Below, in pieces: positions 1 through 64,000 of a stretch of 64,000 bases of DNA. The position numbers and the translations under genes were made by a program. Position 1 is the first letter of the stretch, and every line of letters starts with the position of its first letter. Under the pieces are notes generated by a model. It saw only the letters and a program-made list of their open reading frames with translations, did not search any database and was not told where the DNA came from. Origin of the DNA: an uncultured Candidatus Saccharibacteria bacterium (lineage in GTDB: Bacteria; Patescibacteriota; Minisyncoccia; Phycocordibacterales; UBA9973); contig CAZQSY010000004.1 of the NCBI GenBank assembly GCA_964596395.1, positions 9,008 through 73,007 of the forward strand, read 5' to 3'.

Positions 1-868
1 CGGGTACAGCCAAGGGCAGGGCGGATTCGGCGGCTTTGATTTTTCGGGTTTTCAAAACGGCGGAGTTGAGTTTGACTTTGGCAACCTAAACGATATTTTC
101 AGCGATTTCTTCGGCGGGGGAATGGCTAGAGGAGAAAGAGGCGCGAGACGTGGGCGGGATATATCTACTGAAATGCAGATTTCTTTTCAGGAATCGGTTT
201 TCGGCGTTACGCGGAAAATTTTAATTACTAAAATGTCGCAATGTTTTACCTGTGGCGGCTCTGGCGCGAAGGCCGGAACCAAGACGGAAAAATGCAAATA
301 TTGCAACGGGCAAGGCAAGATACGGGAGGCCAAGAGGACGATACTGGGCACTATTTCTAGCACGAAAATTTGCGAGGAATGTCTGGGGGCCGGCGAAGTG
401 CCGAAAGAAAAGTGCGATGCCTGTAAAGGCAGGGGCGTCCTGCGCCGGGAAGAAGAAATCACGGTAAATATACCGGCTGGCATTCGCGATGGAGAAATGA
501 TACGCATGGGAGGTATGGGCGAAGCGGTGCAGAAAGGCACCCCGGGAGACCTGTACATAAAAATCAACGTGGCTCCGCATTCTATTTTCAAGCGGGACGG
601 CAGCGATTTGATAATGAATCTTGAATTAAAGCTCTCCGACGCCCTCTTGGGGACTGAATACTCGATTCAAACGCTGGACGGGGAAATAAAAGTAAAAATC
701 CCGGAAGGTGTTTCGGTAAACGAAATCCTGCGCGTGAAAGGCAAAGGGGTGCCTGTATCAAAGAGCAGGCGCGGCGACCTTTTAATAAAACTAAAAATAA
801 AATTACCAAACAAACTTTCCCGCAAAGGAAAAGAGTTGATCGAAAAGCTCAAAGAAGAGGGAGTGTAG
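1..868 (+). CDS. dnaJ: Chaperone DnaJ, 5'-truncated at the window edge (G/F-rich region, 4x CxxCxGxG zinc finger, C-terminal domains)
   Basis: The frame is open from nt 2 and reads GYSQGQGGFGGFDFSGFQ... (G/F region). Four CxxCxG(x)G repeats and a DnaJ C-terminal domain follow. The ORF-track ATG at 122 is internal. Confidence 0.85.
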   Translation, partial: GYSQGQGGFGGFDFSGFQNGGVEFDFGNLNDIFSDFFGGGMARGERGARRGRDISTEMQISFQESVFGVTRKILITKMSQCFTCGGSGAKAGTKTEKCKYCNGQGKIREAKRTILGTISSTKICEECLGAGEVPKEKCDACKGRGVLRREEEITVNIPAGIRDGEMIRMGGMGEAVQKGTPGDLYIKINVAPHSIFKRDGSDLIMNLELKLSDALLGTEYSIQTLDGEIKVKIPEGVSVNEILRVKGKGVPVSKSRRGDLLIKLKIKLPNKLSRKGKELIEKLKEEGV

Positions 869-874
869 AGAGCC

Positions 875-1483
875 ATGCTTCCAGAAAAAATCATTTATAT
901 TTCTTTCTTGATAAGTTTTTTTGGGTATTTTTTCTATTTCAAGGATATATTTCGCGGCAATACTAGACCAAACATGGTTTCTTGGATTGTTTGGATGTCG
1001 GCTCCTTTCATTGGCGTGTATTTACAATTGAAAGCGGGCGCAGGACTTTCGGTGGTGCCGGTATTTTTAGCTGGATTTGGCCCGTTTCTGGTTGTTGCAA
1101 TTTCAGCCATAAGAAAAAACACTTTTTGGCATGTAACCAAGCTAGACATATGGTGCGGCATTTTTGCGCTTCTATCGCTTATATTTTACGTGCTTACCCG
1201 GAACCCGGGTCTTGCGATTATATTTGCAATAACAGGCGATGGTTTAGCGGCCGTACCCACCATAGTTAAATCTTGGAAATTCCCCGAGACAGAAAACTCA
1301 GGAGCTTATTTCCCGGGTGTAATAAACGGCATTCTAGGGTTACTAGTAATCAGAGAATGGAAGTTTGCCGTATATTCTTTCAATATATATTTGATAGTAA
1401 CTTGCTTGATTATTATCTTTTTTATTTACCGCAAGAAGATTTTTACATCACAATGTTTTACAATCTCTAATTCGCGCGAATAG
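875..1483 (+). CDS. Hypothetical polytopic membrane protein
   Basis: 202-aa ORF with multiple hydrophobic helices and no recognisable motif. Its 3' end contains the 28-mer repeat tctctaattcgcgcgaataggcgaata. Confidence 0.4.
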   Translation: MLPEKIIYISFLISFFGYFFYFKDIFRGNTRPNMVSWIVWMSAPFIGVYLQLKAGAGLSVVPVFLAGFGPFLVVAISAIRKNTFWHVTKLDIWCGIFALLSLIFYVLTRNPGLAIIFAITGDGLAAVPTIVKSWKFPETENSGAYFPGVINGILGLLVIREWKFAVYSFNIYLIVTCLIIIFFIYRKKIFTSQCFTISNSRE

Positions 1484-1538
1484 GCGAATAGTTTTTAAAC
1501 TTCGTTGAGATTTACTACAATATATCGTAGTAAATTTT

Positions 1539-2432
1539 CTAACCCAGTTTATTTTTAAACTTCCACGCCATTATTTTGTAGGCGATAAACGCCACGCCCC
1601 ATTCGGTGACAACCGAATCTTTTTGCGGAGAAACTTCCACGATGTCTGCCGCGATAACTTCTTTTTCTACCAGAAGACGCTCTATCAAGTTTAGGCCGTA
1701 ATGCCACCCGAGCCCGCCTTGTACCGGTGTTCCCGTACCCGGCATATGCGCCGGGTCAAAACCATCCACATCAATGGATAGGTAGACCTTCTTTGTGTTT
1801 ACGGCTTTTAATATTTCGCTTATCTTGTAAATTTGCGGCAATTTTTCATTCCACTCAAAAACCGTTATGGTATCTTTGTTTTTCTGCCAGTATTCATATT
1901 CGTATTTAGAGAAAGTTCTGATGCCAACCTGTACCAGATTAAAGCCGAGTTCGTGCGCCCGGCGCATGACGCAGGAATGCGCGTATTTGTTTTTGTTCTC
2001 GCTGTAATCGCTCGAGTCGTCGCGCAAGTCCTGGTGCGCGTCTATTTGTAGAATTGTCACATCTTTTGGATTTTCTTTTTTAGCTATGGCCTGAAAAGCG
2101 CCGAGCGAGATAGTATGTTCGCCGCCCAAAAGCATTACCAGCTCGTTTTTCCCAAAAACTTTCCCGTACTCAGCAGTTATTTTATCTACCGCTTTTTTTG
2201 ACGAGAGGTTGCCAAGCCCGGTGATTTCTTTATGTGCGGTTTTCAGTATTTTGGCCGGCTCGCACAAAAAGTCGCGATCGAATAGCTCTAGATTATGGTC
2301 TAGGCACTCAATAATCTTCCTTGGACCTTTGGAAGTGCCTCCCATGAAAGACACGCCGTGCTCATACGGCGCGGAAAGGATTATCGTGTCGGCCTCTTCT
2401 ATTTTTTTAGTGTTAATTATCCGGTCTATCAT
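1539..2432 (-). CDS. Arginase/agmatinase/formiminoglutamase-family ureohydrolase
   Basis: Mn-binding motifs of the ureohydrolase fold: DAHQDLRD and SIDVDGFDPAHMPGTGTPVQGGL. Confidence 0.75.
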   Translation of the reverse strand: MIDRIINTKKIEEADTIILSAPYEHGVSFMGGTSKGPRKIIECLDHNLELFDRDFLCEPAKILKTAHKEITGLGNLSSKKAVDKITAEYGKVFGKNELVMLLGGEHTISLGAFQAIAKKENPKDVTILQIDAHQDLRDDSSDYSENKNKYAHSCVMRRAHELGFNLVQVGIRTFSKYEYEYWQKNKDTITVFEWNEKLPQIYKISEILKAVNTKKVYLSIDVDGFDPAHMPGTGTPVQGGLGWHYGLNLIERLLVEKEVIAADIVEVSPQKDSVVTEWGVAFIAYKIMAWKFKNKLG

Positions 2433-2436
2433 GTTT

Positions 2437-3780
2437 TTATATTTTATTTATTCTTTGACCTTGAGAAGTATCCTTCACATCATACCCCAAAGAATTTATT
2501 TTTTTTCTAAGCTCATCTGATTTTTTAAAATCCTTGTTTCTGCGCGCTTCCTCCCGCTCTTCCGCGATTTTTTTCACCTCTTCCGGGATTTCTTCTTTTT
2601 TCAGGTTCTCGAAGCCCAAGCCGAAGACTTTGTCAAAATCAAGAATGGTTGCTTTCTTGTCCGAGTTTGAGAAACCATTGTCTTTAACCAGATCCCAGAG
2701 CAGGGCGAGGGCCCGTGGAGTGTCTAAATCATCTTCCAGTAACGTTTTAAATTTGAGTTGATAATCTGTATTTACTTGCCCAGTTTCATCGCCTAGGCCT
2801 AAAAATGCGCTTTGGAGCCGTCTTAGGGCAGAATCCGCTCCCCTCAGTGCTTCTTCGTTGAAATTCATAGGGGAGCGGTAGTGAGTCATTAACACCCATA
2901 GGCGAAAAGCCTTCGGTGATATTCCAGATTCTTGTATGTCCCGGATAGTTTTAAAATTTCCCAAGCTCTTGGACATTTTTTTTGAGTCAATATTGAGGAA
3001 TCCTGTATGTGTCCAATAGCGCACAAGGGGTTCCAGGCCGGAGGCCGACTCCATTTGCGCAATTTCACATTCATGGTGGGGAAAAATAAGGTCAATTGCT
3101 CCGCCGTGGATATCGTACTGCGGGCCGAATTTCGTTTCGGTGATTGCCGTATCTTCTATGTGCCAGCCCGGCCGGCCTTTACCAAATGGGGAATCCCACG
3201 ATGGTTCGCCGGGTTTTTCCGCCTTCCATAAGCAGAAATCATTCCATCCGCGTTTTTCCCTCGCCTCATCTACCCGCGAGATAGAATCATCTTCTTTTAG
3301 TTCTGTCCGTCCAGAAAGTTTGCCGTAATCTTTGAATTTCGCCGTTTCAAAATAAATACCGTCAGCGATTTTGTACGCGTAGCCTTTCCCCGAGAGAACC
3401 TCCACTTGTTTGATTATTTCCGTAATAAAATCAGTCGCCCGCGCATATTCGTTTACCGCGTCATTGCCGAGTGTCGTCATGTCTTCTTTGTATGCTTGCT
3501 CAAATTTCTCCGCGAGTTCTTTCCATGGCATCTCCCGTTCACGGGCGCGGTTGATTATTTTGTCGTCAATATCAGTAATATTTTGCAAGTAGAAAACATC
3601 GTAACCGAGATAACGCAAAACTTTTGCCAGCACGTCAAATTGCGTATAGGTTTTACCGTGCCCTAGGTGGGGAAAATCGTAAACAGTCGGGCCGCACACA
3701 AAAAAGTTCACCCTTTTTTCTTTTAACGGCACGAATTCCTCTTTTTTTCTCGTCAGGGTATTGTAAAGTTTTAAAGACAT
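2437..3780 (-). CDS. cysS: Cysteinyl-tRNA synthetase
   Basis: HIGH motif (PHLGHGKTY) and KMSKS motif present. Length 447 aa is typical. Confidence 0.9.
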   Translation of the reverse strand: MSLKLYNTLTRKKEEFVPLKEKRVNFFVCGPTVYDFPHLGHGKTYTQFDVLAKVLRYLGYDVFYLQNITDIDDKIINRAREREMPWKELAEKFEQAYKEDMTTLGNDAVNEYARATDFITEIIKQVEVLSGKGYAYKIADGIYFETAKFKDYGKLSGRTELKEDDSISRVDEAREKRGWNDFCLWKAEKPGEPSWDSPFGKGRPGWHIEDTAITETKFGPQYDIHGGAIDLIFPHHECEIAQMESASGLEPLVRYWTHTGFLNIDSKKMSKSLGNFKTIRDIQESGISPKAFRLWVLMTHYRSPMNFNEEALRGADSALRRLQSAFLGLGDETGQVNTDYQLKFKTLLEDDLDTPRALALLWDLVKDNGFSNSDKKATILDFDKVFGLGFENLKKEEIPEEVKKIAEEREEARRNKDFKKSDELRKKINSLGYDVKDTSQGQRINKI

Positions 3781-3790
3781 AAAAGATTCA

Positions 3791-3834
3791 AAACACAGGG
3801 TAGTCCTGTGTATACACAGGACTACCCTGTGTTT
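3791..3834. repeat. Family-E nested palindrome, intergenic copy between AI-2E transporter gene and cysS
   Basis: aaacacagggtagtcctgtgta|tacacaggactaccctgtgttt: perfect 22-bp inverted arms, each arm itself palindromic. Confidence 0.7.
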
Positions 3835-4844
3835 ACGGCTGTTTTAAATTCGTTCCGGTATATGGAAATAAGAGTATATAGAAGACTGATGGTAAGCGGC
3901 CCGACCAGGATTCCCACTGGGCCGAGCAGTGAAATACCTCCCAGAACGGAAAGCAATATGAGAAGCGGGGGAAGATTTATTTTATTTCCCACGATGTAAG
4001 GAGAAAGCAGATTGTCTACTGTTCCGACTATGATGATTGCCCAAAACATGAGTCCCACCGCCTCTGCGGTATTGCCCGAAAGAAACAGGAAGGCAATCGC
4101 CGGCACGGATATTAGGGATGTCCCTATCGTAGGAATCAGCGCGGCAATCACGGCTACCAGGCCCCACAGGGCGGGGTTTGGCACCCCGAATACGGCCAGT
4201 CCTGCGCCCATCAGAATTCCCTGAATCAGGGCAATCAAAAGGTATCCCTTGATGATTCCGTTTACCGCCAGAGAAAGTTTTTCCATGATTCTTTCGTCTT
4301 CGGTATCGGCAAGCGGGGATAGCAACACGAGCGCCCCCTTCCAGCGTGCTCCGTCTTTCAGGAAATAGAACATGGACAAAAGAATCAGGAGGAGGGAGAA
4401 AATCGCTTCCAGGGTGGAGGTGAAAATTTTAGCCAAACTACCCGAGACGACAGAAATGAAACCCGAAATTTTATCGTACAGATTGAAAGAAATATTTTCC
4501 GGCAAAATGTTGTTTACCCAAGTGTTCACCGAGTCAATGAAAGAAAGGGCGTGCACATTCTCTACGATCGAGCTGTAGGCGTTCTGGCTTTGGTTAAAGA
4601 CCATCGCGCCGATGCCGAAAAGCGGAATACCTATGATTAAAATGAAGAACAAGACAGTCAGCAGGGCGGCGAGCCAGCTGGGCAACTTTTTATTGAACCA
4701 CCGATAGATTGGATAAAGAACTATAGAGAAAGAAATGCCAAGCGTCAGCACTATCCAGAAAGGCCGGAAAATAAGAAAAGAAAACACAAACACCGCGGCC
4801 AGCAAAAAGAAGAAAAAATATCTTTCAATTATTTTCGTCTGCAT
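3822..4844 (-). CDS. AI-2E family transporter (PerM-like permease)
   Basis: 340 aa with ~8 TM segments and an AI-2E/UPF0118-like C-terminal region. Confidence 0.65.
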   Translation of the reverse strand: MQTKIIERYFFFFLLAAVFVFSFLIFRPFWIVLTLGISFSIVLYPIYRWFNKKLPSWLAALLTVLFFILIIGIPLFGIGAMVFNQSQNAYSSIVENVHALSFIDSVNTWVNNILPENISFNLYDKISGFISVVSGSLAKIFTSTLEAIFSLLLILLSMFYFLKDGARWKGALVLLSPLADTEDERIMEKLSLAVNGIIKGYLLIALIQGILMGAGLAVFGVPNPALWGLVAVIAALIPTIGTSLISVPAIAFLFLSGNTAEAVGLMFWAIIIVGTVDNLLSPYIVGNKINLPPLLILLSVLGGISLLGPVGILVGPLTISLLYTLISIYRNEFKTAVNTG

Positions 4845-4884
4845 GGGAATAGTATAACAGAAAAAGTTTGTCTCGTAAAACCGA

Positions 4885-6672
4885 TTAGTTCTTCTGATTC
4901 TGTGTTTTTAGGTACTTTTTCCAAAGCCGTTGGAATTCTTTTGAACGCTCTTTTAGCTCTTCCAGGTTTCCACGGGCGATGATCTTGCCTTCCTTGAAGA
5001 AAAAAATGTCGTCAAAAAGTGAAAGTAGATGCAGGCGGTGGATAGAAGAAATGATTGTTTTGTCGGGAAATTCAAAAAATATATTTTCGTAAATTTTTAA
5101 TTCGTTGTGAAAATCCACACTTGAAGTAGGTTCGTCAAGCAAGATTATATCTTTTTCCTTTGATGCCAAGAGCCCGCGCGCGAGCGCCAAGCGTTGTTTC
5201 TCGCCTCCACTTAAGTTCACCCCTTTTTCCACTATATTTGATTCAAGCCCGCGAGGGAGGCGGTCCACAACTTCGGTAAAAGAAGCCACATCAGTAAAAT
5301 GTTTTATTTCTTTCTCGGAGTACTCTATGCCCAACGTGATGTTTTCGCGGATGGTGGTCGAAAAAATTTCCGGGTCCTGGGGAATGAGAGAGATAGATTC
5401 GCTTATCCCGTGAAAGCTGTTTTCATAATTGCGGCTGTCTATCTCTAGAATCATATTTTTCGGCGCGTAGAGTCCGCGTAGAAGTTTTAGGAATGTTGTT
5501 TTACCGCCACCAGACTCGCCAATAACCGCGATTTTTGCCCCTTTCTCGAAACTTAAATTAATGCGATCAAGGGATAGTTCGGTGTCTTCGCCTTCTCCGT
5601 AAGAAAAAGACAGATCTTTGATAGATACCCGTTGCCAATCTTTCGGAAGGTATTTGCCTCCCGCGTCTTCAATTTTAGAGAAATCCTTGGCAATTTCTTC
5701 GGCATTAAGCACGCTAGACCTCCATCTGACGCTGTCGTTGTAAAGCGAGGCAAAACTGAAGAATGTTTCCCGCACCCTAGAAGTGTAATTCCAGAGGGCG
5801 TATATTGAGCCAATGAGGATTACTTCACCCGCATTAACGTTTGAAAAAAGATAAGCGGCCATTGCCAAGACCACGGAAGCTTGCCCTAAGATGCCCGCCC
5901 AGCCCCACTTCAGTTCGTTGTTGATGATGTTTTTCCTGAATTGAGAAAATGGCGCGTCGATTGCCTTGCTTATTGACTTGAGAACCAGTTTCTCAACCCG
6001 CAATATTATTACGGTTGTGATGTTGCTTATGGTGTCATATACCTTGGCGGAAGTTTTGTTTTCCAATTTGTTTACAATTCCGTATCCCGGCACTAATTTT
6101 TTGTCATACAGAAATATAATATAAAATATAAAGAAAGAAGTGATTATTACCACCGCGAAGGCCAGTAAGTTCATAAAGGCAAGGACGATAAAAGAGATTA
6201 CAATCCTGTTAAATGCATCAATAAATTGGAAACTATTTTCAGAAAAAGAGAACAATCCATTGCTTCCTTTTTCTATCTTATCTATTGTGTCCCCAGAGTG
6301 ATGATCAGCATGCCAAGACAATGGGAGCGCCATGACTCCCGACAAAAGACGTTCTTTGTAGTTTTTCTTTACCAAGAAAGCAGTCTTTTCCTCAATGATT
6401 CTCCCAGGCCCCCAAAACACCCAGTTTAATATCTCGGAAAATAAAAAGAGGAAAAGTATAAAAAACAAATGTGCAAGGTTTTCCCGATAAATACCGTTTT
6501 CTTGTATGTAATTTAAAAAATAAGCCAATATGAGCGGCTGGGTGGCAAAGATTCCCGCCGAGCAGAGAAACAAAAGAGTGGCGACTATGACCTCTTTCTT
6601 TCTTTTCCCGGCGTAGGCCCACATTTTGCGCCATAGAAATATCACCGGATTGTCTAACAAAGCTTTCATAAA
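4885..6672 (-). CDS. ABC transporter, fused permease/ATP-binding exporter
   Basis: N-terminal TM domain, then Walker A GESGGGKTT, signature LSGGEKQRLALAR and Walker B ILLDEPTS. Start placed at MKALLDNPVIF (ATG at 6672) to avoid overlap with rplU. Confidence 0.85.
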   Translation of the reverse strand, partial: FMKALLDNPVIFLWRKMWAYAGKRKKEVIVATLLFLCSAGIFATQPLILAYFLNYIQENGIYRENLAHLFFILFLFLFSEILNWVFWGPGRIIEEKTAFLVKKNYKERLLSGVMALPLSWHADHHSGDTIDKIEKGSNGLFSFSENSFQFIDAFNRIVISFIVLAFMNLLAFAVVIITSFFIFYIIFLYDKKLVPGYGIVNKLENKTSAKVYDTISNITTVIILRVEKLVLKSISKAIDAPFSQFRKNIINNELKWGWAGILGQASVVLAMAAYLFSNVNAGEVILIGSIYALWNYTSRVRETFFSFASLYNDSVRWRSSVLNAEEIAKDFSKIEDAGGKYLPKDWQRVSIKDLSFSYGEGEDTELSLDRINLSFEKGAKIAVIGESGGGKTTFLKLLRGLYAPKNMILEIDSRNYENSFHGISESISLIPQDPEIFSTTIRENITLGIEYSEKEIKHFTDVASFTEVVDRLPRGLESNIVEKGVNLSGGEKQRLALARGLLASKEKDIILLDEPTSSVDFHNELKIYENIFFEFPDKTIISSIHRLHLLSLFDDIFFFKEGKIIARGNLEELKERSKEFQRLWKKYLKTQNQKN

Positions 6673-6744
6673 TTGTTCCTGATTATAGCACGGACTATGT
6701 AGAATAATTTGCAATTTTTGGGAAAATTGTTTAGTATGATCCGT

Positions 6745-7062
6745 ATGGAATTCGCGGTAATACAAACAGGCGGGAAGCAATACAGGGTATCAAAAGGGGA
6801 TTCTGTCCTCATAGAGAAACTTGCCGGCAAGCACAAAATCGGGGATGAAATCACCTTCGACAAAGTTCTGCTTCGCGATGACGGCAAAAATACCGACATT
6901 GGTACTCCTTATATCAAGGATGCAAAAGTAGGTGCGGAAATTGTACAAATTGGCCGGGCTAGGAAAATTTTGGTTGTAAAATACAAGCAGAAATCCCGCT
7001 ACCTGCGCCGCAACGGCCACCGCCAGCCTTTCTTCAAAGTGAAAATTACTTCGATAAAATAA
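6745..7062 (+). CDS. rplU: 50S ribosomal protein L21
   Basis: MEFAVIQTGGKQYRVSKGDSV... matches the L21 N-terminus. Start moved to the internal ATG at 6745. Confidence 0.85.
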   Translation: MEFAVIQTGGKQYRVSKGDSVLIEKLAGKHKIGDEITFDKVLLRDDGKNTDIGTPYIKDAKVGAEIVQIGRARKILVVKYKQKSRYLRRNGHRQPFFKVKITSIK

Positions 7063-7095
7063 CCCTGTCGCTCGCGAGAGACGGGGTTTACTGCC
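7063..7095. terminator. Bidirectional hairpin terminator between convergent rplU and recR (family D hairpin ccctgtcgctcgcgagagacgggg followed by T-run)
   Basis: Perfect stem ccctgtcgctcg/cgagagacgggg followed by ttt, immediately after the rplU stop. The same hairpin recurs inside tRNA-like pseudogenes at 26213 and 26621. Confidence 0.6.
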
Positions 7096-7702
7096 GGTTT
7101 TTCAGCGCGTTTTTGAGAGTGTCATTGTCTGAATATTCTAGCTCGGTGCCGGTAGAAAGCCCGCGGCCGAGAGAGGAAATTTTTATACCCGCCGGCAGAA
7201 CTGCTGATTTCAGCTGGTTGCGGATGTAAAAATCGGTATGGTTGCCTTGCGGGCTCAGCGAGAAACCCAGGATTATTTCCTTGATATTTTTATCGTTTTC
7301 TACTCTCTTGATAAGTTCGCTTAGGCGGATTTTTTTGTGCGTGTCTTTTTCTACGATTGGCACGAGGCCGCCCAAGACAAAATATTTTCCGCCGTAAACA
7401 TGGCTTTTACTCACGCTTTCGAGGTCTGAATCCTTTTCGACGACCATTAAAGTAGAGGCATCCGTGTTTTTGCCCGAGCAAATCTCGCACGCGCTTTTAT
7501 CCAAGCTCTCTCGCAGATTAAAGAACCTGAAACATTCTTTACACTGTTTTGTTTCTTTTTTTAGTTTCAAAATCAGCCCGCTTAAATTTTCGGCATATGC
7601 CGGATTCTTAAACATCAAGAACCGCACAAAACGCCCGGCCTGCCTTTCGCCGATGCCGGGGAATTCTTTGAAGATTTCGGTTAATTTTTCGATAACATCC
7701 AT
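7088..7702 (-). CDS. recR: Recombination protein RecR
   Basis: HhH N-terminus, C4 zinc finger CKECFRF...CEIC, and a Toprim domain. Confidence 0.85.
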   Translation of the reverse strand: MDVIEKLTEIFKEFPGIGERQAGRFVRFLMFKNPAYAENLSGLILKLKKETKQCKECFRFFNLRESLDKSACEICSGKNTDASTLMVVEKDSDLESVSKSHVYGGKYFVLGGLVPIVEKDTHKKIRLSELIKRVENDKNIKEIILGFSLSPQGNHTDFYIRNQLKSAVLPAGIKISSLGRGLSTGTELEYSDNDTLKNALKNRQ

Positions 7703-7710
7703 TTTTTTCT

Positions 7711-9102
7711 TTAAAAATCATCCAACCCTTCACTTGTTTTCGGCTGGGTAAACTCGCTCAAACTGCTTTTTTCAAGATTGAGGAATGTGGTGGTTTTTTC
7801 GTCGAAGTACAAATCCACTTTGCCGGTCGGGCCGTTGCGGTGCTTTTCAATCAGGATTTCGGCGATATTTGTTTTTTCCGATTCTTCTTTGCCTTTATCT
7901 TCGCGGTGAATGAACATCACCACGTCGGCGTCTTGTTCTATCGAACCCGAATCACGCAGGTCCGAAAGCCGGGGCTTGCCACCGCGCGCTTCCACCGCGC
8001 GAGAGAGCTGAGACAGGGCGAGTACCGGCACGTTAAGCTCTTTGGCCAGCGCTTTGAGAGAGCGCGAAATTTCGGTGACTTGGTTTACCATAGAATCATA
8101 ATTCTTGGTTGTGGTCATGAGCTGTAAATAATCCACGACAACCAAGTCGAGACCCTTTTCGGCTTTCAGTCGGCGGGCCAGCGCTTTCATGCGGACGATT
8201 GTGTTACCCGGCTGGTCGTCGATGAAAATTTTCGCCTTAGCCAGCTTATCCAGCGAGTCCCGCAATTGCGAGAAGTCGCGGTCTGAAGTGAGATGCCCGG
8301 TGCGCAGGTTCCAAGCGTTTACCCGGGACTCGGCCGAGAGCATTCTGTCTACCAGCTGCTGGGAAGACATTTCCAAAGAAAAAATTAGAACCGATTTGTC
8401 GTGTACCGTAGCGGCCATGCGGGCGATATCGAGCGCGAGCGTGGTTTTGCCGATAGAAGGCCGCGCGGCCAATATGATGAGGTCTGATTTCTGCAGACCC
8501 GAGAGGGTATTATCCAGATCCTTAAAGCCGGTAGGCAGGCCCCTGAGCGCGCCTTTGTGTTCATGCAATTTTTCCAGACGTTCCCAGGCCTCGGGCAACG
8601 CCTCTTTCAAGCTGGTGTATTTTTGATTTTTTGGAGAAGACACGACGCCGAAAATTCTTTTTTCAGCCGCGTCTAGCACGTCTTCTATGTGGTCGTCGCT
8701 TTCTTCAAAACTGAGTTCCGAAATATAATCGGCCGCTTCGATTAAGCTACGCAGGATAAATTTCTTCTGCACGATGCCCGCGTAGTGTTTGATGTTTGTC
8801 GAGGAAGGGACAGAGTTTGCGATTTCGGCCAGATATTGGTTGCCGCCGATTCTTTCAAGAACTTTTTGTTCGGAAAGCTTGGTGGAAAGCGAAAGCATGT
8901 CGATTGGCTCGTTTTTGGCCGATAGGTCGAGCATCGCTTTGAAGATTATTTTATTTTTTTCGGCGTAAAAAGAATCCGGTATCAGTATGTCTTCGACTTC
9001 ATGCATCGCGTCTTTGCGGAGCATAATCGAACCCAGCACCGCCTGTTCTGATTCAATATTTTGTGGGGGTATTCTAAGGTCGGTTTTTTTCTGCTTGGCC
9101 AT
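7711..9102 (-). CDS. dnaB: Replicative DNA helicase DnaB
   Basis: DnaB N-terminal domain (ESEQAVLGSIM), Walker A GARPSIGKT and RecA-like C-terminus. No intein. Confidence 0.9.
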   Translation of the reverse strand: MAKQKKTDLRIPPQNIESEQAVLGSIMLRKDAMHEVEDILIPDSFYAEKNKIIFKAMLDLSAKNEPIDMLSLSTKLSEQKVLERIGGNQYLAEIANSVPSSTNIKHYAGIVQKKFILRSLIEAADYISELSFEESDDHIEDVLDAAEKRIFGVVSSPKNQKYTSLKEALPEAWERLEKLHEHKGALRGLPTGFKDLDNTLSGLQKSDLIILAARPSIGKTTLALDIARMAATVHDKSVLIFSLEMSSQQLVDRMLSAESRVNAWNLRTGHLTSDRDFSQLRDSLDKLAKAKIFIDDQPGNTIVRMKALARRLKAEKGLDLVVVDYLQLMTTTKNYDSMVNQVTEISRSLKALAKELNVPVLALSQLSRAVEARGGKPRLSDLRDSGSIEQDADVVMFIHREDKGKEESEKTNIAEILIEKHRNGPTGKVDLYFDEKTTTFLNLEKSSLSEFTQPKTSEGLDDF

Positions 9103-9187
9103 TGAGGAAATTCTAGCAATACCGCTAGGATAGTCAAAGCCCGAAAATGCGTAAGTGTGTTATTAAAATGTGGACAAGCAAAACGGA

Positions 9188-9286
9188 CGAAGCCCCTGCA
9201 AATTCTTCGCTTCCCGAGGGTCCCGCTTTGGGGACCTAAAGCGCACCAAAGAAGGGCGCAGGGACGAAAAATTTGCAGGGGCTTCG
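9188..9286 (+). repeat. Family-A palindromic element (conserved ~62-nt core in the loop of a 16-17 bp hairpin) in the trpS leader
   Basis: Core ttcccgagggtcccgctttggggacctaaagcgcaccaaagaagggcgcagggacg is flanked by gaagcccctgcaaatt / aatttgcaggggcttc. It is ~95% identical (reverse orientation) to 39128..39214 inside dus. Confidence 0.7.
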
Positions 9287-9307
9287 CCTAAAGTGTTAAA
9301 ATTACAC

Positions 9308-10258
9308 ATGCCTAAAAAAGTGCTTTTGTCGGGTGTTCAGCCTTCAGGTAAGCCCCACATTGGGAATTATTTTGGCGCGATGAAACAATTCGTGGATTTG
9401 CAGGACGAATACCAAAGCCATATTTTCATAGCCGATTATCACGCCTTGCATTCGCTTCGGAATCCGAAGGAGATGCACGACAACATTATCGGTGTTTTGC
9501 TTGATTATCTAGCCATCGGTCTTGACCCGGCAAAAGTGACGATTTACAAACAGTCCGATATTTCTGAACACACAGAACTCTGCTGGATTTTCGACACCGT
9601 GATTACCATGCCGTATCTCATGCGCGCGCATGCTTTCAAGGACGCAGAGGCAAAAAATAAAGAGATAGATGTCGGCACTTTTAATTATCCAGTTTTAATG
9701 GCGGCGGATATTTTGCTTTATGGGCCGGACGTGGTTCCCGTCGGTGCAGACCAGAAACAGCATGTTGAAATATGTCGGGATATAGCAGAAAAATTTAATA
9801 ATGTATATGGCGAGACCTTCAAACTGCCCGAGCCGATGATTTTGAAAGAAGTGGCCACGGTGCCGGGTACCGACGGACGCAAAATGTCCAAGAGTTATAA
9901 AAATACGATTCCGCTTTTTGCCGAGTACGAAGAAATCAAAAAATGCGTGATGAGCATTGTCACTGATTCTGAAGAAAGCGTGCCGAAAAATGTCTATGCT
10001 ATACACAAACTTCTTCGCCCCGAAAGTGAACTAAAAGAAATTTATAAAGAAAAGGCAGGGAAGTATAAAGAGCTCAAAGAAATGCTCGTAGAAGATTTAG
10101 AAAAATTCATTGCTCCGCTTCGGGAAAAACGAAAAGAATTTGAAAAAGATATCCCTCGTGCGCTCGCTATTCTAAAAGAGGGCGGTGAAAAGGCAAAAAA
10201 GGTCGCCTCGAAAAAAATGGAAGAAGTACGCGAGAAAGTCGGGGTTTTGGTGTATTGA
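9308..10258 (+). CDS. trpS: Tryptophanyl-tRNA synthetase
   Basis: Class-I motifs PSGKPHIGNY (HIGH-like) and KMSKS. Start set at MPKKVLL (ATG at 9308); the upstream part of the ORF-track ORF is the translated repeat element. Confidence 0.85.
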   Translation: MPKKVLLSGVQPSGKPHIGNYFGAMKQFVDLQDEYQSHIFIADYHALHSLRNPKEMHDNIIGVLLDYLAIGLDPAKVTIYKQSDISEHTELCWIFDTVITMPYLMRAHAFKDAEAKNKEIDVGTFNYPVLMAADILLYGPDVVPVGADQKQHVEICRDIAEKFNNVYGETFKLPEPMILKEVATVPGTDGRKMSKSYKNTIPLFAEYEEIKKCVMSIVTDSEESVPKNVYAIHKLLRPESELKEIYKEKAGKYKELKEMLVEDLEKFIAPLREKRKEFEKDIPRALAILKEGGEKAKKVASKKMEEVREKVGVLVY

Positions 10259-10269
10259 CTTGCCTGAAA

Positions 10270-10490
10270 ATATAGCTGTGTTATTATCAATTTGTAAGCC
10301 GTTGAGCCGGATGACACCGGGGAGGTAAAGAAAGAAAGCCGAAAGGCAAGGCCTTTCGGTAAGTAGAATCTTTCGGGTATGCCCGTTACAGCTGTAGAAA
10401 AGCAAAAAGTAGGGTGGCACCGCGACACAAAAATCGCCCCTGCAAATTTATCAATTTAATGGTAAGTTTGGAGAGGCGATTTTTGTTTTC
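10270..10490 (+). promoter_or_regulatory. T-box riboswitch leader controlling aspS (T-box motif, antiterminator/terminator)
   Basis: Near-consensus T-box sequence aagtAGGGTGGCACCGCGac at 10408-10426. Intrinsic terminator aatcgcc...ggcgatttttgtttt at 10432-10489. Long-range stem I agctgt...acagct. A GAC codon at 10313-10315 is a possible Asp specifier. Confidence 0.75.
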
Positions 10491-10504
10491 TCCAAGAAAA
10501 CACA

Positions 10505-11818
10505 ATGAACAGAATTTTATCTAGGGATGTAAAGAGCCACGCGGGTGAAGAAGTCATGATGCAGGGGTGGCTACACAAGAAGCGCGCCTTGGGCGGCATG
10601 ACTTTCATATTGCTTCGTGATCGAGGCGGCGTGATGCAAATTTTAATAGAAGACAAAGCCGAAGCAGCGAAACTTGATAACTTACAGATCGGCACAGTGC
10701 TCCAAATTACCGGCAAGGTTTTTGAAGAGCCGCGCGCGCCCGAGGGCGTAGAAATCCACGAGCCGAAAATTACCGTTATGCTGCCGGTTACCGACACGTC
10801 GCCGATAGAGCTCGACAAGCCGCTCGGGCATAAGTCGGAAAACCTGGATACGCTTTTTGATTACAGAGTTATCGGGCTCAGGAATTTACGCGAGCAAGCC
10901 GTTTTTAAAATCCAGGCGCAAGTAATGAATGAGGTGCGCGCGTATCTGAAAAGCGAGGATTTTGTTGAGTTTCGTTCTCCGAAACTTTTACCCGGCGCGA
11001 CAGAAGGCGGCGCAGAAGTTTTCAAGCTGGATTATTTCGGCAAAGAAGCGACTCTAGCGCAGAGCGCGCAATTTTACAAACAAATGCTGGTCGGGGTTTA
11101 CGAGAGAGCTTTTGAAATCGGTTCGACTTATCGCGCCGAGCCGTCGGCCACTCCGCGCCACATGACCGAGTTTCAGACCATTGACGTTGAAATGGGTTTT
11201 ATAGAACTGGAGGACCTGCTTCATATGATGAGCGGTTTTATGAATTCAGTAATTGACGGCGTTTGGAAGAATTGCGAAAAGGAACTCAAGATGTGGGAAG
11301 CGGCAAAACCTACTCTGACTAAAGAAATTCCTCAGCTCACTATGGAAGAAATTCACAAGAGGTATTCTGAAGCAAACAAAGAGCAAACAATCGGCGAGAA
11401 AGACCTGCGCCCCGACGAAGAACGATGGATTTGCGAGTATGCAAAGGAAAATTTGGGTAGCGAAGCCGTCTTTGTGGTTGATTGGCCGAGAGAGGGCGCG
11501 AAGTTTTATCATAAGTTCAAAGAAAGTGACCCGAATATCGCCGAACGAGCGGATTTACTTTTCCGCGGAGTAGAAATTGCCACGGGTAGCATGCGCGAGC
11601 ACCGCTATGATGTATTAGTAAAACAGCTTCGTGAAATGGCGGGAGGGAACCCTGATTCTGACGGCTTCAAGTATTTCTTTCAAGCGTTCAAGTACGGGAT
11701 GCCCAGCGAGGGAGGTTTTGGCATGGGTTTGGAGCGGCTTACGCAGAAAATTATCGGCCTGGCTAACGTCAAAGAAGCTGCGCTCTTTCCGCGTGACATG
11801 AATCGCCTTGCCCCGTAA
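10505..11818 (+). CDS. aspS: Aspartyl-tRNA synthetase, class II archaeal/eukaryal-type (likely non-discriminating)
   Basis: 437 aa. N-terminal OB fold, then class-II motifs FRSPKL and GGFGMGLERL. The short archaeal-type architecture is typical of CPR/archaea. Confidence 0.85.
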   Translation: MNRILSRDVKSHAGEEVMMQGWLHKKRALGGMTFILLRDRGGVMQILIEDKAEAAKLDNLQIGTVLQITGKVFEEPRAPEGVEIHEPKITVMLPVTDTSPIELDKPLGHKSENLDTLFDYRVIGLRNLREQAVFKIQAQVMNEVRAYLKSEDFVEFRSPKLLPGATEGGAEVFKLDYFGKEATLAQSAQFYKQMLVGVYERAFEIGSTYRAEPSATPRHMTEFQTIDVEMGFIELEDLLHMMSGFMNSVIDGVWKNCEKELKMWEAAKPTLTKEIPQLTMEEIHKRYSEANKEQTIGEKDLRPDEERWICEYAKENLGSEAVFVVDWPREGAKFYHKFKESDPNIAERADLLFRGVEIATGSMREHRYDVLVKQLREMAGGNPDSDGFKYFFQAFKYGMPSEGGFGMGLERLTQKIIGLANVKEAALFPRDMNRLAP

Positions 11819-12183
11819 TGAATTACATAATTAAAGGTAGGGTAATCAAGGGTGAAGGTTACGGCAAAAAGATCGGCTTTCCGACGGCCAACCTAAGCAG
11901 AAATGGAATACATACGGAGCATACGGAGGCGTTGCCTCCGTACGGAGTGTATGCGGGTTTTGTTTTCATTGGCACTAAAAATTACAGGGCGGGTATTGTG
12001 ATAGGTCCGCTGGACAGGAAGGGTTTGCCGAAAATTGAAGCGCATCTGGTTGGTTTCAAAGGAAATTTGTACGGCAAGAAAATTATTTTACATTTAAATA
12101 AATTTCTGCGAAAATTCAGGAAGTTCGAGACCGAGAGGGAACTCATTATTCAAATAAAGAAAGATTTAGAAAAATGCAAATAA
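11818..12183 (+). CDS. Riboflavin kinase (monofunctional RibF C-terminal-type domain)
   Basis: GFPTANL, GVY and EAHL..F...LYGK motifs of the flavokinase domain. Confidence 0.7.
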   Translation: MNYIIKGRVIKGEGYGKKIGFPTANLSRNGIHTEHTEALPPYGVYAGFVFIGTKNYRAGIVIGPLDRKGLPKIEAHLVGFKGNLYGKKIILHLNKFLRKFRKFETERELIIQIKKDLEKCK

Positions 12184-13088
12184 AAAATTACGCTGGCCCG
12201 ATATTTATAATTATCGCTGCACTTCTGTGGGCTTTTGATGGCGTAATCCGCCGCAACCTGTACTCACTTCCTCCGATAACCATAATTTTCTTTGAGCACT
12301 TAATTGGCCTGATTATTTTGACTCCGTTTGTTCTAAAATATGTATTCAAGACTCAATTCACCAAACGGGAATGGTTCTTGCTTGTTCTGGTTTCTGTGCT
12401 TTCCGGGCTTCTAGGAACGATGTGGTTTACCACTGCGCTCCTTAAAGTGCATTTCATTTCTTTCTCGGTAGTGTTTCTTTTGCAAAAACTTCAGCCGATA
12501 TTCGCTATCACCACCGCCAGGATTTTTCTGAAAGAAAAGATTGACCGCAGGTATGTAATTTGGGCGGTTCTGGCTCTCGTTTCTGCTTACTTTGTGACAT
12601 TCAAGAACGGCATAGTAAATCTTGAGACAGGTGAAGGGACTATCGTAGCCGCGCTCTACGCTCTTGGAGCGGCTTTCGCTTGGGGTTCTTCAACTACTTT
12701 TTCTAAGATGCTTTTGGGCAAAGTTCGCGCCGAGGTTAGTACTTTTTACCGATTTTTGGTTACCACTATTCTGACTTTACCTCTGATTTTTATATTTGGC
12801 CTTGGAAGCACCTTGGGTGCCCCTACGATGCCCCAGCTTGGCCTTTTTGCCCTGATCGCTATATCCACCGGCATGGTCGCCCTGCTTATTTACTACAAAG
12901 GTTTGGCAAAGACACCGGTGCATATATCCACAATTTTGGAGCTGACTTTTCCTTTTATTGCGATTTTGATAGACATGAAACTCTACGGCTCTTTCCTCTC
13001 GTGGTCGCAATTAATCGCGGCGCTCGTTTTGGTATTTAGTATTTACCAGGTTGCAAGATTAAGAGAAGAGAATAACGTCTCAGCATAA
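12174..13088 (+). CDS. EamA/DMT-family transporter (10 TM)
   Basis: Two EamA-like halves; hydrophobic, 304 aa. Confidence 0.65.
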   Translation: MQIKNYAGPIFIIIAALLWAFDGVIRRNLYSLPPITIIFFEHLIGLIILTPFVLKYVFKTQFTKREWFLLVLVSVLSGLLGTMWFTTALLKVHFISFSVVFLLQKLQPIFAITTARIFLKEKIDRRYVIWAVLALVSAYFVTFKNGIVNLETGEGTIVAALYALGAAFAWGSSTTFSKMLLGKVRAEVSTFYRFLVTTILTLPLIFIFGLGSTLGAPTMPQLGLFALIAISTGMVALLIYYKGLAKTPVHISTILELTFPFIAILIDMKLYGSFLSWSQLIAALVLVFSIYQVARLREENNVSA

Positions 13089-13092
13089 GAAC

Positions 13093-13428
13093 ATGACTGA
13101 TTTATTAAACAAAAAGTGCGTACCGTGCGAGGTCGGAGGAATACCGCTTACTAGGGAGGAAGCAGAAAAATATCTTCCACAGACTTCAGGTTGGGTGATT
13201 GATGAGGCGGGCAGGGAAATCTCAAAAGAATTCGAATTCAAAGATTTTGCCGAAGCGATGAAATTTGTGAACAAAGTTGCTGAAATTGCCGAATCCGAAG
13301 GCCACCACCCCGATATCCACGTTTTTTACAACAAAGTAAAATTAAATCTTTCCACCCACGCCATCGGTGGATTATCTGAGAACGATTTCATCCTGGCGGC
13401 GAAGATTAACGCTACCGCTTTAAATTAA
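13093..13428 (+). CDS. Pterin-4a-carbinolamine dehydratase (PCD/DCoH)
   Basis: EGHHPDIHVFYNKVKLNLSTH matches the PCD catalytic motif. Confidence 0.8.
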   Translation: MTDLLNKKCVPCEVGGIPLTREEAEKYLPQTSGWVIDEAGREISKEFEFKDFAEAMKFVNKVAEIAESEGHHPDIHVFYNKVKLNLSTHAIGGLSENDFILAAKINATALN

Positions 13429-13430
13429 AA

Positions 13431-13736
13431 TTAAAAACCAGCTCTCTTTTTTAGCCGGTTGAGTATCATTTTGAATCCACCGAAAGGTGATTTGTGAAGC
13501 CATTTTGAAACTCGGGCGATGGTGGTGGAAGAAAGGCCGGTGTCTTCTACAATGGTGTTGTATTGAACATCTTCGGAAAGAAGCTTGGCGGCTTCCAAGC
13601 GATTAGCGAATTCCTTGATTTCTTTTTCAGTCATCAAGTCGCGCAAAAAACGCTTGGCTTCATCTTTGTTTTTCAAGCATAAAAACGCCTCCAAGAGCTG
13701 ATTATTCTGCTTTGTTTTCCAATTAATCTTTGCCAT
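13431..13736 (-). CDS. YerC/YecD-type Trp-repressor-like DNA-binding protein
   Basis: 101 aa. TrpR-like HTH (TIVEDTGLSSTTIARVSKWL) and a YerC-family N-terminus. Confidence 0.7.
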   Translation of the reverse strand: MAKINWKTKQNNQLLEAFLCLKNKDEAKRFLRDLMTEKEIKEFANRLEAAKLLSEDVQYNTIVEDTGLSSTTIARVSKWLHKSPFGGFKMILNRLKKRAGF

Positions 13737-13763
13737 TTGCTTTTGTATTGACTTACACTATAT

Positions 13764-13800
13764 ATTATAGCAAAATACTTTACTTTAGTCAACTAAAGTA
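13764..13800 (-). promoter_or_regulatory. Consensus sigma70-type promoter (TTGACT-N17-TATAAT on minus strand) with overlapping palindrome, upstream of the yerC-like gene
   Basis: Minus-strand read gives TTGACT (13787-13792), a 17-nt spacer, then TATAAT (13764-13769). Palindrome actttagtTGACtaaagt overlaps the -35. Confidence 0.55.
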
Positions 13801-16379
13801 GATAGATAGGTGTGAATATCCCTTTTGTCTCTCTTCAGCCACAATATATTGCTTTCGAGTTTTTCTATGACTTGCTCTACGGCTCGCTCGGCGCCGGGGG
13901 CGGGATGGGTTCTGAAGAATTTCTTGAATTTGCGCAAGTGCCTTTCTTCGGCGCTTCCGGAAATCGCTTTCATAAATCTGGAGAGCGTGTGTCCGCCTTC
14001 GCCGTACCTCGTGACGAAAGTTTTCCAGTTCCGGGTGATGCATTTGAGCCATGCGTCTCGGCCGAGGGGATTCATTCCGACAGAGGATATTATTCCGGAA
14101 GTATCCTGCGGGCGCACGTGCGAAGACAGCGAAAATTGTGCGGCTTTTCTAAGGATTTCCGGGGAAGAGAAGTTGCCTAAAGCGGCGCCGATCCTGTTTC
14201 TTTCTTCATGCAGCGCTTCTTTTTTGTACATTTTTATAAGCTCTTCATATTCTTTGATTCCGCCGGATTTCGCTACGATGCCGTAAATTGGAGCGCGCAG
14301 GTCCGGGTCAACCCTTTTGCCTTTTTTAATTTTTGCAAAAAGATTTTTGGCTTTTAAAATTGTTTTTTCGTCGCCGGCTTGGCCTAATATTTCTATACAA
14401 AGGGGCCGAAGCATTGAATCAGAAGGGGGTTCGTTTTTTTTCTTACTCCACCCGAGGCGGCGAAAAACAGGGGAGAACAAGCTGATAATTAAACCATCGA
14501 GATTCGCTTCGCTTCCGGTTTTGCAAAAAATTTGCTTGATTCCCCTTATGCCCAGAGCTATCGCGTGCAGGACGGAATAATCACTCTCTCTTTTATACGC
14601 TTTTAAAAATTTCAGAGCTTCGCTCGTTCTTCCGTCGCCAGATTCGGCAAGCGCGAAGAGGTCCCTTATGATTCCCAGGCGGTCCCGCGCGGAGATTTTT
14701 TTATCCCGTACCGGCTTTGCTAATCTGTCGAGCATTTTTTTGGAATAGGCGACTCTGAAAAATCCGCTTTCGCCCGCGTTTATTTTTACAAACTCGGGCT
14801 TGGAGGCCTTGCCTCCAAGCGGAGGCAAGGCCTCCAAGCTCAACTTAGTACTCTGGCTACTAAGCAGTATTTTTGCAGTATTTTTGCCGTCTCCGAAAAC
14901 AATCGGCGTTTGCCAAATTATTTTGTCTTTGTTTTTTCTTTTGGAAATTGGGCTTGAGAAAAATCTGCCCTGCGAAAGATATAAACTTTCACCCTTTATT
15001 TCTGTCTTTATGACCGGGTACCCGGGTTTGGCAGTCCAGTTTTGCATTATTTTTTTTACCGGTTTTCCCGAGATTTTTTCAAATGCTTGCCAGAGGTGCG
15101 CGGTTTCGGTGTTTTTATAGCTATGTTTTTTCAAGTAATAGCGCAGACCGTCTCGAAAATCTTTTTCTCCCAGATATTCGGCCAGCATTCTGATAATACA
15201 GGCGCCTTTTGAATACGATACCTCGTCGAAGATTTCGCCGATTTCGTCGGGGTGATGCACTTTCACTTCTACCGGATGTGTGTTGGCCAATGAATCCAAA
15301 CGGAGTGCTACTCCTAAATCCTGCACCGAAAATTGTGTCCACATATTCCATTCAGGGAAGACCTTTTCCAGCGCCAAATATTCCATATATGAGGCGAATC
15401 CTTCGTTGAGCCACAGGTGTGTCCACCACTCCATAGTCACTAGGTTGCCGAACCACTGGTGGGCAATTTCATGTGCCACGACCAAAGCCACTCTCTGTTT
15501 GTTTGTGAGCGAGGAATTTTTTTCGTCAAAAAGCAGGGCGCTTTCGCGGTAGGTAATGGCGCCCCAGTTTTCCATGGCGCCGGCGGCAAAATCCGGGACA
15601 GCTATCATATCAAGCACGGGCAGGGGGTACTTGATATCAAAATATTTTTCGTAAAAATCCAGCATTTTGGCGGCGCAAGAAAGCGCGAACCCTGCCTGAT
15701 GCTTTTTCTCGGGATGCGTAAAGACGCGCACCGCGACCCCCCGTCTGGTTTTTGTCTGGAGCATATCAAAATCTCCCACAATGAAGGCCAGGAGGTAAGT
15801 GGACATTTTCGGCGTGGGAGAAAATCTTACAATGTCAAAGCCTGCCTCGTGCTCTTTTATTGAAACCGGCAAGGTATTAGAAATCGCCGTTTTGCCTTTT
15901 TCCACCACCAGTGATACCTTGAACACGGCTCTGTGTGCTGGTTCGTCGAAACAAGGGAAAGCCCGGCGCGCGTCGGTGGCTTCGAATTGGGTAGTGGCCA
16001 TGTGGCGTTCTTTGCCGTAAAGCATATACCGGCTGCGATAGAAGCCCCGCATTTTGTCGTTCAGTATGCCTTGAAATATCAACCGTAATTTGGCCGTGCC
16101 AGCTGGTATTTTTTTAGAAAATACAAAAGTCGCGGTTTCCCTTTTTTCGTCGTAAGAAATTTTTTCGGCGAAAAGTTTTTCTGCCAATACCGTGATGCTT
16201 GCCGTCTCAATGTCTATTTCTTTGCTGTGCAGGGTTATCTCCTTTGTCGGCTTCAAGATTTTTATTTTTATCTCCTCTTCGCCTTTGAAGGTGAAGTTCA
16301 GAAGGTCCGGATGCAATTTCAAATCGTACTCCGAGGGGATTATAGACGAGTCAAGTTTTGCGGATTTTTTTTTCTGCAT
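13785..16379 (-). CDS. pepN: Aminopeptidase N (M1 family metallopeptidase)
   Basis: HEIAHQWFGNLVT...WLNEGFA zinc-binding motif and GAMEN-like GAMENWG. Confidence 0.9.
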   Translation of the reverse strand: MQKKKSAKLDSSIIPSEYDLKLHPDLLNFTFKGEEEIKIKILKPTKEITLHSKEIDIETASITVLAEKLFAEKISYDEKRETATFVFSKKIPAGTAKLRLIFQGILNDKMRGFYRSRYMLYGKERHMATTQFEATDARRAFPCFDEPAHRAVFKVSLVVEKGKTAISNTLPVSIKEHEAGFDIVRFSPTPKMSTYLLAFIVGDFDMLQTKTRRGVAVRVFTHPEKKHQAGFALSCAAKMLDFYEKYFDIKYPLPVLDMIAVPDFAAGAMENWGAITYRESALLFDEKNSSLTNKQRVALVVAHEIAHQWFGNLVTMEWWTHLWLNEGFASYMEYLALEKVFPEWNMWTQFSVQDLGVALRLDSLANTHPVEVKVHHPDEIGEIFDEVSYSKGACIIRMLAEYLGEKDFRDGLRYYLKKHSYKNTETAHLWQAFEKISGKPVKKIMQNWTAKPGYPVIKTEIKGESLYLSQGRFFSSPISKRKNKDKIIWQTPIVFGDGKNTAKILLSSQSTKLSLEALPPLGGKASKPEFVKINAGESGFFRVAYSKKMLDRLAKPVRDKKISARDRLGIIRDLFALAESGDGRTSEALKFLKAYKRESDYSVLHAIALGIRGIKQIFCKTGSEANLDGLIISLFSPVFRRLGWSKKKNEPPSDSMLRPLCIEILGQAGDEKTILKAKNLFAKIKKGKRVDPDLRAPIYGIVAKSGGIKEYEELIKMYKKEALHEERNRIGAALGNFSSPEILRKAAQFSLSSHVRPQDTSGIISSVGMNPLGRDAWLKCITRNWKTFVTRYGEGGHTLSRFMKAISGSAEERHLRKFKKFFRTHPAPGAERAVEQVIEKLESNILWLKRDKRDIHTYLSTLVD

Positions 16380-16383
16380 ATTC

Positions 16384-17598
16384 TTATATTACTCCCTCCA
16401 ATTTTTTTATATTATCTTCTGGCATGGTGCGGTAAGTTCTAGAGACCATCACGAAAGCTACCAGAAGCATTGTACCGTTTAAAACGAAAGGCATCCATTC
16501 TTTTATTTCATAAGAGCTTCCGCCGAGCATCGGCCCTAATATCATCGCGAGCGATATGAGCGAAGTCATCACTCCCACCGTTTCTCCCTGTTCGTTTTTG
16601 TCGTAAAAGTTAACGATTTGGCTGTTTAATATAACCCTTAGCGTCGAATAGCAGATGGCGGTCAGTATTGCGCCGGCCACAAAAAGGAATTTATGAGGCA
16701 AAGACATTATGAAGTAACCGAGCGCGAAGGGCAGGAGAAGCCAGACCAAAAGAGAAGAGCTACTAAAGAAACGCAGCCAGAATTTGGTTATGAAAAATGC
16801 CTGATTCAGAGAAATTATTACACCAATAACGGCGAGCAGTGAGCCGGCGGTGATGACTGTCCATAAAAATTTTTGCCCTATGTACAGGGCGAAAACGGAT
16901 TGAGTTAGAGACAGGGAAGTGGCAAAAGCAAGCCAAGCAAAATACAGAGGAAACATCGTTTTATTGGCGCACGCTTTCCAAATCGGCGCGAACGGATTTA
17001 AGGGAATTGCTTTCTTATTTGCCTCGCGGTTGGTTTCGGGCAGGAAAAAGTATGCGAGCACAGTAGACAGAAGAGCCATTCCTCCGATTACGATAAAAGG
17101 CAATTTTAGACTGATGAGAGACAAAAGTCCGCCCAAGGCGGGGCCGATGACAAAGCCGATGCCGAAAATCGCCGCGGTCTGCCCGATGTTTTTCGTCTGT
17201 TCTTCTTTGTTTTTTGAAATGTCTATCAGATAATTCTGGGCGGTAGACATGTTGCCGGCAGCCAGGCCGTCTATGATTCTCCCCAAAAACAGGCCGAAAA
17301 TATTTCTGGAGAAAGCAAAGATAAACCAGCCGGCGGCGGTTGACACCAAGCTTACGAGGAGCACCGGCCTGCGCCCGTGACGGTCGGATATCATACCCAA
17401 AATCGGCGCGCTGAAGAAGGCGAAAAGTGAAAAAGCCATAAACAGGGAACTCACCACAATATCGGGCGCGTTAAACGTCTCGACATAGTAAGGAAGCACC
17501 GGAACAATTATCCCTATTCCCAGCACATCCAAGAAAACTATTGAGAGAATTATCGCTTTCGGCGGGAAGTTGAATTTCCTCCGTATTTTTTCTTGCAC
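16384..17598 (-). CDS. MFS transporter
   Basis: 12 TM segments. MFS motif GMISDRHGRRPVLL between TM2 and TM3. Confidence 0.75.
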   Translation of the reverse strand: MQEKIRRKFNFPPKAIILSIVFLDVLGIGIIVPVLPYYVETFNAPDIVVSSLFMAFSLFAFFSAPILGMISDRHGRRPVLLVSLVSTAAGWFIFAFSRNIFGLFLGRIIDGLAAGNMSTAQNYLIDISKNKEEQTKNIGQTAAIFGIGFVIGPALGGLLSLISLKLPFIVIGGMALLSTVLAYFFLPETNREANKKAIPLNPFAPIWKACANKTMFPLYFAWLAFATSLSLTQSVFALYIGQKFLWTVITAGSLLAVIGVIISLNQAFFITKFWLRFFSSSSLLVWLLLPFALGYFIMSLPHKFLFVAGAILTAICYSTLRVILNSQIVNFYDKNEQGETVGVMTSLISLAMILGPMLGGSSYEIKEWMPFVLNGTMLLVAFVMVSRTYRTMPEDNIKKLEGVI

Positions 17599-17666
17599 CC
17601 GTATAATCTAGCACAGTTTGTTTGATTTTTGAAACGAAAAAGACGATAATATGGGCACAAAAAAGC

Positions 17667-17924
17667 ATGAAAACTTTTGCGCAAAAGGTCCGCGATATTG
17701 TGAGGAAAATCCCGAGAGGGAAGGTTTTAACGTACAAAGAAGTCGCGAAAAGAGCCGGGAACGCAAAAGCGGCCAGGGCGGTGGGAAGCGTTTTGAACAA
17801 GAATTATGACCCGAAAGTACCGTGCCATCGGGTTATCTGCTCAGACGGCAGGGCGGGCGGGTACAACAGGGGAGCGAAAAGTAAGATAAAAAAACTCAAA
17901 GCGGAGGGCGTGAAATTATTCTGA
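17667..17924 (+). CDS. MGMT-family protein (methylated-DNA-protein-cysteine methyltransferase DNA-binding domain, active-site PCHR)
   Basis: IPRGKVLTYKEVA...PCHRVI motif. Start chosen at MKTFAQKV (17667); the ORF-track ORF starts at 17622. Confidence 0.65.
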   Translation: MKTFAQKVRDIVRKIPRGKVLTYKEVAKRAGNAKAARAVGSVLNKNYDPKVPCHRVICSDGRAGGYNRGAKSKIKKLKAEGVKLF

Positions 17925-17943
17925 CAAGTGCTATAATCAGGGG

Positions 17944-18351
17944 ATGGAAACCGGATTGAACGAAAAAATTATCGAGCCCGCATGGGCTTTGTCTTCATCC
18001 TTATCTGAATGGGTGTGGAGCGTTCTTTATTTTATCATCGCTTTTTCTTTCATCTCTGTTTTTCAGAAATTTTATAAAAAGGAGTTACCCGGCAAGGTCG
18101 CCTTGCCGTTTTTGCTGAACTTGATTTTTAATTTAATACTTGTGCCTCTGCAGGTGCTTTCGAATGGAAGCATATTCGCGTCTATCGATGCGGGGCTGGT
18201 CTTGATTACCTTAGTATGGGCGACAGCGGTCGTCGCCCGGCATCTGAAGTGGGTTGCCTTGGTAAATATTCCTTACCTTTTGTGGATATGTTACGTGCTG
18301 GCGGTTGAAATAATCAAATTCATTAATTATCGAGCCATCGTCATCCAGTAA
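17944..18351 (+). CDS. Hypothetical small membrane protein (Trp-rich, 4 TM)
   Basis: Hydrophobic 135-aa ORF, well packed between neighbours. Confidence 0.4.
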   Translation: METGLNEKIIEPAWALSSSLSEWVWSVLYFIIAFSFISVFQKFYKKELPGKVALPFLLNLIFNLILVPLQVLSNGSIFASIDAGLVLITLVWATAVVARHLKWVALVNIPYLLWICYVLAVEIIKFINYRAIVIQ

Positions 18352-19106
18352 TGGAAACCGAAACATATCAAATAAAAACCCGTGATTTTGAGGGGCCGTT
18401 TCATCTCTTACTCTCGCTTATTCAGGAGAAGAAATTTTTTATCAACGACCTTTCGCTTTCACAAATAACCGAGGATTATCTCAACTACATAAAGCAAATC
18501 GGCGAGATTGATACCCGGCAGGTTTCCGGCTTTGTCGCCGTGGCGGCTACGCTGATTCTGATAAAATCCAAATCGCTACTGCCTTCGCTTAATCTTTCGG
18601 CGGAAGAGGAAGGAGACATCAAAAATCTGGAAGACCGGCTGAAGCTGTATGAATTTTATACCGAGCTCTCGGCGGGCGTGAAAAAGATTTTCGGCAAAAG
18701 AATGATTTTCGCCCCGCTTCCGCGGAAAAACGCTTTCTCTATGTTCATGCCCGACCAGAAAATTACCAGGGAAAACATGGCGAGCATAATCTTGGAGGTT
18801 TTGGGCAGGGTTCCGAAAAAAGAATTTCTTCCCGAAGTGGAGGTGAAAAAAGTCATCAGTTTAGAGGAAATGATTTCGAAGCTTTCAGAAAGAATAGAAA
18901 AAAGTTTGGAATTTAATTTCAAAGATTTTGCCTGCCTGCCGGCAGGCAGGCCGGGTCAATCCATAACGAAAGAAGAAAAGGTGGTTGTAATTATCAGTTT
19001 TCTTGCTATGCTAGAACTCGTGAGACAAGGTTTGCTTCACGTTACCCAGAGTGAGAATTTCGAAGATATCATTATTCAAAAACAACAAAATGGAACTCCA
19101 GCATAA
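18351..19106 (+). CDS. scpA: Segregation and condensation protein A
   Basis: FEGPFHLLLSLIQ N-terminus typical of ScpA. Carries an in-frame copy of the 20-bp palindrome CCTGCCTGCCGGCAGGCAGG at 18931-18950. Confidence 0.8.
   Translation: METETYQIKTRDFEGPFHLLLSLIQEKKFFINDLSLSQITEDYLNYIKQIGEIDTRQVSGFVAVAATLILIKSKSLLPSLNLSAEEEGDIKNLEDRLKLYEFYTELSAGVKKIFGKRMIFAPLPRKNAFSMFMPDQKITRENMASIILEVLGRVPKKEFLPEVEVKKVISLEEMISKLSERIEKSLEFNFKDFACLPAGRPGQSITKEEKVVVIISFLAMLELVRQGLLHVTQSENFEDIIIQKQQNGTPA
18931..18950. repeat. Family-C 20-bp perfect palindrome CCTGCCTGCCGGCAGGCAGG (copy inside scpA, in frame)
   Basis: Identical 20-mer at 22291-22310. Close variants at 44726-44743 and 34514-34534. Confidence 0.7.
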
Positions 19107-19695
19107 ATTAGAGGCGATACTTTTTTGGAAGGGCGAGCCGGTACCCATAAAGAAGCTCTCTGAACTTTCGGGCTCCAGCATAGCAGAAACGCGCGACGCG
19201 CTTGCGAAGCTGAAAGAAAATTTGCGAGGAAGAGGCGTAGTGCTTTTGCATTTAGAAAAACCTGCCCACAATGCAACAGAGCGCGATGCAGGCGGGGAAG
19301 ACGAAGTGGCATTAGGCACTGCGCCGGAGCTTTCAGACCTAATACTTGACTTACAGAAAGAAGAATTCAATCGCGAGCTCTCCAGAGCGTCGCTTGAGAC
19401 GCTGTCCATAATTTTATACAAAGACGGGGCCAGCCGTTCGCTTATTGATTATATTCGGGGCGTCAATTCTAGTTTCACCCTGCGGGCCCTTTCTATCCGG
19501 GGGCTTATAGAAAAAACACCCGACCCGGAAGACGCCAGGCGCTTTATTTACAAACCGACTTTTGACCTGCTCTCTTATATGGGTATCAGGTCGAAAGAAG
19601 AACTGCCTGATTACGAAAAAGTCGGCGCGTCGGTGCGTTCTGTCGAAGAAAATTTGGCCGAAGAAACGAAAGATGGAGCCGAAACAGCGTCCTAA
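19090..19695 (+). CDS. scpB: Segregation and condensation protein B
   Basis: ScpB winged-helix N-terminus (LEAILFWKGEPVPIKKL). Start at MELQHKL (19090), overlapping the scpA end. Confidence 0.8.
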   Translation: MELQHKLEAILFWKGEPVPIKKLSELSGSSIAETRDALAKLKENLRGRGVVLLHLEKPAHNATERDAGGEDEVALGTAPELSDLILDLQKEEFNRELSRASLETLSIILYKDGASRSLIDYIRGVNSSFTLRALSIRGLIEKTPDPEDARRFIYKPTFDLLSYMGIRSKEELPDYEKVGASVRSVEENLAEETKDGAETAS

Positions 19696-20593
19696 CTACC
19701 TTCTGTTCTTTGTGTTCGCGGTGATTCTCTTTGAGAGCGTGTTTTTTTTGCACGGGAATCGCAAATGGGAAGCGGTATTTCTGGCCGAAGAAAAAAATAA
19801 GGAAGTCATACAAAGCGCCCTAGACGACGCGCGTTTGGAAGCGAAGGCGGTTTCGGTTTATGATTTTACTTCCAAAGAAAAAATTTATGGCAGAAACGAC
19901 GATGTAGCTATGCCCATAGCTTCACTCGTCAAGACGATGCTTGTCGCTGTGGCTGTAAACGCTATTGGTGGAGAAAGTTCGATCTCGATTTCCCAGGCCG
20001 CAATTTTAGAGCAGGGGGATTACGGTTTTTTCGTGGGCGAAAAGTTCGCGGTTCGAGACTTGGCTCGGCTGACTCTAGTAGGGTCATCTAACGACGGCTC
20101 TTACGCCTTGGCGGAAAACACTTCGGGTATTTTGGAAAAAATGAACAAAAAGGCGCAGAAAATCGGAATGACCCGCGCGATGTTTTCGAATTATACCGGC
20201 CTAGACGTATCGGATGGCCTAAGTTTTGCCCCGAGTTCGCTGGCTTCAGCCGAAGATGTGAACCAAATGTCTTATTACGCCTCGCGGGGAAATTCGGAAA
20301 TTTTTTCCGCTACTGTCTTGCCCGAAATTACCGTTGTTTCCGAATCCGGCTACGCGCATACCATTAAAAACACCAACATTATCCTTGGTAAAATCCCGGG
20401 AATTATTTTTTCTAAAACCGGCTACACCCCGCTGGCGGGCGGTAATCTTTCGATAATTTATAAGAATCAGTACGGGCGCGAAATTGCCGTTGCCGTCCTC
20501 GGCTCAACTTTTGACGGCAGATTTAAAGACGTAGAAAACATAGTCAATTTATTGTACAATTTGGACTATGGAAGCTCAAACCGGCGAAATTAG
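19673..20593 (+). CDS. D-alanyl-D-alanine carboxypeptidase (serine-type, PBP5-like)
   Basis: SxxK active site (ASLVKTM), SxN (SSND) and KTG (KTGYT) motifs. Signal/TM N-terminus. Start at MEPKQRP. Confidence 0.75.
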   Translation: MEPKQRPNYLLFFVFAVILFESVFFLHGNRKWEAVFLAEEKNKEVIQSALDDARLEAKAVSVYDFTSKEKIYGRNDDVAMPIASLVKTMLVAVAVNAIGGESSISISQAAILEQGDYGFFVGEKFAVRDLARLTLVGSSNDGSYALAENTSGILEKMNKKAQKIGMTRAMFSNYTGLDVSDGLSFAPSSLASAEDVNQMSYYASRGNSEIFSATVLPEITVVSESGYAHTIKNTNIILGKIPGIIFSKTGYTPLAGGNLSIIYKNQYGREIAVAVLGSTFDGRFKDVENIVNLLYNLDYGSSNRRN

Positions 20594-22280
20594 AACTTGT
20601 CAGAATTGCAGACATAACTTCGCAATTGAGCCGGAAGATTTTAATTTCTATGAAAAAATAAAAGTTCCTCCGCCGACGTTTTGCCCGGAGTGCCGACTTA
20701 TCCGGAGAATGATTTGGCGCAATGAACGCTCACTTTACAAACGTGCTTGCGATTTGTGCGGCAAAAAAATTATTTCTATGTATGAGGAAGGTGTGCCGTT
20801 TCCGGTATATTGCCCGGAGTGTTGGAAGGGTGACGCCCGGGACCCTTTTCAATACGGAACAGAGTATGATTTTAATAAACCGTTTTTCAAGCAATGGCAT
20901 GAGCTTTTTTTACGGGTGCCAAGGCAATCCACCTGGCAGACGAATGATTGTATTAACACCGAATACGCGAACTTCGTGCAGGAAGCAAAAAATATTTACC
21001 TGGCGTATTCGGTGATTTACGGTTCAGAGGACGTTTACTATTCAAATAATATAGACGGTTCCAAGAAAATAGTGGACGCCTTAAACGCCAAAGAAAGCGA
21101 GTTGGTTTACGAAGGAATTGGGAGCGTGAAAAATTACAACTGCCGGTATGCCTACTGGTCTTCTAATTGCCTGGATTGCGATTTTGTTTTTGATTGCGTG
21201 AATTGCAGTAATTGTTTTAGCTGTGTAAATTTGCGCAATAAGAAATACCACATCTGGAACCGGGAATACTCTAGAGAGGAATATTTTGAGAGATTGAAAG
21301 AATTAAACACGGGAAGTTATAAGTCGGTGCAGGAAAATCTGGAAAAATTCTGGAAATTTTATCTTCAATTTCCCAGAAAATACGCTAAATCAACAAATAG
21401 CGTAAACTCTACCGGGGACGAAATCCGCGAATGCAAGAACGCGCATTTCGTGTTTAGCTCTTACGAATCGGAAGATGTCAAGTTCATATATCGTTCCCTT
21501 AAAATCAAAGACGCAATGGATGCCTGCCATCTGGGCAAAAATTCTGAAATGGTTTACGAGCATGGTTTTGGAGGGTCAGACCATAGCACTAATGTAAAAT
21601 TTGTTCTAGCCGGAGCGCCGGCTGTATCAGACGTGGAGTATATAGATTATTGCCAATCTTCAAGTCACTTATTCGGCTGTATCGGCCTTCGCTCTAAAAA
21701 GTACTGCATATTAAACAAACAGTATAAAAAAGAAGAATATCTTTCATTGACGGAAAAAATAAAAGACCACATGATGAAGATGCCGTACATAGATACCAGC
21801 GGGATAACATACAGATACGGAGAACTTTTTCCTTACGAGTTTTCGCCGTTTGGCTACAACGAAACCATGGCTAGCGCCTTGGTTCCGCTTTCTAAAGAAG
21901 AGGTTCTAAAGAGGGGATATAGATGGAAAGAAAAGGCGGAAAATAAATATGAAATCACAAAAAAAGCGGATGATTTGCCGGACGATATAAAAGATGCGGA
22001 CGATACCATTCTAAATGAAGTGGTAGAATGTGCCGCGACTAAGAGACCTTTTCGAATAACCAAATTTGAGATTGATTTCTATCGGCGAATGAATATTCCT
22101 TTGCCAAGATTGCATCAAGACGAAAGGTATAGGCGTCGGATGGCATTATGTAACCCCCTCAAGCTATGGCATAGGAAATGCATGAAGGAAGGTTGTACCA
22201 ATGAATTCGAGACCTCTTACGCCCCTGAGAGGCCGGAGATTGTTTATTGTGAGAGGTGTTATCAGGGGGAGGTTTATTGA
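20568..22280 (+). CDS. Cys-rich hypothetical protein with multiple zinc-ribbon-like CxxC pairs and internal repeats
   Basis: 570 aa. N-terminal CQNC...CPEC...CDLC...CPEC, central CxxCxxC clusters, repeated KKY.I.N.EY..EEY blocks, and a C-terminal CERC. No family recognised. Confidence 0.5.
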   Translation: MEAQTGEIRTCQNCRHNFAIEPEDFNFYEKIKVPPPTFCPECRLIRRMIWRNERSLYKRACDLCGKKIISMYEEGVPFPVYCPECWKGDARDPFQYGTEYDFNKPFFKQWHELFLRVPRQSTWQTNDCINTEYANFVQEAKNIYLAYSVIYGSEDVYYSNNIDGSKKIVDALNAKESELVYEGIGSVKNYNCRYAYWSSNCLDCDFVFDCVNCSNCFSCVNLRNKKYHIWNREYSREEYFERLKELNTGSYKSVQENLEKFWKFYLQFPRKYAKSTNSVNSTGDEIRECKNAHFVFSSYESEDVKFIYRSLKIKDAMDACHLGKNSEMVYEHGFGGSDHSTNVKFVLAGAPAVSDVEYIDYCQSSSHLFGCIGLRSKKYCILNKQYKKEEYLSLTEKIKDHMMKMPYIDTSGITYRYGELFPYEFSPFGYNETMASALVPLSKEEVLKRGYRWKEKAENKYEITKKADDLPDDIKDADDTILNEVVECAATKRPFRITKFEIDFYRRMNIPLPRLHQDERYRRRMALCNPLKLWHRKCMKEGCTNEFETSYAPERPEIVYCERCYQGEVY

Positions 22281-22330
22281 TTCTCTAATTCCTGCCTGCC
22301 GGCAGGCAGGCGCGCGAATAGGCGAATAAG
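22281..22330. repeat. 28-mer repeat tctctaattc|gcgcgaataggcgaata interrupted by a family-C palindrome insertion
   Basis: The uninterrupted copy at 1463-1492 reads tctctaattcgcgcgaataggcgaata. Here the same sequence carries ctgcctgccggcaggcagg inserted after tctctaattc. Confidence 0.65.
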
Positions 22331-22371
22331 GAAATAAAATAAAAAATCTGTATAATGGTGTTTCTAATGTA

Positions 22372-23139
22372 ATGAAAATGATCGTTCAAAATTTGGCCAC
22401 GGAATACGAAGATGAGGGGGAGGGAAAAACCTTGCTTTTTTTGCACGGATGGCAAAGCAATCTGCACACTTTCGACCCCTTAGTGAATTCCTTGAGGGAT
22501 TCACTAGAGAAAACGCACAGGTTCGTGCGCCTTGATTTGCCGGGTTTTGGCGGGAGCGAAAGGCCGAGGGAGGATTGGGACTTGGACAAATATGTCTATT
22601 TCGTTTCTGATTTTGTAAAAAAAATGAATCTAGATGTATACGCGCTAGTCGGGCACTCGATGGGCGGACGGATAATTATAAAAGGCGTTTCGGAAAATAT
22701 TTTGAAAACCGAGAAAATAGTGCTAATTTCTTCAGCCGGCATCGCCAAGAGGAAAACTTTCCGCAACCGTTTATTAAAGTTTCTGGCGAAAACCGGCCGG
22801 ATGGTCACGTGCATTCCGCCGTTTTATTTCTGGCGGGAGGGATTGCGCCGAAAAATGTACCAAAAAATCGGAAGTCGAGATTACCTTTCTGCCGGCGCCA
22901 TGCGGGGGACTTTCGTTCGGGTAATAAACGAAGATCTTTCTATAAACGCCCAAAAAGTTAATTCTCCGGCGCTGCTTGTCTGGGGCGAGAATGACACAGA
23001 AACGCCCCTTTCTGATGGAATGCGGCTCTCAAAAATGATTGCCGGTTCGGAGCTTAATGTTTTAAAAGGTTGCGGACATTTCGTGCATGAAGAAAAAGCA
23101 CAAGAGGTGGGAGATATCGTGGAAAAATTCTTATGTTAA
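22372..23139 (+). CDS. Alpha/beta hydrolase fold protein
   Basis: LLFLHGWQSN and nucleophile elbow GHSMGG. -10 TATAAT upstream at ~22353. Confidence 0.75.
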   Translation: MKMIVQNLATEYEDEGEGKTLLFLHGWQSNLHTFDPLVNSLRDSLEKTHRFVRLDLPGFGGSERPREDWDLDKYVYFVSDFVKKMNLDVYALVGHSMGGRIIIKGVSENILKTEKIVLISSAGIAKRKTFRNRLLKFLAKTGRMVTCIPPFYFWREGLRRKMYQKIGSRDYLSAGAMRGTFVRVINEDLSINAQKVNSPALLVWGENDTETPLSDGMRLSKMIAGSELNVLKGCGHFVHEEKAQEVGDIVEKFLC

Positions 23140-24623
23140 AAAATATATTCAACAGATTTATTTCTAAATACAGCTTGCGTTATCCTAGGTCGATAGCGTA
23201 TATGCTGCAGGCGAGCGAATACAAACCGGTTCCGTATCTCAAATGGTGGTTGAGGGTAGAAGATTTTTGCCGGGTGGAAAAAAGAAAGAGTTTGGTAAAA
23301 ACCCAAAATGCGAAAATCTTCCTTTCGTTTTCCTGGCTGATTTACCTCGCTTCGTATGCCGCCATTCTGGGCGTTTTGGTTTTTGCAAATTTCGATTATA
23401 AATACGCCGCCGTGGCGGCCATGGCGCTTCTGGCTCCTTATATTCTAGCTTTCGGAGTTTTGCTTTTGGTTTTTGCCATGAAAATTTTTTATCTGCCCAA
23501 AATGCATTTTTTGATTAAAAAAAGAACTGCGGAGCTTGAAAAACACAAGGGCTTGAAAATCGGCATTGCCGGGAGCTTCGGCAAAACGACTATGCGCGAA
23601 ATATTGAAGACCGTGCTTTCCGCCGGTAAAAAAGTCGCTTCGCCGGAGAAAAATTATAATACGCTGACGGGTATCAGCAATTTCATTAAGACGTTAAAAG
23701 GAGACGAAGAAATTTTAATCTTTGAACTTGGCGAATATTACAAAGGGGACATAAGAGAGATGTGCGAATTTGTGCATCCGCAAATCGGGATAATCACCGG
23801 AGTAAATGAAGCGCACTTGGAGAAATTCAAGAATCTGGATACAACCGCGAGCACGATTTTTGAACTAGCTGATTGGCTTGAGGAAAATAAAAAAAACACA
23901 GGGGAACCCTGTGAAAATTTTACACAGGGTTCCCCTGTGTTGTACATAAACGGCGAAAACGAACCGGCAAAAAGTCGCGCCCAGTCGAAGGATTTTGTCT
24001 ATTCAAGGAGCGGCTTGGATGGTTTGCGGGTTTCGAGCGCACATGCTGGGCTCGAAGGCACCAGTTTTACTCTGGAGTATGAGGGTAAAAATTTTGAGTT
24101 TAATTCAGGACTCCTCGGCTTGCACCAAGTCGGCCCGCTTTGCGCGGCGGTGCATCTGGGTCTATGTCTAGGAATAAAGATAAGTGACCTGCAAAAAGGA
24201 GTGGCCGAAACGAAACCATTCGAGCATCGGTTAGAGCCAAAGACCCTCGCCGGCGGAGTAACGATGCTGGATGACAGCTATAACGGCAACCCTGACGGGG
24301 TTAAGGTGGTGATAGAATTTTTGGCTTCGCTTAAAAGCCGCCGCCGGTTTTACGTTACTCCCGGATTGGTAGAAATGGGACCGAGGACCGAAGAAGTGCA
24401 TAAAGAAATCGGCAGGGAACTCGCGCGAAGCGGAATAGAAAAAATTGTTTTGGTAAAAAACTCGGTTACGCCTTATATTGAAGCAGGTCTGAAAGAAGAG
24501 AATTTCGCGGGCGAAGTGATATGGTTTGAAGACAGCTTAAAAATGCTTTCGGCCTTGCCTCATTTGACCGTTTCGGGTGATATAGTATTATTGCAGAATG
24601 ACTGGCCCGACCAATACTACTAA
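23133..24623 (+). CDS. murF: Mur ligase family protein, likely UDP-MurNAc-tripeptide--D-Ala-D-Ala ligase, with unusual N-terminal TM extension
   Basis: Mur ligase P-loop GIAGSFGKTT, central and C-terminal domains, and the gene sits next to ddl. ~130-aa N-terminal segment with 2-3 TM helices. In-frame family-E palindrome at 23895-23941. Confidence 0.7.
   Translation: MLKNIFNRFISKYSLRYPRSIAYMLQASEYKPVPYLKWWLRVEDFCRVEKRKSLVKTQNAKIFLSFSWLIYLASYAAILGVLVFANFDYKYAAVAAMALLAPYILAFGVLLLVFAMKIFYLPKMHFLIKKRTAELEKHKGLKIGIAGSFGKTTMREILKTVLSAGKKVASPEKNYNTLTGISNFIKTLKGDEEILIFELGEYYKGDIREMCEFVHPQIGIITGVNEAHLEKFKNLDTTASTIFELADWLEENKKNTGEPCENFTQGSPVLYINGENEPAKSRAQSKDFVYSRSGLDGLRVSSAHAGLEGTSFTLEYEGKNFEFNSGLLGLHQVGPLCAAVHLGLCLGIKISDLQKGVAETKPFEHRLEPKTLAGGVTMLDDSYNGNPDGVKVVIEFLASLKSRRRFYVTPGLVEMGPRTEEVHKEIGRELARSGIEKIVLVKNSVTPYIEAGLKEENFAGEVIWFEDSLKMLSALPHLTVSGDIVLLQNDWPDQYY
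23895..23941. repeat. Family-E nested palindrome (aacacaggggaaccctgtg-aaaatttt-acacagggttcccctgtgtt) in frame inside murF
   Basis: Nearly perfect ~23-bp inverted arms. A sibling copy (arms acacagggtagtcctgtg) is intergenic at 3791-3834. Here it encodes NTGEPCENFTQGSPVL. Confidence 0.7.
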
Positions 24624-25800
24624 AAAAAACATTGCCGTATTTTTCGGAGGCAGGAGCGCCGAGCATGACGTGTCTATAATCACCGCGCATGTGCCGATAA
24701 TAGAATCGCTTTTGGCGATAGGGAATTTCGACGTTTATCCGGTTTATATAGCGAAAGACGGTTCTTGGTACTCTGACCAAAAAATGAACGACTTGGAATA
24801 TTTCAAGCAGGACAATATTGCCGAGGTTTTGAAAAAACAAAAAAAAGTTCAAATACTTTTTGACAATGGATTGAAAATAATTTGGCCCGGAATTTTCCCA
24901 AAAACCGTAAATATAGATGTTGCCTTTCCCGCCATGCACGGTACTTACGGCGAAGATGGGTCGCTCATGGGGCTCTTACGGATGGCAAATGTGCCTTTTG
25001 TGGGCTGTGATATTTTCGCTTCTGCTGTCGCTATGGACAAAGTTTTAACCAAACAGGTGCTCGCGGCCGAAGGTGTGCCTATAGTGCCGTACGTGTGGTT
25101 TACAAAGAATGATTGGGATAAGAACAAAGAAGAATATAAAAATAAAATTTCTAAATTGAAATGGCCGCTTTTCGTAAAACCGGTGCATTTGGGCTCGAGT
25201 ATTGGTATTACCAAAGTTAAAAAAACAGAAGAACTTGAGAATGCCGTCGAAGTAGCATTTCATTATGATGACAAAATCTTGGTGGAGGAAGGTGTAGACA
25301 ATCTTGTAGAAGTTACTTTACCCATAATTGGTAATGACGATTTGGTGAGGTTGGCCGGAGTAGAACGACCCCTCAATAAAACTGAATTTTTTGATTTCCA
25401 GGAGAAGTATATTTCTGGGGGCGGAAAAAAACAGAGCGGGGTAAACAATGCTTATAGTGAAATTCCGGCCAAGATAAGTGATGACTCTAAGGTTAATGAA
25501 AGTCTTTCCAAACAGGTTATGGATCTCGGTATAAAAACCTACAAAATGCTCGGCTGTGAGGGTGTTGCCAGAGTAGATTTCCTGATAGACGGGGTACAGA
25601 AAAAAGTTTACATAAACGAGGTAAATACGCTTCCTGGAAGCCTATATGTTCACAATTGGAAAAAAGTAGGGGTCTCTGGGGTTGAGCTTGTTACCAAGCT
25701 CGTGGCTCTGGCGGAAGAAAGATTCAACGCGCGGAAAGGCACGACTTATACATTTGATTCAAGTATTTTAAAGCAAATCGGCGGGCCAAAATTTCAATAG
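24598..25800 (+). CDS. ddl: D-alanine--D-alanine ligase (ATP-grasp), long form
   Basis: N-terminal IAVFFGGRSAEHDVS, ATP-grasp motifs, C-terminal EVNTLPG. 400 aa is longer than typical Ddl. Confidence 0.8.
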   Translation: MTGPTNTTKKNIAVFFGGRSAEHDVSIITAHVPIIESLLAIGNFDVYPVYIAKDGSWYSDQKMNDLEYFKQDNIAEVLKKQKKVQILFDNGLKIIWPGIFPKTVNIDVAFPAMHGTYGEDGSLMGLLRMANVPFVGCDIFASAVAMDKVLTKQVLAAEGVPIVPYVWFTKNDWDKNKEEYKNKISKLKWPLFVKPVHLGSSIGITKVKKTEELENAVEVAFHYDDKILVEEGVDNLVEVTLPIIGNDDLVRLAGVERPLNKTEFFDFQEKYISGGGKKQSGVNNAYSEIPAKISDDSKVNESLSKQVMDLGIKTYKMLGCEGVARVDFLIDGVQKKVYINEVNTLPGSLYVHNWKKVGVSGVELVTKLVALAEERFNARKGTTYTFDSSILKQIGGPKFQ

Positions 25801-25835
25801 TTGCTTTTAGGCCTTATTTATATTAAGATTATCCC

Positions 25836-25994
25836 ATGTCCCAAGAACGACTCATAAAACTTGCCTGCGGGCTCTGTAAGCGCATAAATTACTGGTCAAG
25901 CAAGAACAAAAAGACCGTTACCGCGAAAGTTGAGCTCAACAAGTACTGCAAATGGTGTAAGAAGAAGACCAAGCATAAAGAAATCAAGAAATAA
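25836..25994 (+). CDS. rpmG: 50S ribosomal protein L33
   Basis: 52-aa ORF MSQERLIKLACGLCKRINYW...CKWCKK with the two CxxC pairs of the L33 zinc ribbon. Absent from the ORF track because it is shorter than 60 aa. Confidence 0.8.
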   Translation: MSQERLIKLACGLCKRINYWSSKNKKTVTAKVELNKYCKWCKKKTKHKEIKK

Positions 25995-26177
25995 CCTGTT
26001 TCTTTTGCCTCTTTTTTGTGCTATATATAAAGCGCAGCCGAGACCGGTTGCGGGTTCTTTTAGTTCGGAATTTCTTTGCTTAAGTGGAAATTCCGTCAGG
26101 CGCGATTTCTTTTTCGTTTTTGCGCCTGTATGTTTCCGCCCGCGTTTTGATACCGGTTTAAAGTGTGGGCGGAGCAT

Positions 26178-26276
26178 GGGCCTATTGTTCTGTGGTAGAA
26201 TAGCGGTCTCCACCCCGTCGCTCGCGAGCGACAGGGTCCAAGACCGTTGCCGGAAGTTCGATTCCTCCACGGCCCA
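26178..26276 (+). pseudogene. Degenerate tRNA-Trp-like sequence with a 24-nt hairpin inserted in the anticodon loop, directly abutting the GIY-YIG ORF start
   Basis: D-arm gttc/tgtggta/gaat, anticodon stem gcggt + loop ctcca(hairpin ccccgtcgctcgcgagcgacaggg)..accgt, T-arm ggaag-TTCGATT-cctcc. Acceptor pairs only 5/7. Ends 2 nt before the ATG at 26279. Confidence 0.5.
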
Positions 26277-26278
26277 CA

Positions 26279-26538
26279 TGTTTTATGTTTACGTTTTGAA
26301 GAGTAAGAAAGACAATAAGCTGTATTTCGGGTATACTGCTGACCTGAAAAAACGTTTATCTGAACACAAGAGAGGGAACGTAGAAAATACTAGCCATAGA
26401 TTGCCCGTTGAGCTTGTTTATTACGAATCTTATAGAAATATAGATGATGCGAAGGAGCGGGAAAAGAGTTTCAAAAATAGCGGTTCTGTGTATAATGGAT
26501 TGGTAAAAAGAATTAAGAGAAGTATGATGGGAGCTTAG
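26279..26538 (+). CDS. Small GIY-YIG nuclease (COG2827/UPF0213-type URI-domain protein)
   Basis: MFYVYVLKS...KLYFGYTADLKKRLSEHKRG matches the GIY-YIG core. Paralogous to 44802..45059. The TAG stop lies inside the 5' end of tRNA-Trp. Confidence 0.75.
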
Positions 26539-26602
26539 TTAAGTGGTATAACTGCGGTCTCCAAAACCGCGGTCAAGGGTCCGATTCCCTTAGCTCCCGC
26601 CA
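26529..26602 (+). tRNA. tRNA-Trp (anticodon CCA), CCA encoded
   Basis: Acceptor gggagct/agctccc, D-arm gtta-agtggta-taac, anticodon stem gcggt/accgc with loop cTCCAaa, T-arm aaggg/ccctt, discriminator g then cca. Overlaps the last 10 nt of the GIY-YIG ORF. Confidence 0.8.
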
Positions 26603-26690
26603 GAGACATTTAGGTCTCCACCCCGTCGTTCGCGAACGACGGGGTCCAAAACCGCGGTCAAGGGTCCGATTCCCTCATCGCCCGCTAGAT
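26603..26690 (+). pseudogene. Partial duplicate of the tRNA-Trp 3' portion carrying the same anticodon-loop hairpin
   Basis: aggtctcca + hairpin ccccgtcgttcgcgaacgacgggg + tccaaaaccgcggtcaagggtccgattccct... matches the tRNA-Trp 3' half with altered acceptor. No 5' half present. Confidence 0.5.
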
Positions 26691-26710
26691 TAAGTTAAAA
26701 AATTATCATC

Positions 26711-27202
26711 ATGCATGACAGGGTTTTAAATTCAAGGGGGAATTCAGGTTTCTGGAATGTTAATTCCAATGAATTATACGACGCCGCAAAAATTCTTTGG
26801 AATTGTTGGACAATGAACAACCCAATGACAGCAAAAAATCCACTGAGAAAGAAAATAGGAGAAAAAATTCATCGATTTCATTGGATAACTATGATGCTAC
26901 TGAGCTTGAGTTTGGAAACTCTCTTAAAAGGAAAAATTATAAAAAATGAACCTCTTTTAATAACAGACAAAAAATTTCCTCTAGAAACCCATAATCTTGT
27001 TTTTTTATTTAAAAAGGCAGACATTATTTTTAATGATGATGAAGAATTATTTTTAAAACGACTCACGAATTCAGTAGAATGGATAGGAAAATATCCAATA
27101 CCAAATAAATCAGAAAGTTTTAATTCAAACAACACAACTAGGAGAGAGGAAGATTTCAATCTTTTTGAAGAGTTAAGACAAAGAATTCAAAAAAGCCACT
27201 GA
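26711..27202 (+). CDS. Hypothetical protein (AT-rich, possibly foreign)
   Basis: 163-aa ORF with much lower GC than its neighbours and no recognisable motif. Confidence 0.35.
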   Translation: MHDRVLNSRGNSGFWNVNSNELYDAAKILWNCWTMNNPMTAKNPLRKKIGEKIHRFHWITMMLLSLSLETLLKGKIIKNEPLLITDKKFPLETHNLVFLFKKADIIFNDDEELFLKRLTNSVEWIGKYPIPNKSESFNSNNTTRREEDFNLFEELRQRIQKSH

Positions 27203-28045
27203 TTTACTGGCATCCAGCCACCTTATTTCCTTGTCCCTTTTGAACCAGGTCATTTGGCGCTTGGCGTATTTAAGAGTTTCGGCGATTACTTTCTCAGGCG
27301 TGGGGAAGTAGTATTCAAAACCGAGTTCTTTCAATCTTTTGTCAGAAACGCCAAATTTTTTTAATTTTTGAATTTCTTTGATTAGTCCTTGCCGGAACAT
27401 TTTTGCTACTCTTTTTTCTACTCGTTTTTTCAAAATATCCTTCGGTAGAAAAAGACCTATTTTAACAAATGTTATTTTTTCTGCTATAGCAGAACTTATA
27501 ACATATCTTGTTTTCGGTACCTTACCTAACGTTTGAGCGATTTCTATGGCGCGGATAAGGCGAACCTTATTGTTTTGTTCGTTTTTATTTTTTATATCTT
27601 GTGCTCTTTTTGCATCTAGTTCCCGCAGTACGGCAAAAAGCACGTCTGCGGATTTCGCTAGTAGTTTTTTGCGCAAAGCCGGGTCTGGCTTTACTTCGGG
27701 GAAGACAGTTCCTTTGGTAATCGCGTCTATATAAAAACCCGTGCCTCCGCAGATTATCGGCGTTTTGCCTCTTTTTAAAATATCAGTCATAGCACCCATT
27801 GCAAGTTTTTGGTATTGGGCTGCCGTAAACCTCCTTTTCGGATTTGCCACGTCAATCAGGTGATGGGGGACATTCCGCATTTCTTTCTTAGTGATTTTCC
27901 CTGTGCCTATGTCTAACCCTCTGTACACCTGTCTTGAATCTGCAGAAACTATCTCGCCGTTTATTTTTTTAGCTAGCTTAACCGCCAGGTCGCTTTTACC
28001 CGTGACTGTTTGGCCTAAAATCACTATAACTTTCCGTTTTTTCAT
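27173..28045 (-). CDS. miaA: tRNA dimethylallyltransferase
   Basis: P-loop GQTVTGKS, ADSRQVYRGLDIGTGK motif. Confidence 0.85.
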   Translation of the reverse strand: MKKRKVIVILGQTVTGKSDLAVKLAKKINGEIVSADSRQVYRGLDIGTGKITKKEMRNVPHHLIDVANPKRRFTAAQYQKLAMGAMTDILKRGKTPIICGGTGFYIDAITKGTVFPEVKPDPALRKKLLAKSADVLFAVLRELDAKRAQDIKNKNEQNNKVRLIRAIEIAQTLGKVPKTRYVISSAIAEKITFVKIGLFLPKDILKKRVEKRVAKMFRQGLIKEIQKLKKFGVSDKRLKELGFEYYFPTPEKVIAETLKYAKRQMTWFKRDKEIRWLDASKSVAFLNSLS

Positions 28046-29556
28046 TTTAGCACTTTTATATCCGCCCCGATGGAATTCAGGCGTTCGGCGATTTCTTCGT
28101 ACCCGCGTTTGATCATATACACGTTGCGTAAGATGGAGGTGCCTTCAGCAGCAAGCATGGCAATAAGGATCGCCGCTGCCGGGCGCAGGGCGGGCGGGCA
28201 GACGACCTGCGCCGCTTTTAACTTTGTCCCTCCTTGGATATACAGCCGGTGTGGGTCTGCTAGTGTAACGTTTGCCCCTAGTCGATTCAGTTCAGCCATA
28301 TATATGGCCCGATTTTCGTACGTCCAGTCGTGAATCATCGTCTGGCCTTCAGCTTTAACCGCTATCGGTGTAAAGAAAGGCAAGTTGTCCATATTAATGC
28401 CCGGGTAGGGGTTGGGGTGAATTTTATCAGCCAAAGCTTTTAATTTGCTCGGCAATATTTCAATATCAACCAGTTTGGTTCGGCCGTTTTGCGAAAAATA
28501 TTTTTTAGAGACCTTATACTTCAAACCCATTCTTTTCATTTTTTCAAGTTCAAGTGAAAGAAAGTCAATCGGGCAGCGAGTGATATTCAGTTTTGATTCA
28601 GTGACAACCCCGGCGGTGATAAACATCATAGACTCTATTGGGTCTTCGCTGTTCCAGTATTCCACGTTTTTATTTATTTCTTTTATTCCGTGCACGACTA
28701 GTGTAGAAGTGCCGATGCCGTCTATTTTGACCCCCATGCTTTCAAGGAAAAAACACGTTTCTTGGACCATATAATTCGCGCTGGCGAAACTGATAGTCGT
28801 CTCACCGGGGACCAAAGCGGCGGCAATCAGGGTGTTTTCGGTGGCGGTGTCGCCCGATTCGTACATTACGATTTCCGCCGGTTTTAGTTTTTTAGCATCT
28901 ATTTCGTAAGTGGTAGGGGTGACTTTTATTTTTACCCCGAGGTCTTTCAAGGCGTATGTGTGGCCGGCCACGGTTCTTTTACCCAAAGTGCACCCTTGCG
29001 AATGAGGTATGCTGAAACGAGATACTCGATGTATGAGCGGGCCCATCAGCATCAAAATAGATCTAGTTCTCGAAGAAGAGCCGATGTTTATGTTTTTCAG
29101 GTTAAATTCTCTCGGGGTTTCCATCTTCAAGGAATTTTTTCCCACCCACTTTATAGATACGCCGATGCTCTCGAAGATCTCTATCATCCTGTCTACTTCT
29201 TCTATACGGGCGATGTTGTGAAGCACGGTGGTTCCCTTGTTCAGAAGGGAGGCGCAGAGTATGCCCATTGAGCCGTTTTTGGAAAAATTCGTTTTGATTG
29301 TGCCGTGAAGTTTCTTGCCGCCTTTGATTTCAAAGTCAATAGAGTCGTTGATGCAGACAACCTTATGGTCTAGCACTTCGCTTATTTTTGAAAGGATTTC
29401 GGTGCTGAAATTTTGTTCGCCGGCTTCCATGCGGGCCACGGCGCTCTGTGAAGTCGCGAGCGCTTTAGCGAACTCGGCTTGCGTAAGGTCGCGCTTTTCC
29501 CGTAAATTTTTGATAAAATCGCCAATCTGCTTTTGTTGTGTGTTATTTTTTTGCAT
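28042..29556 (-). CDS. murA: UDP-N-acetylglucosamine 1-carboxyvinyltransferase fused to an N-terminal XRE-family helix-turn-helix domain
   Basis: N-terminal ~65 aa IKNLREKRDLTQAEFAKALATSQSAVARME (XRE HTH). The remainder has the EPSP-synthase/MurA fold with a MurA-like C-terminus ...AAILIAMLAAEGTSILRNVYMIKRGYEEIAERLNSIGADI. Confidence 0.7.
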   Translation of the reverse strand: MQKNNTQQKQIGDFIKNLREKRDLTQAEFAKALATSQSAVARMEAGEQNFSTEILSKISEVLDHKVVCINDSIDFEIKGGKKLHGTIKTNFSKNGSMGILCASLLNKGTTVLHNIARIEEVDRMIEIFESIGVSIKWVGKNSLKMETPREFNLKNINIGSSSRTRSILMLMGPLIHRVSRFSIPHSQGCTLGKRTVAGHTYALKDLGVKIKVTPTTYEIDAKKLKPAEIVMYESGDTATENTLIAAALVPGETTISFASANYMVQETCFFLESMGVKIDGIGTSTLVVHGIKEINKNVEYWNSEDPIESMMFITAGVVTESKLNITRCPIDFLSLELEKMKRMGLKYKVSKKYFSQNGRTKLVDIEILPSKLKALADKIHPNPYPGINMDNLPFFTPIAVKAEGQTMIHDWTYENRAIYMAELNRLGANVTLADPHRLYIQGGTKLKAAQVVCPPALRPAAAILIAMLAAEGTSILRNVYMIKRGYEEIAERLNSIGADIKVLK

Positions 29557-29565
29557 TCAAAAATA

Positions 29566-29585
29566 ATATATCATATGTGATATAT
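29566..29585. promoter_or_regulatory. Palindromic operator-like site ATATATCA-N4-TGATATAT immediately upstream of the HTH-murA start
   Basis: Perfect 8-bp inverted arms located 10-30 nt upstream of the minus-strand ATG (29556). Confidence 0.35.
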
Positions 29586-29618
29586 CTGCAAGCAAAGGGT
29601 GTGGATAAAATTTTTGTG

Positions 29619-29690
29619 TGCGCCTGCGGGGAATCGAACCCTGATTACAAGTTCCGGAAACTTGCGTTCTATCCGTTGAACTACAGGCGC
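29619..29690 (-). tRNA. tRNA-Arg (anticodon CCG)
   Basis: Minus-strand cloverleaf: acceptor gcgcctg/caggcgc, D-arm gttc-aacggat-agaac, anticodon stem caagt/acttg with loop ttCCGga, T-loop TTCGATT. Confidence 0.8.
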
Positions 29691-29699
29691 GTTAAATTT

Positions 29700-29784
29700 T
29701 GGTGCCGGAGGAGAGAATCGAACTCTCATGAGTTGCCTCGCACGATTTTGAGTCGTGTGCGTCTACCAATTCCGCCACTCCGGC
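29700..29784 (-). tRNA. tRNA-Leu (anticodon CAA), long variable arm, CCA encoded
   Basis: Minus-strand: acceptor gccggag/ctccggc, D-loop with GG, anticodon loop ctCAAaa, ~15-nt variable arm, T-loop TTCGATT, terminal acca. Confidence 0.8.
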
Positions 29785-29871
29785 ATCTAAAATATACTTG
29801 CGGCGAATCAACAAGATATTAACTTAATTCTTAACTTTACGCAATTTCGGTTCTTGTGTTAAAATCAGCGC

Positions 29872-30906
29872 ATGTCTAACCTGTATTCCAACTCAATTTT
29901 TTGGATTGATACCGAGAAAATAAAGCCAAACCCGTACCAGCCCCGGCGGGATTTTGACGAGACACGCTTGCAAGATTTGGCCGACTCTATAAGGCAATAC
30001 GGCGTGCTGCAGCCGCTTACCGTATCCCGCACCGAGATAGTGAAAGAAGACGGCGGGCTTACCACCGAATACGAACTTATTGCCGGTGAACGCCGCCTGC
30101 GCGCGGCCAAGCTGGCCGGCGTGTCGCAGGTGCCGGTCATCATCCGCGAAGGTGACACTTCAATGATGAAGCTGGAGCTGGCGATTATCGAGAATTTGCA
30201 GCGCGAGGACCTGAACGTGGTTGACCGCGCGCGCGCTTTCTTTCAGCTGGTGAACGAATTCAGATTTACCCACGCCGAAGTTGCAAAAAAAATGGGCCGA
30301 AGCCGAGAATATGTCTCGAACACTTTGCGCATACTCTTCTTGCCCGACGAAATTCTGAAGGCCCTCTCGGAAGGAAAAATTTCGGAAGGCCACACTCGGC
30401 CGCTTCTCATGCTTGTCGACCATCCCGAAGAGCAGATGGTGCTTTTTAAAGAAATTATTTACAAGAAACTTACCGTGCGGGAAGCCGAAAGAAACGCGCG
30501 GCGAATTGCCTACGACCGCGTGCGCAAGAAAGAATTTATGCCCGACCCCGAAATAACCGAACTGGAAGAAGAATTTCAAGACAAGCTCGGCACGCGGGTG
30601 CATATAGACCGAAGCGAGACCGGCGGACAGATTAAAATTGATTTCTTTTCGACCGAAGACCTGCGGGCGATTCTAGAGCTTATGAATAAGCCCGATATCG
30701 AGAGAAACCCCAACAATTTGCTAGAAAAGCATATCGCGAAAATAGAAGGAGGGGAAGAGCCGGCTAATCTTTCCCAAAACATTAGCTCTGCCCCAAACCA
30801 AGAAGAAAAACCTGCCGGCAATGCTTCGCAAAGCGATGCGGGAGTGAAAGAGGAAACAGCCCCAGACGAAAGCAAACTTTACGATATTTCTAATTTTAGT
30901 ATTTAA
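29872..30906 (+). CDS. parB: Chromosome partitioning protein ParB/Spo0J
   Basis: ParB box LIAGERRLRAAKLAG and HTH; acidic, low-complexity C-terminal tail. Confidence 0.85.
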   Translation: MSNLYSNSIFWIDTEKIKPNPYQPRRDFDETRLQDLADSIRQYGVLQPLTVSRTEIVKEDGGLTTEYELIAGERRLRAAKLAGVSQVPVIIREGDTSMMKLELAIIENLQREDLNVVDRARAFFQLVNEFRFTHAEVAKKMGRSREYVSNTLRILFLPDEILKALSEGKISEGHTRPLLMLVDHPEEQMVLFKEIIYKKLTVREAERNARRIAYDRVRKKEFMPDPEITELEEEFQDKLGTRVHIDRSETGGQIKIDFFSTEDLRAILELMNKPDIERNPNNLLEKHIAKIEGGEEPANLSQNISSAPNQEEKPAGNASQSDAGVKEETAPDESKLYDISNFSI

Positions 30907-32381
30907 GACCTTCCAAAGGATTTCAGCCGGGCCAGTAAGCTATTTTTCTCTAGGTAGGATTTAATGTGCTTTTTGGCCATGCTGGTTTTCGCATAATCTA
31001 GCCACTTACTCGAAGGGCGTGCGTCTTTTTTGGTGATAATTTCTACAATGTCGCCGTTTTTGAGTTTGGTGTCTATCGAGGCAATCCGTCCGTTTATTTT
31101 TACTCCAGAAATATGTTCTCCGACGTCGGAATGTATGGCGTACGCGAAATCGACCGGACTTGAATCCTCGGGCAAGTCGATAATGTCGCTTTTTGGTGTG
31201 AAGATAAATATTCTGTCGCTGAAGAAATCCATTTTCAAATGCTCCAGATATTTTTGAGGGTCACTGAAATCATGTTCGTGGTGTAGATTTTTTAATTCCT
31301 CTAGCCACTTGAGCTGCGAGATATCATCAGTTTTTTTCTTGCGCGAAGCGGTTTCTTTGTAGGCGAAATGCGCAGCGAAACCGTATGCCGCTTCCAGATT
31401 CATTTCTCTGGTGCGGATTTGAATTTCGGCGATGCCTCGTTTGCCGGTGAAAATCGTGGTGTGAATAGAGCGGTAGCCGTTCGGCTTGGGCAGGGCGATA
31501 TAATCCTTGATTCTCCCCGGCAGCGGCTTCCAGAGCGAGTGGACTATCCCCAGAACCTGATAGCATTCTTCGATTGTTTCTACTACCACTCGCAGGGCTA
31601 CAATGTCATATACCTTAGAAAGGTCTTTGTCTTTACGCAAAAGCTTGCGCCACAAACTGTATTTATGCTTCACCCGGTAATCTATATCTACGATATTGAC
31701 TTTGTTTTTTACCAGCTCTTTTTCTAATTCGTTCTTGACTTCGGCCAGGTTTTTTTCAAAGGTCTTTTTTTCGTTCCGCAGAAGCTCCTCTGTCTCTTTG
31801 TATTCTTTGGGATAGGCGAAAGGGAAGGCCGCGTCTTCGAGCTCGCTCTTCAATCGTCCCATGCCCAGCCGGTCGGCCAGCGGCGCGTAGACCTCGATTG
31901 ATTCCATCGCGATTCTCTTCCTTTTATCTTCGCGCACGTGTTCTAAGGTGCGCAGGTTGTGCAGACGGTCGGCGAATTTTATAATCACGACGCGCAAATC
32001 GTCGGTCATGGCGATGAAAAATTTACGCAAACTTTCGACGTGCCTTTCGCTGCCCCGATATTTCAGGGTTCCTAGTTTCGTCACGCCGTTCACCAGAAAA
32101 ATTATCCTGTCGCCGAATTCTTTCTTCATTTCTTCTTCGGTTATTTTCGTGTCTTCCAACACATCGTGCAAAAGCCCGGCGGCCACTGTCTCGGCATCCA
32201 TGCCGATTTGGGCGAGTATCTTCGCCGTCTCGAATACGTGCGAAAAGTATGGACTGCCGTCCAATCTTTTTTGCCCGTCATGCGCTTTCTGGGCGAAAGT
32301 GTATGCTTTTTCAATCAGGCCTTCGCCTTCTTTCGTCGTCCCATCGCGCATGAAGCTGATGATTTCTTTCACGTTTGCCAT
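30903..32381 (-). CDS. rel: Bifunctional (p)ppGpp synthetase/hydrolase, short form (HD + synthetase + TGS, no ACT)
   Basis: HD motif HDVLEDT, RelA/SpoT synthetase domain and TGS-like C-terminus. 492 aa. Confidence 0.8.
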   Translation of the reverse strand: MANVKEIISFMRDGTTKEGEGLIEKAYTFAQKAHDGQKRLDGSPYFSHVFETAKILAQIGMDAETVAAGLLHDVLEDTKITEEEMKKEFGDRIIFLVNGVTKLGTLKYRGSERHVESLRKFFIAMTDDLRVVIIKFADRLHNLRTLEHVREDKRKRIAMESIEVYAPLADRLGMGRLKSELEDAAFPFAYPKEYKETEELLRNEKKTFEKNLAEVKNELEKELVKNKVNIVDIDYRVKHKYSLWRKLLRKDKDLSKVYDIVALRVVVETIEECYQVLGIVHSLWKPLPGRIKDYIALPKPNGYRSIHTTIFTGKRGIAEIQIRTREMNLEAAYGFAAHFAYKETASRKKKTDDISQLKWLEELKNLHHEHDFSDPQKYLEHLKMDFFSDRIFIFTPKSDIIDLPEDSSPVDFAYAIHSDVGEHISGVKINGRIASIDTKLKNGDIVEIITKKDARPSSKWLDYAKTSMAKKHIKSYLEKNSLLARLKSFGRS

Positions 32382-32411
32382 GGGGAAAGTATACCACAGA
32401 CCATAAAAGCT

Positions 32412-32451
32412 TTACAAATACTACAAAATGTGCTATAATTAGTAAAGGAGG
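32412..32451 (+). promoter_or_regulatory. Near-consensus promoter (TTACAA-N16-TGcTATAAT) and AGGAGG RBS for the downstream small secreted protein
   Basis: -35 ttacaa at 32412-17, extended -10 tgcTATAAT at 32431-39, aggagg at 32446-51, ATG at 32458. Confidence 0.5.
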
Positions 32452-32457
32452 TGTACC

Positions 32458-32832
32458 ATGAAAAAAACTTTTTTTTGGCTAGCCATCATGCTAGCCACTG
32501 GACCCGCCCTGGCCCAGACTGATGTCGAAACCTACGCCCGAACCCACGGGCTGCAGGTGGAGACATGGGGGTTTTTCGGCAAGTCCCTGCGATGGGATTT
32601 TGTCGACCACCAGGAACCCACCCTGGTGGAGGGCATTTTTTGGCAACCCAAAAAGGTTGCCATATGGGGTGCGGGGTTTGCAGTCGCCGAGCTCCCATCA
32701 TCGGCGACGCGGTATATTGTACCCGCAGTATACCGGGGAATTTTGGTGGGGGCCTCGTACGAAGATGTTTATTCTATTTCGTACGAGGTACTTGAAGCTA
32801 GGATATGGGTTGATGTCAACCTTGTATTCTAG
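32458..32832 (+). CDS. Small secreted hypothetical protein (signal peptide), GC-rich relative to surroundings
   Basis: MKKTFFWLAIMLATGPALAQ signal peptide. Codon usage is visibly GC-richer than the flanking genes. Strong promoter and RBS. Confidence 0.5.
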   Translation: MKKTFFWLAIMLATGPALAQTDVETYARTHGLQVETWGFFGKSLRWDFVDHQEPTLVEGIFWQPKKVAIWGAGFAVAELPSSATRYIVPAVYRGILVGASYEDVYSISYEVLEARIWVDVNLVF

Positions 32833-32913
32833 CTCGAGAAAAGAGTTTTGAGAGTTCTCTTTAAAAAACTCTCAGCCGGCGATACACAAGATGTCTGTCG
32901 GCTATTTTTATTT

Positions 32914-35205
32914 TTACTCAGTTTTTTTTAATTTATGCGGGTTATGGTTAGCGCACATTTTATTACTGCACCGCTCAGGTATGGTCTTTGTGCCGAGCAT
33001 CATTAAGCTTCCGCACATGTCGCAGATCCTGCCGGTGGGTTTGGCTTTTATCGCGAATTTGCAGTCGGGGTAATTTGAGCAGGAATAAAAAATCCCGAAA
33101 CGCCCACGGCGCTCGGTGAGTTCGCCTTTCTTACACTCTGGGCAAGCCACACCTGTTTTCTTTCTGGCCTCCTCGGCTTCATCTTTTTTAATAAACTTAC
33201 ATTTCGGATAGCGCGAGCAGGAGATAAAGGTGCCCGAGCCGTCGCGTCTTTCTTTGATTACCAGTTTGCCACCTCCATTTTTACCCTCCTTGTCTCCGCA
33301 TTCAGGGCATTTTTCGCCCGTTTCTTCCGGGCCCTTTAATTCTGTGCCGTCGAACTTCAGCGCTCCATCGCATTCGGGATATTTCGAGCAGGAATAAAAT
33401 TTCCCTCCGCGAGAGAGTTTGATTATCATCGAACTGCCGCATTTTGGGCATTTTATATTCTCCGGCGCGTCGCCCAAGTTGGTCGCTTTTTCGAGTTTTT
33501 CTTTCGATTTTATTTCTTTTAAGAACGGCCCGTAAAAATCTTTGAGCGTCTTTTCGTACTCGCGCTCGCCCCGCGAGATTTCGTCGAGTTCATCTTCCAT
33601 TTCGGCGGTGAAATTATCCGAGATGTACTTCATAAAATGTTTTTCCAAAAAGTCCGAGACAACTTCACCGGTGTCGGTGGGGAAGAGGGTGCGGTTTTCC
33701 TTGCGCACGTACTCGCGGTCTTCCAGGGTCTTCATGATTGAGGCGTAAGTAGAAGGCCGGCCGATGCCGCGCGCTTCAAGTTCTTTCACCAGGCCGGCTT
33801 CGCTGTATCTTCCCGGCGGTTCGGTGAATTTTTCTTCGCTAGATAACTCAAGCATTTTTAAATTTTCGTTTTCTTTTACTTCGGGCAGAACAACATCTTC
33901 GTTCCCGTTCGCGCTGTCAACCTTGAGCCAGCCGTCAAAAAGTATCCGCGAGCCGATAGCGGTGAAGTCGGGAAACTCAAACTTGGAAGTTGAATTTCCA
34001 CTTGGAAGTCCGACTTCCAAGTTGCTTACATTCGCGCTGATTTTTGTTTTCAGAACCTTGGCGTCGGCCATCTGCGAAGCTACCGCGCGCTCCCATATTA
34101 ACCTGTACAATCGTCTTTGCTCTTCGGTGCCCGCTTCCGCGTTTTCGACGTGGGTAGGGCGAATAGCCTCATGCGCTTCCTGCGCGTTTTTTGATTTAGT
34201 TTTGTACATACGCGGCTCGGCGTAATTTTTTCCGTATTTTTTTTCTACGAGCGCTAGAATTTGCGCTTGAGCCGCGGCGCCCAGGTTCGTGCTGTCGGTA
34301 CGCATATAAGTGATATGCCCGGCCTCGTAGAGTTTCTGCGCGAGTTGCATAGTGCGGGAAGGCGAGTATCCCAAGCGCGAGCTCGCGGTCTGCTGCAGGG
34401 TAGAGGTGGTAAAGGGCGCGCGCGGAGAGCGCTTTTGCTCGGATTCTTTGACTTCAACGATTTTCCAGTTCTCTTTTCTGCCCGTTTCCAGTATTTTTTC
34501 TACCAGTTTTTCGCCTGCCTGTCCGGTAGGCAGGTCACGCGGTTCGTCTTTGCAGGTCAGGGCCAGCTTGTCTCCCTTGCTTGTTTCAAAGACGCCGAAA
34601 ATTTTCCAGTATCTTTCGGGAACGAAAGCGCGGATTTCCCGCTCGCGTTCCATAATAATGCGAAGCGCCGGCGACTGCACTCTGCCAGCAGAGAGCCCAT
34701 AGCGCACTTTTTTCCAGATAAGGCCGGACAAATCATATCCCACCAGTCGGTCGAGCACCCTACGGGCTTCCTGGGCTCTGCGCAAGGCGGTATCTATCTC
34801 TCTCGGGTTTTTGAGGGCTTCTTCTACCGCCTCGGCGGTTATTTCGTGAAAAGTGGCGCGCTTTATCGGCGCTTTTATTTTTTTATCGCCATTTAAAATT
34901 TCTTTGATATGCCAGGCGATGGCCTCGCCCTCCCGGTCGGGGTCGGTAGCCAGAATTACCTCGTCTGCTTTTTCGGCCAAACCTTCGAGTTCGCGCACAA
35001 CTTTTTCTTTGCCTTTGGATATTTCGTAATGCGGAACAAAGCCCCCTTCGATGTCTATGGCTTTCTTGTTTGATTTTGGTAAATCGCGAATATGGCCGAT
35101 AGACGCGCGTACAACATAAGGATCCAGGTCCGCCCCTGAATTGGCGGACAGGTATTTTTCAATCGTCTTTGCTTTCGATGGTGATTCAACAATAAGTAAT
35201 CGCAT
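32914..35205 (-). CDS. topA: DNA topoisomerase I with C-terminal C4 zinc-ribbon repeats
   Basis: Toprim N-terminus, active-site Tyr region, topo IA core, and four C-terminal CxxC...CxxC zinc ribbons. Confidence 0.9.
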   Translation of the reverse strand: MRLLIVESPSKAKTIEKYLSANSGADLDPYVVRASIGHIRDLPKSNKKAIDIEGGFVPHYEISKGKEKVVRELEGLAEKADEVILATDPDREGEAIAWHIKEILNGDKKIKAPIKRATFHEITAEAVEEALKNPREIDTALRRAQEARRVLDRLVGYDLSGLIWKKVRYGLSAGRVQSPALRIIMEREREIRAFVPERYWKIFGVFETSKGDKLALTCKDEPRDLPTGQAGEKLVEKILETGRKENWKIVEVKESEQKRSPRAPFTTSTLQQTASSRLGYSPSRTMQLAQKLYEAGHITYMRTDSTNLGAAAQAQILALVEKKYGKNYAEPRMYKTKSKNAQEAHEAIRPTHVENAEAGTEEQRRLYRLIWERAVASQMADAKVLKTKISANVSNLEVGLPSGNSTSKFEFPDFTAIGSRILFDGWLKVDSANGNEDVVLPEVKENENLKMLELSSEEKFTEPPGRYSEAGLVKELEARGIGRPSTYASIMKTLEDREYVRKENRTLFPTDTGEVVSDFLEKHFMKYISDNFTAEMEDELDEISRGEREYEKTLKDFYGPFLKEIKSKEKLEKATNLGDAPENIKCPKCGSSMIIKLSRGGKFYSCSKYPECDGALKFDGTELKGPEETGEKCPECGDKEGKNGGGKLVIKERRDGSGTFISCSRYPKCKFIKKDEAEEARKKTGVACPECKKGELTERRGRFGIFYSCSNYPDCKFAIKAKPTGRICDMCGSLMMLGTKTIPERCSNKMCANHNPHKLKKTE

Positions 35206-35242
35206 ACGCGCTAAGTATTACACGAGTTTTATTTTTTTTGCA

Positions 35243-35360
35243 AACTAAACTAGAATTTTTGGAATATCACTTTTCTCCGGTACGGAATTTTTGAAGCTTA
35301 AAAATTCCTGAAATTGGCTCGCCGTCGCTCGCCAAACCCCTGCGAAAAGTGTACTCCAAA
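35243..35360. repeat. Intergenic nested inverted repeats (13-bp TIR tagaatttttgga/tccaaaaattcta enclosing palindrome ggaattttt..aaaaattcc) between topA and dprA
   Basis: Read directly: outer 13-bp inverted repeat ~85 nt apart, inner 9-bp-arm palindrome. Could be a MITE-like element or the topA promoter/operator region. Confidence 0.35.
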
Positions 35361-35364
35361 AATT

Positions 35365-36228
35365 CTAATTCAATCGTATTTCTCCAAACTCCTCTCTGAT
35401 TAGCTCCTTGATTTCCATTATCGAAAGAATTGCGTTCGCGTTCGGTACGGGCATTTGCATGGCGCGGATGAGTTCGTCACGCGGGAGAGGTTCGCGTAAT
35501 AGTTCCACTACTTTTTTCTCTTCCGGCGACAGGTCGGCGAAGAGCGAGGCCTGCTTTTCTTTATCGTTTTTTGGCAATTCAAATCCTAAAGCCTCTAGCA
35601 CGTCCTCGGGACAAGTTACCGGCGTAGCTCCCTGGCGGATCAATTTGTTCGTACCCTTAGATGTGGGCAGAAAAATAGAGCCCGGCACGGCCAACACGTC
35701 TCTGTTGTATTCGGTAGCCAGCCGGGCGGTAATCAAAGTGCCCGATTTTTCCTGCGCTTCTATCACCAGCGTCGCTTTTGATGTGCCGGCCATCAAGCGG
35801 TTCCGCATCGGGAAGCTCCAGTTTGTGGCTTTGAAGTCCGGCTCGAACTCGGAAATAAAACATCCGCCCGCGCGCGCCACTTCATCCATAAGCCGGATGT
35901 TTGTTTTCGGATAAATTGCCTCTTTGCCCAGGCCCGAGCCGGGAAAGACTATGGTGGGCAAACCGTTTTGCATCGCGGTTTTGTGGGCGATGGTGTCTAT
36001 ACCCATGGCGAAACCCGAGACCACGCAGACGGGGTAGCCCTTAAGCCCGCGGATTATTTTTTCGCACGCTTCCTTGCCGTACGATGTAAATTTGCGCGAG
36101 CCGACCACGCACAGGTGAATCAGGTTTTGCTTTGGTAGTTCGCCGATAATCCATAAATTCTCGGGCGGCTGGGGAATTTCTAGGAGAGCTTTCGGGAAAT
36201 CTTTCTTTAGGAGTTTTTTGATTTGCAC
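35365..36228 (-). CDS. dprA: DNA processing protein DprA (Smf)
   Basis: Rossmann-like DprA core GSRKFTSYG...VVSGFAMGIDTIAHKTAMQNGLPTIVF. The 5' end is uncertain; the ORF track extends to 36423 but that would overlap divergent serS. Confidence 0.7.
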   Translation of the reverse strand: MQIKKLLKKDFPKALLEIPQPPENLWIIGELPKQNLIHLCVVGSRKFTSYGKEACEKIIRGLKGYPVCVVSGFAMGIDTIAHKTAMQNGLPTIVFPGSGLGKEAIYPKTNIRLMDEVARAGGCFISEFEPDFKATNWSFPMRNRLMAGTSKATLVIEAQEKSGTLITARLATEYNRDVLAVPGSIFLPTSKGTNKLIRQGATPVTCPEDVLEALGFELPKNDKEKQASLFADLSPEEKKVVELLREPLPRDELIRAMQMPVPNANAILSIMEIKELIREEFGEIRLN

Positions 36229-36250
36229 GAAAATAGTATATAATGGCGGT

Positions 36251-37519
36251 ATGCTAGATATCAAATTCATACGCGAAAACAAAAGCATTGTACAGGCCGG
36301 CGCGAAGAAAAAACTTATCGAGATAGACATCGGGAAACTAATAGAACTTGACGATGAACGTTTGAAACAGCTCAAAGAAATAGAAGACCTGCGGAGCGAA
36401 GTAAATAGAGTTTCGAACGACATCGGGAGAAATCAAGATTCAGCGCTTAAAGTTCAGCTTATTGAAGAAATGCGCGCGGTGAAAGAAGACATAAAGGCAA
36501 AAGAAGACAAGCTCCGGGAGACAATGGAAGAATGGCAGAGAATGATGGTGCAGGTGCCGAACGTACCCGATATAACCGTGCCAGAGGGCAATTCGGACGA
36601 GCAGAATGTCGAGGTGCGCGTTTGGGGTGAAAAACCGGTTTTTGATTTCGCGCCCAAGAATCACATGGAGCTCATGCTTATGCATGATATGGCCGATTAC
36701 GAACGAGGGGCGAAAGTTGCCGGTTTTCGCGGATATTTTTTGAAAAATGACGGTGCCCGGCTAGAGTGGGCCTTGATGCGTTTTGTTGAAGAGCGTTTTA
36801 TGGACAGGCAAGGGTTTACGCCGATGATTGTGCCGTCGCTCTTGCGCAGGGAATCTTTCGTCGGCACCGGTTATCTTCCCCAGAGCGAGGAGGATTTGTA
36901 CAAGACACAAGACGGTGAATACCTTGCCGGAACAGCCGAAGTTGCTACCATGGGTTATTACGCCGGTGAAATTATAGACAAGAAAAAATTACCGCTCAAG
37001 TTTTTCTGCTTTTCCCCTTGTTTTCGCCGCGAGGCGGGGAGTCACGGCAAAGACACTAAAGGCATATTCAGAATTCATGAATTTGTAAAATACGAGCAGG
37101 TGGTTTTGTGTGAGGCCTCGCACGAAGAATCGGTGCGCATGCATGAAGAACTTACCGCTAACTCTGAAGCGCTCCTCAAGGAGCTTTCAATCCCATACCA
37201 TGTGGTGGTGAATTGCGGTGGAGATTTGGGTCTGGGGCAGGTGAAAAAGTACGACATAGAGGCCTGGATGCCCTCAGAGAATAAATACCGCGAAACGCAT
37301 TCCTCTTCATATTTCCACGATTTTCAAACCCGCCGGCTTGGTATTCGCTACAAAGATGAAAACGGGAAACTGCTTTTTGCGCATTCTTTGAACAATACGG
37401 CACTGGCCATGCCTCGCCTAATCTGTCAGATAGTCGAGAATTTTCAGCAGGCGGACGGCAGCGTGAAGATTCCGGAAGCGCTTCGAAAATACATGGGCGG
37501 CAGGGAATTCATAAAGTGA
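36251..37519 (+). CDS. serS: Seryl-tRNA synthetase
   Basis: N-terminal coiled coil and class-II motifs (FRREAGSHGKDTKG, GLGQ...). Start at MLDIKFIREN. Confidence 0.9.
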   Translation: MLDIKFIRENKSIVQAGAKKKLIEIDIGKLIELDDERLKQLKEIEDLRSEVNRVSNDIGRNQDSALKVQLIEEMRAVKEDIKAKEDKLRETMEEWQRMMVQVPNVPDITVPEGNSDEQNVEVRVWGEKPVFDFAPKNHMELMLMHDMADYERGAKVAGFRGYFLKNDGARLEWALMRFVEERFMDRQGFTPMIVPSLLRRESFVGTGYLPQSEEDLYKTQDGEYLAGTAEVATMGYYAGEIIDKKKLPLKFFCFSPCFRREAGSHGKDTKGIFRIHEFVKYEQVVLCEASHEESVRMHEELTANSEALLKELSIPYHVVVNCGGDLGLGQVKKYDIEAWMPSENKYRETHSSSYFHDFQTRRLGIRYKDENGKLLFAHSLNNTALAMPRLICQIVENFQQADGSVKIPEALRKYMGGREFIK

Positions 37520-38392
37520 ATGAAAAGCAAGACAGTATCGACATCGCCGCGTTTTCAAAAGTTTAAAAAACAGAAACACAAGACCTTGCGGCGCAAAATC
37601 TTTCTTTGGTTTTTTGCCGTTTCTTTGTTTTTTTTAGGGCTGACTTTTCTTTCAAGGATAGAGAAGATAAATATCGGGACGGTAGAAATCACCGGCAACA
37701 AGGTCTTAGAAAGCGGGGCCATTGAAGAAGTCGTCAGGGATAAGATCGCCGGCTATTATTTGTGGTTTTTCCCGAAGGCGAATTTTTTGCTTTATCCCGA
37801 CGAAAAAATAGCCGCAGAGCTGGCTGAAAGGTTTAAAAGATTAGAATCCATCAGTTTGAATTTGAAAGATTTCAAGACCCTCGAGGTTTACGTTACGGAA
37901 AGAATTCCGGTTTATATGTGGTGCGGCGAGTCGCTGGCTTCCGCAAAAGAAAAATGTTATTTCATGGATGAAATCGGATATATTTTTGACGAAGCGCCGT
38001 ATTTCTCGGGAGAAGTTTATTTCAAATTTTACGGCAAACTTTCAGCCGAAAGCGAAAGCCCGCTCGGCCTTTATTTCGCGCCGGAAAATTTTGCCCGGCT
38101 TGCGTCTTTCAAGAAACTGGTTGAGAAGATGGGACTGAAGCCCGCTGTTTTTTATCTCGACGAAAAAGGCGATGCGCGCATGTATCTTCCTTCGTTTGCC
38201 GGGCCGGTGCTTGAGAGGAAAACGGGGCCGGAAATAATTTTCAATATTGAAGACGATTTGAGCAAGGTGGCAGAAAACCTGCAGTCAATTCTCTCGACTG
38301 AACCCCTACAGACGGATTTCAAGAAAAAATATTCTTCGCTCTTATATATAGATTTGCGTTTTGGGAATAAAGTGTATTATAAATTCCGTTAA
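37520..38392 (+). CDS. Membrane-anchored protein, possibly FtsQ-like (POTRA-type) cell division protein
   Basis: Basic N-terminus and a single TM, then a beta-rich ~230-aa domain resembling FtsQ/DivIB. Weak assignment. Confidence 0.35.
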   Translation: MKSKTVSTSPRFQKFKKQKHKTLRRKIFLWFFAVSLFFLGLTFLSRIEKINIGTVEITGNKVLESGAIEEVVRDKIAGYYLWFFPKANFLLYPDEKIAAELAERFKRLESISLNLKDFKTLEVYVTERIPVYMWCGESLASAKEKCYFMDEIGYIFDEAPYFSGEVYFKFYGKLSAESESPLGLYFAPENFARLASFKKLVEKMGLKPAVFYLDEKGDARMYLPSFAGPVLERKTGPEIIFNIEDDLSKVAENLQSILSTEPLQTDFKKKYSSLLYIDLRFGNKVYYKFR

Positions 38393-39435
38393 TGCGGAAT
38401 TTCTGGATAAAATTAAATAGACCTTTTTTCTGCCTGGCGCCGATGGCCGATGTTACTGATTGCGCTTTCAGAAAGGTTATAGCCAATTATGGCAAACCGG
38501 ATGTGTTCTGGACGGAATTTGTTTCAGCTGATGGCTTGGCACACCCGAAGGCCAGAGGAAAGCTTTTGATTGACTTAAAATTTTCCAAAGACGAGCACCC
38601 GATAGTGGCGCAGATATTTGGTGCTAACCCTGAAAACATCAAGGAAGCTGCCGTCTTGTGCCGAGAGCTCGGCTTTGACGGGGTAGATATAAACATGGGT
38701 TGCCCCGACCGAACGATTGAAAAACAAGGCGCCGGAGCGGCCATGATTAAAAACCCAAAACTCGCGCGCGAAATTATACGAGCAGCCAAAGAAGGGGCAG
38801 AGGGTTTGCCCGTGTCGGTGAAGACGCGCATTGGCTACAGCAAGGTTGAGATTGAAACCTGGCTGCCGGAAATATTGAAAGGAAATTTGGCGGCGCTTAC
38901 GATTCACTTGAGGACCAGGAAAGAAATGTCTGATGTACCGGCGCATTGGGAACTTATGAAAAGAATCGTTGAGATTCGCGATGAAATTAGCCCGGAAACT
39001 TTACTTATTGGCAACGGCGATGTGGTGAGTTTAGAAGATGCAAGAGCAAAAACCAAAGAGTATGGCTGTGATGGAGTAATGCTAGGCAGAGCCATTTTCG
39101 GAAATCCGTGGCTGTTCAGAAACCTCACCAGTACTGTTTTTTCGTCCCTGCGCCCTCCTTCGGTGCGCTTCAGGTCCCCAAAGCGGGACCCTCGGGAACA
39201 AAAAAACAGCACTGGCGAGGTTTCTTTAAAGGAAAAGCTGAAGGTTTTGATAGAACACACGAAACTTTTTGAAAAAGAGTTCAAGGGTATAAAAAGTTTT
39301 GACGTTATGAAGAAGCATTACAAAGCATACGTGAACGGTTTCGATGGCGCGAAGGAGCTTCGCATAAAACTCATGGAAACCAAAAACGTCAGAGACGTTG
39401 AAAAAATAGTGAAGGATTTTCTGGAAAAGATGTGA
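38392..39435 (+). CDS. dus: tRNA-dihydrouridine synthase with an in-frame palindromic-element insertion
   Basis: CLAPMADVTD, FMN-binding TIM-barrel motifs, GNPWLF. Residues STVFSSLRPPSVRFRSPKRDPREQKNSTGEVS are encoded by the family-A element at 39128-39214. Confidence 0.85.
   Translation: MRNFWIKLNRPFFCLAPMADVTDCAFRKVIANYGKPDVFWTEFVSADGLAHPKARGKLLIDLKFSKDEHPIVAQIFGANPENIKEAAVLCRELGFDGVDINMGCPDRTIEKQGAGAAMIKNPKLAREIIRAAKEGAEGLPVSVKTRIGYSKVEIETWLPEILKGNLAALTIHLRTRKEMSDVPAHWELMKRIVEIRDEISPETLLIGNGDVVSLEDARAKTKEYGCDGVMLGRAIFGNPWLFRNLTSTVFSSLRPPSVRFRSPKRDPREQKNSTGEVSLKEKLKVLIEHTKLFEKEFKGIKSFDVMKKHYKAYVNGFDGAKELRIKLMETKNVRDVEKIVKDFLEKM
39128..39214 (-). repeat. Family-A palindromic element copy inside dus (reverse orientation, read through in frame)
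   Basis: The reverse complement matches the trpS-leader core at ~95%. It is flanked by its own inverted arms cagtactgttttttt / aaaaaacagcactg, which differ from the trpS-copy arms but stay complementary. Confidence 0.7.
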
Positions 39436-39447
39436 TATAGTTTTCTT

Positions 39448-40485
39448 ATGCATGAACTCGCGCTATACCGCAAATACCGCCCCAAAAAATGGGAACAGGT
39501 TTTCGGCCAAAACCACGTTACGGATGTTTTGGAAAGTTCGGTTAAGGAAGGCAAGGTATCGCATGCCTATCTTTTTGTGGGTTCGCGTGGCACGGGCAAA
39601 ACTTCGGTAGCCCGCATTTTCGCCAGGGAAATAGGCGTTTCCGAAAATGACTTGTATGAGATAGACGCCGCTTCAAACCGCGGGATAGAAGACATCCGCG
39701 CGCTCCGCGACGGGGCGCGGGTATTGCCGTTTGATTCAAAATACAAGGTCTATATCATAGACGAGGTGCATATGCTTTCTAAAGACGCGTGGGGTGCGCT
39801 TTTGAAGATTCTGGAAGAGCCGCCCAAGCACGTGATTTTTATTTTGGCTACCACTGAGGTTCACAAAGTGCCCGAGACGATTATTTCCCGCTGTCAGGTT
39901 TTCACTTTCAAGAAGGCCCCGGAGGCCATGCTTAGGAACATTGTCGCGGACGTTGCCAAGGAGGAAGGTTATGAATTGGAAAAAGGCGGAGCGGAACTCT
40001 TGGCAATTCTAGCCGAAGGGTCTTATCGCGATGGGCTCGGCGTACTGCAAAAAGTCCTCAATTTTTCGAAGACCAAAAAAATAAAAAGGGAGGATGTCGA
40101 GAAAATAACCGGCGCGCCACAGACGACGCTGGTGAATAATTTTATTCTGGCTATCGCTTCAAAGGATTTGGAAAAAGGAATCCTCTCGGTGCAGGAAGCC
40201 GCCGGGCTCAATTTAGACATGAAGCTTTATCTGCGCCTGATTGTCGAAAAATTCCGCGCGGCGGTGATGCTTAAATATGCGCCGAGGATGGAGAAAGAAA
40301 TTGCCGGCGATTTAGGGGAAGACGATTTGGTTTTTCTGAAAGAAATAATAAAAGAAGATAAAGAGGGCATGCTCCGCTCACCGGCTTTGGTAACGCTCCT
40401 TAAGGCCTACAGCGAAATAGACCGGGCGTTTCTTTCTGAACTTCCGCTTGAGATTGCGCTGGTGGAGATAATTGGAGAAAAATAA
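39448..40485 (+). CDS. dnaX: DNA polymerase III gamma/tau-family clamp-loader subunit (short form)
   Basis: KYRPKKWEQVFGQNHV, P-loop GSRGTGKTS, DEVHML, SRC-like TIISRCQ. At 345 aa it could alternatively be delta-prime. Confidence 0.7.
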   Translation: MHELALYRKYRPKKWEQVFGQNHVTDVLESSVKEGKVSHAYLFVGSRGTGKTSVARIFAREIGVSENDLYEIDAASNRGIEDIRALRDGARVLPFDSKYKVYIIDEVHMLSKDAWGALLKILEEPPKHVIFILATTEVHKVPETIISRCQVFTFKKAPEAMLRNIVADVAKEEGYELEKGGAELLAILAEGSYRDGLGVLQKVLNFSKTKKIKREDVEKITGAPQTTLVNNFILAIASKDLEKGILSVQEAAGLNLDMKLYLRLIVEKFRAAVMLKYAPRMEKEIAGDLGEDDLVFLKEIIKEDKEGMLRSPALVTLLKAYSEIDRAFLSELPLEIALVEIIGEK

Positions 40486-40487
40486 TC

Positions 40488-41018
40488 ATGAAAAAAGTCA
40501 TCGTCGCTTCGGAAAATCCGGTGAAAATAAAAGTGGCGGAGAAGGCTTTTGCTTCGATGTATCCCGGCGAGCAATTTGAATTCGTTGGGGTGAAAACTGA
40601 TTCGGTCGTGCCTGACCAGCCGATGGAAGACGAGGCAAGAATCGGCGCAAATAACCGCCTTAAGTTTATAAAAGAAAAATATCCTGATGCTGATTTTTGG
40701 ATAGCCCAAGAAGGAGGAATTTTCACCGATAAGAGCCAATTATCTGTTTGCGCATGGATAACTGTCTGCGACAAAAGCGGTTTTATTTCTGAAGCTTGTA
40801 CATCTAGTTTTTATTTGCCAAAAAAAGTAGCGGAATACGTGAAAAGCGGTCTTGAGTTAGGACACGCAACCGATAAATTTTTTAATACGGAAAATATGAA
40901 ACAAAAGGGCGGGATTGTAAGCATTTTGACTGATGGTGTCATAGACAGGGTGCACTATTACCTTCAGCCCGCGATTTTAGCTTTGTCTGAGATTAAACAT
41001 AAGGACTGGTTTGTGTAA
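40488..41018 (+). CDS. Inosine/xanthosine triphosphatase (YjjX-family non-canonical NTP phosphatase)
   Basis: VASENPVKIKVAEKAF...VPDQPMEDEARIGANNR...DFWIAQEGG matches the YjjX family. Confidence 0.65.
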   Translation: MKKVIVASENPVKIKVAEKAFASMYPGEQFEFVGVKTDSVVPDQPMEDEARIGANNRLKFIKEKYPDADFWIAQEGGIFTDKSQLSVCAWITVCDKSGFISEACTSSFYLPKKVAEYVKSGLELGHATDKFFNTENMKQKGGIVSILTDGVIDRVHYYLQPAILALSEIKHKDWFV

Positions 41019-41019
41019 T

Positions 41020-41610
41020 ATGAAAATACTTTTTATTCGTCACGCGGAGACAGAGACAAACGTGAAAGAGCTTACTCACAAGACAGGTGACCCCGTTGGA
41101 TTGACTGAACTCGGGAAAAAGCAGGCACAGGATTTGGGCAAAATATGCAAAAAGAACCAAGTTGAAATTATTTTTACTTCTCCTGAACAAAGAGCCGTTG
41201 AAACCGCGGATATAATAGCTAAAGAATTAAACCTAAGGCTGGAGGTTTTGAAAGGATTCGCGGAAAGAAATTGGGGAGAGTGGGAGGGCAGGTCTTGGCC
41301 AGAGATAGAGAAGGTTCTTGCGCCTATGAGCCTGGAGGAGCGTTATAATTTTGTTCCGCCAGAGGGCGAATCTTGGAGGGAGATGGAAGCAAGGCTGAAG
41401 GAAGGCTTGAGCGCCATAACTAATCAACAGTATTCTAGCGTAGCAGCAGTAACTCACGAGGGGGCCTTGCGAGGTTTGATGCCCCTGTTGCATAACTCCC
41501 CGAGAGATAGTAGTTTTAAATATCATTTTGATAACGCTTCGGTATCCGTTTTTGAATATCAAGATGGCATATTCACAGAGTTGATAAATGGAGTGGATAA
41601 AACTAACTGA
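41020..41610 (+). CDS. Histidine phosphatase family protein (phosphoglycerate mutase-like)
   Basis: RHAETE catalytic motif near the N-terminus. Start at MKILFIRHAE. Confidence 0.65.
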   Translation: MKILFIRHAETETNVKELTHKTGDPVGLTELGKKQAQDLGKICKKNQVEIIFTSPEQRAVETADIIAKELNLRLEVLKGFAERNWGEWEGRSWPEIEKVLAPMSLEERYNFVPPEGESWREMEARLKEGLSAITNQQYSSVAAVTHEGALRGLMPLLHNSPRDSSFKYHFDNASVSVFEYQDGIFTELINGVDKTN

Positions 41611-42667
41611 AAAAAATCACAAAGAGGCAATAAAAAAGGCCATCGCCGTTTTAAGGGACGGCGGTTTGGTTGTTTACCCGACCGAGACCTGCTACGGCAT
41701 AGGCGCGGATGCTACGAATCAAAAGGCGGTAAATAAACTTTTGGCGTACAAGACTATGCGCGGGGATAAGCCCATTTCGGTCGCGGTGACAGGCAAAATT
41801 ATGGCCGAGAAATACGTGCATATAAACAAAACCGCCGAAAATATTTACGACAACTTTCTGCCCGGGCCGATAACGGTCGTATCAAAAGGGAAAGGGAAAC
41901 TGGCCAAAGGCGTGGAAAGCCCGACCGGTACGCAGGGCATACGCGTACCCGATTACTCTTTTGTGTTTGAGCTTTTAAAAAAATACAAAAGGCCGATTAC
42001 CGCTACTTCGGCGAATGCTTCATACAAGAAAACACCGTACGCGATAGACGATATTTTGAAAAATATTTCTGAGCGCCAGAAAAAACTGATTGGCCTAATA
42101 ATTGACGCTGGCAAATTGCCTAAAAGAAAACCCAGCACGGTGATTGATACCACGCTCGAAGGAATACACATTGTACGCGAAGGAAGCATAAAAATTTCAA
42201 GCCCTGATATTTTTCAATCAAGTTCCTTGGAAGATACCGAGCGGTTTGTTCATGAAATTTACGGCAAACTGGGAAAAAATTTGGGAAAGAAAAACATTGT
42301 TTTTCTTTTACAGGGGGAGCTCGGGGCGGGCAAGACGCATTTCGCGAAATATTTGGCGAAAAAACTCGGCGTCAAGGAAGTGGTGACTTCGCCGACTTTT
42401 ACGTTGTGCAACGAGTACGCGGGAAAAGCGGGCGGGAAAAAAGTGAAATTCCATCATATAGACACGTACAGAATGTATAATCCCGAAGAAATTGATGCGT
42501 TGAAACCTGAAGAAATTTTCAGAACGCCGAATGTGGTGGCGATTGAATGGGCGAACAAGGTGTATGGGCACATAGGTAAACATTTGGGGAACGCGGTGGT
42601 AGTAGAAATTTTAATCAGCGCGCCGGGGGAGACGGAAAGGGTGTTTGAGTATAAAATAAAAAGATGA
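41588..42667 (+). CDS. Fused TsaC/Sua5/YrdC (threonylcarbamoyl-AMP synthase) - TsaE (YjeE P-loop ATPase) protein
   Basis: N-terminal YrdC domain (VVYPTETCYGIGADA, KxR). C-terminal TsaE domain (GELGAGKTHFAKYLAKKLGV...SPTFTL). Immediately upstream of tsaD. Confidence 0.8.
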   Translation: MEWIKLTEKNHKEAIKKAIAVLRDGGLVVYPTETCYGIGADATNQKAVNKLLAYKTMRGDKPISVAVTGKIMAEKYVHINKTAENIYDNFLPGPITVVSKGKGKLAKGVESPTGTQGIRVPDYSFVFELLKKYKRPITATSANASYKKTPYAIDDILKNISERQKKLIGLIIDAGKLPKRKPSTVIDTTLEGIHIVREGSIKISSPDIFQSSSLEDTERFVHEIYGKLGKNLGKKNIVFLLQGELGAGKTHFAKYLAKKLGVKEVVTSPTFTLCNEYAGKAGGKKVKFHHIDTYRMYNPEEIDALKPEEIFRTPNVVAIEWANKVYGHIGKHLGNAVVVEILISAPGETERVFEYKIKR

Positions 42668-42679
42668 AAAGCAACCTTC

Positions 42680-42758
42680 GCGGCAGCATGCTTTTGCTCG
42701 GGTCCTCGGGTCGCCCTGCTGGGCTCAACCAGACCAGCTCGCAAAAGTATGCTGCCGC
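42680..42758. repeat. Family-B palindromic element (18-bp terminal inverted repeats gcggcagcatgcttttgc / gcaaaagtatgctgccgc), intergenic copy
   Basis: Fills most of the tsaCE-tsaD spacer. A second copy at 42995-43091 shares both termini and inner blocks tcgggtcctcgggtcg and ctcaaccagaccagctcg. Confidence 0.75.
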
Positions 42759-42770
42759 TTCGGCTTAAAC

Positions 42771-43970
42771 ATGAAAAAGATTTACACGTTAGGCATAGAT
42801 ACTTCCTGCGACGACACTTCGGTGGCGGTTTTAGAGAACGACAAGGTACTCGCGAATGTGGTTTCTTCGCAAATTGACGTGCATAAAGAATGGGGCGGGG
42901 TGGTGCCGAACCTAGCGCGCCGGGAACACGAGAGATTAATTGGCGGGTGTATTGAGCTCGCTCTAAAGCGCGCGGGTTTTTTGCAATCGCCTCTGCGGCT
43001 GCATGCTTTTGCTCGGGTCCTCGGGTCGGCCGCACATGAAGTTTTGAATGGTGCGGCCTCAACCAGACCAGCTCGCAAAAGCATGCTGCCGTTTCGGCTA
43101 GGAAGTACGCCTGCGACGAGTTTCGGTGTGTTAGTTAAAAAATTAGACGCCATAGCAGTGACGCATGGCCCGGGGCTCGCACCTGCGCTTGAAGTGGGCG
43201 TGGCCTGGGCAAAAAGAATCGCCTTGGAAAATAATTTGCTTCTTATTGCCGTGAATCATATGGAAGGCCACACGCTTTCGGTATTTTTGAAAAATAAAAA
43301 CGGGAAAAATTATTCGGGGCTGAAGCAGGCAAAGTTTCCTTTTCTCGCGCTGAACGTTTCGGGTGGGCATACAGAACTCGCGTGGGTAGAGAGGTTGGGA
43401 GAATATAAAATTCTGGGGCAGACGCTGGATGACGCTGCCGGCGAATGCTTTGACAAGGTGGCGCGGATGCTTGATTTGGGATACCCGGGCGGGGAGCTGA
43501 TTTCTAAATTCGCTGAAGGCGCTAACCGGGATAAATATCCTCTGCCTCGGCCGATGCTCTGGAGCAAAGATTATAATTTTAGTTTTTCCGGCCTCAAGAC
43601 CGCTTGCCTGTATAATACGAACAAATTGAAAGAAAAACTCGGCAAAGATTTCGCCAAAATTATTCCCGATTACTGCGCTTCCGTGCAGGAAGCGATTGTT
43701 GACTGCCTAGTCATAAAAACCGCCAAAGCTGTAAAAGAATTCAAGCCGAAAATGCTCGTCTTGGGCGGGGGAGTCGCCGCGAACTCGCGCCTGCGCGCGA
43801 GAATCCGCAAAGAGGCGAAAAATTTGGGTGTACCGGTGTATTTTCCCGATAAGAAATTTACTTCCGACAACGCGGCCATGATAGCGCTCGCCGGCTATCA
43901 CAAATTTCTCCGTGGAGAATTCTCCGACCCGAAAAGATTAGAGCGCGTGCCGTCACTTAGATTGGGGTAG
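42771..43970 (+). CDS. tsaD: tRNA N6-adenosine threonylcarbamoyltransferase TsaD (Kae1/Gcp) with in-frame palindromic-element insertion
   Basis: GIDTSCDDTSVAV, HMEGH and GGVAAN motifs. There are ~45 extra residues (LQSPLRLHAFARVLGSAAHEVLNGAASTRPARKSMLPFRLGSTPATSF) between the first helix and GPGL, where homologs have about 8. Confidence 0.85.
   Translation: MKKIYTLGIDTSCDDTSVAVLENDKVLANVVSSQIDVHKEWGGVVPNLARREHERLIGGCIELALKRAGFLQSPLRLHAFARVLGSAAHEVLNGAASTRPARKSMLPFRLGSTPATSFGVLVKKLDAIAVTHGPGLAPALEVGVAWAKRIALENNLLLIAVNHMEGHTLSVFLKNKNGKNYSGLKQAKFPFLALNVSGGHTELAWVERLGEYKILGQTLDDAAGECFDKVARMLDLGYPGGELISKFAEGANRDKYPLPRPMLWSKDYNFSFSGLKTACLYNTNKLKEKLGKDFAKIIPDYCASVQEAIVDCLVIKTAKAVKEFKPKMLVLGGGVAANSRLRARIRKEAKNLGVPVYFPDKKFTSDNAAMIALAGYHKFLRGEFSDPKRLERVPSLRLG
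42995..43091 (+). repeat. Family-B palindromic element copy inserted in frame within tsaD
   Basis: Termini gcggctgcatgcttttgc ... gcaaaagcatgctgccg are retained. The interior differs from the intergenic copy by a ~14-nt indel. Confidence 0.75.
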
Positions 43971-44664
43971 TTTTTCTTTTACGCAAATCCGAAAATATTA
44001 AGATAAGGCACCAGAGCAAAACTATAGAAATTTGAATCAAGAGGTCTTGCATTCCGCCCGATGTCACGAGAACTAGCGCTTTACTGCCCATAGCGTACAC
44101 GACAATTCCGGTAATTAAATTCCAGAAGACCGATGCGCTTATCGAAGATAAAATAAATTTTTTGAAAGGTATTTTCAGTATTCCAGAAGCGGTGTCAACT
44201 ACAGTTGCCAAACTCGGCAGCCAGTAGCTTGCCCATATTGCCTTTGTGTCATTCTGTGAAAGTTTTTCTTGCGCTTCTTCGATTGATTTTTTTGTACCGA
44301 GCTTGGCTAAGAGTTTGTACCATCCGTACCTCCCGAGCACGTAATTAGTCGCGTGGGCCAATATCAATCCCAAAGTTCCCAGAAATACCCTAGTTGCGGC
44401 TTCTTCAACTGAACTTGAACTAACTATGCTCACAAAGATGACAAATAGGCCCGGAAAGTAAGCGCCGATTAAAAGAATTCCTTCCACGAAAGCGCCCGCG
44501 AAAATTACCAACAGGCCATATTTATCCATCCATGCGCTTATGCTTTTTATAAGCTCGTCAGCAGAAGGCAACCCCAAAATTTTCCAGAGGATAAATATGG
44601 AAACAAACAATGCAAGCAAGCTCAAGGGGATGGACAAAAGTTTTAGATAGTATCTGAATACCAC
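43957..44664 (-). CDS. DedA/VTT-domain family membrane protein
   Basis: DedA-like motif FAGAFVEGILLIGAYFPG and polytopic hydropathy. Confidence 0.6.
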   Translation of the reverse strand: MVFRYYLKLLSIPLSLLALFVSIFILWKILGLPSADELIKSISAWMDKYGLLVIFAGAFVEGILLIGAYFPGLFVIFVSIVSSSSVEEAATRVFLGTLGLILAHATNYVLGRYGWYKLLAKLGTKKSIEEAQEKLSQNDTKAIWASYWLPSLATVVDTASGILKIPFKKFILSSISASVFWNLITGIVVYAMGSKALVLVTSGGMQDLLIQISIVLLWCLILIFSDLRKRKTTPI

Positions 44665-44715
44665 GATTTTAATTGTATCAAATTTGTGCTATATTTTCTC
44701 TGTGTTTTGTGGTAT

Positions 44716-44790
44716 TGGGAGATCGCCTGCCTGCGCAGGCAGGTCTAACGGTAGTCACCTCATCGGCGACCCGCCGAAAAGGCGGGGACA
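44716..44790 (+). pseudogene. tRNA 5' fragment (acceptor 5' strand + D-arm) interrupted by a family-C palindrome and followed by a 36-nt double-hairpin element
   Basis: tgggagatcg[cctgcctgcgcaggcagg]tctaacggtag parallels the tRNA-Gln start tgggagatcgtctaatggtag. It is followed by tcacctcatcggcgacccgccgaaaaggcggggaca, which is repeated at 45178-45213. Confidence 0.5.
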
Positions 44791-44801
44791 AAGATTAATC
44801 C

Positions 44802-45059
44802 ATGTATTATACTTACATATTACAAAGTTTAAAAAACGAACGAATGTATGTTGGAAGTACAGATGATTTAAAAAGAAGAGTTTCTGAGCACAATTCAGGT
44901 ATAGGTGGCTTGTATACCAAAAACAATCGACCCTTTAAGTTAATATACTACGAAGCGTACATTGAGAAAAAAGACGCAAGTCGGGCAGAAAAGTTTTACA
45001 AAACAGGATACGGTAGAGAAGTTTTGAATGGTAAATTAGAGGATTATTTGAAAAAATGA
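44802..45059 (+). CDS. Small GIY-YIG nuclease (COG2827/UPF0213-type URI-domain protein)
   Basis: MYYTYILQSLKNERMYVGSTDDLKRRVSEHN matches the GIY-YIG core. Paralog of 26279..26538. Ends 17 nt before tRNA-Gln. Confidence 0.75.
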   Translation: MYYTYILQSLKNERMYVGSTDDLKRRVSEHNSGIGGLYTKNNRPFKLIYYEAYIEKKDASRAEKFYKTGYGREVLNGKLEDYLKK

Positions 45060-45075
45060 TGTTCGCGAGCAGTGC

Positions 45076-45146
45076 TGGGAGATCGTCTAATGGTAGGACT
45101 CCTCCCTTTGAAGGAGGCTATCTTGGTTCGAATCCAAGTCTCCCAG
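45076..45146 (+). tRNA. tRNA-Gln (anticodon TTG) embedded in a 14-bp perfect extension of the acceptor helix
   Basis: Acceptor tgggaga/tctccca, D-arm gtct-aatggta-ggac, anticodon stem cctcc/ggagg with loop cTTTGaa, T-arm cttgg-TTCGAAT-ccaag. Flanks ttcgcgagcagtgc (45062-75) and gcactgctcgcgaa (45146-59) are exact reverse complements. Confidence 0.8.
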
Positions 45147-45173
45147 CACTGCTCGCGAATTAAAAATTTTTAA

Positions 45174-45262
45174 GTGGTAGTCGCCTCATCGGCGACCCGC
45201 CGAAAAGGCGGGGACAGTGGCCTTTGAAGCCATTAATTTTGGTTCGAATCCAAATCTCCCAG
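45174..45262 (+). pseudogene. tRNA 3' fragment (D-loop remnant + 36-nt element + anticodon arm TTG + T-arm + acceptor 3' strand)
   Basis: gtggtag + tcgcctcatcggcgacccgccgaaaaggcggggaca + gtggc-cTTTGaa-gccat + tttgg-TTCGAAT-ccaaa + tctccca g. The 5' acceptor strand and D-stem are absent here but present in the 44716-44790 fragment. Confidence 0.5.
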
Positions 45263-45301
45263 CCCTGGGAGTAAGTCGCGGGAAAATGAAATATTTTTTA
45301 T

Positions 45302-45688
45302 ATGAGTGAAGAAAAAGACGAGAGTCAGTGGTATCAAGATTCAAAAGAGTTAGGAAAAACTTTTTTTGATCGTTGGTCTATCCTCTCAGGAGGAACTTTC
45401 ACCTTATTGATTCCATTTATTCAATCTCTAGATGGCAATATAAAATACCCAGTGTTGTTGGTAGTCATAGAGTCTATTTTGTTAGTAGCGTTACTTACCT
45501 CCTCTTTGCATTCATGGATTGCTAGTGAGATATCATACTATAATTCATTAACAGAAACAGACGAAAAAGATGAAAAGATGCAAAAATTTTATGTAGTAGC
45601 TCAAAGGATTAACCACCGTGTTGCAATTTTCTCTTACCCAATCGCCGTTGTTTTACTTTTGATTTTTATAAATTCTAACATTTTCTAA
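45302..45688 (+). CDS. Hypothetical small membrane protein (AT-rich island)
   Basis: 128 aa with 2-3 TM helices, low GC, no motif recognised. Confidence 0.4.
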   Translation: MSEEKDESQWYQDSKELGKTFFDRWSILSGGTFTLLIPFIQSLDGNIKYPVLLVVIESILLVALLTSSLHSWIASEISYYNSLTETDEKDEKMQKFYVVAQRINHRVAIFSYPIAVVLLLIFINSNIF

Positions 45689-45691
45689 AAC

Positions 45692-46426
45692 GTGGAAAAT
45701 TCACCCAAACCCTTTAGGCCATTAGAAGAGTTCCAAACAGATATTTCCCATGGATTTTCAAAAATTGAACAAGGAGTAGGGCACCCTGAAATTCTCGTTA
45801 AGGAAATAACGCATATTCTCACAAGCACATACACGTTCGATGATTTTAAAAGAGAAGTTGTAGAACCTATAGAGGCTGCCAATGACTATGGGTTGGGTAA
45901 ATTTATACCGTATATAAATTCAGTTTGGGGATTAAATGACGAAGGACAAGAGAGAGGGTTTTTGGTTACGAAAAGAGTGTTTGGTGAAAACATAGAAGAT
46001 GTAACCAACATAAGTTTAGAGATTGCCGAGGAATTAGACAAATTTCTGTCTTTGTCTCTTGTTGTTGCCTCAATAACATTGAGAAACACAGATATGGTCA
46101 TTCTGCCAGATATTTCTTTTGTTTCTTATTCTGATTCGTGTAAATCGGCGGGGTTAATAAATATAGTAATAGGGAAAACAGATTCTGATACAAGAGAACA
46201 CGTATATTTAGTTGACCTCTACCCATTAAAAGATGAGAAAGAGCGTTTTGACCACTGGGATGTAAATTCAGAGAAAATAAAATGGGAAAAAATTATCGAA
46301 AATTTATCTAAACTCTCGAAAGAATATAATTTTCCAGAAACCCGGCAAGCCTTGGGAAATTGGGTAGCTTCCATAAGAAGACATCAACGAACTGTCGTAT
46401 TGCATACTGAACAAGGGACAGATTAG
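45692..46426 (+). CDS. Hypothetical protein (AT-rich island)
   Basis: 244 aa, low GC, no motif recognised. Tightly coupled to the upstream ORF (4-nt gap). Confidence 0.4.
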   Translation: MENSPKPFRPLEEFQTDISHGFSKIEQGVGHPEILVKEITHILTSTYTFDDFKREVVEPIEAANDYGLGKFIPYINSVWGLNDEGQERGFLVTKRVFGENIEDVTNISLEIAEELDKFLSLSLVVASITLRNTDMVILPDISFVSYSDSCKSAGLINIVIGKTDSDTREHVYLVDLYPLKDEKERFDHWDVNSEKIKWEKIIENLSKLSKEYNFPETRQALGNWVASIRRHQRTVVLHTEQGTD

Positions 46427-46469
46427 GTGTTAAAATAATACGTATTATAATACGTATTAAAATACTTAC

Positions 46470-46649
46470 ATGAGCACGAGGAAATTTAGGGAAAGGAATA
46501 TAAGGAATTTAACAAGGGTGGGGAGAACGTCGCTCGCTGTAACTTTGCCGAAAGAGTTCGTGACTAAGCTCGGGTGGAAGGAAAGGCAGAAAATCGTGGT
46601 CAAAAAAGTCCGCGGAGGGCTGTTAATTACGGATTGGAAAAAGCGCTAG
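46470..46649 (+). CDS. AbrB/MazE/SpoVT-type (swapped-hairpin) small DNA-binding protein
   Basis: 59-aa ORF missing from the ORF track: MSTRKFRERNIRNLTRVGRTSLAVTLPKEFVTKLGWKERQKIVVKKVRGGLLITDWKKR, with the SpoVT/AbrB-like core SLAVTLPKEF..LGW. Confidence 0.5.
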   Translation: MSTRKFRERNIRNLTRVGRTSLAVTLPKEFVTKLGWKERQKIVVKKVRGGLLITDWKKR

Positions 46650-46673
46650 GCAAGGCCTGGAAAATTAAAAATC

Positions 46674-47069
46674 ATGACTAAAGAACAAACTGAATTTTTC
46701 TACAATCTGGAGACGAGTTTACACAAAAAAGAAAACAGAAACTCGCGCGAAAAAGTATCGGCTCTTATCGCTGATGATTTCACGGAGTTTGGAAAATCGG
46801 GAAATGTTTATGACAAACAAGACACGCTTGAGCATCTTGAAAAAGAGGAGTTTGATGTGCAGGTTGAAGTGTCAAATTTTTCCGCAAAAGAGCTGTTGCC
46901 GGGAGCGGTACTGGTCATGTACGTTGCTGTCATGCTTGATAAAGAAAACACAGGTGCAAAAGTCAAAACCAACAGGAGCTCTATCTGGGTTTCGCGCGAC
47001 GGAAGATGGCAAATGGTATTTCATCAAGGGACGAAAAAAGAAAATTTAGCCAGTAGGCAAGACATGTAA
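46674..47069 (+). CDS. SnoaL-like/NTF2-fold protein (DUF4440-like)
   Basis: 131 aa with the NTF2-like pattern ...IADDFTEFGKSG...VMYVAV...DGRWQMVFHQGT. Confidence 0.45.
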   Translation: MTKEQTEFFYNLETSLHKKENRNSREKVSALIADDFTEFGKSGNVYDKQDTLEHLEKEEFDVQVEVSNFSAKELLPGAVLVMYVAVMLDKENTGAKVKTNRSSIWVSRDGRWQMVFHQGTKKENLASRQDM

Positions 47070-47107
47070 AACACAGAAAACAAGACACACTCAAATATTA
47101 AAATCAA

Positions 47108-47665
47108 ATGAATATCAAAAAAGGTCCTTGGAGAATAGTAGGCACAAAAATTGTATATAGGAATCCGTGGATTAAAGTACGGGAAGATAAGGTTATTAGA
47201 CCTGACAGCAAGAACGGGATTTTTGGCGTTGTAGAACTAAGAGAAGGGGTATCGGTAATCCCTTTAGACACCCGCGGAAATGTATATCTAACCCAAGAAT
47301 ATCATTACGCGGTGGAAAGAATTACCATAGAAGCAATTAGCGGGGGAATTAATAAAGGGGAAAATAAATTAAAAGCAGCACAGCGAGAATTAAAAGAAGA
47401 AACTGGCTTTACCGCTAAAAAATGGACGTATCTTGGGGTGATTGATCCCTTCACAAGTATGTGTGTATCGCCTAATCACATATATCTTGCGGAACAATTA
47501 ATTGGAGGAAGGGCAAGACGAGAAGGGACAGAGACCATGAAAATAACCAAAATACCTTACCAAAAAGCATTGGAAATGGTAATGAAAAGTAAAATAACAC
47601 ACGGAGCAAGCTGCGTCGCTCTTTTAAAAATTTATCTAACGCTCAAGACACGGAAAATTATTTGA
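47108..47665 (+). CDS. NUDIX hydrolase (ADP-ribose pyrophosphatase-like)
   Basis: Nudix box GGINKGENKLKAAQRELKEETGF. Confidence 0.75.
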   Translation: MNIKKGPWRIVGTKIVYRNPWIKVREDKVIRPDSKNGIFGVVELREGVSVIPLDTRGNVYLTQEYHYAVERITIEAISGGINKGENKLKAAQRELKEETGFTAKKWTYLGVIDPFTSMCVSPNHIYLAEQLIGGRARREGTETMKITKIPYQKALEMVMKSKITHGASCVALLKIYLTLKTRKII

Positions 47666-47694
47666 ATAAGGTAAATGCAAATGCAAATTAAAAT

Positions 47695-48240
47695 ATGTCT
47701 GTAAAAATAACTTACTTTGTGCACGGGACGACGGTGGATAATGAAAACAGGATTTCTTCGGGGTGGAAGGATACGGAGCTTTCACAGGCCGGGATAGAAC
47801 AAGCAAAAACATTAAGGGAGCAAACCAAGGAAAAAACTTTTGATGCAGTATTTTGCTCGGATTTGAAACGGGCGCATGAATCAGCAAAACTTGCCTTTTC
47901 GGGCAAGGCGCCGATTACAGCCGATACGCGCCTGCGCGAATGCAATTACGGGAAACTAAACGGCGCGCCGTCGGCGCTCGTTGAGCCGATGACGGAAAAG
48001 ATGATTACCGATAGATTTCCCGGCGGGGAAGCGTATGAAGACGTGAAAGCGAGAGTGGCCGGCTTTTTAAAATTTTTGAAAGAAAATTATGATGGCAAGC
48101 ATATCGCTATCGTTGCCCACAAAGCCCCGCAGCTCGCGCTCGACGTGCTTCTGAAAGGTATGACATGGGAAGAAGCATTTGCCCGCGATTGGCGCAAGAC
48201 CAAGGCCTGGCAGCCGGGCTGGGAGTATAAGTTAAAATGA
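47695..48240 (+). CDS. Histidine phosphatase family protein (phosphoglycerate mutase-like)
   Basis: N-terminal VHGTT (RHG-like) motif and a typical ~180-aa branch-1 His-phosphatase fold. Confidence 0.6.
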   Translation: MSVKITYFVHGTTVDNENRISSGWKDTELSQAGIEQAKTLREQTKEKTFDAVFCSDLKRAHESAKLAFSGKAPITADTRLRECNYGKLNGAPSALVEPMTEKMITDRFPGGEAYEDVKARVAGFLKFLKENYDGKHIAIVAHKAPQLALDVLLKGMTWEEAFARDWRKTKAWQPGWEYKLK

Positions 48241-49142
48241 CGGCCGAAGAGAAAAAGTTAAAAATTGAATTAGTAAAAAGGTTTACCAACGAATTTCCTG
48301 AAGTAGGTTTTAGAAAAGCAACCTTGGCCAATAATGGCGATGACCATGCTGTACTTATTCTAGACAAACAGCGCATCGTCAGATTTCCAAGAACAGAAAA
48401 ATATAAAAGATCTTTTAAACAGGAATTGAGAATTTTAAAAACTCTTAGAGAAAGAAAAATACCTGTTCCCGTTTATGATTTAGTGTCCAGAAAGTTCGAT
48501 TTCGGTAGTTATAAGTTTATAGACGGAACGGAACTGAGAGAAATGCTATTTGCTAGTTTCAGTAGGGAAGTAAAAGAAAAGTTAGTTTCAGATATAGCCT
48601 CTTGTATTTCCGAGATCCATTCCTTACCTACGACACTTATTGATACTTCTATAGGAAATGGCCGTTGGGATTCCGATGAAATATGGAGATATTCTGAAAG
48701 ATATGAAAAAGAAAGACGCGCGGTTATTAAAAAACACGTAAATATTGAAATGCTGCATCAAATCGACCGGTTGTTTACGGGAATCAAAATAATGAAACCG
48801 CCTCAATTTTGTGTCGTACATGCCGACCTTACGGATGACCATATACTGGTTAGTCCTGATGGGGCCCTTATGGGAATCATTGATTTTGGCGATGTCACCA
48901 TTGGCGATCCGGCTTTTGACTTTTCTCATTTTTGGGATTACGACAAGTGGGTACCTGAAGCTTTGTACGCAAATTATCGTTTGGGAAAAGATGACAGACT
49001 TTTAGATCGTTCACGCTGGCACCGCGCCCGTTCTCTTGCCGACTGGCTTTTTCATTCTTGCGAGATAAATGATTTGAAACACACGAGAGAGTTAGCCAGA
49101 AAGCTGATTAGTATATTGTCGAAAATCCCTGAATTGGGTTAA
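48237..49142 (+). CDS. Aminoglycoside/choline-kinase-like phosphotransferase (APH family)
   Basis: Catalytic loop VHADLTDDHILV and DFGD motif (GIIDFGDVTIGDPAFDF). Confidence 0.7.
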   Translation: MTAEEKKLKIELVKRFTNEFPEVGFRKATLANNGDDHAVLILDKQRIVRFPRTEKYKRSFKQELRILKTLRERKIPVPVYDLVSRKFDFGSYKFIDGTELREMLFASFSREVKEKLVSDIASCISEIHSLPTTLIDTSIGNGRWDSDEIWRYSERYEKERRAVIKKHVNIEMLHQIDRLFTGIKIMKPPQFCVVHADLTDDHILVSPDGALMGIIDFGDVTIGDPAFDFSHFWDYDKWVPEALYANYRLGKDDRLLDRSRWHRARSLADWLFHSCEINDLKHTRELARKLISILSKIPELG

Positions 49143-49172
49143 GATATTGTAAATAAGGAAAATTTTTATCAA

Positions 49173-49877
49173 ATGACTAAATACCACTATTTTTTAATTA
49201 TTTGTTTTTTGGTTGTTTGGGTCTGGGCGGCCATTAACCCGGTGTACCCGCACGACTGGCTTTTAGAAAATTACTTGGTGTTCATTTTCGTGCCTATTAT
49301 TATTCTGCTCGGGCATTACTTTAAGTTTTCCAAAGTTTCGTATACCTTGATAACCATATTTATGATTCTGCACGTTATCGGTTCGCACTATACTTACGCA
49401 GAAGTTCCATTCGGTTATACGCTTCAGGATTGGTTTGGCGCAGACCGCAACATGTACGACCGGCTGGTACATTTTCTTTCGGGATTTTTGATGTTTTATC
49501 CGGCGCGTGAAATATTTATCCGTTTAGCGAAAGTGAAAGGATTTTGGTCGTATCTTCTGCCGATAGATTTATGGGGTTCTTTCTCGGCAATTTACGAAAT
49601 TATTGAGTGGCGAACAGCGGTAAAAGTAAGTCCAACTGCCGGGCTGGCTTTTCTTGGTACGCAAGGTGATATTTGGGATGCGTAGAAAGATATGCTACTG
49701 GCGATACTGGGTGCTTGTCTCGCATCTCTTGTTGTCGCCGGCATCAATTGGTATTTTAAAAAAGATTTTTGGAAGGAGATCAAAGAAAGTTTCAAGTTAA
49801 GCAAAAACGACCACGAGCTGGGGGAGGTGGAGCTGGGCAGAATGATTAAAGATTCTTTTAACCCGCACGGGAAATAA
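49173..49877 (+). pseudogene. DUF2238/YjdF-family inner-membrane protein interrupted by an in-frame TAG (two ORFs 49173-49685 and 49692-49877 in the same frame)
   Basis: ...GTQGDIWDA-TAG-KDMLLAILGACLASLVVAGINWYFK continues the same frame and the same membrane-protein character. Either an inactivating mutation, a sequencing error or stop-codon readthrough. Confidence 0.5.
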
Positions 49878-49948
49878 TTTAAAAGGGTTTTTTCTGGCGG
49901 GCTCTGGAGCGTTTATGGTTTTTCCCCTGCGTTTGCTATAATTTTCGC

Positions 49949-50383
49949 ATGTGGATTCTGCTTGCTTTAGGAGCTTCGCTCTTCTGGGGGCTTACTTATG
50001 TTTTCAACGAAGAGGTTTACAGGAAGATATCGGTCTTTACCCCTATCGCTTTTACATCGCTTGTTGTTTTTATAACTACTTTAGCGATATCTTTGCTTTC
50101 GGATAATCTGAAAACAGACGTGCAGGCACTCCTCGCTTCTAAAAAATTGCTTTGGTATTTTATCGGCGGAGCGATTGCTTTTTTGGTCGCCGAGTTCTTC
50201 ATAGCTTTTTCAATAACCGCCAAAAACGCGACACTGGCCGGATTAATCGAAATCTCGTATCCGATATTTATCGCGCTTTTCAGTTACATTATCTTTAGAC
50301 ACAATTATCTTAATCTACCGACGGTACTCGGGGGGATGCTCATTTTCATCGGGGTTTCTGTGATATATTACTTCAATCGCTGA
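49949..50383 (+). CDS. Small EamA-like (4-TM, half-size DMT) membrane protein
   Basis: 144 aa with 4 TM segments and EamA-like spacing. TATAAT -10 upstream at ~49934. Confidence 0.5.
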   Translation: MWILLALGASLFWGLTYVFNEEVYRKISVFTPIAFTSLVVFITTLAISLLSDNLKTDVQALLASKKLLWYFIGGAIAFLVAEFFIAFSITAKNATLAGLIEISYPIFIALFSYIIFRHNYLNLPTVLGGMLIFIGVSVIYYFNR

Positions 50384-50460
50384 TTTGGGCTGAAAATGAT
50401 ACACTTAAGCTGTGTGTTGCTTGTTGCTTATGTAAGTTTAAAATTTAACCTTTAAATTGT

Positions 50461-51201
50461 ATGGTTGGATTAGGATTAAAAATTGAACTAAATCAGGCGA
50501 TTACGCAAGCTCAAGAGCATAAAATCAAGCAACAGTTGAAACAACTAGAGAAGGTGAGTTTATCCCTACGGCATGAACCCTTTCCTGGGTCTGTTAAGGG
50601 TTTAGAAGGAATAGAGATAGCTGATAAAATTTTGAAAGAGAAGGGGGCAGTAGGGTTGTTAATTGGTGGTTTGTCGGAAGCTATCTGGAATCCTAGAAAC
50701 ACACGAAATGCATTGAATGCATTGTCAGAAAAACATAAAGATGTTGATGTTTTGATACCCTATATTTCCCCAGGGTTAGAAATAGATGATTTTGAGGGGG
50801 GGGTTGATTGGTGGCTTCCAAGAGAGTTAAAAATAAAAATAAAATATGAATCTGCTACTGTCGAAGAGAATGTCTTGTTTTGGGAAAATTGTTTAAAAGT
50901 GCGTTTGGCTTTTACAGTTTTGGTTCGTACAAAAGAACCTTTACTTTCTGGGCTTTATATACCAGAACCTGATTTTATTAGGTCAATGAGGGAGGCCGAG
51001 GTATTTGCTAGAGTTGACACGAAAAATGTAGAGGTGGAGGAAAGTACACGTGAACTTTTTGGAGAAAAATTGAGGAAAAGAATAAAAAATGCAAACATTA
51101 AAGCTATAGAAAAAAAGGGGTTGAGACACGATAGTGTTCCTAACTTTATAGTTCAAGAAATTGATCACGAAACCTTTTTGGCAATAAATTCAATAGAGTA
51201 A
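50461..51201 (+). CDS. Hypothetical protein with a putative Pol-beta-type nucleotidyltransferase core
   Basis: GLLIGGLSEA...KDVDVLI resembles the hG[GS]x9-13Dh[DE]h nucleotidyltransferase signature. Weak call. Confidence 0.35.
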   Translation: MVGLGLKIELNQAITQAQEHKIKQQLKQLEKVSLSLRHEPFPGSVKGLEGIEIADKILKEKGAVGLLIGGLSEAIWNPRNTRNALNALSEKHKDVDVLIPYISPGLEIDDFEGGVDWWLPRELKIKIKYESATVEENVLFWENCLKVRLAFTVLVRTKEPLLSGLYIPEPDFIRSMREAEVFARVDTKNVEVEESTRELFGEKLRKRIKNANIKAIEKKGLRHDSVPNFIVQEIDHETFLAINSIE

Positions 51202-51211
51202 CTGGTTAAAT

Positions 51212-52264
51212 TTATTCTTGATAATCGTTTTTCACCTTTTTGTTTTCATGGGCGTCTTCTTCCGCCTCGCGCTTAAAATCTTTTTCTGTTTCAATCAGGT
51301 AATTCAATTGACCGAGTTCTTGGTCTGCCTGGTTGTAGAGTTTGAACGCTTTCTTTTTCTTTCCGCGGGAACTTTCTTCTTTCGCGTCTTCCAGTATCTC
51401 AGATATTTTTGAAAGTTCTGTTTCTATTTCTTCTTCGCCGATTATTTCTTCTCTTTCTTTCTCTGACGGTTCGTCTAGAATCATCGTTTGTATTGTTTTC
51501 GTCTTTTGAGCCGACAGTTTCTTTAGCATTCTGGCAGTTTCTTTTTCCCGCTTTTCGAGTGATTTTTCAAATTCAGGCGTTTCAGGCGAGGATTCTACCA
51601 TTTCTTCAATGTCGTCTATGATTTTCTGCGTATTCGCAATCTCTGCGCCAATTTCGGCCGAAATTTCGGGGTTTTCAGAATTATCCGCAGAGATTTTTTC
51701 CAAAACGATGCTATGCGCCGACAGAATGGATTGCAATTCATTGGCGGCACCGGCGGCTTCGGAAGTATCGTTTTCTTCGGTTAATTTTTGTATCTCTTTT
51801 TTTGCTTCCTTGATTTGAGAAGAGAGTTCCGTCTGGATTTCTTTTTTCAATTCCGGGCTAGCTTCTTTTTTTACAGAGATTGTTCCGAATTCTTTAAGAC
51901 GCTTATTTACGAATTTGACGGCCAAATCAGCTTTTTGTTCGGAACCGACGGAAAGGATTTTTTGCATCGGCTCAGTAATTTTAGTTTTCACCGGGTATAG
52001 ATACTCGCCGGGCAATGACTTTTCGGCTGCCGACGCGACAGATACTGAAAACACCAAAATTCCCGCCAGCGCCGTGAATGCCGTATGCGCGCGCAAAAAA
52101 CCAAAAAACGGAGAAAAATAACGGCCGCCGTTTTCTGTCTGAACTCGAATATTTTCCCGGGTTATAAATTTCTCTATTTCGGAGCGGTAAAAAAGTTTTT
52201 CATCTCCGGTGAGTTTTATGCCCTCCCTGATGCTTTTTAGTTTGAATTTAATTTCGTTTTCCAT
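51212..52264 (-). CDS. Putative anti-sigma factor (single TM, coiled-coil/acidic extracytoplasmic domain), translationally coupled to ECF sigma
   Basis: Its start overlaps the upstream ECF sigma stop by 17 nt. One TM (~res 60-80) and a Glu/Lys-rich coiled-coil C-terminal region. Confidence 0.5.
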   Translation of the reverse strand: MENEIKFKLKSIREGIKLTGDEKLFYRSEIEKFITRENIRVQTENGGRYFSPFFGFLRAHTAFTALAGILVFSVSVASAAEKSLPGEYLYPVKTKITEPMQKILSVGSEQKADLAVKFVNKRLKEFGTISVKKEASPELKKEIQTELSSQIKEAKKEIQKLTEENDTSEAAGAANELQSILSAHSIVLEKISADNSENPEISAEIGAEIANTQKIIDDIEEMVESSPETPEFEKSLEKREKETARMLKKLSAQKTKTIQTMILDEPSEKEREEIIGEEEIETELSKISEILEDAKEESSRGKKKKAFKLYNQADQELGQLNYLIETEKDFKREAEEDAHENKKVKNDYQE

Positions 52265-52766
52265 CTTGGTATAACTTTTTCAATTTCTCTTCCGCTCTTT
52301 GGATTTTAACCGTAACGGTGTTGGGAAGCATGTCTAGGATTTTTGCGATTTCTTTTACCTCCATATCGTCTGTGTACCGCATAGAAAGGAGTTCTGCTTC
52401 CTCTGAAGAAAGTTCGCGGATTTTTCTTAACAACAACGCTGTCTCAGACGCTGTTTCTGGGGAGGGGAGGTAAGGGTCTATTACGTCAAAGCCAGATTTT
52501 TCCACCATTTCGTCAAGGGAAAATGTTCTACGGCTTGCGATTTCATTTATGCACAAATTGCGCGCAGATTTGTATAGGAAGGCGCGCATATTTTCTATCC
52601 CGCCTTTTATATTCGCGTATTGCCAAACATTGGTGAAAGTTTCCTGCATGATTTCTTTTGCGCGTTCCCGGTCGGATATCCTGAGCGCGCAATACCTGAA
52701 AATGGCGTCGGCGTACTCATCGTATACCCGGATGAAAGTTTTTTTGTTTTTGTAATTTTCTCCCAT
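52248..52766 (-). CDS. ECF-type RNA polymerase sigma-70 factor
   Basis: Region 2 (FRYCALRISDRERAKEIMQETF) and region 4 HTH (EVKEIAKILDMLPNTVTVKIQRAEEKLKKL). Confidence 0.8.
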   Translation of the reverse strand: MGENYKNKKTFIRVYDEYADAIFRYCALRISDRERAKEIMQETFTNVWQYANIKGGIENMRAFLYKSARNLCINEIASRRTFSLDEMVEKSGFDVIDPYLPSPETASETALLLRKIRELSSEEAELLSMRYTDDMEVKEIAKILDMLPNTVTVKIQRAEEKLKKLYQDGKRN

Positions 52767-52918
52767 AAATAAGACAAATCAGGAGGGTAAAATGTGACGA
52801 AAAATCACGCTTGTCACATTTTCTCTGTTTATCTGTCATAATATATGCCACGCTTCCCTGAGTCGAAAAGAGGCGGGTATGAATTATAAACAAATTAACT
52901 TATAAATTATATAAAAGG

Positions 52919-54556
52919 ATGAAAAAATTAACTAGTTACAGAAATCTTCTACTTGGAGTTGCCGTGTTTGCGGTGCTTTTTGCGGGCAGTTTCACTCCGT
53001 CAAAAGCTGAAGCGGATTCGGATAATGATGGTGAGAAGAATTGCGCGGTTTCGCTGACTTTAAGGATGGGCGATGAAGGCAAAGATGTAGTGTGCCTGCA
53101 GAAAAAAATTGGAACAAAGGCGGACGGAAAATTCGGCAAGAAAACCTGGGCTGCGCTGAGGTCATGGCAGGTAATGAACGGTCTTTTGGCTGACGGTGTT
53201 GCCGGCCCACTCACTCTTTCTAATCTGGGAGCGTGGGGTTCGAAGTCGGGCAATTTTCCGCTCGGATGCCGTTCGGCTTCGGGATACAGCGAAGTGACTG
53301 GCCTTCCATGCTACGCGGTTCCCTCGGCTCGTACTTCGGGACTTGCGGCGGGATGCACTTCAACTTCCGGCTACTCTCCCGTTACCGGACTTAAGTGCGA
53401 CAAATATATTTCAGAAGACCTTCCGGCGGGATGCCTGCCCGGGTTTCCTTACAGCACTACCACTGGCAAGCGCTGTTTCTCTTCTGGCACGAATAACGAT
53501 GACCTCTCGGGGGGCTCTGGTTCTATAGAAATATCTCCTCTGTCAACCTATGAAGACGAGACGGTCGGCGAAGGGGATAACGACGCGAAGGTTCTCGCTT
53601 TTGAAGTAGAAGCCGACGATGAATCGGATGTAAGAATAATCTCGATGAAGGTTGAATTAAACCAGCAAGACGGTTCTGCCTCGGAGGAAATAGACGATTA
53701 TATGGATTCGGTCTCTGTGTGGATGGGTTCAAAGAGGGTGGCCGAAGTTGATGCTGAAGATTTTTCTGAAAGCTCCGGTAACATCTGGACCAAGACGATT
53801 TCATTAAACAACGCGATAATCGACGCCGGTGATACTGAGAAATTCTACCTGGCGGTCACAGCCGCGTCTAATATCGATTCTAACGACATGGATTCGGATG
53901 ATTGGCAGATAGGAGTATCGAGCGTGCGTTTTATTGACGGAGACGGTGAAACCACGACCGAGAGTTTAGACCTTGAGGTTGACGACGGAGATGTGGATGA
54001 TGACGTTGAAGAGAGCTTTGACTTCGACGAAAACGGCGGTAGTTCTTCTGGAGACCTGGAGCTTCGCGTGGCTCTAAATAGTGATGATGATGAAATAAAT
54101 GAATCACACGATATAGACGTAGAGTCGGGTTCTCTTGAAACCGAAGATGTGGAAATTCTTTCTTTCACCCTGAAGGCCATCGGCTCGGATATCACGGTGA
54201 ACGAAATTCCGGTAACCTTTACCACCACCGGTGATTCTAATGAATCAAATCTGATTTTGGCCGCGCATTTGATTTGGAACGGCGATGAGATAGACACAGT
54301 AGATGTGCCGAACGGAGGTGAAGTGGTCTTCAATAATCTTGATATAGATATCAATGAAGGTGACACCGAAGAACTTCTGGTAACAATAGACCTAGCTTCT
54401 TTGAATGGCGCGCTGGATGAAGGAGATACGGTGAAAGCCGGAATCACTTCGGCCTTAGTGGATGATATAGAAGCCGAAGACAGTGACGGAGATACCCTGG
54501 ATTCTAGCGAACTTACCGGTTCAGCCGTGGGTGAGGCCTCTACGGTACAGGATTAA
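52919..54556 (+). CDS. Secreted peptidoglycan-binding-domain protein with 3 Cys-containing ~25-aa repeats and a long acidic C-terminal region
   Basis: Signal peptide, PG_binding_1-like motif (GDEGKDVVCLQKKIGTKADGKFGKKTWAALRSWQ). Three repeats GCxSxSGYSxVTGLxC. Then ~350 aa rich in D/E/S/T. Confidence 0.6.
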   Translation: MKKLTSYRNLLLGVAVFAVLFAGSFTPSKAEADSDNDGEKNCAVSLTLRMGDEGKDVVCLQKKIGTKADGKFGKKTWAALRSWQVMNGLLADGVAGPLTLSNLGAWGSKSGNFPLGCRSASGYSEVTGLPCYAVPSARTSGLAAGCTSTSGYSPVTGLKCDKYISEDLPAGCLPGFPYSTTTGKRCFSSGTNNDDLSGGSGSIEISPLSTYEDETVGEGDNDAKVLAFEVEADDESDVRIISMKVELNQQDGSASEEIDDYMDSVSVWMGSKRVAEVDAEDFSESSGNIWTKTISLNNAIIDAGDTEKFYLAVTAASNIDSNDMDSDDWQIGVSSVRFIDGDGETTTESLDLEVDDGDVDDDVEESFDFDENGGSSSGDLELRVALNSDDDEINESHDIDVESGSLETEDVEILSFTLKAIGSDITVNEIPVTFTTTGDSNESNLILAAHLIWNGDEIDTVDVPNGGEVVFNNLDIDINEGDTEELLVTIDLASLNGALDEGDTVKAGITSALVDDIEAEDSDGDTLDSSELTGSAVGEASTVQD

Positions 54557-54604
54557 AAGCCCGTTTTTTACGACAGCTTATTTAATTCTAATAAAAAGTA
54601 CTCA

Positions 54605-54630
54605 CAAAACTGCCCCATTGGGCAGTTTTG
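54605..54630. terminator. Hairpin terminator caaaactgcccaattgggcagttttg after the PG-binding protein gene
   Basis: Perfect 11-bp stem with a 4-nt loop, followed by tgctatt... and a TAcAAT-like -10 for the next gene. Confidence 0.55.
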
Positions 54631-54647
54631 TGCTATTATCTACAATT

Positions 54648-55193
54648 ATGTCAAAGATTTTAATTTGGGTTTTAGCGGGGGCAATCATTTTAACAGGAGG
54701 GTATTTTACACTTAAACAGCGAGGGAGCGATACAGATGCGCCGGAAGAAACGGCTTTAGAGCCCGGAAACGGCGGCGCAGACAATCAGCCGGAACCGAAA
54801 AAAATGGCTTTTAGTGAATTCGTGAAGCAGGGTGGTTCATACAAGTGCTCTGTAAAACAATATCTTTCGGATATGGATAATCAGGGAACAGTATATGTCA
54901 GCGGAGAAAAAATGAGGGGCGACTTTAACACCGTGGCGGAGGGCAGGCCGATGGAGACCTCTTTTATTTTCAAAGACGGCTATGCTTACAATTGGTCTTC
55001 AGTTCTGCCCAACATGGGTTTTAAAATCAAGGTTGAGAAAAACGTCGAGGGTAATTCGACCGCGGATGAAAGCGGCACTTATAGTTTCGACACGACACAA
55101 ATAGGGGATTATTCTTGCGAGAGCTGGACGGTGGATGAATCAAAATTCGTTCCCCCGCAGAATGTGACATTCAACGAAGTGGGCGGGAAGTAA
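54648..55193 (+). CDS. Hypothetical membrane-anchored/secreted protein
   Basis: Start reassigned to MSKILIWVLAGAIILTGG (N-terminal TM). The upstream part of the ORF-track ORF covers the terminator hairpin. Confidence 0.45.
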   Translation: MSKILIWVLAGAIILTGGYFTLKQRGSDTDAPEETALEPGNGGADNQPEPKKMAFSEFVKQGGSYKCSVKQYLSDMDNQGTVYVSGEKMRGDFNTVAEGRPMETSFIFKDGYAYNWSSVLPNMGFKIKVEKNVEGNSTADESGTYSFDTTQIGDYSCESWTVDESKFVPPQNVTFNEVGGK

Positions 55194-55219
55194 AATTTAT
55201 ATTTCCTGTAAGACAAGAA

Positions 55220-55615
55220 ATGAAAAATACTACCGACAAATTTTCTTTTATTTTGAAACCTTCGACAATAAAAGATGCAGGGGTGGGTGTTTTCGCTTTA
55301 CACGATGTTGCCGAAAGTACACACATGGAATTGTTTTTAAAAGATTTCGAGGAGGAACTTTTAGAAAAGAACGATATACCGAAAGAATTAAGGGGTTACT
55401 GTATATATCAAGGAGGAGGAAAAGCCCTATGCCCTAAGTTTTTTAATAGAATGGATATAGGAAACTACCTGAATCATTCAGAAAATGCTAACTTAAAATG
55501 GGAAAGAGGAAAAGGATATTTCGCCAAACGGAATATAAAAGCGGGTGAAGAACTTTTTGGGAATTACCGAGAACTGGGCGAGCCCGAGGATGGAAGAAAA
55601 GATTTTTATAAATAA
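55220..55615 (+). CDS. SET-domain protein (putative lysine methyltransferase)
   Basis: GVGVFA, NHSENAN (NHSCxPN-like), KAGEELFGNY (ELxxxY) SET motifs. 131 aa. Confidence 0.6.
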   Translation: MKNTTDKFSFILKPSTIKDAGVGVFALHDVAESTHMELFLKDFEEELLEKNDIPKELRGYCIYQGGGKALCPKFFNRMDIGNYLNHSENANLKWERGKGYFAKRNIKAGEELFGNYRELGEPEDGRKDFYK

Positions 55616-55619
55616 AAAT

Positions 55620-56150
55620 ATGGGTTCAAACATTCCTGAATTTGGAATCAAAAGAAAAAACGAGGAAAGGCGCGACGGTGGATGCGCGGTGATTTTTGAC
55701 CCAAAGAGCCAGAAATACGCAGTGGGGAGGAATGAGAGAAATGGAATTCTGATACTCTTTGGTGGAGGGGTTGATGATAGAGAAAATATCAAAGAAGGAG
55801 TATTAAGGGAAGTTAGGGAAGAAAGCGGTCTTTGTGATTTTTCTTATTTTGAAAAAATATCTGAGGCTTTGTGTCATTTTTACAACACAAACAAGAAGAT
55901 AAACAGAATCGCCCATGCGACATGTTTCCTGGGAATTCTTAATAGTTTAAACTTGATGCAGACAAAATTTGAAGCACACGAAAATTTTACTTTGCATTTT
56001 TTAACGCCTGTTGAAATTTTAAAAAATTGGGATTCAAATAACCAAAATAAAGACCGTGACCACTGGATTTACTTTCTGAAAAAATCAGTTGTCAGGGCGC
56101 GGGAGCTGGGTTATGATAAGGCCCAAGGCGAACTTCGCGCTGATTTATAA
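55620..56150 (+). CDS. NUDIX hydrolase
   Basis: Nudix box GGGVDDRENIKEGVLREVREESGL. Start at MGSNIPEF (55620). Confidence 0.7.
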   Translation: MGSNIPEFGIKRKNEERRDGGCAVIFDPKSQKYAVGRNERNGILILFGGGVDDRENIKEGVLREVREESGLCDFSYFEKISEALCHFYNTNKKINRIAHATCFLGILNSLNLMQTKFEAHENFTLHFLTPVEILKNWDSNNQNKDRDHWIYFLKKSVVRARELGYDKAQGELRADL

Positions 56151-56169
56151 TTTATTTACTTAAAGGCAT

Positions 56170-56982
56170 ATGTCTAAATTCTCAAAGAAAGATTATTTGG
56201 TGGTGGGCTCGGTAGTTCTGGTAATAGTGCTCGCGCTTGCGCTTTCAGGCGTTTTCGGGAAAGGTTCTTTTTCCGAAAAGAAGAACGTCGAGGTGTTGAG
56301 CGGCGGAAAGAATTTGCAAATTACAGGCGAAGAAGTGGCTTATTTCGGCAAAAACGTGAAGGGGTATTTTGTACGACCTCATGACGACAACCCGTATCCG
56401 GGAGTTGTCTTGATACATGAAAACAGAGGCCTGCGGCCCGAAATCAAAACGGCTGCCGAACAGCTGGCGAAAGACGGGTACATGGTGCTGGCGGTTGACT
56501 TGCTCGGGAAGGTTGTAGAAACCCAAGACGAAGCGAAAGAACTCACGGCGGAATTTTCGGAGCCGATGGGCGTGGCCAATATGCGCATGGCGGTTGATTT
56601 CTTGAAAAGCCAAGGCGCGCAAAAAATAGCTTCGCTCGGATGGTGTTTCGGGGGAGCGCAATCGCTAAACTTGGCTCTCTCGGGCGAGAAACTGGATGCC
56701 ACGGTAATATATTACGGCCGCCTGAAAACATCTGAAGAAGAATTGAAGCCCATTAAATCGCCGGTGCTCGGAATTTTCGGTTCAGAAGACACGGTGGTTT
56801 CAGTAGAAAGCGTTAAGGGTTTTGAAGAAACACTCGAAAAGCTCGGTGTAGAAAATGAGATACATGTTTACGACGGGGTAGGCCACGCTTTCGCTAACCC
56901 GTCGGGCATGAATTACGCTCCGAAAGAAACAAAGGACGCTTGGGAGAAGACGCTGGCTTTTTTGGAAGCGAACCTTAAATAA
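56170..56982 (+). CDS. Dienelactone hydrolase family protein (signal-anchored)
   Basis: VLIHENRGL, nucleophile region GWCFGG, and C-terminal His (GVGHAF). Confidence 0.7.
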   Translation: MSKFSKKDYLVVGSVVLVIVLALALSGVFGKGSFSEKKNVEVLSGGKNLQITGEEVAYFGKNVKGYFVRPHDDNPYPGVVLIHENRGLRPEIKTAAEQLAKDGYMVLAVDLLGKVVETQDEAKELTAEFSEPMGVANMRMAVDFLKSQGAQKIASLGWCFGGAQSLNLALSGEKLDATVIYYGRLKTSEEELKPIKSPVLGIFGSEDTVVSVESVKGFEETLEKLGVENEIHVYDGVGHAFANPSGMNYAPKETKDAWEKTLAFLEANLK

Positions 56983-57012
56983 AATTTAAAAACTCAAGCC
57001 CCATGAAATAAA

Positions 57013-57918
57013 ATGCCCGAGAACAAGCGAGACAGATGGTATATTTTTTTGCTTGTTGTCACGGCTGCTATTTTAGGCGGAGGGGCCGGGGTTTTTGGTA
57101 AAATAGCGTTAACAGAAATCCCTCCCTTCTCTTTTACCTTTTTGAGATTCACAGCAGCTTCTCTTTTTTTGATTCCTTTCTCTAAGGGCTCCTTTCCTGT
57201 TTTCAGCAAAGAACATTCAAAGATAATTTTGTTTTCTTTACTTGCTTCGCTGAACGTTATTTTATTTGCTTTCGGCATAAAACATACAACCGCGAACACA
57301 GGACAAGTCATCTATACCGCGGTGCCGATAATCTCAGCAATTCTGTCTTTTTGGTTTCTGAAAGAAAAGTTCGGAGCAAGAAAGGTCGCGGGCGTGGCAC
57401 TTGGTTTCCTCGGAGCAATGTTTGTGGTTCTTTTGCCGTTTGTAACAAAGGGTTCCGAAGCAGGGACACTTTATGGTAATTCCATAATTTTCTTGGCTAT
57501 GCTCTCTATCTCTTTTTATTTTGTTTGGTCAAAAAAATTTCAGTCAGCATATTCCCCAATGCAAATCAATAATTATTTCATTTTTACCACGGCATTCTTA
57601 GCTCTTTTTTTATCTTTACCTGATTTTCTCAAAGAACCTTACTGGTGGCAGAATGTTTCGTTAAAATCTCTCCTGGCTCTTTTGTTTGTAGCATTTTTTA
57701 GTACGGCTTTATACTATCTCTTACATCAAATTATAGTTAAAAAATCTACTCCTGTTATGGCTTCTATGATTCTGTACATACAGCCCTTCAAGGCCTTCGT
57801 ACTCTCTTACATCTTTCTTGCTGAAAAATTAACTCCCTTGTTCTTAATTGGAGTTCTGTTGTCCTTACTAGGCGTTGGAATTTATAATTTTTCAGAAAGA
57901 GATGGCAGAGCGTTATAA
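57013..57918 (+). CDS. EamA/DMT-family transporter (10 TM)
   Basis: Two EamA repeats; 301 aa. Confidence 0.65.
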   Translation: MPENKRDRWYIFLLVVTAAILGGGAGVFGKIALTEIPPFSFTFLRFTAASLFLIPFSKGSFPVFSKEHSKIILFSLLASLNVILFAFGIKHTTANTGQVIYTAVPIISAILSFWFLKEKFGARKVAGVALGFLGAMFVVLLPFVTKGSEAGTLYGNSIIFLAMLSISFYFVWSKKFQSAYSPMQINNYFIFTTAFLALFLSLPDFLKEPYWWQNVSLKSLLALLFVAFFSTALYYLLHQIIVKKSTPVMASMILYIQPFKAFVLSYIFLAEKLTPLFLIGVLLSLLGVGIYNFSERDGRAL

Positions 57919-58351
57919 AAAGAGCAAAACCGGAGCTGACTTCTTCTCTTTCGTAGAAGAACAAAGAATGGGAAAAGAAAAACCCCGCTGGCTTTTCGGC
58001 GACCTTGATATTTTCGGGGAAAAAGATTTAGAAAAAAATAAAAATTTCTATCTTAAGTATTGGGTTTACGCCCGAGGCGACAACCCAGACCACAAGACCA
58101 AAACGCACCGAATTTCTACCGAATATACGTTTGTAATAAAGGGAAAAATAGAAGGAATGGTAGACGGAGAAGAAATAACGCTAGAGACGGGCGACTATGT
58201 GGTGATTCCTCCCGGCATTCCAAACAATTTGATGCAAAAAATACACGAAAATACGGTGGGAATTACCATAAAATCGCCGAGCGTAAAATTCGATACCGAC
58301 AATTATCATGAGGACTTTGTGTTGAAAAACAACTTGGAAAATGTGTTATAA
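57902..58351 (+). CDS. Cupin-domain protein
   Basis: Cupin_2-like core GEEITLETGDYVVIPPGIPNNL. The start (57875 vs 57902) is ambiguous. Confidence 0.5.
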   Translation: MAERYKKSKTGADFFSFVEEQRMGKEKPRWLFGDLDIFGEKDLEKNKNFYLKYWVYARGDNPDHKTKTHRISTEYTFVIKGKIEGMVDGEEITLETGDYVVIPPGIPNNLMQKIHENTVGITIKSPSVKFDTDNYHEDFVLKNNLENVL

Positions 58352-58360
58352 TAAAAACCT

Positions 58361-58819
58361 ATGCAAAAAATCAGAATAATAATCGGGCTTACGGCTATTG
58401 CCGCTTTTCTTGTTTTAAGTACCTATTTTTTAACTAAGGAGGAAAATTCAGAAAAGAGCGCCGCGCCGGAAGCAAATGTCAGCTTAAACACTGATTCGCA
58501 GAAAACGGCAACTTCGGAAACAAAAAACACAACCGGCGCGAATAAACCCGCTCCTTCTGCCACCACGAAACCTTCTACGGGACCTGCTACGTACACCAGA
58601 GCCCAAGTAGCGTCGCATGATTCAAAAGCGAGCTGCTGGTCTATTGTAAACGGAAGCGTGTATGACCTTACATCTTGGATAAGCCGGCACCCGGGCGGGG
58701 AAGAAGCGATAAGAGAAATGTGCGGCAAGGATGCTTCTGAGGACTTCAACGAACAGCATAGAGGCCAAGACGGGCCCGAGAAAGTGCTGGCTGCTTATAA
58801 AATCGGAATTCTGAAATAA
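58361..58819 (+). CDS. Membrane-anchored cytochrome b5-like heme-binding domain protein
   Basis: N-terminal TM, a Thr/Pro/Ala-rich linker, then the cyt-b5 core (CWSIVNGSVYDLTSWISRHPGGEEAIREMCGKDASEDFNEQH) with HPGG. Confidence 0.7.
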   Translation: MQKIRIIIGLTAIAAFLVLSTYFLTKEENSEKSAAPEANVSLNTDSQKTATSETKNTTGANKPAPSATTKPSTGPATYTRAQVASHDSKASCWSIVNGSVYDLTSWISRHPGGEEAIREMCGKDASEDFNEQHRGQDGPEKVLAAYKIGILK

Positions 58820-58824
58820 AAACC

Positions 58825-59250
58825 ATGAATTATTTTGAACGCATGAAGAATTTCGCCCCGTCGGTTCTACGTTTCGGGCTGGCGTTTGTTTTTCTTTGGT
58901 TCGGTTTCAGCCAGATTCAAAACCCGGGACCCTGGACCGCCTTCTTGCCCGATTTTCTTTCTGGCTTGCCGGTCAGAGAAACGCAAATTGTGCTGTTAAA
59001 CGGGGTCTTTGAAATCGTGGCTTCTGTTTTGCTGATACTTGGGGCTTACACGAATATTGTCGCGCTGTTACTTTCTCTGCACCTCTTCGGTATAGCTTTT
59101 TCAATCGGGCTGACAGCCACCGGCGTGCGCGATTTAGGACTCGCGATTTCAACACTCGCTCTTTCCATGCTGGGCGCCGGAGATTTTTCGATTGATTCAC
59201 TACTCAAGAGAGAAGCAAGCCAAAAGATGCAAGGCGTCGTAACAGAATAA
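58825..59250 (+). CDS. DoxX family membrane protein
   Basis: DoxX-like N-terminus (VLRFGLAFVFLWFGFSQIQNP), 4 TM. Confidence 0.65.
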   Translation: MNYFERMKNFAPSVLRFGLAFVFLWFGFSQIQNPGPWTAFLPDFLSGLPVRETQIVLLNGVFEIVASVLLILGAYTNIVALLLSLHLFGIAFSIGLTATGVRDLGLAISTLALSMLGAGDFSIDSLLKREASQKMQGVVTE

Positions 59251-59272
59251 GGTTTTGGCGTGCTCTGAAAAT

Positions 59273-61033
59273 TTATTTTATAAATCCGCCTGTTTGGCTG
59301 TGCCACAGACCAGCATAGACGCCTTTTTTTTCCAGAAGTTCTTCGTGCGTGCCTTGCTCTGCGATTCTTCCATTTTCAAGCACTACTATCCTGTCCATTT
59401 TTCTGATAGTAGAAAGGCGATGGGCAATTACGATAGTGGTTCTACCCTTCATTAATTCTCCGAAAGCATCTTGGATATAGTGTTCACTTACACTGTCGAG
59501 CGAACTTGTAGCTTCATCTAGAATCAAAATTGGTGAATCTTTCAACATCGCCCGCGCTATGGCTACGCGCTGACGTTCACCACCCGAAAGTTTAACGCCG
59601 CGCTCGCCGACCAATGTTTCGTAGCCGTTCGGCAGCTTGGAAATAAATTCATGGGCGTGCGCTTTTTTGGCTGCTTCCTCTACTTTTTCTTTTGTTACTT
59701 CCGGCTTACTGTAAGCTATGTTTTCTCTGATAGTTCTATGAAAAAGAATTGATTCCTGAGGGACGTAAGAAATGGCGGAACGCAAATCGTTCTGAGTCAG
59801 AGAATTTATTTTTTGCCCGTCAATCAAAATCGAGCCCTTGGTAACATCTGCGAAACGAAGCAGGAGTTTGGTAATAGTGGATTTACCCGCGCCGGAATGG
59901 CCGACCAAACCTACCCGTTCGCCCGGCTTAATAGAGAGGGAAAAATTTTCAAAAACTGCGACACCTCCCTGATAAGTGAAAGAAACATTATCAAATAAAA
60001 TTGCCCCCTCTTTTATTTTTGATTTTTCGGGTTTTGCCGGGTTAGAGATGTCTATCTCGGTGTCGAAAATATCAACGACTTCTTTCATGTCGGTCAGAGC
60101 TTTTACCGCTTTAGTTATAGACCTTCCTAGGCTCCACAAAATACTAAAGAGGGTGAAAATATATGATTGAATTAAAACAATTGTTCCGACTGATAATTTA
60201 TCCGCATACCACAGGCGAATACTTAAAAACAAAATCAAGATTTGCAAAACCCCCATTAAAAGTGCTTGTACAGTATTTTGAAAGTTTGCGAAATTCCAGG
60301 CCTTCAACCTTTTTCTTTCTTCTTCTATCGTTACCAATTCAAACTTTTCTCCTTCTCTTTTTTCAGAGGAAAATATTTTTATATTGACTATGTTTTGTAT
60401 GGTATCGGCTAAACTTGCGGTAACCGCCGAGTCAGCTTCTGCCTCGGGCAAGTCGTATTGAATTTTCTTTTTTACAAAAAAGAAAGTGATTAAAATGTAA
60501 AAAATCGACCATACGAGAAATAGAAGAGCGATTATGGGGGTCTGTGTAAAAAGCACCGCGACTATGCCGATTGTCGTGAGGAGAGAAAACCATATCTGGA
60601 AACTTAATATATCGGTAAAGGATTCGAACGATTTGACCAATCTTTTTGTTTTTGCCACTAAACTTCCGGAAAAGTTGTTCGTAAAAAAATGATAGGAGTG
60701 CTTGAGTAATCTACCCAAGGTTACATCATACAACTCTTGCATTATCTTGCTTTCAAAGTAAGTGACTGCGTAATCACCGGTTCGGTATCCTATGTTCCAA
60801 ACAACAATGCTAGAGGCGATAATTAAGGCGAGGAATAAGACACGCTCAAGTATTTCTTCTTTTAAGCCCCCGGAAACCAGCGCGTCAACAATTTCCTTGT
60901 ATAAGAAAGGTTTTAAAATATCATCCAAGAGTATTCCTACTCCGTACCCTAGGAATATCAGTGAAAAAGATAGCCAGTGTTTTTTCACATGCGGCCACAA
61001 ATAAAAAAAGATACGGGAAAAATTTGTTTCCAT
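59273..61033 (-). CDS. ABC transporter, fused permease/ATP-binding exporter (MsbA-like)
   Basis: 6-TM domain, Walker A GHSGAGKST, LSGGERQRVAIARA, ILILDEATS. Confidence 0.85.
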   Translation of the reverse strand: METNFSRIFFYLWPHVKKHWLSFSLIFLGYGVGILLDDILKPFLYKEIVDALVSGGLKEEILERVLFLALIIASSIVVWNIGYRTGDYAVTYFESKIMQELYDVTLGRLLKHSYHFFTNNFSGSLVAKTKRLVKSFESFTDILSFQIWFSLLTTIGIVAVLFTQTPIIALLFLVWSIFYILITFFFVKKKIQYDLPEAEADSAVTASLADTIQNIVNIKIFSSEKREGEKFELVTIEEERKRLKAWNFANFQNTVQALLMGVLQILILFLSIRLWYADKLSVGTIVLIQSYIFTLFSILWSLGRSITKAVKALTDMKEVVDIFDTEIDISNPAKPEKSKIKEGAILFDNVSFTYQGGVAVFENFSLSIKPGERVGLVGHSGAGKSTITKLLLRFADVTKGSILIDGQKINSLTQNDLRSAISYVPQESILFHRTIRENIAYSKPEVTKEKVEEAAKKAHAHEFISKLPNGYETLVGERGVKLSGGERQRVAIARAMLKDSPILILDEATSSLDSVSEHYIQDAFGELMKGRTTIVIAHRLSTIRKMDRIVVLENGRIAEQGTHEELLEKKGVYAGLWHSQTGGFIK

Positions 61034-61101
61034 TGAATTTCATATTACTCCACAATAAGGTTTTGGCAAATGTCTATTAGTGTGATAAAATACGTTTTCG
61101 T

Positions 61102-62517
61102 ATGCAAAAAATAAAGGATTTCGTTAAAAGAAGGAAGTACCTTCTGATAATTCTGTGTGTTACAGCAGTAATAGCTTTGCTTATATTCAAGAAAAATAAC
61201 GGAGTAGTCGAAAGCTATACGGTAACCAGGGGAGACGTGAAAGAGCAAGTCGCGCTTTCGGGGAAGGTAGAGACAAGCGCCCAAGCCGACCTTGGTTTCG
61301 CCAATTCCGGCAGAATTTCAAGAATTTACGTAAAAAACAGCCAAAATGTCTATGAAGGCCAAATTCTAGCTCAGCTTGAAATCGGCGATATTCTAGCCGA
61401 CTTGGCGATAAAAGAAGCCGGCCTGCGTACGACCAATGTTGACTTGGAAGCGGCTAGGGAAAATCTAGAAACGGTCACCGCGCAGGAAAACGCCAAAGTC
61501 GAGAACGCCTACCGAAAACTTCTGACCGAAGACCTGGCGCTTACTCCATGGTCGGGTAATTATACAGTCACGACACCTGTCGTTTCGGGCGTTTACGACG
61601 GACCGGAAGGAAGTTACAAAATAATAGTAAGAAGAAAAAGCATAACCAGCAGCGATTTTGAAGTTCGCACTTTCGGTTTGGAAGAGACCCTAGAAGACAT
61701 AGACGAGGAGAAACCGACGCCCTTGGGCGGGAGAGGTTTGTATATATCTTTTTCGGACGATTTGGACGACTACAACGACACAATTTGGGAACTTTCAATT
61801 CCTAATAAATCCGGCGCGGCTTATCTCGACAATTACAACGCGTATATTGAAGCAAAGAAAGACAGCAACCTGGCAATAAATAACGCAAAAGCCGAATACG
61901 ACAAATTACTTTCTAAAGAACAAGATAAGGGATTATCAGTAGCGCAGGCGGAAATACAAAAAATCAAAGCGGAAATAAGAAAAAGCACCATTTATGCGCC
62001 ATTTTCCGGAAAGGTGACTAATATTGAAAAAGAAATCGGGGAAAACGCCGGAGTCGGAGAAAGAATAGCGTCGGTCCTAGGAGACGGAAAGCTTGAGGCG
62101 GTATTTCAGGTATCCGAGCTCGATGTCGCTAGGATAAATCCCGGTAGCGCCGTTTCGGTAACGCTCGACGCTTTTAAAGAAGAGAAATTTGAAGGAATAC
62201 TGAAAACAATCAATTCACGAGAAACCTCGATAGACGGCGTGCCTGTGTACGAGGCCTTTGTGGAACTCTCAGCAAACGAAAAAATAAAGAGCGGCATGAA
62301 TGCAGAAGGAATCATCGTGCTTGACGAGAGGAAAGACGTGCTGACTCTACCCGCGCGCCTGATTAAAACTTCGGAAGACGGCACCGTGGTTAAAATACTT
62401 CTAGAAAACGGAGAAACGGAGGAAAGGAAAATAATCACCGGCCTCAAAGGAACGGACGGAACAATCGAGGTCGTCTCGGGTGTTTCGGTGGGCGAAAAAA
62501 TCGTGTCTCCGGAATAA
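61102..62517 (+). CDS. HlyD-family periplasmic adaptor / membrane fusion protein
   Basis: N-terminal TM, long coiled-coil, biotin-lipoyl-like and beta-barrel segments. Precedes the FtsX-type permease and ABC ATPase. Confidence 0.7.
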   Translation: MQKIKDFVKRRKYLLIILCVTAVIALLIFKKNNGVVESYTVTRGDVKEQVALSGKVETSAQADLGFANSGRISRIYVKNSQNVYEGQILAQLEIGDILADLAIKEAGLRTTNVDLEAARENLETVTAQENAKVENAYRKLLTEDLALTPWSGNYTVTTPVVSGVYDGPEGSYKIIVRRKSITSSDFEVRTFGLEETLEDIDEEKPTPLGGRGLYISFSDDLDDYNDTIWELSIPNKSGAAYLDNYNAYIEAKKDSNLAINNAKAEYDKLLSKEQDKGLSVAQAEIQKIKAEIRKSTIYAPFSGKVTNIEKEIGENAGVGERIASVLGDGKLEAVFQVSELDVARINPGSAVSVTLDAFKEEKFEGILKTINSRETSIDGVPVYEAFVELSANEKIKSGMNAEGIIVLDERKDVLTLPARLIKTSEDGTVVKILLENGETEERKIITGLKGTDGTIEVVSGVSVGEKIVSPE

Positions 62518-62519
62518 AA

Positions 62520-63770
62520 ATGATTAATTCTCTGCGAGTCGGCTGGTTTTTGGCTAAAAAACAAATCAAAGGGGGGAGCAAGGCAACCACGCTTCTCATT
62601 GTTTTTATCATGATGCTCACATTCCTAAATCTGGTGGTGGTTTCCGGAATTTTAGTGGGGACAATTCAAGGAGTAGTTAATTCGATTCAAGAAAGATATT
62701 TGGGGCAAGTATTCATCTCGACTCTCAAGAATCACAGGTATATAGAAAGAACCCGGGAACTAGCCACATTCATAAAAACCTTACCCGAAGTCGAGAATTT
62801 GTCGGTGCGATATACGACAGGAGGGGAGATTGACGCCAAATATAAAGAAATACGCAAGAATAAAGAACTGCGCGAGACGGTATCAACCTCGGTGGCGGGC
62901 ATCGTGCCGACCGAAGAAGATAAAACATCTGGACTTTCGGAAAAACTGGTGGAAGGGGAATACCTGTCGGATAATGATTACGACAAGGTGATGATGGGCG
63001 CCACTTTATTCCGCAAATACCTGGATATTGATTCTGATATTTTTGCGGTGCTGGACGAGAATGTGACAATCGGCAGCAAGGTGAAAATAAACGTGGGCGA
63101 CGTATCGAGAGAAGTAACCATTAAGGGCATATTGAGGACGAAGGTCGACGAAATAGACCGCAGAGTGTTTTTCACCGCCGGACAATTTCGGGACCTTCTC
63201 GGCAGATACGACTACAGCGCGAATGAAATTATGGTTACCGTCAAACCCGGCAAAAGCCCGGGCGTGGTAAAAAACGCCATACTGTCGGCTGGTTTTGGGG
63301 ATTACGCCAAGGTGCAAACGGCGCTCGATGCCGAACCGCAGTTCGTGAAAGACATGCGCAACACCTTCGGCATGCTGGGTAATATGATAAGTTCCATCGG
63401 CTTGGTCGTAGCGGCCATCACTGTCTTCATAGTGATTTTCATCAATGCCATAACCCGGCGCAAATTCATAGGCATAATGAAAGGCATCGGAATTTCAAAT
63501 TTTTCAATCGAGGTATCGTATATTATTCAGTCAGTTTTCTACGCGCTGTGCGGCATAATCATCGGCACCTTGCTGGTTTTTTTCCTCTTGAAGCCGTTCT
63601 TTGCCGAACACCCGATTGATTATCCTTTCGGCGACGGAATTCTGGTAGCCGAGTATTTTGGCACGTTCATTCGCGCCATAATCCTTATCGTCGCCACAAT
63701 CGTGGCTGGCTACATTCCGGCGCGAATCGTCGTGAAGCAAAACACACTAGACAGCATTTTGGGAAGATAA
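62520..63770 (+). CDS. ABC transporter permease, FtsX/MacB-type (large periplasmic domain + 4 TM)
   Basis: N-terminal TM, ~230-aa periplasmic domain, and a C-terminal FtsX-like 3-TM bundle. Confidence 0.75.
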   Translation: MINSLRVGWFLAKKQIKGGSKATTLLIVFIMMLTFLNLVVVSGILVGTIQGVVNSIQERYLGQVFISTLKNHRYIERTRELATFIKTLPEVENLSVRYTTGGEIDAKYKEIRKNKELRETVSTSVAGIVPTEEDKTSGLSEKLVEGEYLSDNDYDKVMMGATLFRKYLDIDSDIFAVLDENVTIGSKVKINVGDVSREVTIKGILRTKVDEIDRRVFFTAGQFRDLLGRYDYSANEIMVTVKPGKSPGVVKNAILSAGFGDYAKVQTALDAEPQFVKDMRNTFGMLGNMISSIGLVVAAITVFIVIFINAITRRKFIGIMKGIGISNFSIEVSYIIQSVFYALCGIIIGTLLVFFLLKPFFAEHPIDYPFGDGILVAEYFGTFIRAIILIVATIVAGYIPARIVVKQNTLDSILGR

Positions 63771-63799
63771 AATGAAAAAAATTTTCATAATACAACCTT

Positions 63800-64000
63800 A
63801 TGATTAAAATAAAAAATCTTTACAAAACATATAGAACCAAGGACATAGAAACCCGCGTATTGCGCGGTATAGACCTTGAAATAAAAGAGGGGGAATTCCT
63901 CGGAATCATGGGAAAATCCGGCGCCGGCAAATCAACGCTCATGTACCAAATGGGATTGCTCGACCATCCGACTGAAGGGGAAATAATTTTAAACGGCGTG
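63800..64000 (+). CDS. ABC transporter ATP-binding protein (MacB-type ATPase), 3'-truncated by window end
   Basis: MIKIKNLYKTYRT...GIMGKSGAGKSTLM Walker A. Continues past 64000. Confidence 0.8.
   Translation, partial: MIKIKNLYKTYRTKDIETRVLRGIDLEIKEGEFLGIMGKSGAGKSTLMYQMGLLDHPTEGEIILNGV

Follow-up and report, generated by a model that had tools for sequence, protein, structure and literature searches.

In rRNA precursors, the flanks of the maturing molecule pair with each other, enclose the structured RNA and provide the entry for RNase III before trimming, as one account reports (PMC10250234), and intervening sequences of 23S rRNA are removed by RNase III (PMC11270868). Among nucleases associated with tRNA genes, SegB of phage T4 is a free-standing GIY-YIG homing endonuclease encoded in a tRNA cluster and co-inherited with adjacent tRNA sequence (PMC2330249). 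The tRNA-Thr locus of Caldiarchaeum contains a mobile element in a tRNA gene and a displaced fragment beside an intact copy (PMC3293823), and in archaeal split and permuted tRNA genes, complementary flanks together with a bulge-helix-bulge organise processing (PMC3978253).

The locus described here lies in a 64-kb stretch of DNA, referred to as the window, and centres on an intact tRNA-Gln gene whose flanks prolong its acceptor stem into a long helix, termed the clamp. As in rRNA processing stems, a flanking duplex encloses a structured RNA and its pairing covaries while its sequence is unconserved; here, however, the enclosed RNA is a single tRNA, the duplex comprises 14 bp plus the acceptor stem, the setting is a mobile cassette, and the RNase III cut is predicted. 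As with SegB, a GIY-YIG gene stands among tRNA genes and is inherited with adjacent tRNA sequence, whereas the present ORF has 85 aa, amounts to the catalytic domain alone, is embedded in a split tRNA gene and comes with a complete, clamped replacement tRNA. Like tRNA-targeting integrative elements, the cassette is accompanied by a tRNA fragment next to an intact copy, but it has no recombinase, occupies the D-loop rather than the 3' end, contains a complete tRNA and carries hairpin repeats at both junctions. With archaeal split tRNAs it shares a helix outside the mature tRNA that would organise the processing of a disrupted gene; unlike theirs, this helix is continuous, belongs to a bacterium and encloses an intact tRNA rather than joining halves. 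In the mitochondrial atp6 gene of Allomyces, Paquin, Laforest and Lang reportedly found a GIY-YIG ORF inserted together with a foreign copy of the displaced part, with GC-rich double hairpins nearby. There too, a nuclease ORF brings a replacement segment and GC double hairpins are associated, although the gene is organellar and protein-coding and no RNA clamp is involved.

The split host gene and its cassette

A second tRNA-Gln gene is interrupted in its D-loop by the GIY-YIG ORF together with the clamped tRNA. From left to right, positions 1-21 of the host tRNA-Gln are followed by a double hairpin, GACA and the 85-aa GIY-YIG ORF, and then by the leader arm, the intact tRNA-Gln, the trailer arm, GGTAG, a double hairpin and host tRNA-Gln positions 22-73. 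The features, with the basis of each, are as follows:

44716..44754, plus strand: 5' fragment of the outer tRNA-Gln(UUG), positions 1-21 (acceptor 5' strand, D-stem 5' strand, D-loop as far as GGTAG); repeat, reconstruction and related loci
44726..44743, no strand: perfect palindrome of 18 nt, CCTGCCTGCGCAGGCAGG, interrupting the D-arm of the outer fragment; single copy in the window
44750..44790, plus strand: left repeat, made up of GGTAG (D-loop), the 32-nt double hairpin HP1 (44755-44786) and GACA (D-stem 3' strand); repeat finder
44802..45059, plus strand: 85-aa single-domain GIY-YIG nuclease ORF (UPF0213/SLX1-like); Pfam PF01541
45062..45075, plus strand: leader arm of the clamp, starting 2 nt past the ORF stop codon; inverted repeat and covariation
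45076..45146, plus strand: cargo ('inner') tRNA-Gln(UUG), intact, with no encoded CCA; ARAGORN and Rfam
45146..45159, plus strand: trailer arm of the clamp, opening with G73; inverted repeat and covariation
45176..45216, plus strand: right repeat, made up of GGTAG, the double hairpin HP2 (45181-45212) and GACA; repeat finder
45213..45262, plus strand: 3' part of the outer tRNA-Gln, positions 22-73 (D-stem 3' strand, UUG anticodon arm, T arm, acceptor 3' strand); repeat, Rfam and reconstruction

Several matches identify the outer gene. The tRNA start TGGGAGATCG is present at both 44716 and 45076, a 47-nt stretch of the 3' half of the inner tRNA recurs at 45221-45267 with 81% identity, and the outer 3' part ends in the acceptor strand TCTCCCA (45255-45261) and G73 (45262). 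Over this outer 3' piece the Rfam tRNA model gives a partial match (45199-45254, model positions 10-63) that is sub-threshold at 23.7 bits. When 44716-44790 was joined to 45217 onward and the 18-nt palindrome and the 32-nt double hairpin were left out, ARAGORN called the reconstruction as tRNA-Gln(ttg), with the insertion point between D-loop position 21 and D-stem position 22; without omission of the palindrome no tRNA was recovered.

Both outer halves can carry further inserts, namely the 18-nt palindrome in the window, which at locus L002 is shifted by 2 nt in the 3' direction within the outer fragment, and a 21-nt insert in the anticodon loop at locus L001. Such inserts are as expected of pseudogenes, and the palindrome is a sign that the outer tRNA copy is decaying; since the host gene thus consists of two decaying halves, the cargo tRNA is the sole intact tRNA-Gln at the locus. 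The cassette is neighboured by a VTT-domain protein and two proteins without a family match. Exact-protein look-ups of both neighbour genes returned only the same genome, with contigs breaking inside the hairpin repeats, and no uninterrupted allele was recovered among them. The original prediction had overlooked this context, in which the tRNA and the ORF are a cassette within the D-loop of a second, split tRNA-Gln gene.

The insert is flanked by a 41-nt direct repeat, GGTAGTCRCCTCATCGGCGACCCGCCGAAAAGGCGGGGACA, at 44750-44790 and 45176-45216 (98% identical). Its double-hairpin motif occurs at two places in the window, both at this locus, and in 728 kb of related loci its matches stand almost exclusively beside GIY-YIG ORFs, on which grounds a genome-wide repeat was rejected. 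Across 24 variants of the motif, 97.7% of cells are paired and 5 of 11 pairs are changed on both sides; a single long hairpin was rejected because variants such as those at loci L015 and L013 favour two separate ones. At related loci, (G)GTAG and the hairpins begin 0-24 nt downstream of the trailer arm, and none of 161 sequences contained a tRNA with the hairpin insert alone.

The ORF matches Pfam PF01541 over residues 1-72 (E = 3.3e-18; 66.2 bits against a cut-off of 22.6), and among solved structures it comes closest to BH0048 and EF2693, both UPF0213 proteins, and then to SLX1. With the NCBIfam model for group I intron endonucleases it scores 28.4, short of the cut-off of 56. Because the catalytic domain fills residues 1-72 of 85 and the C-terminal DNA-binding domain that characterises I-TevI and the T4 Seg proteins is absent, the ORF is not assigned to that homing family. 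No relative of the ORF was found in a viral contig collection, and carriage by phage was rejected on this basis.

Other classes of element were likewise considered and set aside. For a group I intron, another ribozyme or any known RNA family in the insert or the hairpins, no Rfam family except tRNA reached the gathering threshold or E <=5, and the insert does not lie in the anticodon loop. A bulge-helix-bulge intron or split tRNA is contradicted by the uninterrupted helix in the window, and an inverted-repeat transposon or MITE by flanks (GATG and TTAA) that show no duplication and by arm sequences that vary freely. An integrase-type element was rejected as well, there being no adjacent tyrosine or serine recombinase and nothing but the 85-aa ORF as coding content of the cassette. 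The window further encodes a Sua5 protein with a TsaE-type P-loop segment, as read from its translation; TsaE is not known outside bacteria, and the organism is therefore taken to be bacterial.

The clamp helix and its conservation

The tRNA-Gln(UUG) enclosed by the helix is called by ARAGORN at 45076-45146/7 and scores 63 bits with Rfam RF00005, against a gathering score of 29. A repeat finder reports inverted-repeat arms at 45062-45082 and 45139-45159, each 21 nt long, 100% complementary and 56 nt apart. They comprise the 7-bp acceptor stem and 14 further leader-trailer pairs, 21 bp in all, or 26 bp if the T stem stacks on top. The original prediction had held that the 14-nt flanks are exact reverse complements stacked on the acceptor stem with no discriminator bulge, and both points are borne out by the sequence and the repeat finder: the leader ttcgcgagcagtgc is the exact reverse complement of the trailer gcactgctcgcgaa, and the discriminator G73 (45146), as the first base of the trailer arm, pairs with C-1 (45075), so that the helix is continuous with the acceptor stem. 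The folding energy of 45050-45170 is -60.5 kcal/mol, compared with -29.1 +/- 3.8 kcal/mol for shuffled sequences (z = -8.2; 0 of 200 shuffles as good), and the chance of 14 perfect flank pairs is about 4^-14 for any one tRNA. The other three tRNA genes in the window, tRNA-Trp, tRNA-Arg and tRNA-Leu, all lack flank complementarity.

Scans with the ORF recovered 79 loci from genomes and 80 from metagenomes, 159 altogether, at ORF identities of 40-86%. Those named among the genome loci lie mostly in Patescibacteria/CPR assemblies, and the closest relative, locus L001, is from a Paceibacterota assembly with an ORF of 86% protein identity. Where a tRNA follows a homologous ORF within 110 nt, it is tRNA-Gln in 57 of 65 cases. 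A leader-trailer duplex of -12 kcal/mol or below was found at 35 of these 65 tRNAs, as against 6 of 63 other tRNAs at the same loci, and the helix occurs with differing sequences in about half of the distinct loci. Among the six exceptions, at least three are nested cargo tRNAs, intact tRNAs between fragments of a second copy (Asp at L061, Thr at L007, Pro at L126). At L061 the outer copy of the tRNA-Asp also has a leader-trailer helix, of 13 bp, which gives a Russian-doll arrangement; the clamped nested tRNAs of L061 and L007 have no adjacent nuclease ORF, and the clamped tRNA-Pro of L126 lies upstream of the ORF.

Two kinds of locus can be distinguished. Simple loci consist of a 5' tRNA fragment with hairpins, the ORF and then a resident tRNA that lacks the helix and often encodes CCA, whereas nested loci contain a clamped, mostly CCA-less cargo tRNA and often a detectable outer 3' remnant. 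In numbers, CCA is not encoded in 19 of 23 loci with the helix and is encoded in 14 of 25 without it, and 9 of 19 helix loci, compared with 2 of 23 others, are followed by an outer 3' remnant. Given that resident tRNAs following the ORF lack the helix and nested cargo has it, the helix is a property of cargo tRNAs and belongs neither to tRNA-Gln genes generally nor to every tRNA that follows the ORF. The window also holds a nested tRNA-Trp cargo without a clamp, so that a clamp is not obligatory for every nested tRNA.

Comparison with L001 separates cargo from host. Positions 22-73 of the inner tRNA are 98% identical between the window and L001, whereas the outer 3' parts are 61% identical and differ in their acceptor stems, and the upstream flanks are unrelated; the cargo tRNA thus travels with the ORF while the host halves differ. 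At L001, L005 and L104 the 5' and 3' acceptor strands of the outer copy are mutually complementary and differ from those of the inner tRNA, which identifies the outer pieces as halves of a single resident gene and marks the inner tRNA as foreign.

Helix extensions of 10-20 bp are present in 21 of 22 related loci, the remaining one, L032, being scored 0 in this count on account of its shifted register. For the analysis of covariation, 20 distinct loci were aligned without gaps; each sequence comprised 16 leader nt, both acceptor strands separated by a constant linker, and 16 trailer nt. Paired cells amounted to 95%, compared with 71% in shuffled controls and 41-49% with partners slid, a percentage that is inflated by preselection of the loci at >=9 of 14 Watson-Crick pairs. 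The variety of pair types is not raised by this preselection, and in 18 of 21 pairs both partners have changed. Between loci the arm sequences show little conservation, and their free variation combined with the covariation indicates that only pairing is kept. The clamp helix is accordingly confirmed as real, conserved and selected, far beyond chance. The original prediction had regarded the helix as incidental to this insertion should orthologous tRNA-Gln genes lack flanking complementarity; resident tRNA-Gln genes do lack it, but the conclusion fails.

The mismatches indicate which strand folds. In a fixed 14-position register, 22 loci chosen on Watson-Crick count alone show 255 Watson-Crick pairs, 25 G:U, 6 A:C and 22 other combinations (p = 0.0009), and the roughly fourfold excess of G:U over A:C implies that one strand, in tRNA sense, does the folding. 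That strand would most simply be the transcript, although folded sense-strand DNA would give the same G:U bias equally well; a role for duplex or cruciform DNA appears unlikely. At L032 and L007, where CCA is encoded, the stem begins past an unpaired ACCA or TCCA opposite a 4-nt bulge, which keeps both the RNase P site and the 3' end accessible, as befits a feature of RNA.

Proposed processing of the cargo tRNA and competing explanations

The reading that we favour, with a rough probability of 55%, is that the helix serves on the transcript as both clamp and processing stem, folding the cargo tRNA apart from the host halves and being opened before RNase P acts. The outer fragment, the ORF and the tRNA are assumed to be co-transcribed; a simple scan for a promoter upstream of 44716 gave nothing convincing. 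As the host halves carry strands nearly identical to those of the cargo on the same transcript, they can compete for pairing. The 14 leader-trailer pairs and the acceptor stem would close the cargo tRNA into a self-contained folding unit and keep its acceptor strands off the near-identical strands of the host halves. Computed by partition function over 44700-45285, the inner acceptor stem forms with a probability of 1.00 when the flanks are native, compared with a mean of 0.57 when both are shuffled, in which case mispairing to the outer 3' strand reaches up to 1.0. Insulation of this kind is strong for the window and L104 and moderate for L001, L082 and L014; L005, whose inner acceptor stem differs from the outer one, shows none.

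Opening of the stem is the second component of the proposed mechanism. In E. coli, extension of the acceptor stem by as few as two leader pairs lowers the efficiency of RNase P, which has to unwind them (PMC9433436), and 14 perfect pairs should on this account require prior cleavage or opening. By analogy with rRNA leader-trailer stems, RNase III would be the most likely opener of the 21-bp duplex, whose length covers the roughly two turns of continuous dsRNA seen in RNase III leader-trailer stems; the tRNA would subsequently be finished by RNase P, by trimming of its 3' end after G73 and by addition of CCA. None of the genes for RNase III, RNase P and RNase Z was found within the 64-kb window, and tblastn with E. 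coli Rnc was empty. The leader arm adjoins the stop codon or overlaps it (median distance to the helix 0 nt; between -12 and +12 nt in 21 of 22 loci), and the stem would consequently also determine where the nuclease message ends and may limit nuclease expression. The original prediction had divided its interpretation between an RNase III-type RNA substrate and a recognition or recombination site for the GIY-YIG module. Covariation and the G:U bias lend better support to the former, with cleavage itself predicted, while the G:U asymmetry and the occurrence of clamps without an adjacent nuclease ORF disfavour the latter.

That latter possibility deserves consideration in its wider form, in which the arms act as DNA, as a single-stranded hairpin or cruciform read by the SLX1-like nuclease or by a host recombination enzyme, and mark a boundary or assist copying. 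Recognition of DNA structure is plausible, since the nearest solved relatives of the ORF are structure-specific nucleases (SLX1) and UPF0213 proteins without a DNA-binding domain; the helix moreover sits between the ORF and the right-hand hairpin repeat, and the G:U excess is compatible with sense-strand DNA, G:T being the best-tolerated mismatch in folded DNA. A cruciform or duplex, however, predicts equal numbers of G:T and A:C, where 25 and 6 were seen; the arms lack a target-site duplication and keep their pairing alone, with sequence poorly conserved; clamps persist at the nested loci L061 and L007 without a nearby nuclease ORF; and the unpaired ACCA and TCCA of L032 and L007, which free the RNase P site and the CCA end, make sense for RNA. 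A DNA element is for these reasons considered unlikely. Similarly improbable as the principal function is control of nuclease expression, whereby the stem would end or throttle the ORF message through a ribosome block or a cut by RNase III or RNase P, with the tRNA as a processing handle. Homing-type nucleases are usually expressed at a low level, with which such control would agree, as it would with the close spacing of stop codon and leader arm. MALAT1 offers a parallel, in that a leader-trailer interaction of its tRNA-like mascRNA is reported to promote 3'-end maturation (PMC8457004). Yet the same ORF followed by a resident tRNA has no stem, though the spacing is equally tight, and clamps are found on nested tRNAs without an ORF and, at L126, on a tRNA upstream of it. 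Expression control can nevertheless coexist with insulation and processing of the cargo tRNA.

A palindromic repair footprint of a recent, functionless insertion would fit the perfection of the helix in the window, which could mean that it is young, as well as the perfect palindromes of 18 and 24 nt inserted in neighbouring tRNA fragments; unselected decay, however, predicts equal G:U and A:C and falling complementarity, whereas pairing is kept across 20 loci with very different sequences and 18 of 21 doubly changed pairs, which makes an incidental scar very improbable. An intrinsic terminator or insulator of the cassette is suggested by the strong stem and the TTAAAAATTTTT that follows it in the window, and is scarcely credible given a loop of 57 nt formed by the tRNA body; the terminator reading was rejected, as a terminator scan is silent at the stem and no T-run stands behind the trailer arm at related loci.

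Mobility, distribution and significance

Although it is not filed with the I-TevI/Seg family, the cassette behaves like a homing cassette with cargo. Its movement may proceed by break-repair homing with the tRNA halves as homology arms, or by recombination at the hairpin repeats; both are possibilities. The arrangement is seen in many candidate-phyla-radiation bacteria, and a GIY-YIG cassette with a clamped replacement tRNA in a split tRNA gene was not described in the literature searched, the coverage of which was incomplete. Since the outer halves escape tRNA finders and assemblies are interrupted at the 41-nt repeats, loci of this kind are probably under-reported.

A broader interpretation, which we advance only tentatively and regard as somewhat doubtful in its entirety, is that the loci exemplify a hitherto undescribed type of bacterial mobile element: a cassette with a minimal SLX1-like GIY-YIG nuclease, bounded by folded double-hairpin repeats, would invade essential tRNA genes at the D-loop and render the host dependent on the replacement tRNA, the clamp would be an obligatory adaptation for maturing inside another tRNA gene, and re-invasion would produce nested loci such as L061.

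The interest of the helix lies mainly in the system that it reveals. The helix points to a cassette, widespread in CPR, that ties a minimal UPF0213/SLX1-like GIY-YIG nuclease to tRNA genes, and an essential tRNA would be expressed from within a broken tRNA gene by way of an rRNA-style leader-trailer stem on a single tRNA. Were the proposed mechanism true, these loci would offer a testable bacterial model for the splitting and nesting of tRNA genes, and an instance of a selfish nuclease gene that is retained by carrying the sole working copy of the gene it destroyed.

Boundaries of the tRNA-Gln cassette

The stop codon of the GIY-YIG ORF lies directly beside, or within, the 5' arm of the clamp, the leader–trailer helix extending the acceptor stem of the cargo tRNA-Gln. 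Over the window (45057-45075) and 21 related loci the median gap is 0 nt, with a distance of -12 to +12 nt in 21 of the 22 loci; a ribosome terminating there would therefore have to unwind the stem.

The ORF starts 7-28 nt beyond the end of the second hairpin of the double hairpin, the 32-nt GC element inside each 41-nt direct repeat, and this hairpin includes GAGG/GGCGGGG, a candidate ribosome-binding site that could be sequestered there. In its two loops the double hairpin (window 44755-44786 and 45181-45212, with 36 variants from related loci) has TCATC and GAAGA/GAAAA. These come close to being reverse complements of each other, so the element looks similar on either strand. At the 3' end of the disrupted outer tRNA-Gln, the acceptor 3' strand precedes a sequence complementary to it (CTCCCAG CC CTGGGAG, 45255-45271); this could be a hairpin or what is left of a further tRNA-Gln 5' end.

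The 41-nt repeats also mark assembly boundaries. Two Logan contigs of the same genome, independently assembled from SRR15237813 (L160, 1-30; L161, 1-40), are broken exactly within the left and right repeat copies, so short-read assemblies will probably lose or fragment cassettes of this kind.

Palindromes in pseudo-tRNA pieces and an insert in tsaD

Pseudo-tRNA pieces contain inserted GC-rich perfect palindromes in the window (26621-26644 and 44726-44743) and in the related locus L002 (~2910-2930). The palindrome CCCCGTCGTTCGCGAACGACGGGG occupies the Trp anticodon loop, with TCCA on either side; CCTGCCTGCGCAGGCAGG lies in the D-arm of the Gln piece and recurs in L002 as an identical 18-mer placed 2 nt further 3'. 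Such insertions could be copies of a small palindromic mobile element or footprints of repair.

The tsaD gene (ORF 42771-43970) carries a GC-rich in-frame insert of ~150 nt in the region 42960-43130, which contains a 17-nt inverted repeat (42996-43012 / 43075-43091) and around which the Pfam TsaD match is divided in two. To judge from the translations of antisense ORFs, a related copy may lie a few hundred bases further upstream.

Nested tRNA loci and the wider GIY-YIG family

Another nested tRNA locus occupies 26178-26685 of the window:

Features of the tRNA-Trp locus
26178-26276, decayed tRNA-Trp-like copy
26213-26236, 24-nt hairpin in the anticodon loop of the decayed copy
26278-26538, second GIY-YIG ORF, 43% identical to the first, its stop codon inside the downstream tRNA-Trp
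26529-26602, intact tRNA-Trp with encoded CCA and without a clamp
26613-26685, tRNA-Trp 3' fragment

A Russian-doll nesting of tRNA-Asp is found in the related locus L061 (4480-4910), where two 5' and two 3' tRNA-Asp fragments enclose an intact tRNA-Asp whose 13-bp clamp is perfect. The outermost copy has a separate 13-bp leader–trailer helix (aaaccactctgt / gcagagtggttt), and there is no nuclease ORF inside the nest.

Remoter ORF homologues (L045-L077), from Bacteroidota, Alphaproteobacteria, Fibrobacterota and others, lie a short distance downstream of genes for tRNAs with many different specificities (Ser, Glu, Asp, Val, Pro, Asn), which suggests that the association with tRNA genes is common to the whole small GIY-YIG family.
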